DNA of 64,000 bases from a virus. Each line of letters begins with the position of its first letter. Position 1 is the first letter of the stretch. The stretch is taken from the IMG/VR virus record IMGVR_UViG_3300035670_000027; one strand, written 5' to 3'. A program made the translations under genes and the position numbers. The notes under the pieces were generated by a model. The model did no database searches, was not told the origin of the DNA, and saw only the letters and a program-made list of their open reading frames with translations. This document shows positions 1-64,000 of this stretch, one piece after another.

Positions 1-2
1 AA

Positions 3-179
3 TCGACAAAGCAAGAATTGCAAGAATTCATTAACAACCTTAGCCAAGAGCAGTTCGCTAAGATTAACGGATTCTTTACCACAATGCCTAAACTCAAGCA
101 TACAATCAATTGGCGTTGTGACAAGTGTGGTACAGATGATCACATTACGCTGGAGGGTATGGCAAATTTTTTCGGATAG
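3..179 (+). CDS. C-terminal part of T4-like baseplate hub subunit gp26 (partial)
   Basis: Frame 3 reads STKQELQEFINNLSQEQFAKINGFFTTMPKLKHTINWRCDKCGTDDHITLEGMANFFG*, with the FFxTMPKL...CxxC...LEGxxxFF tail typical of gp26; it sits upstream of gp51 and the tape measure. Confidence 0.8.
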   Translation, partial: STKQELQEFINNLSQEQFAKINGFFTTMPKLKHTINWRCDKCGTDDHITLEGMANFFG

Positions 180-181
180 CA

Positions 182-382
182 TTGTCTAGTGATAACCTAA
201 CTAATTATTACAAGACAAATTTTGCTCTGATGCAACATCATAAATATAGTTTAACTGAACTAGAAGAGATGATGCCATTCGAAAGAGAAATTTATATTAT
301 GCTTCTAACGCAGTTCGTTAAAGAAGAAAACGAAAGACAAAAACAACAAGAGGCTAACATGAGAGCCCGAACTAGAAGATAA
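182..382 (+). CDS. Baseplate hub assembly chaperone gp51-like (possibly made by -1 frameshift from gp26)
   Basis: YYKTNFALMQHHKYSLTELEEMMPFEREIY motif; only a TTG start; lies in the -1 frame of gp26. Confidence 0.8.
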   Translation: MSSDNLTNYYKTNFALMQHHKYSLTELEEMMPFEREIYIMLLTQFVKEENERQKQQEANMRARTRR

Positions 383-387
383 AATAA

Positions 388-3300
388 ATGGCAGATTTAG
401 TTGGTAAGTTAGGTCAAACAATCAAAGGCTCTGTTCAAAACTTTGGAGCCGGATTCAAACAGGCAGCCATCTCAGGCAATCCTGCGCTTTTTGGTGCAGG
501 ATTGAGTGTTTTAGGAAAAGCATTCGAAAAAAATACCTCTGAAGAAAAAGCAGACAGAGCAAAAGATCGTGAAGAGAGAAGACGCCAAAGACAGTTTGAT
601 GAAGAGAATCAAAACGAACAGAGAAAACTAGACAATGACATTCTAGGCACACTTAAATCAATTGAGAAAAGCGTTGAAGCAATTCTCGCAATTCTTGATA
701 AGAAAGACAAGCCTGGCTTTGGTCTCGGACCTCTTCTTCTTCTTGGAAAAGGTGTAGAGCAATTAGTCAAAGGTTTCAAGCCATTCTTAGAAAATCTTAA
801 AAAGTTCTTTACAGTTAAGATACCAGACTTTTTTAAGAGCATATTCGACAAAATCAAAATTCCAAAAATTGCAGATAGTCTTACGAAACTGTTAGGCAAT
901 CTTGCTGATTTATTTAAGAACGCATTTCAAAAACTCAAACTTGGATTTGCAGAAAGATTTCCGAAACTTCAAAAAGGTATTGATGAAATCTTCGATGTAA
1001 TTCGAACATCAATTCGCTTTGTTGGTAATCTCATTAGTGATCTATTCAATCGTGTGGCGCAACTCGTTACACGAATCATGCCTTCAATTCCAGGAATGCC
1101 AAGACCTGGTGCCGGTAAAGCGCCAACAATTAAACAAGAAGGTACAAGATTTAGAAGCACAGAAACAGGAAAGTTTGTTTCTGCTGATGCCGCTAAAGCC
1201 GCTGGTTATGTTGATGATGCCGGTGCAGTAGTTAAAGGTGTTGATACTGCCGCAGATATTGCAAAGGTTGGTGTCGTTGGTGCTGGTCTTGCTAAAATTC
1301 TAGGCGTATTCAAAGGTCTTGGTGATGTACTCTCTGGACCTATAAAAGCATTTGGTGAAATTACTGATGTGCTTGCTTTTGCAAGAGGTTTAGGTAAAGT
1401 CATTGTACCGCTTGGTGTTATCATCTCAATCTTTGATGGTATCTTTGCGGCAGTTGATACTGCAACACTTGAAAAACAATTTGGTCCAGGCAATGTAGGA
1501 ATTCAACAGAGAATCGCCGCATTCATCGGTGGCTTCATTGGAAGTATCGGTGGTCTCTTTGATGTGCTTGGCAAACTCATGGGCATCGATACTGGCGAGG
1601 GTGAGAATTCAATTCAAGGTCAGATGACCGCCTTCTTTACAAAAGTATCTGATGAAGTATTAAGTGGCATTGCCGCATTCTTAAAATTCATCGGTACGAT
1701 TATTACTTCAGACACATTTCAAGAAGTTTGGAAAGCCGCAAAAGAAACATTATCAAAAGGTTTTGAAGCCGTACTCGCACTCTTTACGCTAATCAAAGAC
1801 ATATTCATGTCTGATACAATGATGTACATCTACAAGGTAATAGGTGGCATCGTTGGCGAAACAGTTAAGACTGCACTTAAAGCACTTGGAAATATTGTAG
1901 AGTTTATTCTTGGATTGATCACATTTGATACAACCAGAATGGCTGGTGCAGTAAAAAATCTTGCAGGAAATATTGTTGAAGGTATTGGTAATATCTTCAA
2001 ATTAATTGCAAACACTCTCATTGAAGGTATGAATGCATTTATTGATGCATTACCTTTACCTCAGTCTCTAAAAGACAGAGCGAAAATAGGTAAGTTTGCA
2101 ATACTAACTCAAAGAGATAGAGAGTTAAATGCGCTTACTGAAACTGTAGCCGCACGACCAAAAGATGCCGCAGCCGCCGAAGAGTGGGACAAACAATATG
2201 GTAAGTTTTATGATCGATCAGGCAAACTAAAAGCCTCTACACTTAAAGAACAAACTGAACTCAGAAAACTCATTGCAGATGGAATGTATGACGCATTGAA
2301 GCGTCCTGGTTCGTTATCTGTAAGTGAAGCATTAAATATTAGTGCAAAAATTACTCAAGATGAATTTGAGTGGCAACAAGAACAAGCAAGAAAAACTGAA
2401 CAATATCGTGCAGAAAGAGATGCATTACAGAAACGATTCTATACTACATTAGAAAATGGTTTTGAAAGAATGCTCACTAAAGGTGCCGGTGGTTTTGGAA
2501 AAGGTACTGCACCTGGTGGCGCAAGAAGTGCAATCGAATCTGCAATTGGTCCAGCATTTCAAAAACTTGGAACCAGAATATTTGGTAAAGAGATGGGTGG
2601 GGAGATGGGTCAAATCTTCACACAACTCTTTGGTAGTTACGGCGACCAGATAGCAACTCAGGTTCTTGGTCCTGCCCTCTTTGGTGCAAATAAAACTGGT
2701 GGTGAAAACGCAAATCGATTCTTCAATAGCCTTGCGAGTGGCAACAAGAAGAATGCGATGGAAGATTTCATCTATGGAACAACAGGCATTTCAATTGGTT
2801 CTAGAAGTGCGTTAGGATATGAAAAAGGCACTAAAGAAATTGCAAAAGAACTTGCACAAGTATTAGGTACACCTTTCGATCCACTCTTCAGTCTTGATCA
2901 AGCGGAGCGCCAAAGACTTGAGCAAGCAAATGCAACCAGTCAGCCTATCGTTGACGCAATTGAAAGACAAACTATAGCACTTACAACACCACCAACAGTA
3001 GCAGGTGGAGGTGCCGTAGTCGTTGATCCTGTTACAGGACAAGTCATATCTGGTTCAAGAGGAATTTATGGTGGCGGTGGTGGAGGCGGTGGTGGTGCCG
3101 CAGGAATGGTCGGAGCACAAGGCTCTCTCATTCCCGGAATGCCAGCAACATCCAAGGCGCTAATCAATTTTGGTAGTCAATATCTAGGAAGAAAACTTGG
3201 TGTAGATACATCTACATTTGGTGGTGCAATGGCACAGACTGGATTGAGTGCCGCAGTCAACGCCGCACTTACTGGTGGTGATGTATTAAATGCATTAACA

Positions 3301-4968
3301 AGCATCAACTCCATTTCTAGAATGGGTGAACAAATTTCAAGACTAGGTGTTGAAGGTATGATGAGATCCACATCTGGCTTTGGTCAAGCCGCAGGAAGTG
3401 CGGCAATGAACTTTGGTGGTGGTTTACAGGCTGGTGGTTCTGGTGGTTTCTATAGTATGTCAAATGTTGGAACCATGACTACGGCTGGACAAGTAGGTTA
3501 TGTCGCAGGCGTGATTGGTGCCGCTATGACTGCTAAATCAATTTCTGATGCATTCTCTGGTGGTTATAAGTCTGGCGTTGGTGACGCCGTAGCCGTTGTT
3601 GGTTCGTTCTTCGATCCAACAGGAGGATTTATTGCTGGTGCCGTTGGTGGTATTGTGAATCGTCTGTTCGGTCGTAAAGCACCAGAAGTTACAGATACAG
3701 GTATTACAGGAACTCTGAAGACCGATTCTGTTTCACTAAAACAATACACAGACATTCTAGAAAAAGGTGGTACTTATCGTAGTGATAAACGATACACACA
3801 ATATGCTGATCTTGATCCTAAACTTGTAAAAGGCATCACAATGGCGATTGGTGCTTTGGTTGACGGCATTAAGAAAACTGGTGAAGCAATGGGGCTTGAC
3901 CGAGCAACCGCTTCAGCATCATATCGTGATGCATATCAAAAATTGTTGAGAGGCGAATTTACTCAAGAGGTTAGAGTTTCACTCAAAGGTTTGTCTGAAG
4001 AAGAACAAAAAGAAGCACTAGAAAAGATGATCACAGATTTTGCTGAAGGCTATCTGAGAGATGCTTTTGGAACTACACTTGATCGATTCCAAAGATCAGG
4101 AGAAAAACTTTACGAAACATTTGACCGTTTGACTAAAGCGGCAATCGCAATGTCTGACATTACATTGAAACTTCGTTATAATTACGATGCACTTAATGTT
4201 GCCTTAGACGAATTTGATGCGGCCGCATTGGCAGATAGATTCTTTGATCTTGCTGGTGGCATTGACAAGTATGCAAAAGATGTTCAATTCTACTTTGAAA
4301 ACTTCTATACTAGAGAAGAGCAATTAGAATATGCCGCAGAAAAAGGTCGCCAACTAATGGAAGCATCATTAGAAAAAGTTGGTCTTGATGCTTCAATGAG
4401 TGTCAAAGGTTTGACTGATATGATGGGTGAGAATTTTGAAGATGCTAGAAAAGCATATCGTAAAGTCGTTGAAGATTTCATTGCCGCTAATGGTGGCATG
4501 GAAGAGATTGTAAGAAAAGGCGATCCAAAAGTTATTGAACAACTTGCAAGACTGCAAGGCGAACTTGCACAAGAATACTATGCAACTGCAAAAGCAATTC
4601 AAGAACTTGATAGAATTAAAGGAACATCAAAAGAAGCATTGACTGGTGCCGCTAGAGCAATCTTCATGGCAGACATGGCTGCCGCAGGAAGATCATTTGC
4701 GGTTGGTGGTATTACATCAGGACCTAGATCAGGTTATGCCGCAATGCTACACGGAACTGAAGCGGTTGTTCCTCTGCCAAATGGTCGTGAGATTCCAGTC
4801 GAATTGAAATTTCCACAATCTGAATTGGGTATGAATCGCACATACATTAACAATATTGTTGGTAACGGAAATGCTACAGTTAGATCGTCTCCAACAAATG
4901 TGATCACATCAACACCTCAAGCAACTTCTGGTTCATCACCAAACAGAGTACTCTCTTCCGCATATTAA
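388..4968 (+). CDS. Tail tape measure protein
   Basis: 1526 aa, helical and Ala/Gly-rich with hydrophobic stretches; C-terminal GGITSGP..GY...LHGTEAVVPL motif; follows gp26/gp51. Confidence 0.75.
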   Translation: MADLVGKLGQTIKGSVQNFGAGFKQAAISGNPALFGAGLSVLGKAFEKNTSEEKADRAKDREERRRQRQFDEENQNEQRKLDNDILGTLKSIEKSVEAILAILDKKDKPGFGLGPLLLLGKGVEQLVKGFKPFLENLKKFFTVKIPDFFKSIFDKIKIPKIADSLTKLLGNLADLFKNAFQKLKLGFAERFPKLQKGIDEIFDVIRTSIRFVGNLISDLFNRVAQLVTRIMPSIPGMPRPGAGKAPTIKQEGTRFRSTETGKFVSADAAKAAGYVDDAGAVVKGVDTAADIAKVGVVGAGLAKILGVFKGLGDVLSGPIKAFGEITDVLAFARGLGKVIVPLGVIISIFDGIFAAVDTATLEKQFGPGNVGIQQRIAAFIGGFIGSIGGLFDVLGKLMGIDTGEGENSIQGQMTAFFTKVSDEVLSGIAAFLKFIGTIITSDTFQEVWKAAKETLSKGFEAVLALFTLIKDIFMSDTMMYIYKVIGGIVGETVKTALKALGNIVEFILGLITFDTTRMAGAVKNLAGNIVEGIGNIFKLIANTLIEGMNAFIDALPLPQSLKDRAKIGKFAILTQRDRELNALTETVAARPKDAAAAEEWDKQYGKFYDRSGKLKASTLKEQTELRKLIADGMYDALKRPGSLSVSEALNISAKITQDEFEWQQEQARKTEQYRAERDALQKRFYTTLENGFERMLTKGAGGFGKGTAPGGARSAIESAIGPAFQKLGTRIFGKEMGGEMGQIFTQLFGSYGDQIATQVLGPALFGANKTGGENANRFFNSLASGNKKNAMEDFIYGTTGISIGSRSALGYEKGTKEIAKELAQVLGTPFDPLFSLDQAERQRLEQANATSQPIVDAIERQTIALTTPPTVAGGGAVVVDPVTGQVISGSRGIYGGGGGGGGGAAGMVGAQGSLIPGMPATSKALINFGSQYLGRKLGVDTSTFGGAMAQTGLSAAVNAALTGGDVLNALTSINSISRMGEQISRLGVEGMMRSTSGFGQAAGSAAMNFGGGLQAGGSGGFYSMSNVGTMTTAGQVGYVAGVIGAAMTAKSISDAFSGGYKSGVGDAVAVVGSFFDPTGGFIAGAVGGIVNRLFGRKAPEVTDTGITGTLKTDSVSLKQYTDILEKGGTYRSDKRYTQYADLDPKLVKGITMAIGALVDGIKKTGEAMGLDRATASASYRDAYQKLLRGEFTQEVRVSLKGLSEEEQKEALEKMITDFAEGYLRDAFGTTLDRFQRSGEKLYETFDRLTKAAIAMSDITLKLRYNYDALNVALDEFDAAALADRFFDLAGGIDKYAKDVQFYFENFYTREEQLEYAAEKGRQLMEASLEKVGLDASMSVKGLTDMMGENFEDARKAYRKVVEDFIAANGGMEEIVRKGDPKVIEQLARLQGELAQEYYATAKAIQELDRIKGTSKEALTGAARAIFMADMAAAGRSFAVGGITSGPRSGYAAMLHGTEAVVPLPNGREIPVELKFPQSELGMNRTYINNIVGNGNATVRSSPTNVITSTPQATSGSSPNRVLSSAY

Positions 4969-4997
4969 AAAAAGCCCCTCATTGCGAGGGGCTAAAA
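4968..4997. terminator. Intrinsic terminator between convergent tape measure and gp32 genes
   Basis: AGCCCCTC-ATTGC-GAGGGGCT hairpin preceded by an A-run (U-tract on the minus strand). Confidence 0.8.
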
Positions 4998-5021
4998 CTA
5001 CAAGAAGAACTCAAGGAGATT

Positions 5022-5924
5022 TTAGTCTTCGGCTAACTTTTCAAAGTAACTCAAACTTTCGTCATCGTCATCATTCCAAGGTGGTGTGTCATCCTCAACA
5101 GTCTTAGCCTTAACTGGTTCGGATTTCTTTGAAATAGGTTGACTTGGTTTCTCAACAGCCACAGTATCATTCTCAAGATTAAGAACCAAATTCAAACGCT
5201 TTTTCAATTCGTCATAAGATTTGAAATTGCTTTCTGCAAGAAACTCAGAGAGTTTGTGTTCAGACTTCCAAATCTTTTCAAGGTCATCATCATCTTCACT
5301 CAGTCGAGCAGGTGAATCAAATTCAGACTTGTCATAGTTAGTGTAGCCTTCTACTTTGCGAATCTTCAGTTTGAAGTTCGCACCTTCCCACAAGTCAAAT
5401 GGATTGACTGGTGATTCATCTTCAAACTCAGGATTCATCATATCGTTGAGTTTGTCGAAAATTTTCTTGCCATACTTGAACAAGAAAACTTTACCTTCGT
5501 TGTCAGGATTGGCTGGATCCTTAACAACATAGATGTTGGAAATGTATTGCAGTTTACGCTTTTGCTTTCTGGCAATCTCTTTGTCAGATTCAAGACCAGA
5601 ATTCCATAGCACAGAGTTATACTCTGAGACTGGATCTTTTTTGTTTAGCGTAGTGAGGGAATTCTCAATGTACCATTGACCAGTAGGTCCTTGGAATGAG
5701 TGTGAGAAGAGTTGAACCCAAGGCATGTCTTCGCCTTCGGCGGCAGGAAGAAAACGAATAACTGCTAATCCGTTACCTGCTTTGTCGACCGTTGCTTTCC
5801 AGAAGCGATCATCTTCATAGGACTTCTTTTCGCCATCTTTAGAGTTGAGTTTGTTGACTTGCTCTGTCAACTTTTCCAAATCTTTGGTGCGTGACTTGCG
5901 TAGTTCTGCGAATGAATTTGCCAT
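5022..5924 (-). CDS. Single-stranded DNA-binding protein gp32
   Basis: DDRFWK..VDKAGNG.AVIRFLP, YGKKIFDK, GANFKLKIRKVEGY.NYDKSEF, acidic tail LSYFEKLAED. Confidence 0.95.
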   Translation of the reverse strand: MANSFAELRKSRTKDLEKLTEQVNKLNSKDGEKKSYEDDRFWKATVDKAGNGLAVIRFLPAAEGEDMPWVQLFSHSFQGPTGQWYIENSLTTLNKKDPVSEYNSVLWNSGLESDKEIARKQKRKLQYISNIYVVKDPANPDNEGKVFLFKYGKKIFDKLNDMMNPEFEDESPVNPFDLWEGANFKLKIRKVEGYTNYDKSEFDSPARLSEDDDDLEKIWKSEHKLSEFLAESNFKSYDELKKRLNLVLNLENDTVAVEKPSQPISKKSEPVKAKTVEDDTPPWNDDDDESLSYFEKLAED

Positions 5925-6070
5925 ATATTTTCTCCGTATGTAAATGTATTAAACCGTATGTTTATCTTGTCCACTATTCTCATGATGTACATTAGTATAT
6001 AGTCGTTCAAGATTCTTTTTTGATAGACATAGCGCACAAATTTTTCTCTTTCGCCATAAAGAGGGTGGTG

Positions 6071-6667
6071 CTATTGTTCCACTAGGTCTTTCAAAATTCT
6101 TTTCATTTTGCTTCTGTCGTACTCTAAAAATGGCTGGTATTTTTTGCATAGTTGACTTACCTCTTTATAAACTGGATCAATAATCTCTTTATCATACCGC
6201 TTGGTAAACTCCATAATTGAGTTTAGTATTGTGAGTGTTTCTAAACTAATTTCACCTCGCAAGTATTTCTTGATGATGTTTGGATGATCTCCTTCGTTAA
6301 CTCCAAACCAACTATTAATCTGTTCTGAATTCCATCCTTCGATAAAAGACATTTCGTTTTTAAAAAGATAGGTAAGAGATTGCTTTTTTCTCAGCCAGTC
6401 TTTGTACCTATTCTCACATTCATCTGATAGAAGTTCACCAACCCAAACCTTCGGGTCGTGTATCATATTCGCCACAAGAAAATCTTCAAGGTACTTGTCT
6501 TTTCGATTTCCTAACTTAGCAAAAAATATTTTATCCCTTCGCTTCAGAAAAGAATCATAACTCACATTGACCTTACGATTATACTTGATGTAGTCGTATT
6601 TGTCAAGTGTGAAATGATTCTTTATGCCAAGGTATATTTTGTATGCATCAATTGCTTCCATCTTCAT
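6071..6667 (-). CDS. Helicase loader gp59
   Basis: YKIYLGIKNHFT..YDYIKY..K, F.KRRDK.FF.KL, ISLETL motifs; synteny with gp32 and gp33. Confidence 0.85.
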   Translation of the reverse strand: MKMEAIDAYKIYLGIKNHFTLDKYDYIKYNRKVNVSYDSFLKRRDKIFFAKLGNRKDKYLEDFLVANMIHDPKVWVGELLSDECENRYKDWLRKKQSLTYLFKNEMSFIEGWNSEQINSWFGVNEGDHPNIIKKYLRGEISLETLTILNSIMEFTKRYDKEIIDPVYKEVSQLCKKYQPFLEYDRSKMKRILKDLVEQ

Positions 6668-6900
6668 ATAGGTAACTTAGCATTTTTTGTCGTAATCATT
6701 CTTCCTTTGATTGCCTCACTCTCAATTACATTCTTCATCTTACTGGTAATTAGAGATGCGGCAGTTTCAATTTCTAAGTTGTTTTGTTCGCAAAAGAGTA
6801 CTACCGCATCGATCATTGTAATTGGAGATTTTTCTTTCATCAATTCTTTGATCTTTGTTTCAAACTCTTTTGACGATAAGATATTTAATTTTATATTCAT
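6664..6900 (-). CDS. Late promoter transcription coactivator gp33
   Basis: F...I...........IDAVV.FCE.NN.EIE....LI....K..I..EA...KLPI pattern; position next to gp59. Confidence 0.8.
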   Translation of the reverse strand: MNIKLNILSSKEFETKIKELMKEKSPITMIDAVVLFCEQNNLEIETAASLITSKMKNVIESEAIKGRMITTKNAKLPI

Positions 6901-7187
6901 CGCTTTTTGGCTGGTGCCTCCGGTGCCTCAAGTTGTTGATGGGTAATTGCATACGCTAGACAAACATTGTCGGTTGCTGGTGCATATGCACATCGTACTG
7001 TAATCGGATCAATACCCTTCTCAATCGCATTGCTAATGTTGTCTGCCATAAGAATTTTTCCCATTACAGAATTTGCTACGATTAGAATACCTACAACAAC
7101 AATTGTGATTGCAACAATTATGAGTGCGTTGCTTCTATCAATTAATGGTAACATTATCTTTCCTTTCGTAAAAAATGTGTCTGCCAA
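6897..7187 (-). CDS. Hypothetical membrane protein
   Basis: One TM segment, AIEKGIDPITVRCAY motif. Confidence 0.55.
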   Translation of the reverse strand: MADTFFTKGKIMLPLIDRSNALIIVAITIVVVGILIVANSVMGKILMADNISNAIEKGIDPITVRCAYAPATDNVCLAYAITHQQLEAPEAPAKKR

Positions 7188-7722
7188 TTTGTGTTACCTT
7201 CTGTAAATTTTTCCAGTTTGGACTAACATAATCAGCATGGTAGAACAATGCCCCCTTTGTTGGATCTTCTAATTTTTCATAGTTCACATAAAAGTTAATG
7301 GCTACTTTTACAATCTCATTATACTTCATATTATTCGTTTCTGTCAAGACATTATTGGTAGAGATGTACTTTGGAGTTTCTTCACACCACCATGAAAATT
7401 GACATACCACTCTTTTGTTTCCAATACTTTCAACTTTCGTTTTCTGCTTTACCACATCGCAGATAGTATCTGGAAAGTATGAAGAGTTTACACGATTCAT
7501 TGTAACAAATGCCACGGCATACTGCCCTTGAAGTGGTTCATTTCGTGCTTCAAAATAAATGTTCTCTGCTAAACACTCGATTTGTTTTTGTGTATCTTTT
7601 GTCATTCTTTCGAATGGCACATTATATTGTGGTACACCTGCAAATGATGCTTGTTTAAGATATACAAAAATCAAACCGAAACAGATAAGCATAAACAATG
7701 AAATCTTATGAATTGACTTCAT
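7138..7722 (-). CDS. Cell wall hydrolase (SleB/Hydrolase_2 family)
   Basis: CLAENIYFEARNEP..GQ.AVA.VT.NRV..FPDTIC.VV.Q, CQFSW, GALFYHADYVSP.W, IGRHIFY. Confidence 0.9.
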   Translation of the reverse strand: MKSIHKISLFMLICFGLIFVYLKQASFAGVPQYNVPFERMTKDTQKQIECLAENIYFEARNEPLQGQYAVAFVTMNRVNSSYFPDTICDVVKQKTKVESIGNKRVVCQFSWWCEETPKYISTNNVLTETNNMKYNEIVKVAINFYVNYEKLEDPTKGALFYHADYVSPNWKNLQKVTQIGRHIFYERKDNVTIN

Positions 7723-7744
7723 GCATTCTCCTTTTAAAGGTTGA

Positions 7745-8182
7745 TTAAATCTGGTCTACATAGTCTGAACATATTGCATAGCACTTGAGTTCTTTCGTTT
7801 TTTCAAGTGGCATGAATGTTTCAGGCATTACACATACGCTGATATCAGTTAAGTCTTGTTTAGGATATGTCCAAATGTAGCCATAGTTTGTGACGGCATA
7901 TGCGTCACCTTCATGCCAAAAGAAATGATATTTTGATGAATTCAAACATAAAAAATGTAATGCTTCAAGATTCTTGGCATGGATCCAGAGTTTATCGTTT
8001 CTAAGAAAACTCTCTGGAACTTCGTATTGAGCCTCATTGTGTCCGAGATATAGTTGATTGCCGTGCTTCCACACATCAATCTCACAATCATAACCAATTC
8101 GTAAAGCATATTCGATTTGATCAGGACTGTTTTCTAAATCTGTCGGACCGTTTGTTAGCCCTCTATGTGCGATTAACTTCAT
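7745..8182 (-). CDS. Glycerophosphodiester phosphodiesterase-like protein
   Basis: KLIAHRG...ENS...CEIDVW...LGH motifs; likely start MKLIAHRG. Confidence 0.65.
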   Translation of the reverse strand: MKLIAHRGLTNGPTDLENSPDQIEYALRIGYDCEIDVWKHGNQLYLGHNEAQYEVPESFLRNDKLWIHAKNLEALHFLCLNSSKYHFFWHEGDAYAVTNYGYIWTYPKQDLTDISVCVMPETFMPLEKTKELKCYAICSDYVDQI

Positions 8183-8492
8183 ACTTGTCGGATGGAACAC
8201 TCGGCCAGCGAATAACAATTAATTCTACATCGGATAAAAACTCAACATCCGATACTTCATTGGCTTCGTATATCCACATATCTCCTTCTCTTAAAATTTG
8301 TCCAGAAACTTTCAATTCACCTTTGATAATATAATTTAATTCTGTAGTAACTTTATGATAATGGGGGTATGTAGGCTCTCCTTGTTTATGTTTGTGATGA
8401 CCTATTTCAAAAGATGTGTTTCTATATATGCTTGGGGAAAAGTCACCTACGAACCATCCTTTGAAATACTGATCAATGTTCGATACTATCAT
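8163..8492 (-). CDS. Cupin-fold protein
   Basis: KGWFVGDF, HYHKVTTE.NYII.G cupin motif; ATGA overlap with upstream gene. Confidence 0.65.
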   Translation of the reverse strand: MIVSNIDQYFKGWFVGDFSPSIYRNTSFEIGHHKHKQGEPTYPHYHKVTTELNYIIKGELKVSGQILREGDMWIYEANEVSDVEFLSDVELIVIRWPSVPSDKYEVNRT

Positions 8493-9643
8493 TCTAGTTC
8501 CTGAACACGAATCTGGTGTCTTCCGCCATCGAATGAAGTATTTAGTGCAATTGATAGGTAAGTTTTGGCAGTACTTACATCTAATTCTTTTGACGGAATT
8601 GCAAAGAAATTGGCGCAATTGTGTCTAATTGCCATCTCCATCGCAAATTTATCATAGATTAATGCTGAACGAATGCCTTTAAATTTGTTTGCACATATGT
8701 TAACACCTTGTCCTGTGCGACAAAATGCAAATGCAAAGTCACATTCACCTTCTGAGAGTGCTTTTGTTGCTTGTGCAATGTAGTCTTTGTAGTTACAGTC
8801 ACGATTTACGATTGTGCCATAGTCAATATATTTTAGATTTGCATCATCTAAAACTTTCTTCATCAACTCTTTCGCTTCATATCCTGAATGGTCAGAGCAT
8901 AATGCGATAGGCTTGTCGCCAATGCGTTTGACAACATTGTTCTTATAGAATCGAAATTCATCTGGTGTGCCAAAGACATGCATCTTGTCAACTTCAAATG
9001 TAGTGATTCGCTTGCCTGCTTGAATGAATAGATTGTAAAGCGGTGCAATATAGAATTCGTTGTTTGTGCGAATGTCTTGCTGAATCATCTGTTCAGCAAA
9101 GTTACAAAAGTCTTTGCCAGAACGAAAGCCGTAGATACCAACACACGCATCACCGCTGATTGCTTTCTTTTCTGCGGTTTCTACAACATAGTCACCATCT
9201 TTTCTTGCATAAGAGTAGTTCGTGCTATTTGATTTGAATGTGAGAATGATGCCATCGCTATCAATCTTGTACATCTCATGCGGATTGAATCGTGGTGCAA
9301 ACTCAATATCAAGTGTGTGAATCACAAGTGGTTCATCGTTGTCAATAAACTCTCTTGCATACAAACAACTTTCAACGGAACCTCTGGTCAAATGATCAAT
9401 CACTACAATGTTCACATCGCTACCAAACTTCTGGCGCAGAATTTCATCCATGCGAAAATTGTAAACATGTTCATCACGAATGACAAAGGTAAGATTTACA
9501 TCTTTGAGTACTAGACAATCAAGCGATAGATCGATCAAGTGTTTGTCTTTTACATTGATCAACTGCTTTGGTACGGTGAAGCCTTCTTTCTGAAAGCGAC
9601 TACCTAAACCTGCCATAGGAACAAGCACATTAGGCTTTTTCAT
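8489..9643 (-). CDS. Sugar nucleotidyltransferase fused to RpiB/LacAB sugar-phosphate isomerase
   Basis: N-terminal VPMAGLGSRF...PKQLI; C-terminal SDHSG, CRTGQGVNICANK, RHNCAN, FDGGRH RpiB motifs. Confidence 0.85.
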   Translation of the reverse strand: MKKPNVLVPMAGLGSRFQKEGFTVPKQLINVKDKHLIDLSLDCLVLKDVNLTFVIRDEHVYNFRMDEILRQKFGSDVNIVVIDHLTRGSVESCLYAREFIDNDEPLVIHTLDIEFAPRFNPHEMYKIDSDGIILTFKSNSTNYSYARKDGDYVVETAEKKAISGDACVGIYGFRSGKDFCNFAEQMIQQDIRTNNEFYIAPLYNLFIQAGKRITTFEVDKMHVFGTPDEFRFYKNNVVKRIGDKPIALCSDHSGYEAKELMKKVLDDANLKYIDYGTIVNRDCNYKDYIAQATKALSEGECDFAFAFCRTGQGVNICANKFKGIRSALIYDKFAMEMAIRHNCANFFAIPSKELDVSTAKTYLSIALNTSFDGGRHQIRVQELE

Positions 9644-10307
9644 TGCGATCCTTTAGATATTTTGTTGTCAGTCGTTGCGACATTTCAGCACAATGATCAT
9701 CGTTGCGACCGTGAATGATGCCGTACATATAACATGCGGCAAAGTAATCACCAGCACCAAGCACATTCACACCAGTTAGATATTGGCTTGCGTTTGAATA
9801 GTGTGCGATTTGTTCGCCTGCTTTGAAGACTGTCGTTTCTTTTGGTCCATGAACCACAAGTCTACGATTGAATTCTTTTGGAATGAGATGAATCTGATCT
9901 TCTGCAACAAAAAGAAAATCAAATTCGTTTGCAATCTCAAGTGCAAGTGGTGTGCCTTCATTCTCTTTTGTTGTGCATACATCTGCCGTCTTCACACCTT
10001 TTAATGCTCTCACAAGACCCGGACTATCTAATTCGTTTACATATGCAACATGCGATAACTTCGCCTCAACTGCTTCACCAAGAAACAATTCAAAGCGATT
10101 AAGATTTGAATAATTGTCTTTCTTGTCGTTTTCAATGACGATTTTAGATTCGCCAATGTGCAATGGGCATGTGTAGATGTTCAGTCGCTTGTCAATTTCT
10201 TTCAATGCACGCCATACATTTGCGATACCGCCAATGTTGGTAGAAAGATAACCATCGTGATATACTTCGTCAAAAGTTAAATGACCATAAAGTGCAAAGT
10301 CATACAT
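9630..10307 (-). CDS. PfkB/ribokinase-family carbohydrate kinase
   Basis: NVLGAGDYFAACY PfkB signature; N-terminal GG motif. Confidence 0.7.
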   Translation of the reverse strand: MYDFALYGHLTFDEVYHDGYLSTNIGGIANVWRALKEIDKRLNIYTCPLHIGESKIVIENDKKDNYSNLNRFELFLGEAVEAKLSHVAYVNELDSPGLVRALKGVKTADVCTTKENEGTPLALEIANEFDFLFVAEDQIHLIPKEFNRRLVVHGPKETTVFKAGEQIAHYSNASQYLTGVNVLGAGDYFAACYMYGIIHGRNDDHCAEMSQRLTTKYLKDRNEKA

Positions 10308-10846
10308 TAAAATTTTTCCTTTCGATCCAATTCATATACTTTTTCTAAGTGTTCGTTAAAGTCATACTCTGGCAACATGTTTCGATTACGCATCCAGTCA
10401 AATAAGTCCATCACAAAATTCTGTCCACCCATACCGAAAGAAGTAGTAGCAATCTTTCTCACTTCGCCGGGCGCATCTGCTGGACAAAATGCATAGTGAA
10501 CTGCCTTCATGATTCTTGCATCAAAGATATCATCACCAGCATATGCAACTTCAGAAGGTGCAACTTCGTATTCAATACAAATGTCTGCCAAGAATTCTAC
10601 TTTATCTCTATGTTCTCCATCCGATGAACGATTGACATAAACATCAATGTTTCTATTCTCTGCTATTGTAACATTGAATGGGTCACCTGTCAAGAAGATA
10701 ACATTGATACCTAATGCACGAAAACGCTTAATGGCAGTCCAATCTTTATCGCAGAATGTTTTCATGCGAACATTGCCTTCACGATCATAGTATTTCTTAC
10801 CATCGGTAAGAACACCATCAACATCTAGAATCAATAATTTAATCAT
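10307..10846 (-). CDS. KdsC-like HAD phosphatase
   Basis: LILDVDGVLTDG, K.F..KD, YAGDDIFD, CPADA. Confidence 0.8.
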   Translation of the reverse strand: MIKLLILDVDGVLTDGKKYYDREGNVRMKTFCDKDWTAIKRFRALGINVIFLTGDPFNVTIAENRNIDVYVNRSSDGEHRDKVEFLADICIEYEVAPSEVAYAGDDIFDARIMKAVHYAFCPADAPGEVRKIATTSFGMGGQNFVMDLFDWMRNRNMLPEYDFNEHLEKVYELDRKEKF

Positions 10847-11573
10847 CGTCACCCCAATATTCTGAATATGCTTCTCCCACATGGTAGTGGTACTCTTCTA
10901 GTCCATGCTTCGGCCATGCCAAACTTACTCTTGGAAATGGAACAAAGACTTGATTGCGAATGCGAAAGTCTTTTGTCAATGCTTCATTTCGTCTTGGCGC
11001 ACGATCAACTGTAAACTCTAATGGATTATCTATATGCTCTCTAATGCTTTCGTCAAATCTTGCGTAGTAGAATTGCCCAATGTAAGTTTCTGCTCTTGTT
11101 TTATAATTGTAGTTTTGATCCATACCACGATCAATATCAAACGGTATGTCAAAAACATTTTTCACATCTTCAGTTCTACCCCAAAAAACATGGTCTCTTG
11201 GATGATATGGAAACAAACGATACATTCCCATAACAAATACTTTACCGTCTTCATGTCGCTTCAACCAATAGTCGTACATTCTTTGCATGTCACGAATCAA
11301 TTGATCAGTACGCATCTTAACACAATAGTTACCTTCTGTCAATGCAAGACCATTGCGGCTTGTGTTAATCTGTAGATTACGATTGCCAGTGCCTCTTGGT
11401 TCTATAACATCATTCAGAACCAATTCAACTTCGTTTGGTATTTCATGACAAATGCCAGCCTCATAAGTGGAAAGAATAATTCTTTCCACAAATGGAAGTT
11501 TAGAGTACTCTTCAATAATTGTTTTCGTTATTGGTGAGTACTCACCTTGAAGTACCAACTCAAACTTTTTCAA
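10839..11573 (-). CDS. WavE-like glycan synthesis protein
   Basis: LVLQG, IILST, N.NLQI.TS.NGL, YCVKMRTD, DHVFWG, AE.YIG motifs; probable TTG start. Confidence 0.65.
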   Translation of the reverse strand: MKKFELVLQGEYSPITKTIIEEYSKLPFVERIILSTYEAGICHEIPNEVELVLNDVIEPRGTGNRNLQINTSRNGLALTEGNYCVKMRTDQLIRDMQRMYDYWLKRHEDGKVFVMGMYRLFPYHPRDHVFWGRTEDVKNVFDIPFDIDRGMDQNYNYKTRAETYIGQFYYARFDESIREHIDNPLEFTVDRAPRRNEALTKDFRIRNQVFVPFPRVSLAWPKHGLEEYHYHVGEAYSEYWGDDD

Positions 11574-12483
11574 TGATGCTCTCGTAGTGTTCAATGAACT
11601 TTTCTGGATTCCATGTATTATAGAATTCGCTAAAAGGTTCGATTCCGCCAGCGAGTATTTGCTTGATGGATACTTTGTTGAGGTCGTTAAAATCTCTTCG
11701 TACATGTGACAAGAATGATGATTCATTCACTCCAAAAGGTTTCTTACACTCAATTGCACGATCAATTGAACCACTTACACCAGGTACATTTGGTGTTTCA
11801 TACCAATAAAGATTAATGTCGTTTTCGTTTAGCCATGATACTAATTCTTTCTTGTCTAAGAATGCTCTCGTTACTTGCACTCTTACATTTGGATTTGCTC
11901 TACGCTTTACGATGTTTGTTAAGTCTTCAGATAGTCTGCCTGAAGGATCAACAAACTTGCCATCTGATACATGAAGATTGAGAATGACCTCTTCAGTAAA
12001 CTGTTCATTGATGAGATTGATAATCTGCGGTAGATTCTTTGTGCGATTACCGATTCCACTCGTACCAATCTTAACAACACCTTTAGGTGCGGTGTAATCG
12101 ATGTTTTCATAATACTTAACTGGTGGCATACCATTGTATTCATTTTCTGAAACTTCTGCATATGGATCAGTTACAATGTACGCATCTGCACCAGTAAACT
12201 TGTTTTTGTGTTCGTGACCATAGATTACAATCTGTTTGACTACACCATCATTATGCAATGGTCGAGTGATACCACTTGATAACCAATTCAATGTGTGTGG
12301 ATGATGATTGTAAATCACCACATCATAGTCACGCACTCGGCGCATAAATTCTTCTGAATTATCTGTTGGCAGAAAATCGTATTGATTCTTTGTCGAATGC
12401 TTGAGAATGTTATATGCCGCCCATGCATATTGATAGATGCCGCATTCAACTTCTGGTCCTGTTACAATAAGTATTTTTTTCAT
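11560..12483 (-). CDS. Putative glycosyltransferase (GT-B-like)
   Basis: CGIYQY N-terminal motif, G.SGSIDRA...KPF; lies in the sugar cluster. Confidence 0.5.
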   Translation of the reverse strand: MKKILIVTGPEVECGIYQYAWAAYNILKHSTKNQYDFLPTDNSEEFMRRVRDYDVVIYNHHPHTLNWLSSGITRPLHNDGVVKQIVIYGHEHKNKFTGADAYIVTDPYAEVSENEYNGMPPVKYYENIDYTAPKGVVKIGTSGIGNRTKNLPQIINLINEQFTEEVILNLHVSDGKFVDPSGRLSEDLTNIVKRRANPNVRVQVTRAFLDKKELVSWLNENDINLYWYETPNVPGVSGSIDRAIECKKPFGVNESSFLSHVRRDFNDLNKVSIKQILAGGIEPFSEFYNTWNPEKFIEHYESIIEKV

Positions 12484-13418
12484 ATGTAATAAAATCTCGT
12501 AGGTTTTTCGATGTTTTCGTATTTAGGATTCTGAATAATATCTCTAATGATTTTTGTTGCATCATTGTCATCTGTGGTGTCATTGAAATGAGAGTTACAA
12601 AGATACTCACCTTCGCCAAGCAAGCAATCTTTCATCTTGTGACTGAAGCACATGAATGTTTTCTTATAGTCATTGATGTTATCTTTCACATGTGCATAGG
12701 TAAATGGACCACTATTCTTACCAATAATCAATTCTGCTTTTGTGCTGATATAAGACAACTGATTGAGAAAGCCGCTTTCATGTGTGCATACAGTTAGATT
12801 GGGTGCTTCAAAGTCTACAGGGTCAGTCGCATAGAATTCAATGTCTTTAAACTCTTCGATAAGGTTACGAATGATGTTTCGCATGTCGCCCATGCTACTC
12901 TGTTCGCTTTGTTGTTTACCATTTGAAAAGAAAACCAAACGCTTGCCTTCTATTCGCTTGAGATATTCTTCTGGCTCACTCATATCAAAAGACTTCCAAC
13001 GAATAGTGGGCAAATAATACTTGTAGTCACCTTTCATTTGCACACCAAGTGCATCATAAAATCTACTCCACATCTTGTGAAGCAAATAAAAGTTTGCATG
13101 ATCTTTCTCACCCATCAATGCGTCTTCACCAAATATCCAACAACCAACCCATGTATTGACGAATGCAACTTTACCATCTTGAGTAGTTGCCATACGCATA
13201 GGCATCGGAAACTGTGGTATTGAATCTAAGCGAGTGTGCTTCAGTACAAGATCAGCAATGATGCTAGGATGATTGTTATGTGCAAACTCAAAATCTATGA
13301 TAGGATATTGATTGACAATATCCCGCACATATTCTTTTGGCAAAAAGCAATCGCCATTTCGCCATTGATTGTAGAAAACTACTTTGTGAAATTTCATATC
13401 AGTTTGAAGTCTGGACAA
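12480..13418 (-). CDS. Putative glycosyltransferase (GT9-like)
   Basis: NGDCF N-terminal motif and LIIGKNSGP motif resembling GT9 DSG. Confidence 0.5.
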   Translation of the reverse strand: MSRLQTDMKFHKVVFYNQWRNGDCFLPKEYVRDIVNQYPIIDFEFAHNNHPSIIADLVLKHTRLDSIPQFPMPMRMATTQDGKVAFVNTWVGCWIFGEDALMGEKDHANFYLLHKMWSRFYDALGVQMKGDYKYYLPTIRWKSFDMSEPEEYLKRIEGKRLVFFSNGKQQSEQSSMGDMRNIIRNLIEEFKDIEFYATDPVDFEAPNLTVCTHESGFLNQLSYISTKAELIIGKNSGPFTYAHVKDNINDYKKTFMCFSHKMKDCLLGEGEYLCNSHFNDTTDDNDATKIIRDIIQNPKYENIEKPTRFYYI

Positions 13419-14638
13419 GGTACGATAAACGAACCGCCGTTGTCTAAGAATGATTTCTCTCTGTTCACAAATTCGTTAATGAAGTGCCATGGTAGAACCA
13501 AAGCAAAGTCTGGTCTTGCTTTACGCATCTCATCTTCGCTAATGATTGGAATGTCTGTACCAATTGTCTTCAAACCAAACTTGTATGGGCTTCGCTCTGC
13601 AATCGCATTCACATCATCATGCGTTAGATTAAAGTATTGTAGCAAGGTGTTGCCTTTTGTGCTTGCGCCATAGCCATAGATTGTCTTGCCAACTGCTTTC
13701 TGTTCACGAATGAAACGAACAACTTTTGATCGCAATTCATCTAAGCGAATCTGAAACTCCCACCAAACTCTTGGATTTGAAATGTCGAGTACATTCTTTT
13801 CATAGTTCATAATTGTGTTCACACGATAATCACAAACATCACGCAAAGGTGCAGTAGCAAAACTGTCTTTATTTGCAACTGTCTTGCGTAGATAGATTCT
13901 GAAACTACCACCATTGGTGTCATTCAATGAACAATCAACAACTTGAAATCCATGCATGTCGAAAAGTTTTTCAATGCTCTTTAGATCGTAGTAGTAAACA
14001 TGTTCGTGGCAGATATTGTCAAATGCCATTTGCTTGACCATGAGTGGTGTGTAACTCATCTGCAAAACAAGAAGACCATTGTCATCAAGTACGCTATACA
14101 AGTCTTCTACGAATGGATGTGGATTGTCGAGGTCATAGAACATGGCAATGCATGTAATGACTTTTGCTTTCTTGTTGCCTACTGAAGTTCGCTTCCATGC
14201 ATCTAGACTGAAGTAATCTTGAATGACTTCTGCAACTTGTGAAGATTCTTTGTGATAAGAATTGTCTGCTGGATCAATACCAACTTTCTTGAGATTGCTT
14301 GGTACTGCTTTGAGTAGAGTGCCATCGTTACATGCAATGTCAAGCCAAATGTCATCGTCTTTGAGTTTGAATCGAGAAGTAATCTCTGCGACAATGCCTT
14401 GAAGTTCAACTGTCATACTTGTATTGATACCGCTACGATACCAATATTGACCCCACATTGTTTCTGGTGGTGCCAAATCTTTCAATCGTGGTGCGCCAAG
14501 TTCTTCATCAAGATACAAATCAAGACTGTATTTCTTTCTGCCTTCGTAATCATTCTGTGACTTAATGAAGTCACTTACATAATGATCACCCATGTCTAAA
14601 AGTTTAATCATATCATTCTCCATGCGATTTTTCTTCAA
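13394..14638 (-). CDS. NDP-hexose C-methyltransferase family protein
   Basis: YWYRSG.N..M, LDIACNDGTLL, FDNICHEH..YY, GYGASTKGNTLLQ, LPWHF..E. Confidence 0.85.
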   Translation of the reverse strand: MKKNRMENDMIKLLDMGDHYVSDFIKSQNDYEGRKKYSLDLYLDEELGAPRLKDLAPPETMWGQYWYRSGINTSMTVELQGIVAEITSRFKLKDDDIWLDIACNDGTLLKAVPSNLKKVGIDPADNSYHKESSQVAEVIQDYFSLDAWKRTSVGNKKAKVITCIAMFYDLDNPHPFVEDLYSVLDDNGLLVLQMSYTPLMVKQMAFDNICHEHVYYYDLKSIEKLFDMHGFQVVDCSLNDTNGGSFRIYLRKTVANKDSFATAPLRDVCDYRVNTIMNYEKNVLDISNPRVWWEFQIRLDELRSKVVRFIREQKAVGKTIYGYGASTKGNTLLQYFNLTHDDVNAIAERSPYKFGLKTIGTDIPIISEDEMRKARPDFALVLPWHFINEFVNREKSFLDNGGSFIVPCPDFKLI

Positions 14639-15026
14639 CTAATTCAGATCCAAATTTCAAGTTCAATTCTTTTTTGATGCGACTTCTCTCATCGTTTGTT
14701 TTATATATGTGTCTTGCACATGAGATAAAAACCTCATCAAATGATTCTGCTTTCTCACACTTGCGAATGTCATCTTCAAGCACCCATAACTTTTGATTCA
14801 CCACAAATAGTTCATTGATGTATTTACCAATTTGTGGTTTCAAGTCTTGATAGATTGGCTCTGAGGTAAGCAACTCATATTCCTTTTTTACATTCTTTAA
14901 CTTTTCTTCATCTTTGATCTCTAGTAATTTTATCTGAAGAATAGTGATTTTGTCAATGAGTTCGCCTACACTTACTGGTATAACTGGGACATATTTCATC
15001 TTCTCATAATGTCCGTTTCCGAACAT
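14613..15026 (-). CDS. Conserved hypothetical protein (DUF6165-like)
   Basis: PVSVGELIDKITIL.IK, N..LW.LED.IR, AR.IY.TND.R..IK..LN...GS.LVEEKS. Confidence 0.7.
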   Translation of the reverse strand: MFGNGHYEKMKYVPVIPVSVGELIDKITILQIKLLEIKDEEKLKNVKKEYELLTSEPIYQDLKPQIGKYINELFVVNQKLWVLEDDIRKCEKAESFDEVFISCARHIYKTNDERSRIKKELNLKFGSELVEEKSHGE

Positions 15027-15763
15027 TCCTCTCCGTATTGAAGTTCAATCAAACGCAATGGTTCTTTTGTTTCATTTACTAAACGATGCCAACTCTCTCT
15101 TGGTATCCAAATGTCTTGATGTTGACCAAAGACACCAATCATGATTTCTTTACCAGTACTGTCGAGTGTATAGACTGTAGCATAACCTTCAGCAACAAAC
15201 CAAAACTCTGCTCTTCTCTCATGCTTTTGCATACTCAGAGTTTTACCTGATTCGACCACAAGTTCTTTTGCTTTGAATGTCTTACCAGTTTCGTGAATCA
15301 CACGATAATGACCCCACACACGATCAGTTCTTGGTGCTTTCCATTCGTCAAGAATCCAGCGGCTACTGTTACGCTTATCATTACCGCCAACACCAAACTC
15401 AAAAGTTACTCTTGGATTATTTTTGAAGTGTACCTGTTCTGGCACATTTGTATGATCACGATCACCACCATTTACGAAAACGATTTCGTCTTCTGGATAC
15501 TCATCAAGCAATTTCTGAATGCAATGAATGCTATTGTTTGTGTCATCATTGAAGTCAACAACTTGATGCACCATGCTTAGATTTGAGATGATTGAATATC
15601 TCTCACCCCAAGGCATGAATGCACGACCTTTCTTTCTTGTTAGCCAATCATCGCTATTGATACCGACAATTAGAATATCACCATAAGTTCTTGCGGCTTT
15701 GAAATACTCAATATGACCGCTATGTAGAGGATCAAACCCTCCAGTCGCTAAGGCTATCTTCAT
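14996..15763 (-). CDS. Cytidylyltransferase fused to mannose-6-phosphate isomerase-type cupin
   Basis: [26 protein letters not shown]; C-terminal [25 protein letters not shown]. Confidence 0.85.
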
Positions 15764-16817
15764 AGAAATTTAATCCTGCTTTTTCGTATTCATCTTCACA
15801 CATCTCAACAACCAAGTTTCTAAAACTGTACTCTGGTTGCCAACCCAATTTAGTTCTTGCTTTCGTACTGTCGCCAAGAAGAGTTTGAACCTCTGCTGGT
15901 CGATAGAATTCCTCAGCAACTTCAATTAGAATTCTTCCATCGTCATCGCATCGACCAATCTCATTCAGCCCTTCGCCTTCCCACTTAATCTTGAATCCTA
16001 TGTAGTTTGCAACAAGTTCACAAAACTCACGAACAGAATGTTGTTCACCTGTAGCAATCACATAGTCATCTGGTTTGTCTTCTTGAACCATTAGCCACAT
16101 TGCACGAACATAATCTTTTGCATGACCCCAATCACGCAATGCATCTAGATTACCCAAACGCAAACGCACACTTTGATCTGAAGACCAGAATGCATTGATT
16201 AAGTCTTGTACAATTTTTCTTGTGACAAACTCTGGACCTCTGCGTGGAGATTCATGATTGAAGAGAATGCCATTTGATGCATGAATGCCGTAGCCTTCAC
16301 GATAATTGACTGTGATCCAATACGCATAGAGTTTGGCAACTGCATATGGTGATCTTGGATAGAATGGTGTGGTTTCTTTTTGTGGAGTTTCTTGCACAAG
16401 CCCGTAGAGTTCGCTTGTAGATGCTTGATAGAATTTTACTTGTTTCTCTTTGTTGAGTTCACGAATTGCTTCAAGCATGTACAAAACACCCATTGCGTTC
16501 ACTTCGCCAGTAAACGCTGGAACCTGAAAACTTACACCAACATGACTTTGAGCCGCAAGATTGTAGACCTCATCAGGCTTGATACGCATGATGATATTCT
16601 GTAGATTAGCAGAATCACTTAAATCACTATAATGCAACTTAAGATCATTTTTAATGTGATCGATGTTTGTTGTATTGATTCCGTTGCTTGCTCTACGCAC
16701 AAGCCCGTGAACCTCATAACCTTTTTGCAGTAGAAGTTCAGCAAGATAACTTCCATCCTGACCTGTCACGCCAGTAATAAGTGCAGTTTTAGACATAATA
16801 TTTTTTCTCCAGTCCAA
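15732..16817 (-). CDS. gmd: GDP-mannose 4,6-dehydratase
   Basis: [56 protein letters not shown]. Confidence 0.95.
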
Positions 16818-17223
16818 GAAGAATGTTCATCACATCGTCTTCTTTCATTGTAGTATCATAAACTCTATCTTCAAGTGGTAGAATGTCCCAGTAGTCGCCT
16901 ACAACATCATACCAAGCATACAGACACACCTCTTCTTTGGGTCTATGAATAAGAGCCCAAGGTGTTAAATCGTGTTCGGGAAATTGAAACTCTTCGGTGA
17001 GAGAATCTTTGTGAATGAAGATAGCATACGATTCCATATCTGTATTGCCACCTTCAATGTATTCTTCTTCGGTGTCGAGGTCGCCAAAGCCGTCAAAGAT
17101 AATTTTGACTTCGGGAATGTCTGAGATGTTTTCGCCAATTCGCAAATCATCTGAATCACGCCACATTGAGTTCAATAGATGTTTGATGCATCGTTCATAG
17201 TCTTCGTAATTATAATCATTCAT
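16789..17223 (-). CDS. Hypothetical acidic protein
   Basis: 144-aa ORF with SD (AAGGA). Confidence 0.6.
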
Positions 17224-17278
17224 AATTCATCCTTTATAGTAGCCAGTTGATTAGAGTTCAACTGGCAAAACTCTAATC

Positions 17279-17491
17279 TTATTGCTTATCTATAAAAGTT
17301 TTTAGAACCTCTGCTTCGTTCAGAATTTCTTTAGTGCTTGGAAACTCTGGCACTTCAGTTAGAGAAAGTTTCTCTTCTGCAATGTCTGCGTTTCTTCGTG
17401 CAACTTCAAATTTCTGATAATAGCGTTGGGTCAATTGATCCTGTGCCATCTTCAAAAGTTCAAGACGAATTTCATATGGTGTTTTAGTCAT
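17279..17491 (-). CDS. Conserved phage hypothetical protein (MTKTPYEIRLELLKMA)
   Basis: AAGGAG SD upstream of ATG 17491. Confidence 0.65.
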   Translation of the reverse strand: MTKTPYEIRLELLKMAQDQLTQRYYQKFEVARRNADIAEEKLSLTEVPEFPSTKEILNEAEVLKTFIDKQ

Positions 17492-17523
17492 AGTAATACT
17501 CCTTTTTGTGTGTGTGATAAAAA

Positions 17524-17850
17524 TGGTAGGTGATTGGGTAATAAGGTCCACCTACCGAAACCCCAGGAGGTTACGCCGCTAGGCGATATTCTCCAAAGTC
17601 TGCATCGTTTGCATTTACTCTTTTTGCTTCTACGGCCAGGTTGTCCTAACCCTACGGCTTTCGCATTGCCGGATCGTCCATTTCACTACTCTTTATCCTG
17701 TCGAAACCAGGTCACCCCCATCAGAAGCATACTGGCAACACCGACCATAAAGGTTCTCTTTACGATGTTTACAGTCCAATATGCTTTTGGTGGAGGTGGG
17801 CGGAATCGAACCGCCGTCCAGAACACCTTTCGATCTACTTCATACGATCA
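17524..17850 (-). ncRNA. ssrA: Circularly permuted (two-piece) tmRNA
   Basis: Acceptor piece ends GGTTCGATTCCGCC-CACCTCC-ACCA at 17788. An intervening hairpin follows, then the coding piece starting GGGGGTGACCTGGTTTCGAC at 17719 (G3.U70 pair). Tag ORF 17612-17571 reads ANDADFGEYRLAA*. Outer boundaries approximate. Confidence 0.93.
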
Positions 17851-17855
17851 TACTT

Positions 17856-18638
17856 TTATTTATAACGCAATAGCGTATCCGATACTGCAAATTCGGCAGG
17901 CTTCATCGGAAAATACTTCATCATCTTATCAACATTCAATACGCAATTGCTTCGTGGTGCGGTAGTAATTGACTTAAACTCTTCTTCCGTCATCCACTCT
18001 TTTTCAATACCCATCTTTGCTACAATTTGTTTACCAGTAATGCCACCTGGATTGCATACATTGTAAATACCAAATGGTGGTTTTGTTACAATAAAATGTG
18101 CGACACACTTTGCCAACTCTTCAACTTGCGTAATGCTATTCTCAAAACTGATTAGTTTACTATACAGTTCAAACTTTGTCAAGAGATTCTTTGGCGTTCG
18201 ATCAGGACCAAACGGCATCCGAATTCGAAATAGGTAAGAATTGTTAAGGTGTGGTTTGAGTAGTTCTTGCTCTAAGCCTTTACATGCGCTATAGAATGAT
18301 GCATTGTTAAAGGTGAAATTGGGTGCATCTTCTTCGGTCCAGCCACCGTCTTTGTAGCCAGTATAGATGCAACCACTAGAGATATGAAGAATAGGAATCT
18401 CATTTGCCCTCTTTTCTAGTTCCAATGGAAACAAAACATTGCCTTGCACACATTCATCTTTATAGATTTCACATGCATCAACATTTGGTACGCCAGTAAA
18501 ACCTGCGGCATTTACAATAAACTTTGTGTCTTTTGGTAGTGCATCATCGTGTCGAATATGGTTGTATTTCATTCCATATTCATCAAAATATTTTACAATA
18601 TAGCCAGCAACATATCCATGACCAATCAAAGTAATCAT
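17856..18638 (-). CDS. NAD-dependent epimerase/reductase (RmlD-like)
   Basis: LIGHGYVA, NAAGFTG.PNVDACE, HISSGCIY, SFYS..K, RIRMP. Confidence 0.85.
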   Translation of the reverse strand: MITLIGHGYVAGYIVKYFDEYGMKYNHIRHDDALPKDTKFIVNAAGFTGVPNVDACEIYKDECVQGNVLFPLELEKRANEIPILHISSGCIYTGYKDGGWTEEDAPNFTFNNASFYSACKGLEQELLKPHLNNSYLFRIRMPFGPDRTPKNLLTKFELYSKLISFENSITQVEELAKCVAHFIVTKPPFGIYNVCNPGGITGKQIVAKMGIEKEWMTEEEFKSITTAPRSNCVLNVDKMMKYFPMKPAEFAVSDTLLRYK

Positions 18639-18931
18639 TGCACCACCTCGTCTTTGTCAAAAATATTAGACCACATGCCAAGTCGATTTCGCTTGTGTAA
18701 TTCTGCTTTGTAGATTTCGTCTTCAGTTATGATGCCAAACTGCTTGATTAAATTAATCATGCATTGAAGGTCGCCAAGTTCACTTGCAAGTCTCTGCTTG
18801 TTTGACTGCCCTTCGTAAACTTCATCAATACCAAATCGAAAAATCTTGCTAATCGATTGAACCACTTCAGCACATTCTTCTTGCGTAATTCTTAACACTT
18901 CGCTTTGCTTCTCATTCATAATCATCTCCAA
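18635..18931 (-). CDS. MazG-like NTP pyrophosphohydrolase
   Basis: QEECAEVVQ.ISK..RFG...L.SELGDL. Confidence 0.7.
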   Translation of the reverse strand: MEMIMNEKQSEVLRITQEECAEVVQSISKIFRFGIDEVYEGQSNKQRLASELGDLQCMINLIKQFGIITEDEIYKAELHKRNRLGMWSNIFDKDEVVQ

Positions 18932-19216
18932 TTAACTTTTCTTAGGAACATCTCCAGTACTCAAAATACATGATATGCTACCGTCTGCCGAGGTTGTTAT
19001 AATCGTAAAAGTTCCAGTCTCTTTATTCTCCCAAACAGATACGACCTCTTCATCTTTTGTCACGCCAATGAAACCTGGTTTTTCTCCGTACTTATTTACC
19101 ATAACATTCACTACGCTTTGTGTATCCGAACAAACTGTCATAAATGATCTGGGAATGACAACTTGTGCCAATGCAAAAGATGGCAACAATGCCAAGAGTA
19201 AAATTAGTTTTTTCAT
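18932..19216 (-). CDS. Secreted hypothetical protein
   Basis: Signal peptide, two Cys. Confidence 0.6.
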   Translation of the reverse strand: MKKLILLLALLPSFALAQVVIPRSFMTVCSDTQSVVNVMVNKYGEKPGFIGVTKDEEVVSVWENKETGTFTIITTSADGSISCILSTGDVPKKS

Positions 19217-19229
19217 GATTAGTCCTATT

Positions 19230-19901
19230 CTAATCGATTAAAACTTGTTTGTCAAGTTCGTCATACTTCTTTCGATACTCAATAAACTGTTCGATGTATG
19301 TATCACGCTTCTTTACAAACAACTGAGGTTGATCACCTTCAACTGCGACTAGAATGGCAATTCGTGGAATGGCAATGCCAGTTCGCTCTTCAAACATAAC
19401 TGCGTATGCTGAACATTGCATAAAATAATTTAGAATGAAATCTTCGTTCTTTGGTTTGCTTGCAGTCTTAAAGTCTACGATAGCAGGCTTGCCATCAAAC
19501 ATTGCAACACAATCTGTTCTTCCAGCAACTTTTAGATGATCTGAATATAGTGGGCTTTCAATACCATACACCACACCAATGTACTTATCGATGAATGGTT
19601 GAATTTGTTTGAAGAGTGCGACTGAGTTCGGTAGATGTGTGTTTAGATGAAGTTCATTGTTCAAATAATCTTCGCACATCTTGTGGACTTTGGTTCCACG
19701 ATTTGCCGCTTTGCCTGATATCTTATTTGCTTCTGCTTCGCCCACACGCTTGCGCCAGGCAATGATTGCATCTTTACTATGAAGACCTGTGATTGTGGTT
19801 ACGGAAGGATAGAGTTCGCCAGATGGGGTGCGATACAATCGCTTGCCATCAAGGTTGGTAGATTCTAAGTTTTCTAATTCTATCTTTTCGTGTATAAACA
19901 T
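19230..19901 (-). CDS. PD-(D/E)XK exonuclease
   Basis: YPSVTT, WRKRVG, RGT.VH, AGRTDC, IVDFKT, YFMQ..AYA. Confidence 0.85.
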   Translation of the reverse strand: MFIHEKIELENLESTNLDGKRLYRTPSGELYPSVTTITGLHSKDAIIAWRKRVGEAEANKISGKAANRGTKVHKMCEDYLNNELHLNTHLPNSVALFKQIQPFIDKYIGVVYGIESPLYSDHLKVAGRTDCVAMFDGKPAIVDFKTASKPKNEDFILNYFMQCSAYAVMFEERTGIAIPRIAILVAVEGDQPQLFVKKRDTYIEQFIEYRKKYDELDKQVLID

Positions 19902-20677
19902 TATTCGTCAACATCTTTATCGTATATTAAAAAGTAAACATTTATGAATTTCTCTTTATCTTTACTTATCCCACCTGCGTAATAGTTCACACGAAATTTC
20001 TCAAAAACTTTCAAGGTATCGAAAATTTTTTCACTTGAGAAAGCAACCACATCCTGTTTCACTTCGTTAAGATATAGGTCATCCATGCGAATATAAAAAG
20101 ATTTTCTGCTAGAGTTCGTATCGGTAGTTTCATACAAAAACATCTTACGATGCTTCTTCAATGCGTCTTTTGCAAACTTCGGTACGAAATGAAAGCCAGA
20201 CTTTTCTACGGCATCACCAACATCATATATGCTTACATTGTTGACGATTCTATAGTAATTCGTATTTGTGTAATTCTCTGGATCATGAAGGTCCCATTTA
20301 ATAGATGAAATGGTTTGCTTCTTACGAATATTCTTTTCTGCTAACTCTGGTACTTCATGAGGACGAATGCTATTCTCAAAGTAGATTCGATAATTGGCAA
20401 GGTCCTTCTCAACTTCAATGGCGAATCCAACACCATCAGACTTCCAATAGTCCTGAAGAATATCACTCTTTGGCATGTTGAGTGCCTTTGCAATTTTTTC
20501 TATCATCGCAAATGGAATGTCTGCCGTTTCGATCATGAAAAGGACACGATCACGAATGACTTTACTCTTCGTGATCTTTACCGATTGTTCAATTGCGGTA
20601 ATCGTTTGATTGCGAAAAATCTCACAAAAATTTTTGACAATCTGATTTTCAGTTATAACTCTGTCCACTGGATTCAT
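19901..20677 (-). CDS. Hypothetical protein
   Basis: 258-aa ORF, no recognised motif. Confidence 0.55.
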   Translation of the reverse strand: MNPVDRVITENQIVKNFCEIFRNQTITAIEQSVKITKSKVIRDRVLFMIETADIPFAMIEKIAKALNMPKSDILQDYWKSDGVGFAIEVEKDLANYRIYFENSIRPHEVPELAEKNIRKKQTISSIKWDLHDPENYTNTNYYRIVNNVSIYDVGDAVEKSGFHFVPKFAKDALKKHRKMFLYETTDTNSSRKSFYIRMDDLYLNEVKQDVVAFSSEKIFDTLKVFEKFRVNYYAGGISKDKEKFINVYFLIYDKDVDE

Positions 20678-21422
20678 GTATCAAGTCCTCATATCTCACC
20701 TTTGCTAATATGTAGTCTTTCACTAACGATGATCTTACGATATCTTCTGGTGTAAATTCAATTCTAGTAAATGCTTTCATGTGGTGGGCAATGTCAAAGA
20801 ATTTAAGAATGCCAGACTTGTCGTTTGACTTTCTCAAATCGGTTTGGCGATAGTCACCGCACCAAATAATCTTTGAACGATAACCGACCCTTGTCATCAC
20901 GGTATCGATCTCTTCAAAATTCATATTCTGCATTTCATCAACAATGATGATTGCATCATCAAATGACATACCACGAATGAAAGAGGTTGAAATGAATTCA
21001 ATGTAACCTTGCTCTTCTAATCTCTGATATGCATCTGGTCGACCAAATAGCGTATGGCAGATTTGTCGATATGGTTGTCTGTAGATTTCTGTTTTTTCAT
21101 CTAGGTCACCTGGTAAGTGTCCAACCTCTCTTGAAGGTACGGCTGAACGAACAATGATAATTTTTTTGAATGGGTTTGCTTTGTCTAGAACCTCTTCTAA
21201 TGCTTTATACAATGCAATGAAAGTCTTACCTGTTCCTGCTACTCCATGCAATGCTACAAAATAGTCTTGTCTTTTGTATGCTTCAAAAAAATGTTTTTGG
21301 TTCTCTGTTAGTGGTTCGAAAGTTTTTAGATCATCTAGCCTTATCTTAAGTGTATTGTTTATAGGACTTCTTTTATTCGTACTGGTATCTGGCTCGGTGT
21401 TTGCAACATTCTTTCTTGCCAT
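20649..21422 (-). CDS. phoH: PhoH family ATPase
   Basis: G.AGTGKT, RSAVP, G.LPG, FIRGMSFD, DEMQN, GD..QTD, DIVRS. Confidence 0.93.
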   Translation of the reverse strand: MARKNVANTEPDTSTNKRSPINNTLKIRLDDLKTFEPLTENQKHFFEAYKRQDYFVALHGVAGTGKTFIALYKALEEVLDKANPFKKIIIVRSAVPSREVGHLPGDLDEKTEIYRQPYRQICHTLFGRPDAYQRLEEQGYIEFISTSFIRGMSFDDAIIIVDEMQNMNFEEIDTVMTRVGYRSKIIWCGDYRQTDLRKSNDKSGILKFFDIAHHMKAFTRIEFTPEDIVRSSLVKDYILAKVRYEDLIHESSGQSYN

Positions 21423-21461
21423 GAAAATCCTTTCGTTGTTATTGTTATCACAGGATCATCA

Positions 21462-21761
21462 TCAATTGCTATGCTTCTTTTTCCACTCCTTTACAACTCG
21501 TTCAGTCTTCACTTGCTTAATTGATTTACGCATGTTCTCTTGTGCAAGAGGTGAATCTGGATGTGCTTCAGAAATTTTCGAAAGTACTTCTTTAAAACCA
21601 CCATCTACTTGTTGACCAGTGCCTGAGATAAGGGCAGGCACTTCGTCAAAGTATCTTTCATGATTTGGATTTTCTTTTTTGTAGTCATCTAAATCACTCA
21701 TGCTCATGATAACATCAAAAACTTCTTGTGTTTGATTATCTTTAAATGTGTATGTAGGCAT
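21462..21761 (-). CDS. FmdB-like small protein
   Basis: MPTYTF start, GFKEVLSKI..AHP.S. Confidence 0.55.
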   Translation of the reverse strand: MPTYTFKDNQTQEVFDVIMSMSDLDDYKKENPNHERYFDEVPALISGTGQQVDGGFKEVLSKISEAHPDSPLAQENMRKSIKQVKTERVVKEWKKKHSN

Positions 21762-22350
21762 CTTCGTACAACCCCAATCTTTCATTTTCATCTACCATCG
21801 CTTGCAGAATGCCTTCGATAAACCATTGTGGTCTATTACGCTTGGTCCATTTTGCAAAACTTACTTTCTTCTCTATGTAGTATTTATGGTACGATGCGAT
21901 AGAATCATTGGCAATCTTGCATTCATCTGGCATTGCAGGTGTCGGATCAGTAAAAGAAACATTCGGAATTTTATTTGGGGGCACATACAAAACATCCATG
22001 TACTTTGCACACGCATGAACTTTGCCATAACGGTGAGTGTATTCATGTAGAAGATATATCCACATGCGATTGAGCCACATGTAATTTTCTTTGCTTGCAC
22101 GAACCCACACATTAGAGGGGTGATTAATATGGGATGCTTTCATCAAGCCATTTTCAAAGATTTCATCTTTCATGCGCCAACGCTTGATTCTACGACCATT
22201 GGCAGTCTTGTCGATATACTCTTCGCCGTCAAGAATACGGTGTGCGGTAGACATTAATTGTGCGTATTCAATGATCATCTTGACCACATGCTTATCGCAA
22301 TGCATCTCTGCACAAATCTTCGGATTCGAATCAAGGTAGAAAATGTTCAT
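21742..22350 (-). CDS. Pyrimidine-dimer DNA glycosylase/endonuclease V-like protein
   Basis: MNIFYLD..P..CA..HCDKHVVKM..E.AQL.ST.H, H.NHPS..W.R, EY..RYGK.H, AMPD. Confidence 0.7.
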   Translation of the reverse strand: MNIFYLDSNPKICAEMHCDKHVVKMIIEYAQLMSTAHRILDGEEYIDKTANGRRIKRWRMKDEIFENGLMKASHINHPSNVWVRASKENYMWLNRMWIYLLHEYTHRYGKVHACAKYMDVLYVPPNKIPNVSFTDPTPAMPDECKIANDSIASYHKYYIEKKVSFAKWTKRNRPQWFIEGILQAMVDENERLGLYEDAYIHI

Positions 22351-22577
22351 TCAATTAATGTCCTATCTTGTATCAACCAATATTCTTCGGTTGCTTTTTT
22401 CGCAAACTCATAAGCAATATATTGTCCCAAATATACTTCTTCATTCACATTGAAAATAACTTTGGCTAACCAAATTTTTGAATGTGCAATTTTATTAATT
22501 TGCCCAACTACACGACCGTCTTCTTCATTGTAAAAATAGAAAACATCATGGTCACCGTCTTTCCATAATCTGTCCAT
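22347..22577 (-). CDS. Hypothetical protein
   Basis: ORF overlapping neighbours in the operon. Confidence 0.55.
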   Translation of the reverse strand: MDRLWKDGDHDVFYFYNEEDGRVVGQINKIAHSKIWLAKVIFNVNEEVYLGQYIAYEFAKKATEEYWLIQDRTLIE

Positions 22578-22747
22578 TACCAGCGCCCATCATCAATTAT
22601 AACACGAATCCAGACAGGACCCAAATGTAAACAATTTTCAAAAACTGGATCATTCCAAACATCGGCACCGCTAACAAAACCTAAGCGCCAATGAAAAGGA
22701 TTCAGCACAATGCCAATCCAAATACCAGAGTATTTTATCCAGTTCAT
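22577..22747 (-). CDS. Small hypothetical protein (MNWIKYSG...)
   Basis: LNPFHW...IDDGRW; probable internal start. Confidence 0.5.
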   Translation of the reverse strand: MNWIKYSGIWIGIVLNPFHWRLGFVSGADVWNDPVFENCLHLGPVWIRVIIDDGRW

Positions 22748-22789
22748 AGTAGGTACTTTATTGTAAAATTTAATATGATTAATGAATAA

Positions 22790-22823
22790 ACAAAAACCAG
22801 GATGACCACAAGCCATCCTGGCA
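22790..22823 (-). terminator. Intrinsic terminator
   Basis: CCAGGATG...CATCCTGG hairpin followed by TTTTTG on the minus strand. Confidence 0.65.
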
Positions 22824-23086
22824 TTTTGTCAAAAAAATTATTCATCAAACTCGCCTAGTTCATCGGCAACATCATATACCCATTCGATAGGCACTTGCAG
22901 AAAATCTGCAATTTTTTGAAAAGACATTTGCGGATAATTGACAATGTACTCCTGAATCTCAATCATCTTATCGCCCATTTTGCTCATTTAGATTCTCCAA
23001 ATAAAATTTCACTTGATCAACAACAATGCCAATGTACAGATTCAACTGGTTCATTAGCGGATAAATGGAAATAATTTCACCGAGTA

Positions 23087-23425
23087 TCATGCAAAACTCC
23101 TTTCATTAAGTTCATTATACTCTACTGTTGGCTCTTTGTAAAGTATCTCGCCATCATACTCCAACTGCGATTTCTCAAACCATGAGAGATAATCATCAGG
23201 TTCAATTGACCAATCGATTATGCTCTCTCGGAAAAAATCATTGTCCTGCTCTACACCTGCCATTGATACAATTTCTTCAAGGTCGCCATTGATAGGCACA
23301 TTGAGAATTTTGTACTCTGTACCACCCTTTGCTTTCCAGTAGGCGTCGGCACCAGTACCAATGGTGCCGTCTTCGTTCCATGCATAGTTCTCATAAACTT
23401 GGGTGCGAATGACAAGCATACTCAT
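23087..23425 (-). CDS. Hypothetical protein
   Basis: TQ.YENY...YWKAKGG motif; AAGGAG SD. Confidence 0.65.
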   Translation of the reverse strand: MSMLVIRTQVYENYAWNEDGTIGTGADAYWKAKGGTEYKILNVPINGDLEEIVSMAGVEQDNDFFRESIIDWSIEPDDYLSWFEKSQLEYDGEILYKEPTVEYNELNERSFA

Positions 23426-23434
23426 AAAAACTCC

Positions 23435-23800
23435 TTACAGATAGAGAGGACCAGTCCAGCGAATTGTGTAACCACCGTCAAGGATATTTCCTCGTGCCGC
23501 ATTGCGGGCAGGAGTTGCCCAACCAGCCGCTTTCAGCAAATCACCTTTACGGAATTTTTTGTCATTGTCGCCTTTGACAATGAAACCCCAAACACATCGC
23601 TGGCTACCAGACTTGGTAATCACTTTGATGTATTTGCTACCTTCGGCAATTTCGATGCCGTTGATAAACTCATCAAGCATACGGGCTTGAATCTCGGTGC
23701 GAGGTTTGCCGCCAGCATTTTGCCAACTCTCGTAGTCGGCAATCATGTTATTCTTGAGAGTTTCAAGGGCTTGGGTCATCGTGGTCATGTCAATCTCCAT
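23435..23800 (-). CDS. Conserved phage early hypothetical protein
   Basis: GSKYIKV...VWGFI...GDLLKAAGW.TPARN.ARGNI. Confidence 0.7.
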   Translation of the reverse strand: MEIDMTTMTQALETLKNNMIADYESWQNAGGKPRTEIQARMLDEFINGIEIAEGSKYIKVITKSGSQRCVWGFIVKGDNDKKFRKGDLLKAAGWATPARNAARGNILDGGYTIRWTGPLYL

Positions 23801-23818
23801 TCGAATTTCTATACTTAC

Positions 23819-23903
23819 AGTATACCATAGTGAGGGAGAAAGTCAAGGGTTTTTTTGCGCCTGTTGCACAAAAACAACGCTATGTGAGTGAGTACTTACT
23901 TAG
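23819..23903 (-). promoter_or_regulatory. Early sigma70 promoter module with GTTG-N8-CAAC box and 20-bp palindrome
   Basis: TTGACT-16-TATACT (23846-23819), A-tract, GTTG-N8-CAAC 23863-23878, GTGAGTGAGTACTTACTTAG 23884-23903. Confidence 0.8.
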
Positions 23904-24113
23904 CATTTCCTTCGCTTGTGTCAGATTTGGGTCTTGGACTGCAACAATGTCAATGATTCTCAATTGCAACATCTGCAACAGTTCGGTGGCATAATCAAGG
24001 TCATCTTCACTTACCGTAGCCGACCAATCGGCTAAAGTTTCTGGGCTTGCATTCAACAGAAAGTCTAGGTTTTTCATGTCCTCTTCGGACAAACCATCGT
24101 AGTGGTCTCTCAT
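23880..24113 (-). CDS. Hypothetical protein
   Basis: NLDFLLNAS...W...SEDD.DYA.ELL. Confidence 0.6.
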   Translation of the reverse strand: MRDHYDGLSEEDMKNLDFLLNASPETLADWSATVSEDDLDYATELLQMLQLRIIDIVAVQDPNLTQAKEMLSKYSLT

Positions 24114-24282
24114 GTGTTCTCCAGTTTCGTTGGCGTCTTTGGTGCAGGAAGGTTTTCAAGATTTTTGATTACCATATCCTGCACCACACTATGCAAACTA
24201 TTTAGATACTGAGCCATGTATGCAATAGAAGTCGGATTAAAATTAAACACAATGAGTGCTAAAATAAATCCTAAAATGATTT

Positions 24283-24597
24283 TCATGCTACATTCCAATT
24301 CATTTCATTTTTCAATTGCATGGACTCTGAACCATCATACTCGTTGACAATGAATTCAGTTCCTTCTGGCAACCAGAGAACCACAAGGTCATCTGCACCT
24401 CCAGCATAGAAGTCTTCTCCATACTTGTTTTCTGCAAATTGTGCAATCTCATATCGATCAACTTCTTTTTCGATCATCTCTACAATCTCGGGATCAAAAA
24501 GGCATTCTGGAAATTGATAGTTCCATGTTGACCAACCAGCACCAAATCCTGGCGAGTACAACACCGCTACTTTTCCATCACGAATTAGTTTTTCCAT
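24283..24597 (-). CDS. Conserved phage hypothetical protein
   Basis: GKVAVLYSPGFGAGWSTWN...EYDGSE; start MEKLIRDG. Confidence 0.65.
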   Translation of the reverse strand: MEKLIRDGKVAVLYSPGFGAGWSTWNYQFPECLFDPEIVEMIEKEVDRYEIAQFAENKYGEDFYAGGADDLVVLWLPEGTEFIVNEYDGSESMQLKNEMNWNVA

Positions 24598-25228
24598 CTT
24601 TGTCTTCCTCTTTCCAATATCCATCACCATCGGGATAATGAGAATCAAGTATCTCTCGGTCCTCTTCAAACTCTTCTTCGTCTTCATTGTCCCATTCAGC
24701 CTGCTCTTCAAGCATATCACGAATGTTCCAATTCTCAATCAAATCATCAGGAATCTCATTCAATGAATTTAGATCACTATACTCATACGATTCGTCTTCA
24801 CCATCAGCAAAGCGACCAACGAAACACATACCTTCTTCATGATACTCTGCATCTACTGCAAAGTCGGTATCTCTGTAGATATGCGAATACAATTCGGTTG
24901 GCGGACCCCATGGAGAATCAAACCAGAATGTAATTTCATTGTCTTTTCGATTCCAGTCTTGTGCATCACAGTTCCATTTGCAACCCCAATTGTTTACTGA
25001 CCATGTGTACCAATCAGAGGCGCCATATTTTTCAAGGAGTTGTTTCTCTCTATCATCAGGAGGTTCAGCAGAAAATCCTACAGGACCACCATCTTTCAAT
25101 TCTTGTGGGCATGGTAGAAAGAAGTCAAACCAGTCTTTACCATTCTTCTCATTCAAGAATTTTTCAAACTTAGTAATGTCTTCGGCAGAGCCGGCGAGTG
25201 TAATTGAGTTCGAACACCAGTTAGGCAT
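24578..25228 (-). CDS. DUF1281/YubB-like ferredoxin-fold protein
   Basis: MPNWCSN, WY.W...NWGCKW, FDSPW.PP, Y.EEG..F.G. Confidence 0.7.
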   Translation of the reverse strand: MPNWCSNSITLAGSAEDITKFEKFLNEKNGKDWFDFFLPCPQELKDGGPVGFSAEPPDDREKQLLEKYGASDWYTWSVNNWGCKWNCDAQDWNRKDNEITFWFDSPWGPPTELYSHIYRDTDFAVDAEYHEEGMCFVGRFADGEDESYEYSDLNSLNEIPDDLIENWNIRDMLEEQAEWDNEDEEEFEEDREILDSHYPDGDGYWKEEDKDGKTNS

Positions 25229-25230
25229 AA

Positions 25231-25845
25231 TTATTCTCCATTCATTGCTTTGATTTCTTCAACCTTCTGCGCTTCAATCTGATTGACTTCTCTATCTAGT
25301 TCTTGAAAAGCCTTAGATGCTTTGAATTGTGCTTGCAATCGTTGATTCTTTCGAATCTCAGCCATCAGCAATTTATTCGATTCATCTGTACTGTAACGCA
25401 ATTTCACAAAACTTCGATAGCCGCTTGCTTCATGTACGACTTTGAAGTTCACCCTTTGAACACCGATCAAATTCACTCTGGTCACAATCAATTTAGTAGT
25501 TCGATCAATGTCTGCATTGACAACATCGCTTGCACCTGATTCAAATGCAAAGTCTTTCATCATCATTGAAACATATGACGAAAAGTTTGCGGCAAGTTCA
25601 CGCTTTGCAGATAGCATTGCTTTGTCTACAGAAAATTGAAAGTTCTTTGAGTACTCAGAACCAACTGCGTAGATGCCTTCTTTATCTTTGTCTGGACCTT
25701 TTGTGTACCAGTCAGGATAATTCACTTCGTTAGAAAAGGTCCTAGAATTCTCAGCGGTGACGCCTTCGTTCTTAGGCACGGAACTACACGCCGACAGAGA
25801 AATGATCACTGGCAGTAACGCATAGCAAAGTAATTGTGCGTTCAT
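25231..25845 (-). CDS. Lipoprotein (LPP20-like)
   Basis: Lipobox LSAC, YPDWY, DKAMLSAKRELA. Confidence 0.6.
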   Translation of the reverse strand: MNAQLLCYALLPVIISLSACSSVPKNEGVTAENSRTFSNEVNYPDWYTKGPDKDKEGIYAVGSEYSKNFQFSVDKAMLSAKRELAANFSSYVSMMMKDFAFESGASDVVNADIDRTTKLIVTRVNLIGVQRVNFKVVHEASGYRSFVKLRYSTDESNKLLMAEIRKNQRLQAQFKASKAFQELDREVNQIEAQKVEEIKAMNGE

Positions 25846-25846
25846 T

Positions 25847-25975
25847 TTATTTTCCCACATTTTTGATGTAATTTCCTGCTTTACTTAAATCTTCACCAGC
25901 GCCACTTACTGCGCCACCAAGGGTACCACAACCAACTAACGACAAACTCAAAAGGACTGCCATAATGTATTTCAT
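25847..25975 (-). CDS. Entericidin EcnA/B-like small lipoprotein (not in ORF track)
   Basis: MKYIMAVLLSLSLVGCGTLGGAVSGAGEDLSKAGNYIKNVGK; lipobox LVGC and G.G.D...AG motif. Confidence 0.65.
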   Translation of the reverse strand: MKYIMAVLLSLSLVGCGTLGGAVSGAGEDLSKAGNYIKNVGK

Positions 25976-25977
25976 TC

Positions 25978-26694
25978 TCACCTCACTATGTTAATTTGAT
26001 GATTCACAAGTTTACGCCTGGTAAAATCTAAAGTCTTTACCATATGCTCAAACTCAATTTTACTGTACCGTGGCTTAAATGTCAACTCATCCTTGGTAAA
26101 CAAGAAGACAAGCAACTCATTAGACTGATACAGATTCGGCTCTACGAATGCTTCAAATTTGCCAATGGCAGGTATTCGTATTTCACGATTCAACTCTACC
26201 ACTTTATTTTCATTTACCAAAACATAGGTGTCTCTCTCAAAACTGAACACCGCATATCTGCCTTTCGCATTTGATACGGCAGTCATTGCAAACTTCTCGC
26301 CAGAACGGAACTTTGATTTGCCTTCGATAGAAAATTGAATCTTGTTTTCAACTTTGACAACATCAGCAACCAAAGTCACATTACAAACGGATGCACTTTT
26401 CTCTGGCGCAACTAGAACCTGTTTGTCTTTGATCTGTTTGATCTTGCCATATGTTTCGGAATAGAATGACCTGTATTGTGAACAATGGTCATCTTTGCAT
26501 ATTTCATTGGTTGTGTGTTCAATAAACTCACCAACAAAATTTGCTAACACATTTTCTTTTGCACGATCCTCTGCAATAGCACACGCCACATTCTCAGCGG
26601 TTTCAGGACCAAAACGATACTCACCCTCACCAGTCACAGTAGCCGCATTGGCTACGCTACACATAAAGGCGAGTGCAATTGCAGTTTTTTTCAT
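25978..26694 (-). CDS. Secreted hypothetical protein
   Basis: Signal peptide ending ANA; several Cys. Confidence 0.6.
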   Translation of the reverse strand: MKKTAIALAFMCSVANAATVTGEGEYRFGPETAENVACAIAEDRAKENVLANFVGEFIEHTTNEICKDDHCSQYRSFYSETYGKIKQIKDKQVLVAPEKSASVCNVTLVADVVKVENKIQFSIEGKSKFRSGEKFAMTAVSNAKGRYAVFSFERDTYVLVNENKVVELNREIRIPAIGKFEAFVEPNLYQSNELLVFLFTKDELTFKPRYSKIEFEHMVKTLDFTRRKLVNHQINIVR

Positions 26695-26981
26695 GATGCC
26701 AGTTCAAATCTCACTTGTTTGATAGAATCAAATCGAAATGATCGCCATTCGCTTTTATCCAAATCGAATACTGCCATCACTTCATCGTTTTTCTTGCGTT
26801 CAGTTTCAGTTTTCTTTTCGTATGCAGGTACCATACCTTCTTTGAGAGTGCATCGCATCTCACGCATACTGCCATCTTTCTTTTCAAAGGTAACATAGAC
26901 TTCACCATAAGTCAAGTGCCCATGCAACCATTTGCGAAATTTTGTTTTGTCTTTTGTGTCATATTCTGCGTAACCCATCAC
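26691..26981 (-). CDS. WYL_2/SH3-fold phage protein
   Basis: VTFEKKDGS.REM.CTL...VFDLDK.EWRSFR. Confidence 0.75.
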   Translation of the reverse strand: MMGYAEYDTKDKTKFRKWLHGHLTYGEVYVTFEKKDGSMREMRCTLKEGMVPAYEKKTETERKKNDEVMAVFDLDKSEWRSFRFDSIKQVRFELAS

Positions 26982-27140
26982 ATAACTCCTTCTTCAATTT
27001 GTTTTTGATATAACGCTTTCAAGTCAAGATATGCTTTCACCACTTCATCTGGTACTTCACCAATGTTGTCTTGAACCGCCCTAGCCAATGCCCTAGACAA
27101 TTTCACTTCTTGGTGCGTTAGAACATTGTGTACTTCAAAG

Positions 27141-27689
27141 TCAAAATTTCTCTTCATCATCTGCCCATACTCCTGTTTTGTTCCGATACTCTGCCGCTTG
27201 TTCACCATATCGTTCATCGGCATGTTTCTCGCAAAGGGTTTGATGCCAGCCGATTGGATAAGTTTCTCCTGATGCACCACACTCTTCACATACTTTGGAA
27301 CTCATAAGTTCCGCAAACTCAATATAATTATAATGCCTATCGGTGGCACCACTAACATAGAATCGTAGAGTGCCAAACTTTTCTTTCACTTGGTCGGCAA
27401 CTGGACATGGTGTTTCTTCCAGTTTCTTTACTGCTTTATCAATGTCTTCTTGAGTGCCTACTCTATCACTCCATACAGTTTTGCCAAGATGTTCTGTCCA
27501 AAACTTTACATCTTTTTTTGCATTTTGATATTGTGAGGTCAATGCAAAAGATAGTGCATCTATGATTTCATACCAACCATCACCACAATCAAAACCCCAA
27601 CACATGCAGGTTTGAGTCATTGGTGCGAATCGGTTACGATACAGTTCTGGATATTTTGCTACCAGTTTGGCATCAAGTTCTTCTCTCAT
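27141..27689 (-). CDS. Conserved phage hypothetical protein (Zn-finger)
   Basis: GFDCGDGW, QVKEKFGTLRFY, CEECG, TLC..H. Confidence 0.7.
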   Translation of the reverse strand: MREELDAKLVAKYPELYRNRFAPMTQTCMCWGFDCGDGWYEIIDALSFALTSQYQNAKKDVKFWTEHLGKTVWSDRVGTQEDIDKAVKKLEETPCPVADQVKEKFGTLRFYVSGATDRHYNYIEFAELMSSKVCEECGASGETYPIGWHQTLCEKHADERYGEQAAEYRNKTGVWADDEEKF

Positions 27690-27835
27690 TTTCTTTCCTT
27701 AGTCTTTCAATTTCATCTGCGGCTTCTTCAAGAATGTCAGCAACACGGTCGGGTTTTCCTTCCTGTACTGATTTGCGAGTGGGTATCTGCCTACGAATTT
27801 CTGCTCGTTTGCGTAGTCGATACACTATGTCTTCT

Positions 27836-28126
27836 TCATTCATCTTTTAATTCATCAAGTTTTTTAAAAAATTCTGCCAGTTCTTTTTCATACTCTTCTT
27901 TATCTTTTGGGTCATAGTCTTCGATAAAGTAGCCAATGTACTTCATTGCTTCTTCCGCTTCTTCTTCGGTACACTCATACACCATTATAATATCTTCTTT
28001 GGTGATTGTCAATGCATCCTCGTATGGAATGTCAATGGTGTGTTCCATATCATACCATAACGATAGACAACCATTGACATTGTAGAATGCATACCAAGAA
28101 GAATTTGACCATCTAGCGTAACTCAT
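27836..28126 (-). CDS. Hypothetical protein
   Basis: MSYARWS start. Confidence 0.55.
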   Translation of the reverse strand: MSYARWSNSSWYAFYNVNGCLSLWYDMEHTIDIPYEDALTITKEDIIMVYECTEEEAEEAMKYIGYFIEDYDPKDKEEYEKELAEFFKKLDELKDE

Positions 28127-28560
28127 TATTCAACTCCGAAATGGTTTCGTATTGCGTTACCGACAAAATCGGAACCTATAACAGTTTTATTAGCAACTTC
28201 AACACACTCACGAACAATCAACTCGGCGAACCGTTCCATGGTTTCTGGTAAATTCTGAACATCATCATATTCAGTTTCAAAAAATGCCTGTTCGGCAAGT
28301 TCTCTAATTCGTTTGTTCATTCTTTCTTTCATCCCAAAGCGTTTCTCTACTGCTTCCATTGATTTATACCAAGTAGGATTATTAGATTGGTCATCACCAA
28401 ATTTGTCCATCTGTTCACCCATCTCATTTAGTGTTTCACGAACAATTAACTTGGCAAACTTTTCCAAACTTTCAGATAAGACAAGTTGTGGTTCTCCGGG
28501 ATTCACTATTTTACTAAATGCAAAACATTGTTCAGCAAGTTCTTGGATTCGCTCGTTCAT
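28126..28560 (-). CDS. Hypothetical protein with two tandem MNERI.ELA...KFAELIV.EC...HFGVE repeats
   Basis: Internal duplication visible in the translation. Confidence 0.65.
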   Translation of the reverse strand: MNERIQELAEQCFAFSKIVNPGEPQLVLSESLEKFAKLIVRETLNEMGEQMDKFGDDQSNNPTWYKSMEAVEKRFGMKERMNKRIRELAEQAFFETEYDDVQNLPETMERFAELIVRECVEVANKTVIGSDFVGNAIRNHFGVE

Positions 28561-28745
28561 CTTTTAACTCCGAAATGTCTTAAGATACATTCATCAGGTT
28601 CATGGTCTTCTCGTAGAGCAACATCAGCACATTCTCGCACGATCAACTCAGCGAACTTTTCTTTATCAAAATATGTACCGTCAATCTGAGGATGCCCTTG
28701 ACATATTGTGGACTCTGCAATAAACCTTTCTATGAGTTTGTTCAC
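28557..28745 (-). CDS. Paralog of the adjacent repeat protein
   Basis: EKFAELIVRECA...HFGV. Confidence 0.6.
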   Translation of the reverse strand: MNKLIERFIAESTICQGHPQIDGTYFDKEKFAELIVRECADVALREDHEPDECILRHFGVKR

Positions 28746-29122
28746 GAAAAATTCCTAGCACAAAATGCATAGCCATCTTCATCATCCCAATCGTATTCGG
28801 GATTAAACCACGGCCGTGGTTCAATTTTTCCTTGTTCGTTATGTTGAAGATTCACATGCCCATCTTTACGCACATAACCAGGCGCTTTGTATGTTTCAAT
28901 CATATGGACAAACCAATCGTAATCTTTTCGTTCGCCATACTCATCCATAATCACTTTGTCTTTGAGAAATTCTTTCCATGCTCTCCAAGACACCAATCGC
29001 TCTGCACGATAGCCTTGAAATGAGAATGCCCAACCGTATGAAGATTTACCGATGTGGTATTCTTCATCATAACGGTTGCAACATTCGCACCGATTCTTTG
29101 CTACATAATAGTTAGTTCCCAT
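28742..29122 (-). CDS. Conserved phage hypothetical protein
   Basis: MGTNYY, C.CC, HIGKSS.GW.F, DEYG. Confidence 0.65.
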   Translation of the reverse strand: MGTNYYVAKNRCECCNRYDEEYHIGKSSYGWAFSFQGYRAERLVSWRAWKEFLKDKVIMDEYGERKDYDWFVHMIETYKAPGYVRKDGHVNLQHNEQGKIEPRPWFNPEYDWDDEDGYAFCARNFS

Positions 29123-29333
29123 GTCCGAAATCTTTCAAAACAAAATTAATTGCTTGAATCATTGCACGATTATGTACCTCATCATCTTCATGTAACCATC
29201 CTTCACCAGTCGCCGCTTTGTCCAAAGCCTCTTGCATGTTATCACGATACTTCGCTAGATTCAATGCAGTAATTCGGTCAGCGGTATCCCAATCAATTGT
29301 CATACCAGTAAGTGTAATATCGGTTGTAATCAT
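29112..29333 (-). CDS. Hypothetical protein
   Basis: Operon-coupled ORF. Confidence 0.55.
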   Translation of the reverse strand: MITTDITLTGMTIDWDTADRITALNLAKYRDNMQEALDKAATGEGWLHEDDEVHNRAMIQAINFVLKDFGHGN

Positions 29334-29824
29334 AAAAGTTCCTTCAGTCGGTTCATTGTTTCATTTACATCTTTATGAAGAATGCCGATACCACCTGCTT
29401 CATTGAATGCATCAATTACATCTAGAGTATCATCAATCAGCACATTACCTTTCATTGCAAAGAATTTTTTCACTCTGCGACCAGGCACGATATTTGTTGG
29501 ATAGAAAATCCTAGCATTGGTGAGCCAGATTGTTTTCTGCTCTCTCACTTCGCTATGATTACGAATGCCACCAGAGGATGATAGAATCTCAAGCGGTACA
29601 TTCAAAGATTCAACAAATGAGATAAGTGCCATGCCGCCAGGAAACCAATCTAGCGTTTCGAATTGGCGAGTTTCAATAAAGTGTTTCCAGTTTTTAGAAA
29701 ACTCTTTTTTGTCACGCTCGTTTTCTGATCCTTCACCACCAGCATTATAATGAAACAATTCATGATAACGCTTGTGAAAATCGCAAAGCACGCCATCCAT
29801 ATCAAGGTAAATTCGATTAATCAT
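29330..29824 (-). CDS. HAD-family 5'(3')-deoxyribonucleotidase-like protein
   Basis: IYLDMDGVLCDF, ILSS, K..WL, LIDD, GGIGI.H. Confidence 0.8.
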   Translation of the reverse strand: MINRIYLDMDGVLCDFHKRYHELFHYNAGGEGSENERDKKEFSKNWKHFIETRQFETLDWFPGGMALISFVESLNVPLEILSSSGGIRNHSEVREQKTIWLTNARIFYPTNIVPGRRVKKFFAMKGNVLIDDTLDVIDAFNEAGGIGILHKDVNETMNRLKELL

Positions 29825-29982
29825 ACATTCGATCTATTAGGGCATTCAATACATTTTCAACTGCGACAGGTTCAAAGTCTGTTCTGGCACAGACATAATC
29901 AATTACATCTGCGCCAGTCAGATCAGCACTCCACGCTTCGAATATGTACCGTTCGATTGTTCCAACGGTACTATCAGACATA

Positions 29983-30402
29983 TCACACGCTACCTTTCAC
30001 ATAACTTGAAGCAAACTCACGGTCTTCAAAGTCAACAATGTCGGTGTCCATCTCATCTAGAACATCAACAATCTTGTCATTGGAAACTGCTACTGAAGCA
30101 ACAGGTGCGGCAACTGCTTTTGCCTTGGTTGCTTTCGGTGCTTTTGCTTTTGCAACTTTAGTGGTTGCAGGTTTTGCGACAGGTGCAGAGCCAGAACCAA
30201 TGAGTTCATAACTCACAACGGTACGACCATCACGGTTAGACTTCACCGCAAAGCCGGTATTCTTTTTGATCTCCCACAGATAAGTGGAAAGTCGAGAGGC
30301 AACAATTCCTGGAATTGCTCTCACTTCAGAAACAGTCACAGGACCTTTAGCCGCTTGCAATGCTTCGAACACCTTAACATACTGTAGATTTTTAGCCATC
30401 AA
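29983..30402 (-). CDS. Putative winged-helix DNA-binding protein with Ala/Lys-rich linker
   Basis: RLSTYLWEIKKNTG...VVSYEL followed by AKAKAPKATKAKA. Confidence 0.5.
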   Translation of the reverse strand: MMAKNLQYVKVFEALQAAKGPVTVSEVRAIPGIVASRLSTYLWEIKKNTGFAVKSNRDGRTVVSYELIGSGSAPVAKPATTKVAKAKAPKATKAKAVAAPVASVAVSNDKIVDVLDEMDTDIVDFEDREFASSYVKGSV

Positions 30403-30444
30403 AGTTCTCCTAAAAGATAAGTTAAATTCACAAACAACACCAAT

Positions 30445-30473
30445 ACTATATCACAGAAAAGATGCCATGTCAA
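30445..30473 (-). promoter_or_regulatory. sigma70 promoter
   Basis: TTGACA-17-TATAGT upstream of 29983..30402. Confidence 0.7.
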
Positions 30474-30705
30474 GTTTTTGCATCTTTATTTCCCCCTTTA
30501 CTACCTTAGGGAAGTACTGCGGAGTACTGGTTTCACCACGGGCATCAACCTCCAACAGTTTGCCGAGTACGATCCACTCGTCAACTTTCATCTTTGGTTC
30601 AACACCAGTCACTTCGTTCAAATATTCACATGCCTTAAACATGGATTCGAACATCATTGAATCTTGCAGATTTGCCACATTAGGTTTCGCAAGAAAAGTA
30701 GTCAT
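30451..30705 (-). CDS. Hypothetical protein
   Basis: GGAGG SD, 84 aa. Confidence 0.55.
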   Translation of the reverse strand: MTTFLAKPNVANLQDSMMFESMFKACEYLNEVTGVEPKMKVDEWIVLGKLLEVDARGETSTPQYFPKVVKGEIKMQKLDMASFL

Positions 30706-31052
30706 TACAGAGTTCCTCCATTCATTGCCTTAACACCAGAATACATTATACCAAGACCGATCACGGAAAGCAATAGCCCTTCGGTAAATGTTGCAGAGCC
30801 AGCATCCATACCGCCAACTGCACCGAACACTAACAAAAAACCAACCACAGTTCGAATAGAACCTTTCATTACTTTATCTCCCAATACCAAGGACCAGTTT
30901 CATCATCATAAGAGGAATAATTGTATTGTTCCATGAGAAACATCATTTCCTCTTCCTCAAGAAAGTCGGCATACTCGCCAACTCGCCGCCCTGCTTCTTC
31001 AGAGGCAATCTCGGCACACAATTCATTCACTTCATCAATTGTCATAGCCACC

Positions 31053-31370
31053 TCAAAAAGTATTCAGACTAGGAGCCAACTCAGCAATCAATTCACGCTC
31101 TCGCTGGTGGGCAGGTTTACGACCACGGACAACTTCAAGGACTTCATAACGCCATTCGCAATCATCAAGAACACGGAGAGCATTACAGAAATTCCAATTT
31201 TTGTCCTCACATCTCGCACGGCTAACATGTTTCTGCCAGCGAATCTTTACGGACTTGAGATACGCTTGACCGAGAGCCACCGTGAGACCGATATAGGTAT
31301 CGCCGGTATCGATACATGTAACCCGGTAGATCACATGATTTCGGTCGCTTCGTTTCTTTCTCATTACCAT
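31053..31370 (-). CDS. Small GIY-YIG nuclease-domain protein
   Basis: VIY.VT...TG..YIG, R...H, E..LI......LN. Confidence 0.75.
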   Translation of the reverse strand: MVMRKKRSDRNHVIYRVTCIDTGDTYIGLTVALGQAYLKSVKIRWQKHVSRARCEDKNWNFCNALRVLDDCEWRYEVLEVVRGRKPAHQRERELIAELAPSLNTF

Positions 31371-31376
31371 ACTTAC

Positions 31377-31446
31377 AGTATAGCACAATGGGAGGGCAAG
31401 TCAAGGGCTTTTTCAACTTTTTTTTGTTGTGTTGCACAAAAACAAC
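31377..31446 (-). promoter_or_regulatory. Early sigma70 promoter module
   Basis: TTGACT-16-TATACT, A-tracts, GTTG-N8-CAAC 31431-31446. Confidence 0.8.
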
Positions 31447-31610
31447 ACCTCGGAGGGCGGTTTTGGGCGCTTTTCGGCATGGGGGTGATGCTAGACTATA
31501 CTCCGACCCCAGGACCGTCCCAAAGCCGGTTTTAGGCGGCTTTTCGGATATTTCTGCCCTATACACTAGCACAGGCAAGGGCTTTCGGAGGGGTTTTTCA
31601 GCCATGTTAG

Positions 31611-31970
31611 TTAGTACTCACAAACAAACGCTTGGATCAGAAACCGCTTGGTTTCGTAGGCGGACTTAAACTTTTTGGAAGACTTCTTCCCATTGATACT
31701 CATTCTCACTTCGATTGATTTTGGCGCACGGACTAGCACGGCACCGAATTCTTTTCCTGAAGTGCCAAACGGAATCACATAAGCATCTCCTTTGTCGACC
31801 TTTCGCTTGGCGTATCCGGGTCCCATCCGAGTGGCTTTGATTTTATCAAGCCCCCCAAATCGGACCGTGTCTAAAATTTCACTCGCAATAGACTGCCGAG
31901 GACCCATACCTTCAAGAAACATCATAAACTTTTCCTTTGTGCTTCGGATCACGGCGGCGCTTGTCGCCAA
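31611..31970 (-). CDS. Hypothetical basic protein
   Basis: ORF with AAGGA SD before the internal MM start. Confidence 0.55.
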   Translation of the reverse strand: MATSAAVIRSTKEKFMMFLEGMGPRQSIASEILDTVRFGGLDKIKATRMGPGYAKRKVDKGDAYVIPFGTSGKEFGAVLVRAPKSIEVRMSINGKKSSKKFKSAYETKRFLIQAFVCEY

Positions 31971-32027
31971 CTACTCGCATACGGTACTTCGGTGTACGCA
32001 AGTCTTTGGCGATAAAGTCACGCCGTT

Positions 32028-32429
32028 TCACTTTACCAATTCGTAGGGTTTGTTCCATTTTCCAATATTCACATCAACATAATATGCGGTGTCGAAATAG
32101 TCGATTTGTGCATCGCTATTATCGTAATAATCGGCACCATACAAACATGCAAATGCTTCCTTTAAAAATTGTTTTGCTTTACCCGTAAAGTGGTCTTGAT
32201 ACCAATACGGATTTACATCAATCGAACCATAACGGCGGACAAACGATTCGTCCTGGCACTTGCCATCCGCTAGGTAGTTCTCAATAAAATCAATGCTACC
32301 GGCTTTTACATTCAGCACAATGGTAGAATGATTACGGACTGCGAGGGTGCCTTTGACGCCATACTTCTTAAGCACAGGTTTCAGCATCGCCGCAATTTTC
32401 GCTTTTTTCTCTTGGGACATATAAGCCAT
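32028..32429 (-). CDS. Conserved phage early hypothetical protein
   Basis: MAYMSQEKK..IA..LK..LKKYG.KG.L.V.NHS...DNSD.QIDYF..AYY....IGKWNKPY. Confidence 0.7.
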   Translation of the reverse strand: MAYMSQEKKAKIAAMLKPVLKKYGVKGTLAVRNHSTIVLNVKAGSIDFIENYLADGKCQDESFVRRYGSIDVNPYWYQDHFTGKAKQFLKEAFACLYGADYYDNSDAQIDYFDTAYYVDVNIGKWNKPYELVK

Positions 32430-32580
32430 TATACATTCTCCTTTGCAAGGTCACGCTCACGAATTTCAACTTCGATTTTCATTTTCACTTGCTCTAAAAC
32501 TTCGGTGGGAAGTTTTTCGATAGTAAGATAAAAATCGTGTGTCACAATCATATCAATTTCATCTTGGCTATAGTCAAACA

Positions 32581-32811
32581 TTATACACTCCCTACACGAC
32601 TGGTTGCAAATTTTAAATTACGGACAAGGTCTTCAGTAGTATCCAAACGGTCAGCCGCAAGCGGAATCAGATTCGCTTCAAGGAAACCAGCAAGGCGGGC
32701 GTAGGCAAAATCGCCATCGTTTTTTACTGCCGCTTCATATTCACGCAAGGCATCAAAAATCATTTTGGACCGAGCGGACCTCGCTTCCATTTCTTTCACA
32801 AATTTACTCAT
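32581..32811 (-). CDS. Hypothetical protein (MSKFVKEME...)
   Basis: GGAG SD upstream of the internal ATG. Confidence 0.5.
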   Translation of the reverse strand: MSKFVKEMEARSARSKMIFDALREYEAAVKNDGDFAYARLAGFLEANLIPLAADRLDTTEDLVRNLKFATSRVGSV

Positions 32812-32813
32812 TA

Positions 32814-33035
32814 TCAAACTCCAAAAACATAGTTGGAAACACCAAGGACATTCGAAAACAGAAAAGTACCTTGGAGAGCCGAAAGGTTCCAGTTTTTTTG
32901 CTTCATGGCTGAGTAGAAAAGACAGACAGAGGAAACGAAAAACAGGCAGAACCCTACCGCTAGAAAACCACGGGCTACTAGGAACGACCCAGTAATACCG
33001 CAAACAACACCGAAAAATTCAATCGCTTTCAACAT
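32814..33035 (-). CDS. Small membrane protein (probably leaderless)
   Basis: Three hydrophobic segments; ATG 7 nt downstream of the -10 box. Confidence 0.55.
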   Translation of the reverse strand: MLKAIEFFGVVCGITGSFLVARGFLAVGFCLFFVSSVCLFYSAMKQKNWNLSALQGTFLFSNVLGVSNYVFGV

Positions 33036-33041
33036 GTTTAT

Positions 33042-33138
33042 AGTATACCGAGGCTGGTTCGGAAAGTCAAGGGTTTTCCACACTTTTTTTTGTATGTTGC
33101 TCAAATACAACACCATGTTAGTAAGCACTCACTAACAT
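33042..33138 (-). promoter_or_regulatory. Early sigma70 promoter module
   Basis: TTGACT-17-TATACT, GTTG-N8-CAAC 33096-33111, palindrome ATGTTAGTAAGCACTCACTAACAT 33115-33138. Confidence 0.8.
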
Positions 33139-33257
33139 AATCATAGTCACAACCCAGGCAATTTCAAGAATTCCGGCGACAATAAAGGTTGCCCAATCTG
33201 CCGGACCCATGGAGTCGGCGGCTAGGCAGATATCGAACCAGGTATCCTTTAGGAAAT

Positions 33258-33500
33258 TCATGACCTTACAATTTCAAAATTCTCACCAAGGTACTTGTCA
33301 AAGGTTCGGACAAGGTGTTCATAATCGCCTTGCATCATTTCCTTCGCAATGGCTTCGCCCAATTCGGGAGCACCACTACGCCGAAATGTTTTTTTCACTA
33401 CGGCTAAAAGATAAAATGCATTACCTTGTTCGCCATCCAAATCAATCACAGGTCGAATGGAAGGAAACCCTTCCAAGCCTGGACATTTTGTTCTAATCAT
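33258..33500 (-). CDS. Hypothetical protein
   Basis: IDL.G..GNAF.LL...M..GDYEHLV..FD..G. Confidence 0.65.
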   Translation of the reverse strand: MIRTKCPGLEGFPSIRPVIDLDGEQGNAFYLLAVVKKTFRRSGAPELGEAIAKEMMQGDYEHLVRTFDKYLGENFEIVRS

Positions 33501-33511
33501 TCTAGTTTCTC

Positions 33512-34003
33512 CTAACTAACGAATTCTTTAATAGACTTCACTTGGCATTCATCCCAAATTTTTTGGCTTATCATCAGTTTCGATATTCCTTTGGTGGGGC
33601 GGCCGCCTTCTACTGAAAATAAAATTTTGAAACTATTTTTTCCTTTATAAAATTTATACGGAATTTTAAAATAATAAACTTGACCATTTTTTCCGTCTGC
33701 AACAATGGTTCTTAAAATGCCTTTTTTATTTTTGCAATTGTTTACTGTGGCTCTCCTACCTGTTTCTCCACTCACTACAGTTTTTTTTGCATCGGACCCA
33801 TCTATAAAATCTTGACCAATACCATAAGACCTTTCTAGTTTTCCTAATTTTGATATTGCATACTCAACAAAATTATCAATCGAAATAATTCCGTGTTCAA
33901 TTTGTTTTAAATTTATTTTTCTAACTTCATTTGGAATTTTTAATGCCTTAGCCAATTCGGAATAAATTAATTTATGACCAATAATTGTCCTTTGAGTATC
34001 CAT
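33512..34003 (-). CDS. AT-rich putative PD-(D/E)XK nuclease-like protein
   Basis: E...DF.DGSDAK motif, Lys-rich, visibly lower GC than the flanks. Confidence 0.45.
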   Translation of the reverse strand: MDTQRTIIGHKLIYSELAKALKIPNEVRKINLKQIEHGIISIDNFVEYAISKLGKLERSYGIGQDFIDGSDAKKTVVSGETGRRATVNNCKNKKGILRTIVADGKNGQVYYFKIPYKFYKGKNSFKILFSVEGGRPTKGISKLMISQKIWDECQVKSIKEFVS

Positions 34004-34009
34004 TATTTT

Positions 34010-34225
34010 CTACCACTCCTTTTGTGCGAATGGTGTTTCATTATAGCCAGCCATGTAGGCGGCAATCTCTTCTTCACTCATATCCACTTCTTCAATCTCG
34101 GTTGACTGATAAGTGTTACCAGTAAAATAATGTGGGCGAGGTTCACGACCATAGTAAGCATCAGCCGAACCACGATCATAGGCACCGCCGTGCCGAGTAA
34201 AAACTTCACGCTCTGAATAATTCAT
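34010..34225 (-). CDS. Conserved phage hypothetical protein
   Basis: RHGG.YDRGSAD.YY.R...PHY...EI.AY.AGY. Confidence 0.65.
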   Translation of the reverse strand: MNYSEREVFTRHGGAYDRGSADAYYGREPRPHYFTGNTYQSTEIEEVDMSEEEIAAYMAGYNETPFAQKEW

Positions 34226-34226
34226 C

Positions 34227-34946
34227 TTAAGCCGCCTTCATCATAATAGTTGGATACTTCACAAAACCGCTGGTATCTTTTTTCGCTTTGCCTTTTGCAT
34301 ACAGACCAACCACGACACCTTTGGGATCAAGGAAACGCAAATCAGAATCGTCACCGTTGAAAACAGGAACACCATTGTAAGTTTCAGGCATCGGAGAATT
34401 TTTCTTAATGCCGAACACGGTAGCGATATTGTAACCTTCTTTAATCGCACGGAGAACATCAAGGTCATTGCCGTCTGCCGCTGAGAAGGTCAGGTGATAA
34501 TTCGCCAGACCGTTCACTTTACGACCAAGAATTTTTGTATAGTCATAAAATTGGACATTGGGAAACTCTTGAATGACGCCATACTTTTCCCATGAGATAT
34601 CAGAGGTGCCGTTCAGGCGGAAGACAGGAATCAAGCCTTTCTTTTCTGATTGACGAATCGCTTTACGGATATCATCTTTCAGAGTAGCAAGGAAATTTTC
34701 ACGGTCTTCAAAAAAGAATCGGGTTTTACGCTTGCGGGCTTCTTGAATCACATTGGTGGATTCGCCACGCTTGAACATGCCGCCACGACCAGCGGTGTTT
34801 AGGCAAGCCGCTTTACAACCAGCCGTAGCCTTTGGGCAAGTATTGTAGCCAGAAACATCAGCCGGGGCAAGGTGAAGGATATAGGTCATATAGCCTTGCT
34901 TCATACCTTTGAGAATTTTGGGATTACCGACAGAAAGCAATTTCAT
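34227..34946 (-). CDS. GP88-like Cys-motif (radical-SAM-related) protein
   Basis: TCP.AT.GC.AACL, RLNGTSD, QFYDYTK, YHLTFS, GD.SDLRFLD. Confidence 0.6.
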   Translation of the reverse strand: MKLLSVGNPKILKGMKQGYMTYILHLAPADVSGYNTCPKATAGCKAACLNTAGRGGMFKRGESTNVIQEARKRKTRFFFEDRENFLATLKDDIRKAIRQSEKKGLIPVFRLNGTSDISWEKYGVIQEFPNVQFYDYTKILGRKVNGLANYHLTFSAADGNDLDVLRAIKEGYNIATVFGIKKNSPMPETYNGVPVFNGDDSDLRFLDPKGVVVGLYAKGKAKKDTSGFVKYPTIMMKAA

Positions 34947-34975
34947 AACATCTCCGTATCAATCACTATGAATAC

Positions 34976-35060
34976 AGTATACCATAGTGGGAGGAAAAGT
35001 CAACAATTATTTTCAATGGTGTTGCAGAAAAACAACATAAGTTAGTGAGTACTTACTCAC
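34976..35060 (-). promoter_or_regulatory. Early sigma70 promoter module
   Basis: TTGACT-16-TATACT, GTTG-N8-CAAC 35021-35036, palindrome 35041-35060. Confidence 0.8.
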
Positions 35061-35128
35061 AAAAAAAGAGGGGTTTTCATAAGCATCTCATGACCGCCTA
35101 GCGGACCGGGCAGAAAACCCCCTAACAT

Positions 35129-35338
35129 TTATTCGTACCAGCCCAATTCGTATCCAATGCACTCACGGACTGCGGTGTCTGTAATCTCGCCGTAGCATTC
35201 ATCCTTGCCAATCGCACTCATCATACCCATGACAACATCGCTGGACAAGCCGTGGGTTTTTGCAAATTTCACAAGGTCAGCAACCATAGCATCGCCAGCG
35301 GAAGTAAACATCTCAAAAGAAACAGGTGCGGTTCTCAT
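35129..35338 (-). CDS. Hypothetical protein
   Basis: MFT.AGD...EITDTAVRE. Confidence 0.55.
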   Translation of the reverse strand: MRTAPVSFEMFTSAGDAMVADLVKFAKTHGLSSDVVMGMMSAIGKDECYGEITDTAVRECIGYELGWYE

Positions 35339-35349
35339 TCTATATCCCC

Positions 35350-35597
35350 TTAAACCAAATCAACTTGAACATCAATTCCGTCATTGGTGCGAGTACTAAA
35401 CCCTACCATTGGCATTCCATGACGGCGGCGCATTGCCACTTGCATCAAAGCATTCCACACGGCAACCCTTTGCTCACGCTGAGGAAAGCGGCTACCCATC
35501 AAATCTTTCACTTGACAATCACCAATAAACACACCGTTGATAACGGCACGAAATTTCTGGGAATTCTTCAAGCCGTCAATGATAATTTTCGTATTCA
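35350..35597 (-). CDS. Hypothetical protein
   Basis: GGAG SD; MNTKIIIDGL start. Confidence 0.55.
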
Positions 35598-35630
35598 TCT
35601 CAAATCTCCGTATCAATCACTACATTAACT

Positions 35631-35725
35631 ATTCTACAGGACTCTTGGCAAAAGTCAAGGGTTTTTTCAACTTTTTTTGCAGATTTGGGTAAAAACAACA
35701 TCTATGTTAGTGAGTACTTACTAAC
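35631..35725 (-). promoter_or_regulatory. Early sigma70 promoter module
   Basis: TTGACT-16-TAGAAT, degenerate box, palindrome GTTAGTGAGTACTTACTAAC 35706-35725. Confidence 0.75.
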
Positions 35726-35854
35726 TAGCCTAGGGTCTTGACCGAGCCAGAAACGGCACCACCGATCAAAGCAAGGACGAGGAAGGAACTCAGAAAAATC
35801 GCAAGAATCGTAATCATTTTTTTCTCCGTATCAATGTCAATCACTACAGTACCC

Positions 35855-35954
35855 ATTCTACACTACTAGGGGCAAAAGTCAACAACTTTTTTTCAACCTG
35901 TTGCAAAAAAACAACTCTAAATCATAGCACTAAAATTGTTTGTGAGTACTCACT
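35855..35954 (-). promoter_or_regulatory. Early sigma70 promoter module
   Basis: TTGACT-16-TAGAAT, GTTG-N8-CAAC 35900-35915, GTGAGTACTCAC 35942-35953. Confidence 0.75.
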
Positions 35955-35981
35955 TACAATTGATTTAGATCAAGCCCGGCT

Positions 35982-35989
35982 TATAAATA
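35982..35989 (+). promoter_or_regulatory. T4-type late promoter
   Basis: TATAAATA ~70 nt upstream of the + strand cassette. Confidence 0.75.
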
Positions 35990-36059
35990 AGTGTATGTAA
36001 TTGATTTTACTCTTTAGTTATGGTTTCGCTATGCCAATCAACTAGGGAGACAAACCACA

Positions 36060-37052
36060 ATGAATTACCAAGGCAGAAAGACCGTTGTTGCGGTTCTTTT
36101 CGCTATGACATTCGGTGCCGCAATGGCGCAAGATACGAATGTAAACACGACAAATACAAGTACCTCAACAAGCACGGTCAATTCAACAAACACGAACAAC
36201 AATACAAACACTAGCACATCCACATCTACGGTGGACAGTACAAGCACGAACACCAATAACAACAACAATGTAAACACTTCGACAAGTACTTCGACCAATA
36301 CGAATGTCAACACCAACAACAATATCAATAGTGGTGACCAAACCATTCGTAATGTCAACTCTGGAGAGATGACCTACAATAACAACAATGTCAATACTTC
36401 GACTAGCACAAACACGAACAACAATAACAATGTCAATACTTCGACTAGCACAAATGTAAACACAAATAACAACATCAATAGCGGAGAGCAGACATTCAAC
36501 AATAACAACAATACAACTTCGAACAACACCAATACGAATAACAATGTAAACACTTCAACAAGCACCAATACCAATGTAAACAAAAATGAAAACTCTGGTA
36601 CGGTAACTAACATCAATAAGAATGAAACTGAAGTCAGACAGATTTCACCTCCACCAACTGCCGTAGCACCTACAATGATGAGTGGTGGTAATTCTGATTT
36701 GTGTACAGTCGGAACATCTGGTGCAGTTCAGACACAGATTCTTGGTGTATCAAGCGGTGGCGTATTGAGAGATAAGAATTGTGAAAGATTGAAAAACGCT
36801 AAAGTTCTATACGATATGGGTATGAAGGTTGCGGCAGTCGCTACACTTTGCCAAGACCGTAGAGTATTTGATGCAATGTGGAATGCTGGAACACCATGCC
36901 CATTTGAGGGTGAGATTGGTGCAAAAGCAAAAGCCGCATGGGAACAGTTCCCAGACAGAAAACCTGCATACGAGGAAGACGAGAGTGATCCATTCTATAA
37001 GAAAACATTGTTCGCTACTATTCTTGGCTATCTGCTTTTCATCGGTCTCTAA
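36060..37052 (+). CDS. Secreted/membrane-anchored Asn/Thr-repeat protein
   Basis: Signal peptide, ~165 aa of NTNTNNNVNTSTST-like repeats, 4-Cys domain, C-terminal TM. Confidence 0.8.
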   Translation: MNYQGRKTVVAVLFAMTFGAAMAQDTNVNTTNTSTSTSTVNSTNTNNNTNTSTSTSTVDSTSTNTNNNNNVNTSTSTSTNTNVNTNNNINSGDQTIRNVNSGEMTYNNNNVNTSTSTNTNNNNNVNTSTSTNVNTNNNINSGEQTFNNNNNTTSNNTNTNNNVNTSTSTNTNVNKNENSGTVTNINKNETEVRQISPPPTAVAPTMMSGGNSDLCTVGTSGAVQTQILGVSSGGVLRDKNCERLKNAKVLYDMGMKVAAVATLCQDRRVFDAMWNAGTPCPFEGEIGAKAKAAWEQFPDRKPAYEEDESDPFYKKTLFATILGYLLFIGL

Positions 37053-38583
37053 CGCACAGACAGTAGATAGCACCGGCAACCTAATCAATAATCAAAATTG
37101 GTTAGGTGTTGGTGCTTATGCGCCTGACCCAAATGATTGTTGTTCAAATCCTGCTGGCAGTCAACCCTTATATGATACTTCAACTGGAACAATTAAATGG
37201 AGTTATGGCTTCAATAGTGTGTCACAATCAATAGGTATTCAAAGTGCATTGTCCGCGGCAGGAACAGGATTATTAGTGCAAGGTTACAACTATTCTTTTG
37301 ATGCAAAAAATCTTTCTGAAAATGGTGCAGGCTTTGACACATTTGGATATAACACTTGGCTTACAAATAATTCAGGACAAGTATTATTAAGTCAAGGTGG
37401 CGATTTGACCACGGCATTCAATTGGACAACATTCTCTGGAAGTTTGAGTTTACCGACTGGATTGCCTTTACCTGAATCTGGTTCTGTTGGCATCTCATTC
37501 TATGGAAGAGATGATGGGTTTTGGGCTGGCTTGTATGGACCAGAAGTTCGCAATGTATCATTGTCATTGAATTATTCGTTTGATCCATGTGCGGCTGATC
37601 CATTGTATTCATCTTCATGCCCAGGTTATCTTGATGCGTTCTTTGCAAAGATTGGTATGGCTCTCTTTGGAACACCAGAAACATCAACGCCAGTAGTCGA
37701 AACAACTCCAGTTGTTGCAACAACTACAACAAGTGAACCAGAACAAACTCAAGAGGTTGTGTCCGCACCAGTAATAGTCTCCCAACCTGTGACACAAGCA
37801 ACAACCGAAACTGCACCTGTCGCAACTGTAACATCAACACCAGCGGCAACATCTGAAGCACAATCATCTGGTGGTTCTAGAGTTTCGCTCTCAACAATTC
37901 TCAGCATCGTTGGTAATGAACAATCACGAATTGCAGGCGTAGAAAGATCAACTGTAGAACAATCTGTAGAACAATCAGTAAGAGAAGGTGATAAGGCAAC
38001 TCAGCAAGCCGAATCAATTGCCGCAAGTGCAACAAGTGAAAGCATCTCAGTAAGCATTTCATCTGCACAATCGCAAATGGCAATTGATCAACAACAAGCA
38101 ACATCATCTGCACAGTCTTCAGGAGGTGGCTTAAATTTTTTCTCCAGCGCATCAGGCTCACTATCACCATTCGATTCTAGTGTTGGATTGAAACCGCCAA
38201 CACCAACAATGACCGAACAACTTGCATCAATTCAAATTGAAGAGAAAACAGAATCCGCCGTATCATTTTCAGGTTTCTCGGCTGTAAATGTTTTGAAAGA
38301 AGAAGAAGCAAAGGTTAACTCTGGTGGACAGACTGAACAAAAGACTGAAACGGTTAAACGAAATGTGCCGAACAATGAATTGGCTGGTAATGTAACTTTG
38401 GCTTCTTTGGGTGCAACACCAGAAGGGTTTCAAGCATACTCTACAATGATGCCAGATGCGGCATTCTATGCACCAAAAGAAATTTACAAGAATCAAGTAG
38501 TGGTTGACAATAGAGCAGGTAGAAGAATGTTTAGCGGTAGTGACAATCTACATCAACAAATGGTCGATCAACAATACAAATAA
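36985..38583 (+). CDS. Secreted protein with beta-rich N-domain and Ser/Thr/Glu-rich stalk
   Basis: Probable GTG start after GAGGAAG, signal peptide, DPC..DPLY...CPGY motif. Confidence 0.7.
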   Translation: MIHSIRKHCSLLFLAICFSSVSNAQTVDSTGNLINNQNWLGVGAYAPDPNDCCSNPAGSQPLYDTSTGTIKWSYGFNSVSQSIGIQSALSAAGTGLLVQGYNYSFDAKNLSENGAGFDTFGYNTWLTNNSGQVLLSQGGDLTTAFNWTTFSGSLSLPTGLPLPESGSVGISFYGRDDGFWAGLYGPEVRNVSLSLNYSFDPCAADPLYSSSCPGYLDAFFAKIGMALFGTPETSTPVVETTPVVATTTTSEPEQTQEVVSAPVIVSQPVTQATTETAPVATVTSTPAATSEAQSSGGSRVSLSTILSIVGNEQSRIAGVERSTVEQSVEQSVREGDKATQQAESIAASATSESISVSISSAQSQMAIDQQQATSSAQSSGGGLNFFSSASGSLSPFDSSVGLKPPTPTMTEQLASIQIEEKTESAVSFSGFSAVNVLKEEEAKVNSGGQTEQKTETVKRNVPNNELAGNVTLASLGATPEGFQAYSTMMPDAAFYAPKEIYKNQVVVDNRAGRRMFSGSDNLHQQMVDQQYK

Positions 38584-38593
38584 GAGGAACAAA

Positions 38594-39109
38594 ATGTCAG
38601 AAAAAAATATTGACGAGGCAGTAGACAAATTAGAAGCGGCGGTTGATCCAAACACCGTCATTAGCATTGGTGGTTACAACTTTACTCCAGCGAAACTTAT
38701 GATTGCTGGTGGTATTCTTTCATCTGTACTCGGTGGTCTCTATGGTGCGTTTGAAGTCTATAAAGATTATCAGAGTATGAAAGAAGCGATTCAGACTTAT
38801 GTTGCACCGGACTTATCAGAGTTTGACAAGCGCCTTACTGTAGTCGAAAAGAGTAGTAAAGATTCTGTAGAGTATACAAACGAAATTAAAAATGATTTGA
38901 AACAGGACCTTCGTAGAGTAGAGAAGGTTGTTGAAGACATGGAAAGAACCAATAAAGACATGCAGAGAGAGGTTGATCGTTCAATCGCTACTGCAAGAGT
39001 TGAGATGAGAGCATTACAAAAAGAAGTTGATGTTGAGATTAAGAATGTGAAGAGAGAGATGGATGATAAACTGAAGAAAGCATTAGACAACCCATTGGCA
39101 AATCAATGA
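38594..39109 (+). CDS. Single-TM coiled-coil protein
   Basis: GAGG SD, TM segment then heptad repeats, ends KALDNPLANQ. Confidence 0.75.
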   Translation: MSEKNIDEAVDKLEAAVDPNTVISIGGYNFTPAKLMIAGGILSSVLGGLYGAFEVYKDYQSMKEAIQTYVAPDLSEFDKRLTVVEKSSKDSVEYTNEIKNDLKQDLRRVEKVVEDMERTNKDMQREVDRSIATARVEMRALQKEVDVEIKNVKREMDDKLKKALDNPLANQ

Positions 39110-39189
39110 TATTTGATCAATATGTTTACATGATGATTCAAATGTGGTTTCTGCCATACACCCTCATTGGGTATATGGCAGATTCAAAC

Positions 39190-39696
39190 TCAGGAATTAA
39201 GAACCTTTGCAACTGAATTCATGACTGCGGCAATGCGCCCAATGTCACGCAATTGTTCAACGGTGTAACCTTCCTTCTTCAAAGTGTCATAGTGTGCTTT
39301 CACACAGAAATGGCACTTGCCTACAATTGAAGCGGCGAGAGAGTAAGCCTCAAATCGATCCTTTGTAGTACCACCATGATTCATAATTGCATTCATACGC
39401 AATTGTGCTGGTAGACCTTTGAGTGCTTCATCTTCAGCCATTTCAACATATGGATACCACACATTGTTTTGCGCCATTAGACTTGCGGCAGTCATTGCTG
39501 GTTCTGCATCTGCTGGTAAGTCTGAAAGAATCAAACTCAACAACTTACCATTTCCTGTTGCCGCAAGAGCCGCAACTGCACAACCCATTGCAACATCTGC
39601 ATCTAGTGTACTACGCAAAAGAACCGCATCAATATTTAACTTAGTGTCTTTTGCATAGTCTGGCATTGCACTTTTAATTGCTTCAATGAAATTCAT
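39190..39696 (-). CDS. ahpD: Alkyl hydroperoxidase AhpD
   Basis: PDYAKD.KLN, AA.LM..NNVWY, LRMN, LAAS..GKCHFC..AH. Confidence 0.9.
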   Translation of the reverse strand: MNFIEAIKSAMPDYAKDTKLNIDAVLLRSTLDADVAMGCAVAALAATGNGKLLSLILSDLPADAEPAMTAASLMAQNNVWYPYVEMAEDEALKGLPAQLRMNAIMNHGGTTKDRFEAYSLAASIVGKCHFCVKAHYDTLKKEGYTVEQLRDIGRIAAVMNSVAKVLNS

Positions 39697-40241
39697 AGTG
39701 TGTCACCACCTACTGTACGATTACATGCACAGAGTTCGCCAGTCTGGAGAGCATCAAGCACACGGAGAGTTTCTTCTGGACTACGACCAACATCAAGATT
39801 GTTGACTGTTACATGTTGAATCACATTGTCTGGATCAACAATAAATGTTGCACGAAGAGCCGCACCTGCTGGAGCATAGAATACACCAAGTTGATCAGCA
39901 AGACTTAGAGTGTTATAATCTGCATTGCGGCGCTGGGTGTCAGCAAACTGAATGTGCTTAATTTTCTTCAAGTCTTCATGTGCATTCTGCCATGCAAGTT
40001 TACAGAATTCGTTATCTGTAGAACCCGTCAATAGAACGGCATCACGGTCTGCAAAGTCTTGGAAGAGTTTATCGTATGCAACGATTTCGGTTGGGCAAAC
40101 GAATGTAAAGTCTTTAGGGTAGAAGACAATGACTTTCCATTTGCCTTCAAAAGATTTTTCTGTAATGTCAAAGAATTTATCGCTTCCTGGATTAATACCA
40201 GTTACGACAAAAGATTCAATTTTATCACCTACTGTTTTCAT
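39693..40241 (-). CDS. ahpC: Peroxiredoxin AhpC
   Basis: FYPKDFTFVCPTE, RATFIVDP, VGR...E.LR.LDALQT.ELCAC. Confidence 0.95.
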   Translation of the reverse strand: MKTVGDKIESFVVTGINPGSDKFFDITEKSFEGKWKVIVFYPKDFTFVCPTEIVAYDKLFQDFADRDAVLLTGSTDNEFCKLAWQNAHEDLKKIKHIQFADTQRRNADYNTLSLADQLGVFYAPAGAALRATFIVDPDNVIQHVTVNNLDVGRSPEETLRVLDALQTGELCACNRTVGGDTL

Positions 40242-40340
40242 CTCACGCTCCTTAAAAATATTAGGGGAAGTACTAATGTACTTTATATGTATACATAGAT
40301 TTATACAAAACCCCTCAAGTTATTCATATTAATTTTCTAT

Positions 40341-41189
40341 CTAGTCGATAGATACAACTTTTGGAAGATAAGGATCAGTTTTATCTTCACCACGCTCATA
40401 TCCAACATAACCTCTTGGATTACAGACGATGCGAGTATTGCCAACCATGTAGTCAAACTCATGGTGAGTGTGACCATGTGTCCACAATTTGATTTGTGGG
40501 CGGTCAAGAATAAACTCACTTAGATCGGAACTGTAACCACCGTTCATCAATGTGTCATTCTCATACATTGGCTTGGTCGAAAGTTTGCTAGGCGAATGAT
40601 GACCAACGACAACATACTTTGCAGTAGGATCGTTTTCAATCACCACTCGGATATAGTCAAGCATTTTCTTGTGATCCTCAACCGCATCTTCAGGACAGAA
40701 TCTTGCAACTCTCTCATGAAACTTGCCTTCATCATCTTTGAAATTGACCACACGATTGCTATTGCGAACAATGCGAAAGTCATTCATTCTACTCTTAATA
40801 TGATACAGAGTGAGTGAATCTTCTTTGTTCATATCTGTCCAAAGAGTACCACCAATGAATGTCACATCATCGATTTTCACACATGATTTATCAAGAAAAA
40901 CAATTCCTCTTTCAGCACATGCTTCACCTAACAGTTTGTGTGATTCTGCAAAGTCACCATTGTAATGTTCATGGTTACCCATGACATAGATGACATGCTT
41001 GTACTCTTTCTTGCAGTTATCAAGAAAGTCTAGAAAGCGATCCGTTTTGTGTGTGCCATACAAATCTGATGCAACCATAATGTCGCCAGATAGAATAAGC
41101 ACATCTGCACCTTCGGGATTGACTGGATACCAGTCACCGAATTCAAGATGAATGTCGCTAGTGATTGCAATTTTCATGATTAACTCCAT
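40341..41189 (-). CDS. Calcineurin-like metallophosphoesterase
   Basis: SDIHLE, GD, GNHE, HH.P, HGHTH, NPRGY. Confidence 0.9.
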   Translation of the reverse strand: MELIMKIAITSDIHLEFGDWYPVNPEGADVLILSGDIMVASDLYGTHKTDRFLDFLDNCKKEYKHVIYVMGNHEHYNGDFAESHKLLGEACAERGIVFLDKSCVKIDDVTFIGGTLWTDMNKEDSLTLYHIKSRMNDFRIVRNSNRVVNFKDDEGKFHERVARFCPEDAVEDHKKMLDYIRVVIENDPTAKYVVVGHHSPSKLSTKPMYENDTLMNGGYSSDLSEFILDRPQIKLWTHGHTHHEFDYMVGNTRIVCNPRGYVGYERGEDKTDPYLPKVVSID

Positions 41190-41199
41190 TTACTACAGT

Positions 41200-41276
41200 T
41201 GGTACGGATGGCGGGACTCGAACCCGCAGGACTCAGATTTTAAGTCTGATATGTATACCGATTCCATCACATCCGC
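41200..41276 (-). tRNA. tRNA-Leu(UAA), short variable loop
   Basis: Cloverleaf, anticodon loop CTTAAAA, CCA. Confidence 0.9.
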
Positions 41277-41284
41277 AAAATTAC

Positions 41285-41313
41285 ATTATACTAAAATTTG
41301 CTCTGAATGTCAA
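41285..41313 (-). promoter_or_regulatory. Consensus sigma70 promoter
   Basis: TTGACA-17-TATAAT. Confidence 0.85.
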
Positions 41314-41453
41314 TGAACCAGTCGCAAGAGGTGGAAAAAGTTTTCATGGTATAACAACCTAGAAAGTCTCCTGTGTATATAAGCAATGCCGTGAAAATCA
41401 TCATGGCAAATATGATTGCCCAATCTTTTATTTTTTTCATATCACTATCCTTA

Positions 41454-41540
41454 TGGCGGAGAGTATAGGATTCGAACCTATGCGCCTCTTTCGAAACGAC
41501 GGATTAGCAATCCGCTACATTACCACTCTGTCAACTCTCC
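41454..41540 (-). tRNA. tRNA-Ser(GCU)
   Basis: Long variable arm, loop TTGCTAA, CCA. Confidence 0.92.
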
Positions 41541-41545
41541 ATGAT

Positions 41546-41619
41546 TGGAGCGGCTAGCGAGAATCGAACTCGCATCCGAACCTTGGCAAGGTCCCGTTCT
41601 ACCATTTAACTATAGCCGC
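41546..41619 (-). tRNA. tRNA-Gly(GCC)
   Basis: Loop TTGCCAA, TCCA end. Confidence 0.92.
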
Positions 41620-41624
41620 ATGTT

Positions 41625-41714
41625 TGGCGGAAGCGGTGAGATTCGAACTCACGGTGCCTTTCGACACGACAGTTTTCAAGACTGTTGCAATAAACCGGGC
41701 TCTGCCACGCTTCC
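41625..41714 (-). tRNA. tRNA-Ser(UGA)
   Basis: Loop CTTGAAA, long variable arm. Confidence 0.92.
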
Positions 41715-41719
41715 TTATT

Positions 41720-41796
41720 TGGTGCCTCAGGCGGGAGTCGAACCCGCAAAATCCAGTTTCTAAGACTGACATGTATACCAATTCCATCACCGAGGC
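41720..41796 (-). tRNA. tRNA-Leu(UAG), short variable loop
   Basis: Loop CTTAGAA. Confidence 0.9.
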
Positions 41797-41797
41797 T

Positions 41798-41872
41798 TGG
41801 TGCCGAATGGTGGGTTCGAACCACCGACTTACGCCTTATCAAGACGCCACTCTACCGCTGAGTTAATCCGGC
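41798..41872 (-). tRNA. tRNA-Ile(GAU)
   Basis: Loop TTGATAA. Confidence 0.9.
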
Positions 41873-41944
41873 AAAACTTTATTGTACATTACCACGAATC
41901 CACTTCCAGTATTCTTCTGCTGACATGTGATTCTCCTTTATGTA

Positions 41945-42020
41945 TGGTGCCACCTGTTGGAATCGAACCAACTTCCTCGGCTCTTCAGACCGGTGCAATG
42001 ACCACACTTGCTCAAGTGGC
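41945..42020 (-). tRNA. tRNA-Phe(GAA)
   Basis: Loop CTGAAGA. Confidence 0.88.
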
Positions 42021-42022
42021 TT

Positions 42023-42098
42023 TGGTGCGCCTAGTAGGATTCGAACCTACGATCCATCGATTATGAGTCGATTGCCTTGACCGCTTGGCTATGGGCGC
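42023..42098 (-). tRNA. tRNA(CAU), probably Ile2 (lysidine)
   Basis: Loop CTCATAA; the two other CAU tRNAs fit Met and fMet. Confidence 0.8.
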
Positions 42099-42099
42099 A

Positions 42100-42174
42100 T
42101 GGTACCCGGTGACGGGATTGAACCGCCGACATTCGCCTTGTAAGGGCGCTACTCTACCGCTGAGTTAACCGGGC
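42100..42174 (-). tRNA. tRNA-Val(UAC)
   Basis: Loop CTTACAA. Confidence 0.92.
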
Positions 42175-42178
42175 AAAA

Positions 42179-42254
42179 TGGGGTAACCTATGAGGATCGA
42201 ACTCATACTATCTCGGTCACAACGAGAGGTGCAGACCACTACACTAAGGTCACC
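42179..42254 (-). tRNA. tRNA-His(GUG)
   Basis: Loop TTGTGAC, G-1 and C73. Confidence 0.9.
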
Positions 42255-42259
42255 ATTGT

Positions 42260-42336
42260 TGGCTACGGCGGAGGGATTCGAACCCCCAACATACAGTTTT
42301 GGAGACTGTCGTTCTGCCAGTTGGAACTACGCCGTA
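42260..42336 (-). tRNA. tRNA-Trp(CCA)
   Basis: Loop CTCCAAA. Confidence 0.9.
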
Positions 42337-42343
42337 TCGTTTT

Positions 42344-42418
42344 TGGCTGGGGCACAAGGATTCGAACCTCGGAATGCCGGAATCAAAATCCGGTGCCTTA
42401 CCGCTTGGCGATACCCCA
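42344..42418 (-). tRNA. tRNA-Gln(UUG)
   Basis: TGGGGTATCGCCAAGCGGTAAGGCA start, loop TTTTGAT. Confidence 0.95.
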
Positions 42419-42421
42419 ATG

Positions 42422-42892
42422 TTATGCGGCTACTGCGTACTTGAATCTGTCTGCCGCATGTGTCGCCGCCCATGCATGTGGCTTCACTAAAGGAATCACA
42501 TTGCATGTACCACGAATGTAGCCTATTGCTTCGTTGATCACACATGAAGAACCATGCATTTCATTTGGATTGATATCTAAATGAACTTCAACATGACGCC
42601 CTTCTAGTACATCTGCAAGTTTCAAATACATTTCACTTGCTTTGTACACTTCATTCATTAGTCTGAATCTTGGTCGATCAATCTTTTGGTCGTAATCTCT
42701 TTCACGATCTACTTGACCAAAGAGTTTGCATCCATTGTTGCCGTTGATATGCACTACGATTGCAGTAATGTAATCAGCATACCACACTTCACCTAAGCGG
42801 AATCGTTCTGAATCGCAACCTAGGTAAATCTTTGTTTCTGCCGACTGTCTTGCAATGTATTCTCTTACTTCTTCTAGGTTCAATTTTCTCAC
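42422..42892 (-). CDS. RNase H-like YkuK (DUF458) family protein
   Basis: IYLGCDS, TAIVVH, RL..EV, VHLDIN, KP.AWAA..AAD. Confidence 0.8.
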   Translation of the reverse strand: MRKLNLEEVREYIARQSAETKIYLGCDSERFRLGEVWYADYITAIVVHINGNNGCKLFGQVDRERDYDQKIDRPRFRLMNEVYKASEMYLKLADVLEGRHVEVHLDINPNEMHGSSCVINEAIGYIRGTCNVIPLVKPHAWAATHAADRFKYAVAA

Positions 42893-42916
42893 GATCCACT
42901 CCTTTCGTATATTTAA

Positions 42917-42992
42917 TGGAGCGGGTAGTGGGTATCGAACCCATCTACTTCAGTTTGGAAGACTGACATGTATCCATAAACACCTTACCCGC
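42917..42992 (-). tRNA. tRNA-Gly(UCC)
   Basis: Loop CTTCCAA, TCCA end. Confidence 0.9.
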
Positions 42993-43404
42993 AATACTCT
43001 ATAAACTCTTCGTACATTTTGTCGCCAAGTTTGTTGGCTTCGATTTCCCATGGATGATCTTCATAAGGTACAACATCCGAGTTGACCTTGCGTGACTTCC
43101 ATTTGGTTAATTCTTCGTTGATTTCATTTCTGACAAACTGACGAACATGAACCATCTCATGCGCCATTGTTTGAATTTGAGTGTTTTGATCATCTTCTTT
43201 GGCAATTTCCATGATGAAATAGCGTGGTTCTCCGACCACATTATAGTCATCGACATATACTGCCCCATAATCACTACTGTTTGATACAAACTTCACACGG
43301 ATATGCAAATTGGCAATCATCTGTGGAGAGAACAATCTCTCGGCAAAAAAATTCAAAGCCTTTTTCTGTTTCGATTTTATTCGTGAACCATAGAGATTTA
43401 GCAT
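42985..43404 (-). CDS. HExxH metallopeptidase-like protein
   Basis: AHEMVH.RQ...PWEIEA. Confidence 0.7.
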   Translation of the reverse strand: MLNLYGSRIKSKQKKALNFFAERLFSPQMIANLHIRVKFVSNSSDYGAVYVDDYNVVGEPRYFIMEIAKEDDQNTQIQTMAHEMVHVRQFVRNEINEELTKWKSRKVNSDVVPYEDHPWEIEANKLGDKMYEEFIEYCG

Positions 43405-43446
43405 ATCAACCTCCTTTCATCACATATTTATCCATTACAATATTTC

Positions 43447-43523
43447 TGGTCGGAGATGCAGGATTCGAACCTGCGACCCTCTGCTCCCAAAGCAGATGCG
43501 CTACCAGACTGCGCTAATCTCCG
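43447..43523 (-). tRNA. tRNA-Pro(UGG)
   Basis: CGG start, loop TTTGGGA. Confidence 0.95.
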
Positions 43524-43527
43524 AAAT

Positions 43528-43601
43528 TGGTGCCCTTGGTCTGAATCGAACAGACAGTCACGGATTACAAAACCGTTGGTTTACCACTAACCGACAAGGG
43601 C
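43528..43601 (-). tRNA. tRNA-Thr(UGU)
   Basis: Loop TTTGTAA, GCCC acceptor. Confidence 0.85.
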
Positions 43602-44531
43602 AATGTTACTCATTTGCTTTTCGACCATCTCAACATACTGGTCTTTTACTTTCTCGCCATTGTTCTTGTATAAGTCACAAGCACAATAGGCACAATTCTT
43701 ACCGACAACCAAATAATTCAGTACAATGTGTTTATAATTCTGATTCATGCTTTCGTACTTAAAAAACTCAGTTACATCAACACCGTTCTTCCAAAGCAAA
43801 TCAATTGAATTGAACACTAACGACCTTTGGTCGAAATGCTTCAAACCGTTCACTTGCAAAAACTCCATGTACTTTTCAGGATTCAATCGTATCAGACTAT
43901 ACAGTATGCTATAAACTGTTCCTAATTTATGCGACAACTCTCTTGAAATAAACAAGTCTGCAACATCGCTAACTAAACCATATTTTGATACATCGTTAAT
44001 TGCACCTTTGTCCCAAAGAAAGTTCCAGTCATTTCGAATCATGTAGTCTAGCAAGTCTCTAAGTCTACTAGGTTCTCCATCATTTGTCAAGTATGAATAC
44101 CTACCACATTTGTAATCTAGCATGTAATACGACTGAGCATTTTCCTCATCATATAACACATAGTCTAGCACATCTACCGATGAAAACTCAAAGATGGTAG
44201 AGTTTAAAACAATTGTTCCTTCTTTGACACCACATGTGCCAATGAAGTCTGGAAAGAATGGCTGATACTTCTCTTGAAAAATGCCAGTCTTACCTTTGAA
44301 ACATTTTTTTGCTACTTGATATCCTAAATAAAAGATATCAGTCTTTTCTAAAATCTCATATCTGAGATCATCGAATTCTAGCATTGTGTGATAACGATAT
44401 GGAACACCAACGCCTTTGTAGTAACACTTGTTACCTTTTGAAACTCTGCCATTAATGTGTTGAATATCATCATCAATACTCAACTCATTTATCTGCACAC
44501 CTAACGAATCATAAATCGGAACTATAGTCAT
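43587..44531 (-). CDS. Hypothetical protein within the tRNA array
   Basis: 314-aa ORF, AAGGA SD, C-terminal CAYCAC. Confidence 0.65.
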   Translation of the reverse strand: MTIVPIYDSLGVQINELSIDDDIQHINGRVSKGNKCYYKGVGVPYRYHTMLEFDDLRYEILEKTDIFYLGYQVAKKCFKGKTGIFQEKYQPFFPDFIGTCGVKEGTIVLNSTIFEFSSVDVLDYVLYDEENAQSYYMLDYKCGRYSYLTNDGEPSRLRDLLDYMIRNDWNFLWDKGAINDVSKYGLVSDVADLFISRELSHKLGTVYSILYSLIRLNPEKYMEFLQVNGLKHFDQRSLVFNSIDLLWKNGVDVTEFFKYESMNQNYKHIVLNYLVVGKNCAYCACDLYKNNGEKVKDQYVEMVEKQMSNIALVG

Positions 44532-44543
44532 ATGTTATCCTTT

Positions 44544-44618
44544 TGGTGGTGATGGCAGGAGTCGAGCCTGCAACCTCTGCCGTATGAAGGCATTGCACTA
44601 CCATTGTGCTACATCACC
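44544..44618 (-). tRNA. tRNA-Met(CAU), elongator
   Basis: Loop TTCATAC. Confidence 0.88.
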
Positions 44619-44625
44619 TATACTT

Positions 44626-44809
44626 AGCCATTAGTGAGAGTACTGCCATATCCGTTTAATGCCTTTAGATAAAACGGCATCTCTTACCTTAGTAACCATC
44701 TATCGAGGCTGACTAATTCCTCATCTAGGCGATGGCGGTAGAGAGCGGTATTCCCTCGGCAGTCAGGTCGCTAGTCAAGCACCTCGCTTTCGGACTCTCA
44801 CTAATGGCT
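44626..44809 (-). ncRNA. Candidate structured ncRNA (184 nt)
   Basis: Perfect 16-bp closing stem AGCCATTAGTGAGAGT/ACTCTCACTAATGGCT with nested helices; no ORF. Confidence 0.6.
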
Positions 44810-44879
44810 CCAGAGGTAGGGATCGAACCTACGACACACGGATTAACAGTCCGCTGATCTACCGCTGATCTACTCTGGA
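44805..44879 (-). tRNA. tRNA-Asn(GUU)
   Basis: Loop CTGTTAA, GCCA end. Confidence 0.92.
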
Positions 44880-44880
44880 A

Positions 44881-45114
44881 CAGGTGCTTCCTCTCTGCGG
44901 CGGTAATTATAGTCTATGTGGTCTTTGCTTTCGCTATACATAAACCTTCCACCCGCTCCTCGACCAGAGAGGATTGTCGCATTGCCAGCGCCGGTTCGGT
45001 TTGACCTGCCCTTGTGAGGCAATCTCATTTTCCATGAGATGGAACCACCCATGAGTAACGAACTCATTTCTCCTTCCTGCGGGTCACAGTAGCCAAGCGT
45101 TACCTCGGCGGGGT
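44881..45114 (-). ncRNA. Candidate ornate structured ncRNA (~235 nt)
   Basis: Multiple hairpins and long-range helices between tRNA-fMet and tRNA-Asn; GC-rich; no credible ORF. Confidence 0.65.
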
Positions 45115-45115
45115 C

Positions 45116-45191
45116 GGTAGCAGAGGCAGGATTCGAACCTGCGATTCTCGGCTTATGAGACCAAGCGGATAGACCTCTTCCATACTCTGCG
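45116..45191 (-). tRNA. tRNA-fMet(CAU)
   Basis: C1 mismatch, loop CTCATAA; 3' end encoded as ACCG instead of ACCA. Confidence 0.85.
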
Positions 45192-45196
45192 AAACT

Positions 45197-45271
45197 TGGC
45201 GGTCTCAACGGGAATCGAACCCGTCCCTGCGCCGTGACAGGGCGCTATACTAACCGATATACTATGAGACC
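45197..45271 (-). tRNA. tRNA-Asp(GUC)
   Basis: Loop CTGTCAC. Confidence 0.92.
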
Positions 45272-45281
45272 AATATTTAGT

Positions 45282-45310
45282 ATTGTACAACAAAAAACTT
45301 GATTTGTCAA
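45282..45310 (-). promoter_or_regulatory. Internal sigma70 promoter in the tRNA array
   Basis: TTGACA-17-TACAAT. Confidence 0.75.
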
Positions 45311-45311
45311 G

Positions 45312-45385
45312 TGGTAGGGGCACGGAGAATCGAACTCCGGTTAATAGGTTAAAAGCCTACTACTTTGCCACTAAGTTATACCCCC
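45312..45385 (-). tRNA. tRNA-Lys(UUU)
   Basis: Loop CTTTTAA. Confidence 0.9.
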
Positions 45386-45393
45386 ACAAAATC

Positions 45394-45468
45394 TGGCACC
45401 ACCTGAAGGAATCAAACCCTCAACTCAAGGTCCGTAGCCTAGCGTGATATTCATTTCACTAAGGTGGT
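45394..45468 (-). tRNA. tRNA-Arg(ACG)
   Basis: Loop CTACGGA; somewhat divergent D and T loops. Confidence 0.8.
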
Positions 45469-45475
45469 ATAAAAC

Positions 45476-45553
45476 TGGAGTGAGGAGTGGGATTCGAACC
45501 CACGATACAAGAGTTTTGCAGGCTCCGCCATTTGACCGCTCTGGCATCCTCAC
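45476..45553 (-). tRNA. tRNA-Cys(GCA)
   Basis: Loop CTGCAAA, U73. Confidence 0.88.
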
Positions 45554-45558
45554 ATGAA

Positions 45559-45634
45559 TGGTGGAGAGTATCGGGTTCGAACCGATGACCTCCTGCTTGC
45601 AAAGCAGGCATTCTCCCAACTGAACTAACTCCCC
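45559..45634 (-). tRNA. tRNA-Ala(UGC)
   Basis: G3.U70, loop TTTGCAA. Confidence 0.93.
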
Positions 45635-45740
45635 ATATTGAAGCACACCGACAGTATCGAAACTGCCCACACCGCCGAAAGACGATGCTAGGTCCACTCC
45701 CAAGGCCGGCGCCGTCTAGCCTTAGTGTGCTTCAATATGG
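45633..45740 (-). ncRNA. Candidate tRNA-mimic ncRNA with extended closing stem
   Basis: 17-bp stem CCATATTGAAGCACACT/GGTGTGCTTCAATATGG enclosing four arms, including a TTCGAT T-like loop. Confidence 0.55.
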
Positions 45741-45825
45741 TGGGTGGTGATGGTAACGCTCCACGAGGCAACTTCCGATCTTATTATGCCGACGGTTTTA
45801 CAGACCGCTGACCGGGGCACCACCC
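45738..45825 (-). tRNA. Atypical D-arm-less tRNA-Tyr(GUA)
   Basis: 7-bp acceptor plus ACCA, anticodon arm GCGGT-CTGTAAA-ACCGT, 10-nt D replacement, large variable arm, T-loop AGCGTTA. Confidence 0.65.
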
Positions 45826-45833
45826 ATAAACTT

Positions 45834-45955
45834 CCATTTGAAATGCTGACTGCACTATTTGCTATACCTCATATGCTTTATCTAGAATTACATCTTATCG
45901 GTATAGTTACTCAGGCGTTGCACCGCCCATGGCTTACAATCAGCATATCAAATGG
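45834..45955 (-). ncRNA. Candidate structured ncRNA (~120 nt)
   Basis: Long closing stem CCATTTGATATGCTGA/TCAGCATTTCAAATGG with two internal hairpins. Confidence 0.5.
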
Positions 45956-45977
45956 TGCCCACCGGGCACCGAAACTT

Positions 45978-46154
45978 TTACAATTTATCAGCAATCTCAA
46001 CTTCGAAACACAATCGATTCGAAATTGTTCTTGCCACTTGAATCCAAAACAAACTTCTTTCAGATTCTAATTTATCGAAAACAAACTTTACGATTTTGAC
46101 ATTATCAAAGTCGCACTCTTTTTGAATCAACTCAACAGTCTTATCAACTTTCAT
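45978..46154 (-). CDS. Small hypothetical protein
   Basis: GAGG SD, MKVDKTVELIQKECDF start. Confidence 0.5.
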   Translation of the reverse strand: MKVDKTVELIQKECDFDNVKIVKFVFDKLESERSLFWIQVARTISNRLCFEVEIADKL

Positions 46155-46175
46155 TTGTTTCCTCTCAAAATTAAG

Positions 46176-46250
46176 TGGTACACCGTAGGGGAATCGAACC
46201 CCTCTTACCGCCGTGAAAGGGCGGTGTCCTAACCGATAGACGAACGGTGC
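46176..46250 (-). tRNA. tRNA-Glu(UUC)
   Basis: Loop CTTTCAC. Confidence 0.93.
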
Positions 46251-46251
46251 A

Positions 46252-46327
46252 TGGCCTGCCCGGCAGGAATCGAACCTGCGACCCATTGCTTAGAAGGCAA
46301 TTGTTCTATCCTCTGAACTACGGGCAG
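46252..46327 (-). tRNA. tRNA-Arg(UCU)
   Basis: Loop TTCTAA, GCCA end. Confidence 0.92.
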
Positions 46328-46343
46328 AAAAGACTTTCCAGAT

Positions 46344-46355
46344 TGTTAAAGAGCG
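46344..46355 (-). promoter_or_regulatory. rrn-type boxA antitermination site
   Basis: CGCTCTTTAACA versus rrn consensus TGCTCTTTAACA; lies between the promoter and the first tRNA. Confidence 0.8.
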
Positions 46356-46376
46356 ATTTCTCAACCAACAAAAGAG

Positions 46377-46429
46377 AGTATACTCTACATCTCATCGGTT
46401 GTCAACACCTAGTGTTGTTTTCCTACGAC
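46377..46429 (-). promoter_or_regulatory. sigma70 promoter of the tRNA array
   Basis: TTGACA-17-TATACT plus a GTTG-N8-CGAC box variant. Confidence 0.8.
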
Positions 46430-46434
46430 ACACA

Positions 46435-46469
46435 AACAAAAACCCCCAACTTTTTTAGGGTTGGGGGTC
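46435..46469 (-). terminator. Intrinsic terminator (candidate attenuator)
   Basis: GACCCCCAAC-9nt-GTTGGGGGTT followed by TTTGTTT. Confidence 0.8.
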
Positions 46470-46495
46470 TTTGGTATTAGTGAGTACTTACTAAC

Positions 46496-46609
46496 TTATC
46501 CATTGACCCCCATTCGATCCTCATTGCATAGAATGGCAGGTGTGCGTGACCATGCAAATGGCATTGCACTCTTTCCTGTTCTATACTGGAGGTGGGTTAT
46601 GGATAACAT
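46496..46609 (-). CDS. Candidate attenuator leader peptide (37 aa, all 20 amino acids)
   Basis: AAGGAAG SD; MLSITHLQYRTGKSAMPFAWSRTPAILCNEDRMGVNG*; TGGGGGTC in the last codons is complementary to the terminator 5' arm. Confidence 0.7.
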   Translation of the reverse strand: MLSITHLQYRTGKSAMPFAWSRTPAILCNEDRMGVNG

Positions 46610-46663
46610 TGAAAATACTTCCTTTTGAAAAAATTTATTTATCATCTTCTATATATGCAAACT

Positions 46664-46870
46664 TCACTCTGAATTCTTCATTTTGATATAATTTTTGTTT
46701 AAAAATCCTAACAAAAATAGTGCCGCTAACCATTCAAAGAATCCAAATGCAATTGTAAGACCAAACAATGTATTAAGTGACCAGATAAAAATAAATGGTG
46801 CTACAAGAATTGCTATGATTGCTACGATTAAAAGGGTGATTAAAACACCGCCGCCTAAATTTTCTTTCAT
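46664..46870 (-). CDS. Small membrane protein
   Basis: P...IWSLNTLF, hydrophobic. Confidence 0.6.
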   Translation of the reverse strand: MKENLGGGVLITLLIVAIIAILVAPFIFIWSLNTLFGLTIAFGFFEWLAALFLLGFLNKNYIKMKNSE

Positions 46871-47052
46871 TTAAAAAACTCCTCATCATCGAAATTATCT
46901 TCGTCAAAGTCTTCCGGATTGAAATTCTTCAACTTCTGTTTTGCCTTTAGTCGATCTTTCTTATTCTCTTTGGGTTGCTTCTTAGGCTTGCCAACCTCTT
47001 CTTCTTCATAGAACTCACGAAAACTCTTGTACTTTTTATCCGTCTTAGACAT
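46867..47052 (-). CDS. Small charged hypothetical protein
   Basis: Operon-coupled ORF. Confidence 0.55.
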   Translation of the reverse strand: MSKTDKKYKSFREFYEEEEVGKPKKQPKENKKDRLKAKQKLKNFNPEDFDEDNFDDEEFFK

Positions 47053-47053
47053 G

Positions 47054-47500
47054 TTAGTTTACTCTTTCTCCTACAAACAGAGATGGAATTGCCTCCTCTA
47101 CAACTTTTCGTGTGATGCCTTTGTATTTTAGTTTCTTGTCCTTGATCATCAATACAAGTTTCGCTTCTTCTGGAGATACAGTTTCAAGCATTTGAATAAA
47201 CATCTGCTCTTTCTTTGCTCTAGTCAAATTGTTTGGTATGCTCTTTACGAAATACTTAAACTTCTTGATCTCTTTAGGTAGTCTATTATAGCCCCAATTT
47301 TCTGGCATGTCAAGTGGTTTGTATGGGGGATCGCCTGCTGGTAGATCAATCTCTACATCAACACGAAACACCAATTCAAACACATCCCGAAAGCCAGGAA
47401 CAACTTTTGTCAATTGACGAATTGCATCAACCTTTTTACTTGCCGGTAATTCCTCAATGTGCTTGAGTAGTTCCGGGAAAGTCATTTTGCTAACATCCAT
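47054..47500 (-). CDS. Conserved T4-like hypothetical protein (DUF6433-like)
   Basis: LP.G.PPY, E.MFIQMLE...PEEA.L....KDK.L.YKGIT. Confidence 0.65.
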   Translation of the reverse strand: MDVSKMTFPELLKHIEELPASKKVDAIRQLTKVVPGFRDVFELVFRVDVEIDLPAGDPPYKPLDMPENWGYNRLPKEIKKFKYFVKSIPNNLTRAKKEQMFIQMLETVSPEEAKLVLMIKDKKLKYKGITRKVVEEAIPSLFVGERVN

Positions 47501-47502
47501 GG

Positions 47503-48369
47503 TTAAAATTCCTGTATATGTTCCATCAATAGTTTCATACGATTCTTGATGAAATAGTTAAGTATCTTATCTTTGCCTTTCACTTCTCCAGGCACACGAT
47601 AAGCGTCTAAAATTCGACTGGAAAACTCTTCAGGTACTTTAGACAAGTCAATCAGACTTTCATTTCGCTTGTAGTTTTTCAGCATTGTTGCATCACAAAA
47701 TTCTTCAGGATTCTGTGTTACCCATATATTTAGTTTTTTCTCAATTACAGGCTTCTGGCGAGATTCGGCTACGAATGTATCATCGCTAGAAAGAATGTTA
47801 GGAATGCCATCACCTCGGTCGCCTTTGATGATATGCTCTCTCAGAAATCGTACAGGATTCGCTTCTTTGAGAAACTTCTTGGCAATCGGACTATACTGTT
47901 CAACATTGGCAAACTTCTGTAACTGCATGAAGTCTTTGTCACTTGAAAGAATCAGAATCTTTTCAGTAGATTCATTCTTCAACTCTACGCCATATTCGTG
48001 ACATAGTGTGCCAATTACATCATCGGCTTCAGTCTTGTCAATCTGAATCACTTTGTATGGAAAGTTTTCACGAATCTCATCACGGACTTTGTTCAGAGTT
48101 TCGAAAATCAAATTCCAATCGTATGGTGATTCTTCTCTAGTCTTCTTACGACTTGCTTTGTAGTATGGAAAGAGATCACGGCGCCAATACTTTTTGTCAT
48201 CGGCACAGATTACCATCTCACCATACTGGTCTTTGAACTTCACATTGTACATGCGAATGCTATTCAGCACCATGTGGCGAATCATGTTCTCATTGATGCC
48301 ATCTGCTTTCAAGCCAGGTTGCATCATGAGATTAGAAATCATCACTTGGTTCAGGTCAACTAAAATCAT
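47503..48369 (-). CDS. rnh: T4-type RNase H (5'-3' exonuclease)
   Basis: MILVDLNQ, YWRR..FPYYKA.R, EADD.IG, SSDKDF.QL, GD.GDGIPN. Confidence 0.92.
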   Translation of the reverse strand: MILVDLNQVMISNLMMQPGLKADGINENMIRHMVLNSIRMYNVKFKDQYGEMVICADDKKYWRRDLFPYYKASRKKTREESPYDWNLIFETLNKVRDEIRENFPYKVIQIDKTEADDVIGTLCHEYGVELKNESTEKILILSSDKDFMQLQKFANVEQYSPIAKKFLKEANPVRFLREHIIKGDRGDGIPNILSSDDTFVAESRQKPVIEKKLNIWVTQNPEEFCDATMLKNYKRNESLIDLSKVPEEFSSRILDAYRVPGEVKGKDKILNYFIKNRMKLLMEHIQEF

Positions 48370-48377
48370 TATTCTTC

Positions 48378-49478
48378 CTAATTTGTCACTCTAACAATAA
48401 TTGTATCAGAATTCATCCTACCTGTCAAGTTTGTTTCCTTGGTAGTCAAGTCTGGTAGAATCTTCTTAATCTGAACTTTGCCAGCACTCAGCACATTCGG
48501 CAAAACAATCTCAGGCTTTCTCAATCGTTTGCCAATGGATGTTTGCTCATTGAAATTCTGTAGTGTGCTACCTTTGACTGTAATGCCTTTTGCATTGTCG
48601 GCATTGTAGACACCAAGTAACTTCGTTTTGGTATTGTATGTCCACACTTGTAAAGCACCAACAATCTTTTCTGGTGCAATGCTGACAAGATTCAACTCAG
48701 GAAACTCTTTCATGTAATTCATCTTTGCGACAACAAGCACCGCTGGCTTTTCTTTCACTCTGCGCTTTTTGCGAGTAGGCTTGTTTGCAACTGCACCAGC
48801 ATTGGCGGCAACGACAATTGAATCAAGAAACTCTTTGAACTTACGCAACTCTACTTTTGAAAAGTTTGAGTAACCTTCTTTCAACTGAGGATCATCGGTG
48901 ACCATTACTTCTTCAATCTCTTTTGCTCTCTCAACAAACACATCGCAAATTCGATTCATGACAACTGAAGATAAACTACGAGATTTGAAATACGAACTCA
49001 TGTCGATGTTTTTCTTGCAACCAGACATAATGAAATCATCAATCATACCTTCAATCTCGCCTGCTTCTTCACTTGCTTTCTCACGAATGCGGTCTTGAAT
49101 GCTTACCTTTGGTGTAGTATCTTCTACAGGCAAAGGATCATTCTTCAGACTGTTGTTAGCCATAGTCAAAAGAGTGTCATAGAACTCTTTGAATCTTTCG
49201 ATTGTTTTTTGTGAGGGTTTGAAGCCGAGAGTAAACATTCGTGCAAGCCATCCAAACTGTACAATGTACTTTGAATCTGGCAATGAACGAAATGCCGCAA
49301 TGACTTCTTTGGATTTGTTTGTTGCTTTGAGATAGTCGAGTACAAATTCTTTTGCGTCTTTCTTGTCGCAAGAGTAATTGTAAAAATTGAAAGCGCCCAT
49401 AATCTCGCTTTGCTCATTGTACTCTTCTTTGTTGATCCAATTTGGTTCAGTACCTAAATCAGATTTGATCTTTCTCAT
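48378..49478 (-). CDS. Conserved T4-like hypothetical protein
   Basis: FNFYNY, QL.EGYS, VWTYNTK..L..Y, VKG.TL, K.LRKP, GR.N. Confidence 0.7.
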   Translation of the reverse strand: MRKIKSDLGTEPNWINKEEYNEQSEIMGAFNFYNYSCDKKDAKEFVLDYLKATNKSKEVIAAFRSLPDSKYIVQFGWLARMFTLGFKPSQKTIERFKEFYDTLLTMANNSLKNDPLPVEDTTPKVSIQDRIREKASEEAGEIEGMIDDFIMSGCKKNIDMSSYFKSRSLSSVVMNRICDVFVERAKEIEEVMVTDDPQLKEGYSNFSKVELRKFKEFLDSIVVAANAGAVANKPTRKKRRVKEKPAVLVVAKMNYMKEFPELNLVSIAPEKIVGALQVWTYNTKTKLLGVYNADNAKGITVKGSTLQNFNEQTSIGKRLRKPEIVLPNVLSAGKVQIKKILPDLTTKETNLTGRMNSDTIIVRVTN

Positions 49479-49538
49479 AATATAAATGTTCTCCAGTGGT
49501 TAGTTTCAATGTTCCATTCTGTAACAACTAAACTGTTT

Positions 49539-49862
49539 CTAGCGTGAATCTGTAGGAGTATTCGATTTGTTCTTAAAAAAGAAATCAAGGAACTTCTTAA
49601 TTTCGTCAGGTCGGAGGGCGGCTGAGTTATCACTATTCTCACTTGTGTAGATGTGGTCATATAATTCTTTTATTCCACCTATGTATTTTGTACCGAAAAA
49701 TATTTGAGGAACTGTTGTTGCGCCAGGCACAAGTCTTTGCAATTGATTGAGAGTGTAATCTCTTCCATAAATATAGAATCTGTAATTTGCTCTGGTTGCA
49801 TGAAGTAGTAATTCGGCTTTTTCACACGCTATGCTATTTTTTGCGCCGTAGATAAAATACAT
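49539..49862 (-). CDS. Glutaredoxin-like protein
   Basis: TVPQIF...YIGG; active site SIAC instead of CxxC. Confidence 0.65.
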   Translation of the reverse strand: MYFIYGAKNSIACEKAELLLHATRANYRFYIYGRDYTLNQLQRLVPGATTVPQIFFGTKYIGGIKELYDHIYTSENSDNSAALRPDEIKKFLDFFFKNKSNTPTDSR

Positions 49863-50470
49863 TATTCTAGTCTTGTTGTCACTCGCAACCTCACATGTGT
49901 TCCTGGATGATAACCCATTGTGATTGTTTTTGTTTCTCCACGATCAACATAAGTTACATTGTATCCAATTGTCACAAGTCTTTCATAAGGCACACTTTTT
50001 GCTTGACAGTTTTGTTGTTGTCTGTATCCTACAAATTGTGTAGTGTATCCGTGCGTAACTGTTCTTGGTGCAGAATCAATTGCATGACCAATTGCGCCAC
50101 CAACAATTGCACCGCCTATTTGTGCGGTACCTTTTGTAAGTGCAACGCCAGCGATTGTTCCAAGAATCAAACCTGCGTGACTGTTATTCTGAACTTGTGA
50201 AGTAACAGGAACATGTTGATATACGGGAACACTAATTGGAGAACAGACATATTCGGTCTGACTAAAAGATTCAGCATGTTGAATGGGATCAACTCGCACC
50301 ACAGGTATCATACGAATACCATCTTGTGGTACAACTGGCGCAACTGTAACTGGTGCCGTGATTGGTGCATGAGGGATCGGATCAACTTGAACCTCTTGCG
50401 TATAACGAACTCCAGCCTGAGCGGCGCCAGTAATAAATGCCATGGCAACTGCTAATGCTTTGAGTTTCAT
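49862..50470 (-). CDS. Glycine-zipper 2TM envelope protein (YcfJ-like)
   Basis: Signal peptide, G.I.G..AG...GGA.VGGA.G zipper, GY.VTY. Confidence 0.65.
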   Translation of the reverse strand: MKLKALAVAMAFITGAAQAGVRYTQEVQVDPIPHAPITAPVTVAPVVPQDGIRMIPVVRVDPIQHAESFSQTEYVCSPISVPVYQHVPVTSQVQNNSHAGLILGTIAGVALTKGTAQIGGAIVGGAIGHAIDSAPRTVTHGYTTQFVGYRQQQNCQAKSVPYERLVTIGYNVTYVDRGETKTITMGYHPGTHVRLRVTTRLE

Positions 50471-50495
50471 TTGACTGCTCCTTTCATTTGTATAT

Positions 50496-50551
50496 ATCAT
50501 ATCTCAATTTTTGGTGCATGTCAAGTGTGATGTAAGTGAGTACTTACTTAG
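50496..50551 (-). promoter_or_regulatory. sigma70 promoter with operator-like palindrome
   Basis: TTGACA-17-TATGAT; TAAGTGAGTACTTACTTA upstream. Confidence 0.65.
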
Positions 50552-50834
50552 CCCTTGTAGTCTTTCTTGCGGCAGTCTTTGCTTTAACTGCGGCTTTCTT
50601 TACGGCAGTCTTTGCCTTTGTTGCCACAACTTTAGCATCGGCAGAATCAACTTTGCCATCTTTGTTTACATCGGCAGTTTGTTTTACGCCTTCAACGGCA
50701 TTCTTTACTGCCGCTTTTGCATCTTCAGCATTGACTTCACCATCAGAATTGATATCAAGGCTCTTTGATGAACGATTAAAATAAATGAGTGCGGCAACAA
50801 CTACAACGATTGCAATAATAAGTAATGTTTCCAT
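50544..50834 (-). CDS. Small membrane protein with two EF-hand-like motifs and basic tail
   Basis: TM, DINSDGEVNAED, DVNKDGKVDSAD, K/A-rich C-terminus. Confidence 0.7.
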   Translation of the reverse strand: METLLIIAIVVVVAALIYFNRSSKSLDINSDGEVNAEDAKAAVKNAVEGVKQTADVNKDGKVDSADAKVVATKAKTAVKKAAVKAKTAARKTTRAK

Positions 50835-50866
50835 GAAAATCTCCTAGTTTAAAGGGTTAGTAAGAG

Positions 50867-50874
50867 TATTTATA
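50867..50874 (-). promoter_or_regulatory. T4-type late promoter
   Basis: TATAAATA 33 nt upstream of 50834. Confidence 0.7.
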
Positions 50875-50875
50875 A

Positions 50876-51640
50876 TTAGTCCCAGAGGTTGCGAAAATAT
50901 TTGCCGAACAAGCGGAGACCGTTATTGACACGATCCCACTCTTTTTGTAGACCATCGTAGTCACACTTGTATGTGTGATTCGGTCCTTCTTTCATTGTGT
51001 ACAATGTAGGTTTGCCATTCTCATCCCACTCACATGGTTCAGAGTAATGATCCATTTCACCGCTACGATATTTGTCTTCCCATGCATCGTCAACCAAGTG
51101 TTCGAATGCAAAGATCATTTCATCAAGTACCCAAGTCCAACGGTCATGAATGTCATAACCTTTTTTATTCCAACCATGAAGATCGCTCTCATGGTAGAAG
51201 TCAAAACATTTTTGATCATCCCAATCTTCGGTTTCGGTTGTTCGCATTTCTTCTGGCACATCTTCTAAATCAACCATAGCCGAGCCGTGCTTTGTTGCTT
51301 TCAATTGTTTCAGCATTGGCAGAATGATAGGTGCCAATGTGCTATCCATTGACCAAGTGTCATAGCGATCAATCTTGATATACTGTCTACGCACTTTAAA
51401 CTTATCTACCCAAAGCAGAAACTTGTAGAGTAATGTCTTATGCTCTTCTTTGCGATTGAATGGATCGGTTTTTTCTCCATCCCAAGAACCATTTGCAAGC
51501 CAATGCCCAAAGTTATGAACCCACTCTGGTTCACGCTCAAATCCAAATTCGTCTTTTTCTTTTTTCGCCCAAAAGCAAAGCAACTCGGCTAACTGATATG
51601 GACCGAACCAGTTTTTATATGGACCAATGTAGACTTTCAT
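50876..51640 (-). CDS. Conserved phage hypothetical protein
   Basis: DTWSMD.TLA.IILP.L, W..VLDEMI.AF, GL.LFGKYF..LWD. Confidence 0.75.
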   Translation of the reverse strand: MKVYIGPYKNWFGPYQLAELLCFWAKKEKDEFGFEREPEWVHNFGHWLANGSWDGEKTDPFNRKEEHKTLLYKFLLWVDKFKVRRQYIKIDRYDTWSMDSTLAPIILPMLKQLKATKHGSAMVDLEDVPEEMRTTETEDWDDQKCFDFYHESDLHGWNKKGYDIHDRWTWVLDEMIFAFEHLVDDAWEDKYRSGEMDHYSEPCEWDENGKPTLYTMKEGPNHTYKCDYDGLQKEWDRVNNGLRLFGKYFRNLWD

Positions 51641-51763
51641 TTTGTTTCAACTTTCATTTGACCAAGTAACTCTCTCGCTCTATCACGAACTTCTGCCGTG
51701 ACTGCGTACCCATACATCTCAGGATTCAATAAGTCTTTAAGAAAGCGATATATCGCTTCGTTA

Positions 51764-52036
51764 TCAAGCAACACTTGGTGGTGGGTCGAATTCATCATCA
51801 TTTTCCTTCTGATCTACAAGTCTTAGATTTAAGAATGAATTTGTTTTTGAAAATTCATTCGGTAATGCTTGTGCTATCATCTCAAAATGATAGTTTCCAG
51901 GATAATGTCTAAGAATGCTTCTCGCTCTATCACGAACTGCCTTAGGCACTTTTGGTGTTGCTTGAGGGTTGCACAATTCCATGAGAAATTGATAACCACA
52001 TCTCATGGCACGATATCTTTCATCAGGTAGCGTCAT
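51764..52036 (-). CDS. Hypothetical protein (MTLPDERYRA...)
   Basis: TPKVP..VR..AR..LRHYP. Confidence 0.65.
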   Translation of the reverse strand: MTLPDERYRAMRCGYQFLMELCNPQATPKVPKAVRDRARSILRHYPGNYHFEMIAQALPNEFSKTNSFLNLRLVDQKENDDEFDPPPSVA

Positions 52037-52481
52037 CTTCTTTCCACTCCGTAACAAATACTTCTATTTTCTTTTCATCAGTCCAACCTTTGCAATAGTC
52101 ATTGTCTTCATCGCAAAGTTTAAGAACTTCATCATAAGTAAGCACACGATGGCTTGTAATCGTTTCACCGAGATGCTTTTGCGAAAACTCGCTTGCTTCT
52201 TCCATCGTGACTGTATCTAATGCCCACAATGCTTTGTCATTGCCATAGTCATCAATACCTGTAGGCACTTCAACAACATATCGCTCACGGAACATGCTAA
52301 CAGTTTCAACAAGTACAAACTGAGTATCAACCTTCTTCATTTCAAAACTCCCATCACCACGATCAATCCATCGAATGCGATCACCTTCTTTCCATCCTGT
52401 TTCTTCAATAAGATCAGGAGGAAATTGAATCATTGCATCACCATTCTCATCTTCTTGCACATCAATTGTCCATCGTTTCAT
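52023..52481 (-). CDS. AbrB/MazE-like N-terminal domain protein
   Basis: IQFP.DL....GWKEGD.I.W. Confidence 0.55.
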   Translation of the reverse strand: MKRWTIDVQEDENGDAMIQFPPDLIEETGWKEGDRIRWIDRGDGSFEMKKVDTQFVLVETVSMFRERYVVEVPTGIDDYGNDKALWALDTVTMEEASEFSQKHLGETITSHRVLTYDEVLKLCDEDNDYCKGWTDEKKIEVFVTEWKEDDAT

Positions 52482-52765
52482 AATATCATCCTTATCAAGC
52501 CTACACTATCAATAGTAACAAGTAGTAAATAGTTAGCGAGCATACCGAAACTCCTACGAGTCCAAGAAGCCCAGGCATACATGCCGCAACCAAGGATCCA
52601 AATAGGATAAAGAATAATAAGAGGTGGGGTTGGAACAGTAAGAGCCATGGTAATACTACAACCAATACTAATAGCCCAAGCGAGTACCTCAACAACAAAT
52701 CTAAACTTGTTAGACTGCCAATCATCTTTTATCCATTCGAATGTGTTAGTAAAAATTTCATGCAT
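52478..52765 (-). CDS. Membrane protein
   Basis: Three TM segments; start near MHEIF. Confidence 0.6.
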   Translation of the reverse strand: MHEIFTNTFEWIKDDWQSNKFRFVVEVLAWAISIGCSITMALTVPTPPLIILYPIWILGCGMYAWASWTRRSFGMLANYLLLVTIDSVGLIRMIL

Positions 52766-52797
52766 ATATGGTAGTGTATCACACCACCCTCCTTTTG

Positions 52798-53673
52798 TCA
52801 ATCCAAATGCAACAACTGTGGCATGTCTTTTAGGTAGGCAATTCTCATAGAATTCCAGCACTCAAACAACTCTCTTGATTTGTGCTGATGTACCAATGTC
52901 TTCATGGTATTCAATGAACTGAGAATGTTTACCATGTTCTCTTGCAACTCATTGTACACTTTATAATTGTATGGCTTTGAAAGCACCTTCAAGTCTTGAC
53001 GATGCTGAAGATAGGTAGAGAACATTCTTTCAGCAATGAATGGGAACATGTTCAACGATGCATCTCTACTGTAGTTTGCGCTACCATAATAAATCTCTGC
53101 AAGATCATCTGGCAGATTTTCAAGTCGCTTCTTAATCATATCAAGAAAGTCGAGATAGTCTTTCCAGAATGCGTTTGTTGCAATGAAGTAACTGCAATAG
53201 CAAGTATCAAGATTGGTCATCATTGCATTGGTTAGATTTGGATCATAGCCAGCGGCACCAAGTGCATGTCTTGCAACTTTAGTAATGCCCTTGTGAAACA
53301 ACTCACCTTGATCCCATACATTGTATGTCAATGCGTTTACGATTCTTGCATGATTGAAGATATACACATCATGCCCAGGATTCTGTTCAATCGTATCAAA
53401 AATTTCTTGTGCAGAGTAACGCAACTTGCCACCCCATCGTGGACCAAATGCACCCCACAAGTCTAAGTCTTTTGTGTGTCCCTCATCAAACAATCGATGA
53501 AAGTTATGATACTCACGCAACTCAGGTTGTTCATTCTTTGTATTGTCAAATGGTGTAAGCAATGGATCAACATTGCCCAACTGTCGCTCTTCAAAACAAA
53601 TCTCAAATAGTTTTACATTCATTTTATTTCCTTCTGCGTATTCGCCAGCAGTAGTAAATTTCAAATCATTCAT
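52798..53673 (-). CDS. Hypothetical protein (possible glycosyltransferase)
   Basis: PFDN..N..PELREY, W.QGE..H.G, YF.A...FW..Y, F..ER. Confidence 0.55.
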   Translation of the reverse strand: MNDLKFTTAGEYAEGNKMNVKLFEICFEERQLGNVDPLLTPFDNTKNEQPELREYHNFHRLFDEGHTKDLDLWGAFGPRWGGKLRYSAQEIFDTIEQNPGHDVYIFNHARIVNALTYNVWDQGELFHKGITKVARHALGAAGYDPNLTNAMMTNLDTCYCSYFIATNAFWKDYLDFLDMIKKRLENLPDDLAEIYYGSANYSRDASLNMFPFIAERMFSTYLQHRQDLKVLSKPYNYKVYNELQENMVNILSSLNTMKTLVHQHKSRELFECWNSMRIAYLKDMPQLLHLD

Positions 53674-54359
53674 TCTTCAACTCCATATCCATTTGGTGCG
53701 ATGTTACCACTCACACCCACTTTATCAACATTGACAACTTTACTTCTATCTAAATAATGAAAGAGAAGATGTTCGATATCAACATAGCCACCTTGCTCTA
53801 GTCTTGCAATCATGTGTTCGTACATTTTCTTGTAAACTTCACCAACATGATTATGCTGACTGATATCAAAACTCCATAGTCTACTCATGTACTGCAACTC
53901 AAGCCCACCAGTAATGTGTGGAGGAAACTGACTTGTATATGGTCCACGAATTACAATCGGACCATTGTGCCTATTGATATCAAAATTTTCATTGAGTGTA
54001 TAACGACCACTCATCTTGAAAATTCTAGAGTATTCTGAAAAGTCTGGACCATTCAATACATCCATAAACATATAGATTTCAATCAGATTCTTTACAATGT
54101 CATGATTGTTTGACTGTTGAATTTCTTTTACTCTAGGATGATCACCATAGTACATGAATTCATAAACATACTTACTGAGTTTTTCTTTTTGACCATCGTT
54201 GATTGGTTTGAGTCCACCGTCAATCAAAATGATATCTGCATTGTGGCATTTATCTTTGATTGACTTGCATGATTCATATGTCTGAAGAAATCTTTCTCTT
54301 GGCGTATAAATGCCATGTCTGGCATTGATTGCCGAAGACACTAAAAATAAATTTTTCAT
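53670..54359 (-). CDS. Hypothetical protein (possible glycosyltransferase)
   Basis: ER..QT, IFKMSGRY, DIEH. Confidence 0.55.
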   Translation of the reverse strand: MKNLFLVSSAINARHGIYTPRERFLQTYESCKSIKDKCHNADIILIDGGLKPINDGQKEKLSKYVYEFMYYGDHPRVKEIQQSNNHDIVKNLIEIYMFMDVLNGPDFSEYSRIFKMSGRYTLNENFDINRHNGPIVIRGPYTSQFPPHITGGLELQYMSRLWSFDISQHNHVGEVYKKMYEHMIARLEQGGYVDIEHLLFHYLDRSKVVNVDKVGVSGNIAPNGYGVEE

Positions 54360-54967
54360 GATGTAGTTTTCTTAGTCGCTTTCTTTGTCGGTGCCTTTGC
54401 TGGTTTCTTTTTCTTAGACATAATTTCTTTAACTTTTCTTTCAAGTCGCTTCATGACTTCTTCACCATCCATCCAGATATCTTTATTGTCAAGTATACTA
54501 CGGATTTCTTCTGGTGTCAAGAAGCCCTCATACAGTCTACGAATGATTTTCTCTGACCACTTTCTCTCTTTGGTCAACTGATCATACATCTCGCCACCTT
54601 TACCAAAAGAGAATCCTGAGTAATTGTGGAACATGAACAATGAATGTTCAGAGATTTCGTAGCGGTCTGCTGATAGGAAGATCATTGTTGCGGCAGACAT
54701 ACATGCACCTTCTGCTGATGCAACAACCATACCTTTGCATTCTGCAATTGCACGAAGGAATTGAATTGTGGTAAACAAATCACCGCCTGGTGAATTGATG
54801 TTGAACTTAATGATATCGGTTTCTTGTGCATGACGAATTGCTTCAAATGCGCCAAGATAATTTTCAGGTGCACCGATCTCACCAGAGAGATAGATTGTAA
54901 TTAAATTGCCAAGAGGTTTAACATCAATCGCTTTGTTGTCTGTTGAGATTTTGTCTTCATTAGCCAT
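54356..54967 (-). CDS. ClpP-like peptidase
   Basis: INSPGG, GAC.SAAT (Ser), FMFH (His), KD.WM..EE (Asp). Confidence 0.8.
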   Translation of the reverse strand: MANEDKISTDNKAIDVKPLGNLITIYLSGEIGAPENYLGAFEAIRHAQETDIIKFNINSPGGDLFTTIQFLRAIAECKGMVVASAEGACMSAATMIFLSADRYEISEHSLFMFHNYSGFSFGKGGEMYDQLTKERKWSEKIIRRLYEGFLTPEEIRSILDNKDIWMDGEEVMKRLERKVKEIMSKKKKPAKAPTKKATKKTTS

Positions 54968-55535
54968 TCACATTCTCCAATGTTTTAGATTTCATAAAAC
55001 CGTACTTACATATGTAGTACGCATCGATAATATCTGAAGAGGGATTCCATTGTTTCTCCGTTTGATTCAACTCCTCTTTCAAACGAATGGTATTCTCTTC
55101 TTCAAAAACTTCCTGCATTCTTTCTTTGTTTGCATTGCCTTTACCTGTAGCAAACTTTTTAACTACGGTTGGTGGTACAGTTTGAAACGGAACATGAAAC
55201 TGAAAGAATCTATACTTAAGAACTCCTGTGTTCTCGGCAATGTGAAACACTCTGCCTTTTGAACCCATTGAATAGTCTTCAATGTATACACAAACACCAG
55301 GTTCTTTTTCTAAGATTCTGTCTAGAAAAAAACTTGAGATCACTTCGTAGCGATGCATCTCGCTCTGATAGTCAAAGTAATGACCAGTCACATTCTTAAA
55401 AGAGACTTCGTATTTTTTTGATTGTGTTAAGTAATGAATAAAACAGTTATTGAAGTTAAACTCTCCTGCGGCATCATCAAAGATACACACCGCAGGAGAA
55501 GTCATTGAGTAATCAATGCCGAAATAAGTCATCAA
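54960..55535 (-). CDS. RuvC-like nuclease
   Basis: GIDYS, IEDY, P..VKKFATGKGNA.K, DI.DAY. Confidence 0.75.
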   Translation of the reverse strand: MMTYFGIDYSMTSPAVCIFDDAAGEFNFNNCFIHYLTQSKKYEVSFKNVTGHYFDYQSEMHRYEVISSFFLDRILEKEPGVCVYIEDYSMGSKGRVFHIAENTGVLKYRFFQFHVPFQTVPPTVVKKFATGKGNANKERMQEVFEEENTIRLKEELNQTEKQWNPSSDIIDAYYICKYGFMKSKTLENVNG

Positions 55536-55732
55536 AAATACTTTCTCAGCACCTCCAGTTTATCGTGGTAGTTTGAGATTTCTTCTAACTCTTTCTCAAT
55601 TGTACCCATGATATCTGGATGCTCTGCTACGCCAACGCTAGTATCTAACAACAATTCTACATTGACAATATGCTTAGTGATATGTGCCTCTAGATGTTGT
55701 TCTAAGGCTTGTTTAATTCTACCTCTCATCAT
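55532..55732 (-). CDS. Conserved small phage protein
   Basis: H..NVE..L....GV.EHPD. Confidence 0.6.
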   Translation of the reverse strand: MMRGRIKQALEQHLEAHITKHIVNVELLLDTSVGVAEHPDIMGTIEKELEEISNYHDKLEVLRKYF

Positions 55733-55910
55733 CTTTCCACTCCCAATCAGGTTCTTCTTCGAATTCATCATCATCGTATGAATCTGATTCGTTGATGTTT
55801 GATTCATCTAATTCTGCGCCACATACAGAACAAAATTTAACTTTTTCTTTTTCTATTTCAACCTCGTGGTCTGAACCACAAGATTCGCAGTACACTTGAT
55901 ATGTAGTCAT
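55719..55910 (-). CDS. Zn-ribbon protein with acidic tail
   Basis: CESC...CSVCG. Confidence 0.6.
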   Translation of the reverse strand: MTTYQVYCESCGSDHEVEIEKEKVKFCSVCGAELDESNINESDSYDDDEFEEEPDWEWKDDER

Positions 55911-55918
55911 CTATTCTC

Positions 55919-56629
55919 CTATTTCCAGTAATTTGAATAGTCAATACTATTCCAATACTTTTCATTATTGCGATTCCAGAAATTTTTAATCAAATACCAT
56001 GCCATACCAAAGTAACCCATCTTTTGAAATCGTCTACTGTCTTGACCAAAGTAGTGATTGATCAATGCAAACTTCTTCACATCATACTTTTTTGAAAGAA
56101 AGAAGTCTTCGCTTGTTTCATACTTCGCTGGAAAACAACCAAGTTCTTCAAACTTATCACGCCTTGTTAAAAAGAATGCACCAACTGCAAAAGGTACCCA
56201 ATGTTTCATGATACGATTGATAAGATTGAACATGCCAAAACCAATCTTTGCACGAATGTCATTGTCATAACACTTCACATATAATCCAACTAGGTCAAGA
56301 TTCTTACTTTCTAATTCTTCTACCGAATCAACTATGACTGTATTGCTAAAAAATCTTACATCACTATCTATAAACAAAATATAAGGTGTTGTGACAAGTT
56401 TAGCGCCGTTATTCTTTGCGATTGAAACTGGACCACCTTCAATTATTTCAATGTTCAAACGATCTTTATAATTGTTAATTACCGATCTTGTATTGTCTGT
56501 TGATGCATCGGCAATGATAATACGAGTTTCACCAATGTCCTGCTGAATCAGATTCAACAATAGATGACCGATATAGTTTTCTTCATTCTTACACGGAACA
56601 ACAATGGTTATTTTTTCTGATAGTTTCAT
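55919..56629 (-). CDS. Glycosyltransferase family 2
   Basis: IVVPCKNEE, DASTD.T, AKNNGA, FIDSD, SED. Confidence 0.88.
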   Translation of the reverse strand: MKLSEKITIVVPCKNEENYIGHLLLNLIQQDIGETRIIIADASTDNTRSVINNYKDRLNIEIIEGGPVSIAKNNGAKLVTTPYILFIDSDVRFFSNTVIVDSVEELESKNLDLVGLYVKCYDNDIRAKIGFGMFNLINRIMKHWVPFAVGAFFLTRRDKFEELGCFPAKYETSEDFFLSKKYDVKKFALINHYFGQDSRRFQKMGYFGMAWYLIKNFWNRNNEKYWNSIDYSNYWK

Positions 56630-57378
56630 TTGAGTATTTCGTTCCAAGTAACAAGTTCCCATTTGCCGTTATGATGTTCGACAAGTGCAGTACAAGATTC
56701 AACCCAATCGCCATCGTTCATATATATCACACCTTCTATTTCTTTAATTTCTGCGTTGTGGATGTGTCCGCAGATAACTCCATCGTATCCTTTTCTTTTA
56801 CAGTAGGATGCGAGGTTGTGTTCGAATTGAAAAATGAAATCAATTGCTTTTTTGACCCTATGTTTAAGATATTTGCTAAGGCTCCAATAACCCAAACCAA
56901 AACGGTGACGCAAGCGATTAAAAGAAGTATTGAAACTAAGGATAACATCGTATGCTTTATCTCCTAGAAAGGAGAGCCACGGTGCAAGGCGTGTAATACC
57001 ATCGAATAAGTCACCATGAGTGACCAGATAGTGCTTACCGTCAACACCAATGTGTTCAAACTGATTGAAGATTTCCACATTTCCAAAACTGAAGCCGTAC
57101 GGGAGCATTGGTCTGAGAAATTCATCATGGTTTCCCGCAATGTAGATAACTCTTGTTCCCCTCTTTGCATGTCCTAACACTCTCCTTACGACATTAGTGT
57201 GGCTCTGTTTCCATCGCCATTTGTTTTGTTGTATTTTCCATCCATCAATTATATCACCAACCAGATAAAGCGTTTCGCAATCGTTATGCTTTAAAAAATT
57301 ATTCAGTAATTCTGCTTTACAGTCTTTTGTTCCAAGATGTACATCACTAATAAAAATAGTTTTGTACTTTTTTTCCAT
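56626..57378 (-). CDS. PlcP/LpxH2-like metallophosphoesterase
   Basis: FISDVHLG, YLVGDIIDGW, GNHDEFLR, HGDLFD, LGDKAY, YWSLS, CGHIH, NDGDWVESCTA. Confidence 0.85.
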   Translation of the reverse strand: MEKKYKTIFISDVHLGTKDCKAELLNNFLKHNDCETLYLVGDIIDGWKIQQNKWRWKQSHTNVVRRVLGHAKRGTRVIYIAGNHDEFLRPMLPYGFSFGNVEIFNQFEHIGVDGKHYLVTHGDLFDGITRLAPWLSFLGDKAYDVILSFNTSFNRLRHRFGLGYWSLSKYLKHRVKKAIDFIFQFEHNLASYCKRKGYDGVICGHIHNAEIKEIEGVIYMNDGDWVESCTALVEHHNGKWELVTWNEILK

Positions 57379-57822
57379 TTAGTTACACCAACTTTGTTTT
57401 GCCTCTCCATAATATTCTCTAGCGAAACCCCTCTCAATAAGCATCATGCGTAGGCTCTTGCCATCAAGAACAACATCACCTAACACACGACCACCATATT
57501 TGTCCCAAGCCATAAGATAAATTTGTCTTTGTTGTGCTGATGCGATTGCTTGCTTAGTAAACTCTGATGCCGCTTTACCTCTTGCATCTTCTTGTGGGCA
57601 TTGGGCACGATGACCTTTCTCAGGAGTATCTACACCAAATACACGAATAGACAATTCTTTCTTAAGTGGATCGGGCAACCAGTTTGCTTGAAACGCAACT
57701 GTGTCACCATCGATAACTCTGGTAATTGTTGCGTTATAGAGTACACCTTCTTTTTGTTTCTGTGCATACGCTACTGGTGATAAAAGTAGCAATGCGACAA
57801 GTGAATAAATTATAGTTTTCAT
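57379..57822 (-). CDS. Thermonuclease (SNase) family protein with signal peptide
   Basis: VIDGDT, R..GVDTPE, DKYG.R.L. Confidence 0.85.
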   Translation of the reverse strand: MKTIIYSLVALLLLSPVAYAQKQKEGVLYNATITRVIDGDTVAFQANWLPDPLKKELSIRVFGVDTPEKGHRAQCPQEDARGKAASEFTKQAIASAQQRQIYLMAWDKYGGRVLGDVVLDGKSLRMMLIERGFAREYYGEAKQSWCN

Positions 57823-57991
57823 TGAATTTTATCTCCTCGAATTACAATGCAGTCATATATGTATGCGTCACGATTGTTGTCTTGTAAGTTATGCTTTTCG
57901 ACTAGGCATTGGCTATGTGTTTCAAAATATCTTACTGTGTGCATGTCGGCAGTATTAATTGCTGACATAGCAACAAGGGCGTAGAGATACA

Positions 57992-58987
57992 TCATGCGGC
58001 TTTACCCCATACATCATCCCACTTACCAGACAATGCGCCTTTGGCATAGTCTGTGGCACGATTCTCAAAGAAGTTTGTATGAGTTGGTGCATTGATCATC
58101 TCTTCAACCCATGGCAATGGATTCTTTTTACGCTTGAAGATACCTTTCATGCCAAGAGAAATCAATCTGCGGTCTGCAATGTAGCGAATGTATTCTTTTA
58201 CATCCTCTGCCTTGAGGTTTTCCATCTCGCCCATTTCAAACGCAAGATCAATAAACTTATCTTCCAACTCAACCATCTTATCCGCAATCGTATATATTTT
58301 GCCTTTAAGTTCATCATTCCAAATCTCACGATTCTCTTCTATGTATGTACGGAATAACTTGATCATGGATTCGGCATGTTGCGTTTCATCTACAATTGAC
58401 CAAGTAACGATCTGCCCCATGCCACGCATCTTGCCATGTCTTGGAAAGTTCAATAGCATGATGAATGATGAGAACAATTGCATACCCTCTGTGAATGCAG
58501 AGAATGCGGCAATGTGTGTTGCAGTATTTTCTTTTGTTGTATTCTTTGATGAAATGTCGAGAATGTATTCATGCTTCTCTTTCATCTGTTCATACTCCAT
58601 AAACTCATTGTATGTGCTTTCAGGCATACCAAGAGTTTCAATCAAGTGCGAGTATGCGGCAATGTGCAATGCTTCTCTTGCGGCAAAGCCACAAAGCATC
58701 ATGCGTACTTCTGGTTGTGGAAAGTATGGCAGATAGTTCTTGACATAGCCACCAGCAACATCAATGTCGCCCTGTGTGAAGAAACGAAAAATGTGTGTAA
58801 GAAACTTCTTTTCGTTTTCTGATAGTTTTCTCTTCCAATCTTTTACATCTTCAAGCATCGGTACTTCTGTGTGAAGCCAGTGACTTTGCTCATGCTTCAA
58901 CCATGCTTCATACGCCCATGGATAATTGAATGGTTTAAAGTATGAACGATCTTCTTGTAGATTTAACTCTCTCTTGTTTGTAACCAT
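57992..58987 (-). CDS. nrdB: Ribonucleotide reductase class Ia beta subunit
   Basis: FFTQGD, REALH..AY, TEG..LFSSF, DE..H, NFFE....Y. Confidence 0.95.
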   Translation of the reverse strand: MVTNKRELNLQEDRSYFKPFNYPWAYEAWLKHEQSHWLHTEVPMLEDVKDWKRKLSENEKKFLTHIFRFFTQGDIDVAGGYVKNYLPYFPQPEVRMMLCGFAAREALHIAAYSHLIETLGMPESTYNEFMEYEQMKEKHEYILDISSKNTTKENTATHIAAFSAFTEGMQLFSSFIMLLNFPRHGKMRGMGQIVTWSIVDETQHAESMIKLFRTYIEENREIWNDELKGKIYTIADKMVELEDKFIDLAFEMGEMENLKAEDVKEYIRYIADRRLISLGMKGIFKRKKNPLPWVEEMINAPTHTNFFENRATDYAKGALSGKWDDVWGKAA

Positions 58988-59262
58988 TTTTCTAAGTCCC
59001 TATTTGATACGATTAAATAATTTTTGTTTGGAAATTTCTGCTGAATATGATCTAGTACATCTTCAACTTGTTTTGATTGAACGATAAAGTCATTGTCACG
59101 CCATGCATAATATGTGTCTTCGATCTGTTCAATCTTAATATTGATTCTTTCTGCTTTTGGTTTTTCTCCTACATCTTCGTCTTCAATTGAAAATTTATCT
59201 CGCATGTAGATTGCAAGAAGAATGCCAATGACAAAGAAAATTAAATCAAAAATGTTATTCAT
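58963..59262 (-). CDS. Hypothetical membrane-anchored protein
   Basis: N-terminal TM. Confidence 0.55.
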   Translation of the reverse strand: MNNIFDLIFFVIGILLAIYMRDKFSIEDEDVGEKPKAERINIKIEQIEDTYYAWRDNDFIVQSKQVEDVLDHIQQKFPNKNYLIVSNRDLEKWLQTRES

Positions 59263-59887
59263 ACATCACCGTATCAGAATCACCAAGCGCCCACTTAGCA
59301 TTGTGTTCGACAACATACTTCTTAGTGCAAACTTTAAAGTCTGGAAACAACAACTCTTTTGGATTTGATGATGGGTCCAAAAAGATTGTACGATTGTTTG
59401 GTTGTGCGGCATACTGTCCATTGTCAAGTTCAATAAAGTTAAATGACTTATGGTCCATTGGCTCTTCAGCGAAACCTGTTGGTACTATGTTGGGATCAGC
59501 ATTCGCATGATCAACTGTAAACATGTACTTGCCTTCATACCAGTTCTTATCTTTTGCATAAAATTTGCAACTGAGATTTTGCAAGAATGACTTACGAATT
59601 ACTGTAATGTCATAGCCCATGCAATCCCAAATCTGAAGATAGTTGAGTGGTAAGAATTCATCAGGCTTCAAATCTTTATTGCGAGATACAAATGCTGAGA
59701 TTGGAAACTTATCATACAATGCACCATAGTTAGGTAGATATGCTTCAATGCGTAGTGCTTGCCCTTGAATAGACTTCACACTTACCCAATAGCAAGGTTC
59801 ATACTCTCCAAAACCTTTTTCAAAGTCATAGAGAAATTCTTTGCGAATGTAACAATAAACTGTCGGTATGTTAGCAACTAGAAACAT
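59255..59887 (-). CDS. Conserved phage hypothetical protein
   Basis: RKEFLYD, GA.Y..PI.AF, WDC, Y.FTVD, HKS, AQPNNR. Confidence 0.7.
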   Translation of the reverse strand: MFLVANIPTVYCYIRKEFLYDFEKGFGEYEPCYWVSVKSIQGQALRIEAYLPNYGALYDKFPISAFVSRNKDLKPDEFLPLNYLQIWDCMGYDITVIRKSFLQNLSCKFYAKDKNWYEGKYMFTVDHANADPNIVPTGFAEEPMDHKSFNFIELDNGQYAAQPNNRTIFLDPSSNPKELLFPDFKVCTKKYVVEHNAKWALGDSDTVMYE

Positions 59888-59889
59888 GA

Positions 59890-61674
59890 TCAGCCTTCAC
59901 ATGCCAAGCAAGTATCACCCTCCACAATTGCTTTCATGTCGAGTTCTTTGATGACTTCCCTCTCAATACGCTTCGCCACTTTATCTGCCTTACCAATCTT
60001 TTCAGAACGGCAATAGTAAAGTGTCTTAAGACCATTTTTCCAAGCCATGAAATGAATGGCATGAAGATACTTGATATTAACATCTGGTCTGAAGAATAGA
60101 TTTAGCGATTGTGCTTGATCGACAAACTGTTGACGATCTGCGGCATGTTGAACAATCCATCGTTGATCAATCTCCATAGAAGTTTTGAATACATCTTTAG
60201 TCCAATCATCCATCCACTCTAGATGTTGTACTGAACCATCGTTTGCAATAATGCTTGACCATGTTTCTTCGTACCAACCCTCTTTGTGATTCTCTGCTTC
60301 TTTGCGAATGATTGCATCAAGATACTTATTCTTATTCAATGATGAACCTGATAAGGTATCTTGTCGATAAGCGTTTGCACGAAATGGTTCAATGCTAGGA
60401 CTGGTATTGCCCATAATAATACTGCTAGAGGCATTGGGTGCAATAGCCACCATGTGAGAAAAGCGCCTACCGGTGCCCATTGTATCAGGTGCTTCACCTC
60501 TTTCAGTACCAAGTTGTAGATTTGCATCTTCTAATCCTTTTTGAATGTGCTTGAAGATTTTCAAGTTCGTACCTGTTGCTTGGGCAGATTCCCAAGGAAT
60601 ATTTTTCTGCTGAAGATACGCATGAAAACCTAATGCACCAATGCCAATAGAACGCTCTTGCTTTGCAGAGTAAATCGCTCTTGAAATAGTTTTTGGTGCG
60701 TTATCAATAAAGTATTGTAACACATTATCTAGCATCTCTGCAACATCTTTAAGGAACAATTTATTCTTTGACCATTGATCATAGTACTCAAGATTCAATG
60801 ACGATAGGCAACATACCGCAGTACGCTTCTTATCGGTAGGCAGAATAATCTCTGAACACAAGTTCGATTGCCTAATTGAAAGCCCTTTGTCTTTCTGAAA
60901 CTGTGGCATCAAACGATTGCTTGTATCGATGAAATGAATGTATGGTTCACCAGTGATCATGCGAGTTTCAAGAATGCGTTGCCACAATTCTCTCGCAGAG
61001 ATAACTTCACGAACCTCACCGCTATGTGGGTCTTTAAGTTCCCATGAATCATCTGCATGTGCATCAAGCATACACTTTTCAATCAATTGCATGAAGTCAT
61101 CTGTAATATTGATGCCGTGATGCAAATTGAGTGTACGCATATTTGGATCGCCAGTTGGCTTTCGCATCTCTAAAAACATAAGTATATCAGGATGGGAAAT
61201 ATCCAAGTAAGTAGCATAACTGCCTCTACGAGTTCGACCTTGCCTGTAAGCAAGAGAAGAAGCATCATAAGTGCGTAGGTGAGGCATAACACCAACACTT
61301 TTGTCATCAGCACTACGAATACCAAGACCAATTCCAACACCTCCTCCCAACATCGATAGCCAGTTAACTTCGGATAGTGTATCGACCAGTCCCTCTGCGC
61401 TATCATCTAGGTAGGGAAGAAAACAACTTATAGGAAGACCACGCTTAGAACGACCAAAGGACAAGATAGGAGTAGAATAAGAAAGCCAATGTCTACTACT
61501 ATAGTCATAAAGTCTTTGTGCGTGTTCGGCATTTGATCCGAACGCTTTTGAAACATATGCAAACCTTTCTTGTGGAGAGTTTTCTTCCTCTCTCATGTAA
61601 CTCTCTTTTAATCTTTTGATTCCCAACTCATCAAATAGTTCATCTCTACTATAATCGACTATAATTTCAGACAT
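59890..61674 (-). CDS. nrdA: Ribonucleotide reductase class Ia alpha subunit
   Basis: STP, PISCF, QG.TRRGS, SNLCSEI, VCCL.S, APNASSS, KTLYY.R, CLACEG. Confidence 0.95.
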   Translation of the reverse strand: MSEIIVDYSRDELFDELGIKRLKESYMREEENSPQERFAYVSKAFGSNAEHAQRLYDYSSRHWLSYSTPILSFGRSKRGLPISCFLPYLDDSAEGLVDTLSEVNWLSMLGGGVGIGLGIRSADDKSVGVMPHLRTYDASSLAYRQGRTRRGSYATYLDISHPDILMFLEMRKPTGDPNMRTLNLHHGINITDDFMQLIEKCMLDAHADDSWELKDPHSGEVREVISARELWQRILETRMITGEPYIHFIDTSNRLMPQFQKDKGLSIRQSNLCSEIILPTDKKRTAVCCLSSLNLEYYDQWSKNKLFLKDVAEMLDNVLQYFIDNAPKTISRAIYSAKQERSIGIGALGFHAYLQQKNIPWESAQATGTNLKIFKHIQKGLEDANLQLGTERGEAPDTMGTGRRFSHMVAIAPNASSSIIMGNTSPSIEPFRANAYRQDTLSGSSLNKNKYLDAIIRKEAENHKEGWYEETWSSIIANDGSVQHLEWMDDWTKDVFKTSMEIDQRWIVQHAADRQQFVDQAQSLNLFFRPDVNIKYLHAIHFMAWKNGLKTLYYCRSEKIGKADKVAKRIEREVIKELDMKAIVEGDTCLACEG

Positions 61675-61842
61675 TTAATTTCCTTTTTCTTTTAATTCTT
61701 CGTACTTCAATTTAAGCCAAGGCAAATTTCGTTTAACATATTCATCGAATGTTATATACTCTTGGTTATAGTTTAATCTCTCTTCACGATTTAAACTATA
61801 CATGCTATACATCCAAGTTCTAAATTCGTTATCGTTATCCAT
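61675..61842 (-). CDS. Small hypothetical protein
   Basis: Operon-coupled ORF. Confidence 0.5.
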   Translation of the reverse strand: MDNDNEFRTWMYSMYSLNREERLNYNQEYITFDEYVKRNLPWLKLKYEELKEKGN

Positions 61843-62518
61843 CTGTTTTCTCCACAAAGTCTGAGATCATAGGGAACACCTTACTTATAACTTCTGCACA
61901 TGCTTTTGCAATTTCGATATGTTCTTTCTGAGTACCATTACCACTTCTCAATTCAATGTAATGCACCCAACTTCTTAATGTGCCATTGACATACAACCTT
62001 GATACAGTCAATCCTTCTGGTAGTACTGCTCTCGCTTGTTCTTTTGCAATACCGTTTTTGATTGCCCAATCATATTCTCTTTGTGCCGCAAAGATAACTC
62101 TCTTTTGCGCTCTCTCCCATTCAATTTGAAGAAGATGATCGTCAATTTCTATACTGTTTTGTCGATTCTTGGTGTCCTGAAGGCGTGCCTCTCTACATAC
62201 GAAATCCAAATCTTTCGTTGGATCGGCGTAGCGTTGGCTAAATTCTTGAAAGGAAAAACTTCTGTGTCTAAGGAATTGTCTTGCGATATCTCTGGTTGTT
62301 TCGACTTCGATGCAGACTGAGACCATTTCGAGTGGTGACCAGTGCTTATTGTTGACGAGGTATTTGATGAGTCTTTCTGAAGTTTCGGTATTGGACTGAT
62401 TGGCTGGATTCGAAACTCTCGCACAATACGCCACCAAGTCCTGGGCGTCAAAGGTATGTTGTAAAGCATTTTTGAAATCCTCAGAGGGTTGACTGTAACT
62501 AATTAATTTGACTTTCAT
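61835..62518 (-). CDS. thyX: FAD-dependent thymidylate synthase
   Basis: HWSPLE, RHRSFSFQEFSQRY, EQAR.VLP, R...GTQKEH. Confidence 0.95.
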   Translation of the reverse strand: MKVKLISYSQPSEDFKNALQHTFDAQDLVAYCARVSNPANQSNTETSERLIKYLVNNKHWSPLEMVSVCIEVETTRDIARQFLRHRSFSFQEFSQRYADPTKDLDFVCREARLQDTKNRQNSIEIDDHLLQIEWERAQKRVIFAAQREYDWAIKNGIAKEQARAVLPEGLTVSRLYVNGTLRSWVHYIELRSGNGTQKEHIEIAKACAEVISKVFPMISDFVEKTDG

Positions 62519-63543
62519 GTTTTCTTCCATAGATTAAATTGCAACATCGCTTCAGGACCAGAAAAAGTATTTTTATTTATAGTATTCTGTATCTCTTCAG
62601 CACTTAAATTCTGCTTGACTATCATATCGTTGATATCTTTTTCCAAAATTTCTTTCGACCAAATGCAAACTGTATAACCATCATCGATTGCTGATTTAAC
62701 TTCTCTTACGATTTCTTTGTTTCTAGGTTCATTGTCATATACTAAAATCAATTTATCTTTAGGCAAATACTCACCAACTGATTTTAGATTTGCGTTACCA
62801 ACTGCTACAGAGTTAGGTAAGAATAAACTATCAATAGGTCCTTCTGTTACATAAATTGTCTGATCTTTGTCTACATTATTCAGACAAAAAATCATTGGGG
62901 CATCATCTTTGATGCGTATTGTCACATAGCGTAACTTTTCACCACGAATTGCACGACCAGATAATCCAACCAGGTCACCATCGCCGTCAAAAAAAGGCAA
63001 TACGAGCCTCGGCTCATTGCCTAGTATCTTGTCTTCATATCCATCTGCAAACTGCTTAAACTTCGCTATGTCATCCACATAGTATAACTCATCATACTTA
63101 TGCTCTGGGATTTTTCTAGAACGCAAGTATTTGACTACCTCATGATCATTTGCCAACTTTTTAATTGGTGTCAGTAAACCTTTAAATGCGTTATCTTGTT
63201 TCGTACTCTGAAATGTAACTGGCTTGAAAACAAAGCCATGCTCTTTGTGTGCTTTGTGCCCAGTCTCACCAGACTTGTATCGATCAAGGCAATATTCTTT
63301 GTATAGATTTGGATCAAGAAATTTTATCAGATTGCCAAGAGACATTGATGCCTGACAATTGTGGCACTTGTATGATAGCCCACCTTTGTTTGGGTAAAGA
63401 TATCCCCTCGCTTTGTTGCGATTGGTTTGACTGTCACCACATACGGGACAACGGAAATTATAATTGTAGTCGCCTTTGCGCTTAAACTTATCTAAGCGAA
63501 TGGAAATAGTACCGACATACTGCTGATCAAGCCACATACTCAT
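62515..63543 (-). CDS. DNA primase gp61
   Basis: RCPVCGDS, CHNC, GR, EGPIDSLF, DNEPRN, KDINDM. Confidence 0.93.
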   Translation of the reverse strand: MSMWLDQQYVGTISIRLDKFKRKGDYNYNFRCPVCGDSQTNRNKARGYLYPNKGGLSYKCHNCQASMSLGNLIKFLDPNLYKEYCLDRYKSGETGHKAHKEHGFVFKPVTFQSTKQDNAFKGLLTPIKKLANDHEVVKYLRSRKIPEHKYDELYYVDDIAKFKQFADGYEDKILGNEPRLVLPFFDGDGDLVGLSGRAIRGEKLRYVTIRIKDDAPMIFCLNNVDKDQTIYVTEGPIDSLFLPNSVAVGNANLKSVGEYLPKDKLILVYDNEPRNKEIVREVKSAIDDGYTVCIWSKEILEKDINDMIVKQNLSAEEIQNTINKNTFSGPEAMLQFNLWKKT

Positions 63544-63576
63544 AATTTAAAATACTCCAGAGATACGATTTCTGCT

Positions 63577-63605
63577 AGTATAGCAGAAAGTCGCTTAAAG
63601 GTCAA
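63577..63605 (-). promoter_or_regulatory. sigma70 promoter of the primase-thyX-nrd operon
   Basis: TTGACC-17-TATACT. Confidence 0.7.
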
Positions 63606-64000
63606 CTAGCCAAATAATGCAAGAAGTGCTTCTATTCTAACATTGGAGATAATCCATGCCAAAACAACTACGCCACCGGCAATCATCCACTTCCATTGAA
63701 GAATCTTTTTGAGGTCTTCATCCTCTTTTTGATTGTGTTCGCTAATGTGTGAACGCAAAGACTTTATCTCATCCATAATCCTACGCTCAGTCAATTCTAT
63801 CTTATCAGATAGATTTCTGTCAACTGTTGATATGCGAGAATGGAGTTCTTTGATATCTTGTCCTGTATCGTCTTCTCTTTTGTTCATGTCGTTATAAATC
63901 TGATTGACCATGCGATCATTATTGTCCACCAATTTTTCTATAATGGTGTCCATCTTTTGGCACAATTGCGTGATGTTGGAGACCTGAGTTTTCAGGACCT
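63606..64000 (-). CDS. Coiled-coil protein with C-terminal TM (partial)
   Basis: IKELHSRIST...WKWMIAGG; open to the window edge. Confidence 0.6.
   Translation of the reverse strand, partial: VLKTQVSNITQLCQKMDTIIEKLVDNNDRMVNQIYNDMNKREDDTGQDIKELHSRISTVDRNLSDKIELTERRIMDEIKSLRSHISEHNQKEDEDLKKILQWKWMIAGGVVVLAWIISNVRIEALLALFG

Follow-up and report, generated by a model that had tools for sequence, protein, structure and literature searches.

What is encoded in the 236-nt gap between an initiator-like tRNA-Met gene and a tRNA-Asn gene in the tRNA array of a T4-like phage, and what could its product be doing there? The gap lies in a 64,000-nt stretch of viral DNA (hereafter the window) with 25 tRNA genes on its minus strand (41200-46327), and was originally predicted, from the sequence, to hold an ornate RNA of about 235 nt. 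That part of the prediction stands: the gap (44880-45115, minus strand) is a structured non-coding RNA (ncRNA) gene of 236 nt, the support coming from covariation among relatives.

The tRNA array around the gap

The bounds of the gene are those given by ARAGORN and Rfam tRNA calls on either side, and the local layout, in the direction of the tRNA genes, is as follows.

45282-45310, minus strand: predicted sigma-70-like promoter, TTGACA and TACAAT spaced by 17 nt, scoring 11/12 in a consensus scan
45116-45191, minus strand: upstream tRNA-Met(CAU), initiator-like, with a C1 x U72 mismatch
44880-45115, minus strand: whole RNA gene, 236 nt, bounded by the tRNAs; a covariance model of its 5' domain (R1, below) scores 104.7 bits on 44974-45115, the sole copy in the window
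44805-44879, minus strand: downstream tRNA-Asn

Behind the candidate promoter (45310-45282), a sequence block which is also present in contig L019, the order is tRNA-Asp, tRNA-Met, the ncRNA, tRNA-Asn, a second structured element (element 2) and a further tRNA-Met. A second near-consensus promoter of sigma-70 type is predicted ahead of tRNA-Arg(UCU) (46377-46405, minus strand, 11/12). With one candidate before tRNA-Asp and another before tRNA-Arg(UCU), both inside the array, the array appears to be made up of several transcription units.

The tRNA-Met upstream of the ncRNA had been singled out as the only tRNA here without an encoded CCA, and this was borne out, as 24 of the 25 window tRNAs encode CCA and tRNA-Met has CCG. 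However, the orthologue of this tRNA in contig L002, the closest relative, ends in CCA, and most members of the RNA family described below follow a normal CCA, hence the CCG is a local point change and no feature of the ncRNA. The description of the RNA as fused behind tRNA-fMet was overstated. The upstream tRNA differs from phage to phage (Ser, Tyr, Ala, Gly, Glu, Pro, Asp or Met), and in L019 the tRNA-Met/tRNA-Asn spacer is only 7 nt long and without the ncRNA. In L018, the spacer also lacks the ncRNA and instead contains a different, AT-rich sequence of ~90 nt (about 3060-3150 of L018). The absence of the ncRNA from the same spacer in both contigs shows it to be an independent gene, and the spacer seems to accommodate small RNAs that can be exchanged for one another.

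Element 2 is a structured RNA of 186 nt (44619-44804, minus strand) situated between tRNA-Asn and the next tRNA-Met, and its closing helix of ~15 bp takes in the last bases of tRNA-Asn, AGCCA. The element is kept in L002, L018 and L019, exists also without the ncRNA (element 1), has five pairs with double changes and showed no Rfam match. Elsewhere in the array there is a 540-nt stretch without tRNAs (45635-46175, minus strand), and, flanked by tRNA genes, a gene for an RNase H-like protein of family PF04308 (YkuK/DUF458 type; 42422-42892, minus strand). This gene is also met with in the tRNA arrays of other, related phages (11/77 related loci).

Family and fold of the RNA

The first relative was found in the syntenic IMG/VR contig L002, where the tRNA-Met/RNA/tRNA-Asn arrangement is as in the window, two hairpins are swapped wholesale for other hairpins and single pairs are altered on both sides. 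An exact 18-mer at the T-loop-like hairpin was present in 30 IMG/VR contigs, four of which were judged from their flanks to be chance matches in coding DNA, and a degenerate pattern added seven viral contigs and 79 metagenome contigs. Together, the IMG/VR and JGI metagenome contigs supplied 77 distinct variants (205-301 nt), every one of them on the tRNA strand, which have a near-invariant 30-nt core in common and helices that vary by compensating changes. A hand-curated structure was tested on two alignments, one of 21 full-length sequences (A4, 59 pairs in 12 helices) and one of 54 sequences over the 5' 140 nt (A6, 35 pairs), and the 5' domain (5' 140 positions) was also cast as a covariance model, R1.

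No match to the ncRNA was found in Rfam 15 (cmscan, 4227 families, E <= 10), either within its flanks or alone with truncated matches allowed, and six other family members gave none at the ncRNA at E <= 1. In 50,697 GenBank phage records, blastn with two different members did not find the family, leaving it with no cultured carrier there; a 23-nt core pattern had no bacterial copy in one genome per GTDB species, and no mention of the core strings was found in the full-text papers searched. Structured-RNA candidates from IMG/VR have been surveyed before, with 8,495 unnamed ones reported (PMC10690425), among which the family may be included. As measured against Rfam 15, GenBank phages and GTDB, the family is a new, ornate and strongly conserved RNA of phage tRNA arrays. 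It is widespread among uncultivated T4-like and jumbo phages, inside tRNA arrays. Also newly described here are its L1-L3 kissing loop, its minimal forms, its single-copy state and the negative searches for partner genes.

Taken singly, the window sequence folds unremarkably (MFE -76.8 kcal/mol, z = -1.52, 16/200 shuffles folding equally well), hence the case for the fold rests on covariation. Within A4, 91.7% of positions assigned to pairs are paired and 37 of the 59 pairs show double changes, values for which none of 500 column shuffles reached any of five measures, and sliding the partners by 1-3 columns left only 36-47% paired. The larger sample in A6 behaves alike (91.4% paired, double changes in 24 of 35 pairs). 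The many G-U pairs set the coding strand as the minus strand, which is that of the tRNAs. We regard both family and fold as established, the fold being a comparative-sequence model with strong support. From 5' to 3', its parts are P1, P2, P3, a putative junction helix, P4a, P4b, the T-loop-like hairpin and the P7/P7b/P8/P9 arm.

45092-45109, minus strand: P1 hairpin, 6 bp, loop GUAACG (L1); double changes at 4/5 pairs in A4 and 5/5 in A6
45077-45089, minus strand: P2 hairpin CUGUG/CGCAG, loop ACC(C); paired in 100% of A4 and 99.1% of A6
45047-45050 with 45081-45084, minus strand: PK1, proposed pseudoknot of GGGU, which follows P3, with the P2 loop ACCC
45051-45067, minus strand: P3 hairpin, loop UCGUU (L3); covarying pairs 4/5 in A4 and 5/5 in A6
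45098-45102 with 45056-45060, minus strand: modelled L1-L3 kissing loop, UAACG with CGUUA in the window
44993-45046, minus strand: putative junction helix GGUUC/GAACC, enclosing P4a, P4b and the conserved strand GGUCAAACC
45022-45040, minus strand: P4a AUCUCAU/AUGAGAU; double changes at 6/6 pairs
45007-45021, minus strand: P4b UGCC/GGCA; double changes at 3/4 pairs, the loop being a GNRA tetraloop in most relatives
44978-44990, minus strand: T-loop-like hairpin, 3-bp stem and 7-nt loop UGGCAAU, at the centre of the near-invariant core
44889-44973, minus strand: 3' domain of P7, P7b, P8, an internal loop, P9 and the tip
44965-44973 with 44889-44897, minus strand: P7, a 9-bp long-range helix, followed by the 2-bp P7b; six double-change pairs in P7 and P7b together
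44953-44956 with 44900-44903, minus strand: P8 GCGG/CCGC; two double-change pairs, from eight sequences
44940-44946 with 44911-44917, minus strand: P9; five pairs with double changes
44880-44888, minus strand: single-stranded 3' tail AGCACCUGU, running into tRNA-Asn, with AGCA kept across the family

All of the minus-strand hairpins named in the original prediction are in the sequence, and conserved structure is present among the homologues (77 variants with covarying helices). Compensating changes in relatives back P1 (GCCGAG/CUUGGC), P3 (AUGAG/CUCAU), P4a and P4b, as well as the long-range helices P7 and P8. The predicted T-loop-like hairpin, CGC-TGGCAAT-GCG, has a covarying stem, in which CGC/GCG is replaced by CGU/ACG (12 sequences) or by CCU/AGG (one sequence). 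Missed at that stage were the P2 hairpin, with double changes at 4/4 pairs in A4 and 3/4 in A6, the pseudoknot of its loop, P9 and the L1-L3 kissing loop. The junction helix GGUUC/GAACC is a possible one, both strands being invariant in 54/54 sequences and hence yielding no covariation signal.

Among 70 variants, the L1 and L3 loops are AUCA/UGAU in 37, AACG/CGU in 20 and GUCA/UGAC in 10, with a wobble combination (GUCA/UGAU) in three and no discordant case; judged from these three matched sequence classes, the loops of P1 and P3 kiss. The strands of PK1 are invariant save in L033, where ACUC is matched by GAGU, and this single compensating event lends moderate support to a hairpin-loop pseudoknot. 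Two other arrangements were considered and rejected. The alternative proposed by RNAalifold, a pairing of ACCGCC with the 5' copy of GGGUGG, is ruled out by the covariation of P8, and a conformational switch between the two GGGUGG copies is excluded by covariation at 204/303 and 205/302.

The 3' arm contains an internal loop between P8 and P9, with GUGGAA opposite AUAAUUA, and ends in a degenerate, variable tip. A candidate box C/D-like k-turn motif, identified by sequence pattern (C-stem, 3-nt bulge and tandem G-A/A-G pairs, RUGAUGA opposite CUGA), occurs at this tip in 41/70 variants and in a variant form in six more. It is missing from the window copy and from the minimal members L099 and L106, which makes it an accessory feature. 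Both P4a and P4b are missing from about a dozen minimal variants.

Comparison with known RNAs

GOLLD (RF01998) and ROOL (RF03087) are large ornate RNAs of roughly 500-800 nt which frequently occur next to tRNA genes in phages or prophages. The ncRNA resembles them in its intricate fold and in its habitat beside phage tRNAs; however, the family is far smaller (205-301 nt) and matches neither RF01998 nor RF03087. The original prediction had left two options, a compact member of such a class or a new class. The search with GOLLD, ROOL and the other Rfam models, with no match at E <= 10, removed the first, whereas the second stands as a new ornate and conserved family.

The closest known kind of RNA is represented by species 1 and 2 (rnaC and rnaD), two small stable RNAs which T4 encodes head-to-tail with its tRNA genes. 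Both begin directly behind the CCA of a tRNA, and they have no established function in the T4 annotation (NC_000866). However, rnaC and rnaD are 119-139 nt long, were detected by blastn only in T-even phages and have no homology to the ncRNA, and the consensus fold of rnaD is a simple long hairpin, unlike that of the ncRNA. The strings AUGAGAA and UGAUG, which the ncRNA has in common with T4 rnaD, are not conserved among T-even rnaD genes, and homology on that basis was rejected. The window phage is itself T4-like, as judged from a nuclease of T4 RNase H type. By flap endonuclease (56% identity), the cultured phage closest to it is Methylophilales phage Melnitz, of the family Kyanoviridae. Neither Melnitz nor T4 has the ncRNA by R1, T4 giving only a 14-bit noise match outside its tRNA region.

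Theta (HDV-like) ribozymes are also structured RNAs adjoining a tRNA gene, in gut phages, for which a function at the 3' end or 3'-trailer of the tRNA has been postulated, and only 4.5% of their associated tRNAs encode CCA (PMC10879173). By comparison, the ncRNA is much larger, CCA is the rule upstream of it, and hosts and habitats differ. Its 5' end is a covarying local hairpin with no nested double pseudoknot from +1, and there was no Rfam match of HDV type.

RNase P was likewise not recognised, with no Rfam RNase P match, truncated matching included, and a best score of 1.5 bits for R1 against E. coli rnpB with filters off. A split or mini form of RNase P was considered from the likeness of the window P1 to RNase P P8 and from a CR-I-like string in element 2, and was dropped; there was no Rfam or rnpB match, and the likeness of P1 to P8 is confined to one subtype. 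For T-boxes there was no RF00230 match, the lone alternative pairing is contradicted by covariation and a tRNA usually lies downstream; the GGGUGG/ACCGCC pair which had suggested a T-box-like sensor of CCA is helix P8. YrlA/Ro60 membership found no RF02553 match and no TROVE domain in five carrier genomes. Membership in GOLLD, ROOL, RNase P, T-box, YrlA and HDV-like families failed in each case, and the ncRNA belongs to none of them.

With RNAs that bind the tRNA elbow (the RNase P S-domain, T-box stem I and the L1 stalk) the ncRNA shares a T-loop-like loop, UGGCAAU, its internal loop has a second UGGAA pentad, and most members have a putative k-turn. However, its two T-loop-like motifs are ~15 bp apart in secondary structure and not adjacent. 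T-loops and k-turns also occur in T-box leaders, a possible likeness to the ncRNA which serves as a lead only. Mimicry of rRNA was rejected, as an 11-mer in common with 23S H88 and strings in common with 5S are at chance level (expected ~0.3/sequence) and the structures differ. Against E. coli rRNA, no conserved strand was complementary above chance, 8-9-mers to 16S being at chance level.

Proposed release from tRNA precursors and possible roles

A tRNA adjoins the 5' side of the ncRNA in 38/77 variants and lies within 260 nt on its 3' side in 39/77. From our reading of the junction listing, ~70% of variants start 1-5 nt, mostly A, past the CCA-type end of a tRNA or mini-helix. The remaining ~30% are without a recognisable upstream CCA end, and some copies have an ORF start ~30 nt or less downstream. 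As in the window, R1 detected a single copy in each of five large phage records (141-335 kb, many tRNAs each), two of which are estimated to be at least 95% complete.

Clustering of the ORFs at the 77 loci revealed no consistent adjacent protein family, the counts being RNaseH-like (n = 11), metallophosphoesterase (n = 10) and MazG-like (n = 7), so that a dedicated protein partner nearby was rejected. Genes for L7Ae, Ro60 (TROVE domain), RnpA and a CCA-adding enzyme were not found in the five carrier genomes. An RNA polymerase omega homologue is encoded in L049 (1485-1694; Pfam RNA_pol_Rpb6, E = 2e-12), starting ~130 nt past the ncRNA; omega homologues occur in four of the five large carrier genomes (G002-G005), 150 nt to 17 kb from the ncRNA, and none was found within the 64 kb of the window.

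The explanation which best accounts for these observations as a whole, and to which we assign a probability of roughly 50%, is that a single-copy gene encodes a compact, doubly knotted RNA of ~236 nt which is cut from a tRNA precursor and acts in trans. Three findings speak for release and action in trans: each genome has one copy only, the adjoining tRNAs change from phage to phage, and the spacer also exists without the RNA. Transcription would be shared with the tRNAs and would start, in the window, at the sigma-70-like promoter (45310-45282). Its 5' end would be made by an endonucleolytic cut in the short A-rich linker past the upstream CCA, and its 3' end presumably by RNase P cleavage at the next tRNA, in this case at tRNA-Asn +1. 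Excision by the enzymes that mature tRNAs is in our judgement likely, yet the ~30% of copies without a CCA end and those close to an ORF start imply that it is not the whole story. Once released, the RNA is expected to form a rigid particle in which three 5' hairpins are locked by the kissing loop and the loop pseudoknot, alongside the T-loop hairpin and the long 3' arm. Such a particle may bind a conserved macromolecule of the host and so act in trans, the target probably being one of tRNA handling or translation. A conserved host target is suggested by the invariance of the core and of the junction strands despite helix drift and by the lack of an evident phage protein partner; we put it forward tentatively, as somewhat short of an even chance, and the invariance of the core would fit a catalytic centre equally well.

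The best surviving of the other readings, although an unlikely one, is that the RNA is a cis-acting block of the tRNA operon which guides or insulates processing by RNase E, III or P, or stops exonucleases, and is idle after release. It would account for the strict use of the tRNA strand and the embedding in arrays, and the closing helix of element 2, by including the CCA of tRNA-Asn, is a precursor-level feature. An insulator, however, needs no 30-nt invariant core, T-loop and two pseudoknots kept over distant phages, and the ncRNA is single-copy, dispensable at the same spacer in L019 and found away from tRNAs too.

A self-cleaving or self-processing ribozyme, which by a cut at its own 5' boundary would leave the upstream tRNA with a free 3' CCA end, is a little less probable still. 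The start 1-5 nt past a CCA end in most variants and an invariant core with two pseudoknots are in keeping with it, and the theta ribozymes provide a published precedent beside phage tRNAs. Against this, there is a single copy per genome versus 25-32 tRNAs, the partner tRNA is not conserved, many copies have no upstream tRNA at all and the spacing between CCA and the first conserved base is variable. The fold, moreover, opens with a local hairpin and not with an HDV P1 strand, no match to HDV, hatchet, glmS or twister was found, and the RNA is of a size far beyond the need of a simple cut.

By analogy with GOLLD and ROOL, the RNA might assemble as a homo-oligomeric, RNA-only cage or ring, as a compact analogue and not as a member of those families. 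Homo-oligomers are described for GOLLD, ROOL and OLE (PMC12286853); the phage, tRNA-side habitat is the same, the ornate fold has many tertiary motifs, and its exposed conserved strands could contact other molecules. We consider this improbable, as the ncRNA has no Rfam match to GOLLD or ROOL and a third to half of their size, and both of its loop-loop pairings are accounted for inside a single molecule. Control of a downstream gene or tRNA by the RNA, as a riboswitch or leader, is disfavoured and, in our estimate, very improbable. In a minority of contigs the 3' tail does lie 20-30 nt before an ORF, for example one of MazG-like type (7 loci) or the omega homologue (L049), but most downstream neighbours are tRNAs of various kinds, the others being unrelated ORFs, and there is no terminator or alternative that would sequester a Shine-Dalgarno sequence, the sole alternative pairing from RNAalifold being contradicted by covariation. 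The cis-acting, oligomeric and leader readings are all rated below release and action in trans.

Finally, a small protein gene or a chance hairpin-rich spacer is refuted: the window copy does have an open frame (44870-45208) with an ATG at 45067 (66 codons) behind a AGGAAGGAG stretch, and its single-sequence z-score is weak, but this frame is broken by 1-8 stops in 22/22 other members tested, substitutions in helices are compensatory rather than synonymous, and the observed covariation was reached by 0/500 shuffles.

Large, highly conserved structured RNAs of no known function are rare, and earlier cases have proved to be ribozymes, riboswitches or RNA machines. The present family bears the same hallmarks in its invariant junction strands, two pseudoknots, T-loop, GNRA loop and optional k-turn-like motif. 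One speculative extension, no more probable than self-cleavage, is that the invariant core with its two pseudoknots provides an active site or a specific docking site for tRNA, which would make the ncRNA a new large phage ribozyme or tRNA-binding RNA acting on 3' CCA ends. If true, it could process or protect these ends, or serve as a decoy against host defences that attack them, and its seat right after CCA and its occurrence as one copy per phage with its own tRNA set would be explained.

The binding partner or reaction of the ncRNA, once known, would show how such phages take over or protect host tRNAs and translation. The same knowledge would offer a first functional lead on the stable RNAs of phage tRNA clusters, which have been a puzzle since T4 species 1 and 2, and the structural model is detailed enough for the design of probing, mutate-and-rescue and pull-down work. 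Many large phages that are uncultivated and have near-complete tRNA sets and a tmRNA keep the ncRNA as a single gene. In the window, the tmRNA is a permuted two-piece form of betaproteobacterial type (17480-17900, minus strand) with the tag ANDADFGEYRLAA, a type which hints at betaproteobacterial hosts, and a similar tmRNA is found ~2.5 kb from the ncRNA in L024, L025 and L047.

Follow-up and report, generated by a model that had tools for sequence, protein, structure and literature searches.

A Candidate All-Amino-Acid Leader Peptide Attenuator Ahead of a Phage tRNA Array

Introduction

Large phage tRNA sets are usually explained by codon usage, by compensation for the degradation of host tRNAs, or by escape from anticodon nucleases, and we know of no regulatory sensor for them. 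From this perspective, the locus described here raises the question of what a short open reading frame (ORF) and an intrinsic terminator may be doing directly in front of the tRNA genes of a phage. An initial annotation of this DNA had proposed that the two form an attenuator able to sense the whole tRNA pool. Here, we compare this proposal with what relatives of the locus, RNA folding, and simulations of ribosome position have to say about it. What can be directly established concerns the sequence features, their conservation, the selection for completeness, the alternative pairings, and the covariation of these pairings; from these we infer that the leader ORF is translated, in which direction it regulates, and which physiological signal it reads.

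The locus lies in a 64,000-nucleotide stretch of viral DNA (IMG/VR record IMGVR_UViG_3300035670_000027), hereafter called the window. The source is an uncultured T4-like myovirus, whose RNase H/flap endonuclease shares 56% identity with its counterpart in Methylophilales phage Melnitz and about 52% with cyanophage proteins. Public DNA runs containing positions 46200–46900 of the window come from subsurface, freshwater, and other metagenomes, and no RNA runs were found among the public runs containing this interval.

A Short ORF and an Intrinsic Terminator Precede the tRNA Array

All features of this section lie on the minus strand. The leader ORF (46496–46609) opens with an ATG at 46609 and comprises 37 sense codons followed by a TAA stop (46498–46496), and a Shine–Dalgarno (SD) sequence, AAGGAAG, is found at 46624–46618, the ATG being 8 nt further on. 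The SD and the 37-codon ORF that had been annotated ahead of the array, on the same strand, are indeed seen at these positions. Another in-frame ATG at 46645, without an SD, delimits a possible N-terminal extension of 12 codons (46610–46645), and a start there instead of at 46609 would give a 49-codon version of the leader. The array itself (41200–46327) consists of 25 tRNA genes for 19 amino acids, with a few ORFs interspersed, and begins with a tRNA-Arg(tct) starting at 46327; the initial count had been 26, and ARAGORN and Rfam each detect 25. A canonical tRNA-Tyr was found in the array neither by ARAGORN nor by Rfam at E ≤ 1, and a tRNA-Tyr(gta) is the third array gene in the relatives L010 and L014.

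Between the leader ORF and the array, the terminator that had been proposed was located at 46472–46438 (46438–46472, hairpin of −18.7 kcal/mol, 13-bp stem and U tract). Its 5′ arm (46472–46460), which contains GACCCCCA, corresponds to region 3 of an attenuator, its loop spans 46459–46451, and its 3′ arm together with the U tract (46450–46438) corresponds to region 4. Region 2, the 5′ arm of the antiterminator, is the 8-nt TGGGGGTC (46512–46505), which occupies codons 33–35 of the leader ORF, 13 nt before the stop codon, and is complementary to GACCCCCA (46469–46462), which confirms the perfect complementarity reported between the last codons and the terminator 5′ arm. The extension of the antiterminator through TGG/CCA and an inner palindrome is likewise recovered, the best fold containing a spacer (46473–46504) whose inner hairpin (TGG/CCA plus TTAGT/ACTAA) closes the antiterminator. 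As for region 1, it corresponds to codons 2–7 of the leader ORF (46589–46606) and pairs with the region of the arm made of five consecutive Gs (G5) in the fold of the full-length RNA. Judged in silico, the locus shows a short ORF with a start signal, an intrinsic terminator, and a mutually exclusive antiterminator in the last codons, as leader-peptide attenuators do; the feature of such attenuators that it lacks is a run or an enrichment of codons for a sensed amino acid, since the codons of no amino acid form a run in the leader and each residue mostly occurs once or twice.

Right after the terminator U tract, and abutting or overlapping the −35 box of a downstream promoter, lies a small conserved inverted repeat (46404–46431), which reads CAACAC-TAG-GTGTTG in the window and GTGTTGT-A7-ACAACA in relatives. 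This repeat may serve as an operator, form a second hairpin, or mark a processing site.

The Unit Recurs in Uncultured Relatives

Relatives were gathered through the neighboring rnh gene and through DNA-pattern scans (three of IMG/VR and one of metagenomes) by a rule that is blind to amino acids, namely a G5 ... C5 ... G4–5 T-run pattern and an ATG ORF of 30–44/45 codons ending just after the first G5. This yielded 25 distinct homologous ORFs of 35–42 codons, in IMG/VR and metagenome contigs of uncultured relatives, and all 25 variants display the same order of an upstream gene, the leader ORF, the terminator, and then the tRNA array, with the first tRNA 35–135 nt past the terminator in relatives. 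The initial expectation that ORF-plus-terminator units would be found before the tRNA arrays of related phages is accordingly borne out. The variants fall into four groups, with an identity of 12–46% between groups and of 12–29% between groups 1–2 and groups 3–4. The gene upstream of the leader encodes a small membrane protein in groups 1–2 and is another gene, abutting the start codon, in groups 3–4; a translation start signal is kept in all groups, either as an SD or as a stop/start junction with the upstream gene. The open frame of the 12-codon extension is kept in groups 1–2 only. Because the leader is absent from some relatives that do bear a tRNA array (L018–L025, L033–L038, and L050), the element appears to be accessory.

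Beyond these relatives, neither blastn of the region nor tblastn of two leader variants gave a match among cultured phages (50,697 records), and, among 1.84 billion protein representatives, a search with a profile of the leader returned 8 matches and no wider family beyond this locus. These 8 matches include leader copies (P0004, P0006, and P0007, which were fetched), two artifacts (P0001 and P0002), and three longer proteins (190–1930 aa). In P0001 and P0002, public gene calls stretch leader homologs to 145–162 aa by reading TGA as Trp, an artifact that hides the short ORF. A cmscan against Rfam (E ≤ 1, 40500–47500) found no family over the leader, the only matches being tRNAs and chance-level ones, and Pfam gave no match bearing on the switch for the ORFs neighboring the leader.

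Amino Acid Completeness Is Maintained and Codon Diversity Is Not

A recount of 46609–46496 agrees that the leader encodes 20 of the 20 amino acids with 31 distinct sense codons. Under the amino acid usage of this phage, the probability of finding all 20 in 37 codons is ~0.003, and none of the 132 other ATG ORFs of 33–45 codons in the window reaches even 19 amino acids. Such a probability, taken alone, is weak for a feature that was picked by eye, and it is the comparative data that settle the question of chance. All 20 amino acids are present in 18 of the 25 leader variants and 18–19 of them in the other 7, and the alignment reveals that the positions of the rare residues Cys, Val, Tyr, and Trp shift from group to group. 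We simulated the evolution of completeness along a minimum spanning tree, starting from a complete ancestor and redrawing, on each edge, no residues other than those in which its two ends differ: a mean of 2.1 and a maximum of 9 sequences out of 17 stayed complete, when 14 out of 17 are observed, a value that none of the 4,000 runs reached, whether the amino acid composition was that of the proteome, that of the family, or uniform. Since no run matched the observation, it is selection that keeps the leader complete in amino acids, and it does so while the peptide sequence drifts. Selection on which residues a peptide contains, and not on their order, is rarely seen; here, completeness is retained at 12–29% identity.

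The same does not apply to codons. Given the peptide, 28.9 distinct codons are expected in the window against the 31 observed (P = 0.17), and among the variants L028 and L042 alone reach nominal significance for codon diversity. Of the two figures that had struck the initial annotation, the 20 amino acids are unusual, then, and the 31 codons are not; of the pattern that it expected in relatives, amino acid diversity and low peptide identity are found, and high codon diversity is not. The preference for different isoacceptors at repeated residues does not go beyond chance, and the notion of a sensor of all tRNAs has to be reworded to the extent that the signal sits at the level of amino acids. 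Because the choice of isoacceptors is within chance, the evidence argues for an all-amino-acid leader and not for an isoacceptor sampler.

Might the ORF simply encode a small functional peptide, the terminator merely ending its transcript and the variety of amino acids being a by-product? Some residues are shared across groups (Met-Pro in the middle of the ORF, Ser-Arg, Thr-Pro, and a Gly near the end), several third-position changes within groups 1–2 are synonymous, and leader peptides can act in trans, as peTrpL does. However, the conserved residues coincide with near-invariant nucleotides or predicted stems, the peptide has no relatives outside the locus either among the 1.84 billion protein representatives or in cultured phages, and a function of this kind gives no reason for 35–42 residues to keep 20 of 20 amino acids while drifting to 12–29% identity with their rare residues moving. 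On balance, we deem a functional peptide quite improbable, and a leader whose composition matters through its decoding is the reading pursued below.

Mutually Exclusive Pairings Are Conserved and Partly Covary

When the nascent RNA is folded as it stands before the terminator 3′ arm is made, the best fold pairs G5 with C5 in 22 of the 22 variants folded; in these, the antiterminator ranges from −16 to −29 kcal/mol (z-scores of −2.6 to −6.3 relative to shuffles) and the terminator from −12 to −23. G5 starts 12–16 nt ahead of the stop codon, which itself ends 25–36 nt ahead of C5. From group to group, differences in one arm are compensated in the other: group 1 pairs U-G5-UC to GA-C5-A, group 2 pairs A-G5-C to G-C5-U, and groups 3–4 pair G5-CUUGU to ACAAG-C5. 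In an alignment of 19 sequences, 83% of the cells of the antiterminator helix are paired and 4 of its 11 pairs have changed on both sides, a number that was matched in 8 of 500 column shuffles and that falls to at most 1 when the partner is slid by 1–3 columns. The terminator is 99.5% paired across the 19 variants, with two compensatory pairs. The covariation that had been predicted for the arms is consequently found, in four antiterminator and two terminator pairs, and it is suggestive rather than conclusive because the counts come from few independent events, mainly the divergence of group 1 from the rest.

The structure extends into the ORF. In the window, the 196-nt region folds at −67.9 kcal/mol (z = −5.4 vs. 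shuffles). In groups 1–2, a long hairpin joins the beginning of the ORF to the G5 region, in which 7 of 42 consensus pairs are compensatory and which, as modeled, would represent an anti-antiterminator joining region 1 to the G5-arm region; groups 3–4 have a short local hairpin in its place, with no covariation seen. One may wonder on these grounds if the element is a structured noncoding RNA, such as a small RNA or a processing signal heading the tRNA transcript, in which the open frame would be incidental, and both the fold, far better than that of shuffles, and the compensatory changes of the long hairpin in groups 1–2 would fit such an RNA. Yet the open frame, the start signal, and a similar length persist in 25 of 25 variants despite indels, the frame stays open in groups 3–4 where the hairpin architecture is very different, no Rfam family matches, and an RNA structure cannot account for the completeness in amino acids. 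We regard a purely noncoding function as very unlikely.

The terminator is the preferred equilibrium fold of the full-length RNA, and the nascent RNA prefers the antiterminator even without a ribosome. As the nascent and the full-length RNAs favor opposite folds, the outcome of the switch would depend on kinetics.

The terminator sequence GCCCCCTAGCCTAAAAACTAGGGGG also recurs between convergent genes in L081, L083, L097, L098, and L113, where it is accompanied neither by a leader ORF nor by an upstream G5 arm. We see in it a terminator module of repeated use, and in these copies a natural negative control.

Ribosome Position Would Determine Which Amino Acids Are Sensed

In order to see which codons could matter, a ribosome footprint was masked at each codon in turn and pair probabilities were computed in the nascent RNA of eight variants (the window and seven others). 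The antiterminator has a probability of about 1 with the ribosome at any codon but the last 7–9 and the stop, where this probability drops to 0. With a leading edge of 14 nt, one to three amino acids per variant are restricted to the masked tail, these being Asp, Glu, and Val in the window; a permutation test found no depletion of such tail-only residues. Unwinding of mRNA by the ribosome is reported to occur some 11 nt past the first base of the P site, that is, at A-site +8. With the edge placed there, no amino acid is missing upstream of the masked zone in any group-2 variant or in L028, L042, and L044 (P = 1e-4 to 2e-3 for each); the number found there is 19 in the window and 15–18 in group 4, whose Gly, Ala, and Val are kept only in the masked tail. 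The residue that the window lacks upstream is Val, which had already been flagged as occurring only inside the antiterminator arm and is confirmed to do so; the 12-codon extension would add Glu and Val upstream of the masked zone. Because some residues occur only in the masked tail, not every variant can literally sense the 20 amino acids: as modeled, the statement that every amino acid is sensed would hold fully in some lineages and nearly so in the window.

Promoters Around the Leader and the Target of the Switch

The leader is flanked by promoters on both sides (all on the minus strand). Downstream of the terminator, the sigma70-type promoter noted initially is confirmed as TTGACA-17-TATACT at 46405–46377 (46377–46405), and a boxA-like CGCTCTTTAACAA (46343–46355) lies between this promoter and the first tRNA. 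A near-consensus TTGACA-16/17-TAnnnT promoter is shared by the window and most relatives; as it directly follows the terminator, the array would be expressed in them without read-through. In L048/L066, however, the downstream promoter is lost entirely (the best sigma70 match over 65 nt is 7/12) and the boxA-like site is kept, and the promoter is damaged in L005, which has lost the −35 element, and in L006, which has lost the −10 element. All of these retain a complete leader, and since an intact promoter is missing there, the head of their array would depend on read-through. As a side observation, the boxA-like site is kept in relatives as TGCTCTTTAACAA or CGTTCTTTAACAA, including in those without the promoter, and its sequence suggests a possible rrn-type antitermination over the untranslated array.

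Upstream, the operon of the window comprises rnh, DUF6433, and two small ORFs, and consensus sigma70 promoters are found at 48428–48400 and 47313–47285. The second (47285–47313) is a perfect 12/12 match to the sigma70 consensus that lies inside the DUF6433 ORF (47500–47054) and points to the leader; on sequence grounds, the leader transcript may originate there. A late-like element, GATAAATA, had also been noted upstream of the leader, and it turns out to be specific to the window, the relatives reading GACAAATA. A late promoter at the leader was considered and rejected: TATAAATA occurs four times in the window, which is not above chance, and none of these copies is at the leader. The conserved upstream motif ATATATAGA showed no enrichment in the window.

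This arrangement bears on whether the element is an attenuator with another target or sign, which would insulate the upstream operon and tune the occlusion of the strong downstream promoter instead of raising tRNA synthesis, or in which a close coupling of ribosome and polymerase would promote read-through, efficient translation then leading to more of it. In most variants, a near-consensus promoter and a boxA-like site do follow the terminator, whose sequence is used at other sites of related phages simply to terminate transcription in both directions, and the antiterminator is favored by the nascent RNA even without a ribosome, so that kinetics decide. Against this, lineages without an intact downstream promoter still keep a leader with 20 amino acids, and the element always abuts the tRNA array, whichever gene is upstream; besides, with a stop codon 25–36 nt before C5, a terminating ribosome would be too far away to cover the terminator stem. 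We consider another target or sign rather unlikely, and we take the tRNA array as the target and slow decoding as the cause of read-through in what follows.

A Possible Gauge of Decoding Speed

Of the four readings weighed here, the one we favor, with a rough probability of 0.6, is that the unit is a ribosome-mediated transcription attenuator whose leader ORF gauges, in a general way, how fast codons are decoded. The initial idea of an attenuator is supported as regards the conserved unit, the diversity of amino acids, and the covarying arms; it did not hold as regards the sampling of isoacceptors, the late element, and the 26 tRNAs.

Under this scenario, the leader would be carried on transcripts arriving from the upstream operon (in the window, that of rnh, DUF6433, and the two small ORFs). 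Once made, GACCCCCA would pair with TGGGGGTC in codons 33–35, and the resulting antiterminator would block the terminator hairpin. If the ribosome had already reached about the last 7–9 codons or the stop, it would cover the G5 arm, the terminator would form, and transcription would end; if decoding were slow at any earlier codon, the G5 arm would be free and the polymerase would enter the boxA site and the tRNA array. The switch would in this sense be a race, in which transcription would stop only if a ribosome covered the G5 arm while the terminator was being transcribed and in which any delay upstream would mean read-through. Decoding could be slowed by the lack of any charged tRNA, by tRNA cleavage, or by a general translation stress, and the presence of every amino acid in the leader would ensure that the synthesis of phage tRNAs goes up when almost any one of them runs short. 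Plentiful decoding would shut the extra transcription of the array off, as a negative feedback. The early-type promoter of the window would have its transcripts supplemented by those that read through from upstream promoters, and because the array has this promoter of its own, the switch would add to array transcription and not be its sole control. We speculate that this contribution would count mainly once the host-type promoters have been silenced, as they are in T4.

We would give even odds to the stronger claim that this is a dedicated gauge of decoding capacity, in which the time taken to translate a 20-amino-acid leader sets transcription into the phage's own tRNA array, with a homeostatic and possibly anti-defense role. 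If true, this would be the first case of leader-peptide control of tRNA genes, one in which the depletion or cleavage of any host tRNA is answered by making phage tRNAs. It would also provide a concrete, testable circuit for how and when phages express their tRNA sets, widen classical attenuation from one amino acid to the whole decoding apparatus, and supply a small natural module of about 170 nt from which the speed of translation could be read out for any amino acid.

Comparison with Known Attenuators

The element appears to follow a known logic, that of four-region attenuation, in a new place, phage tRNA genes, with an all-amino-acid content replacing the codon run. As in the trpL, hisL, pheL, thrL, leuL, and ilv leaders, the 3′ end of the ORF overlaps region 2, regions 2 and 3 form the antiterminator, regions 3 and 4 the terminator with its U tract, and a ribosome at the stop would mask region 2. 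The leaders of amino acid operons contain runs of codons for the amino acid of their own pathway and control promoterless genes for biosynthetic enzymes; unlike them, the phage leader has no runs and one to few codons per amino acid, the controlled genes are RNA genes, and a second promoter usually follows. T-box riboswitches and the pheST (pheM) leader couple the state of tRNAs or of their charging to terminator read-through before genes of the translation apparatus, T-boxes by binding one uncharged tRNA directly, without the need of a ribosome, and pheM with a specificity for Phe. The phage element would resemble them in tying a tRNA or charging pool to read-through ahead of translation-apparatus genes, and the cmscan of 40500–47500 (E ≤ 1) gave no Rfam match to a T-box at the locus. 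The boxA-like CGCTCTTTAACAA between promoter and first tRNA is reminiscent of rrn leaders, and to our knowledge no bacterial rRNA or tRNA operon is gated by a leader peptide.

The closest known functional analog is the mycobacterial whiB7 (wblC) upstream ORF (uORF) attenuator, in which many amino acid, tRNA, and synthetase deficiencies induce read-through and in which the removal of Trp or His codons from the uORF abolishes the response to the matching starvation (PMC10274678). The uORF of Mycobacterium smegmatis encodes 19 of the 20 amino acids, and that of M. tuberculosis lacks several (PMC10274678). Both systems have an upstream ORF, translated in whiB7 and predicted to be so here, before an intrinsic terminator with a competing antiterminator, and both have a broad amino acid content, which in whiB7 sets the starvations that are sensed (PMC10274678). 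They differ in that whiB7 belongs to Actinobacteria and controls a transcription factor, with an alanine-enriched uORF of variable content that is not reported to be kept complete, when the phage element stands ahead of tRNA genes and packs 20 amino acids into 35–42 codons with no alanine enrichment. As the profile search found no relatives outside this phage locus, no sequence relation to whiB7 is seen. Our literature search found no publication on a leader-peptide switch before tRNA genes or on a leader complete for the 20 amino acids.

Other Features of the Array and of the Window

The array contains a 540-nt gap (45635–46175, minus strand) after tRNA-Glu, and three ORFs lie within the array (42422–42892, 42985–43404, and 43587–44531, all on the minus strand). 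One of them is an RNaseH_like protein (PF04308, E = 1e-17), and the 314-aa and 139-aa ORFs have no significant match in Pfam. Elsewhere in the window, ARAGORN detects a permuted two-piece tmRNA (17480–17880, minus strand) with the tag peptide ANDADFGEYRLAA, and TATAAATA is found at 17864–17857. A phage-encoded tmRNA and a switch responding to decoding speed may be related themes.
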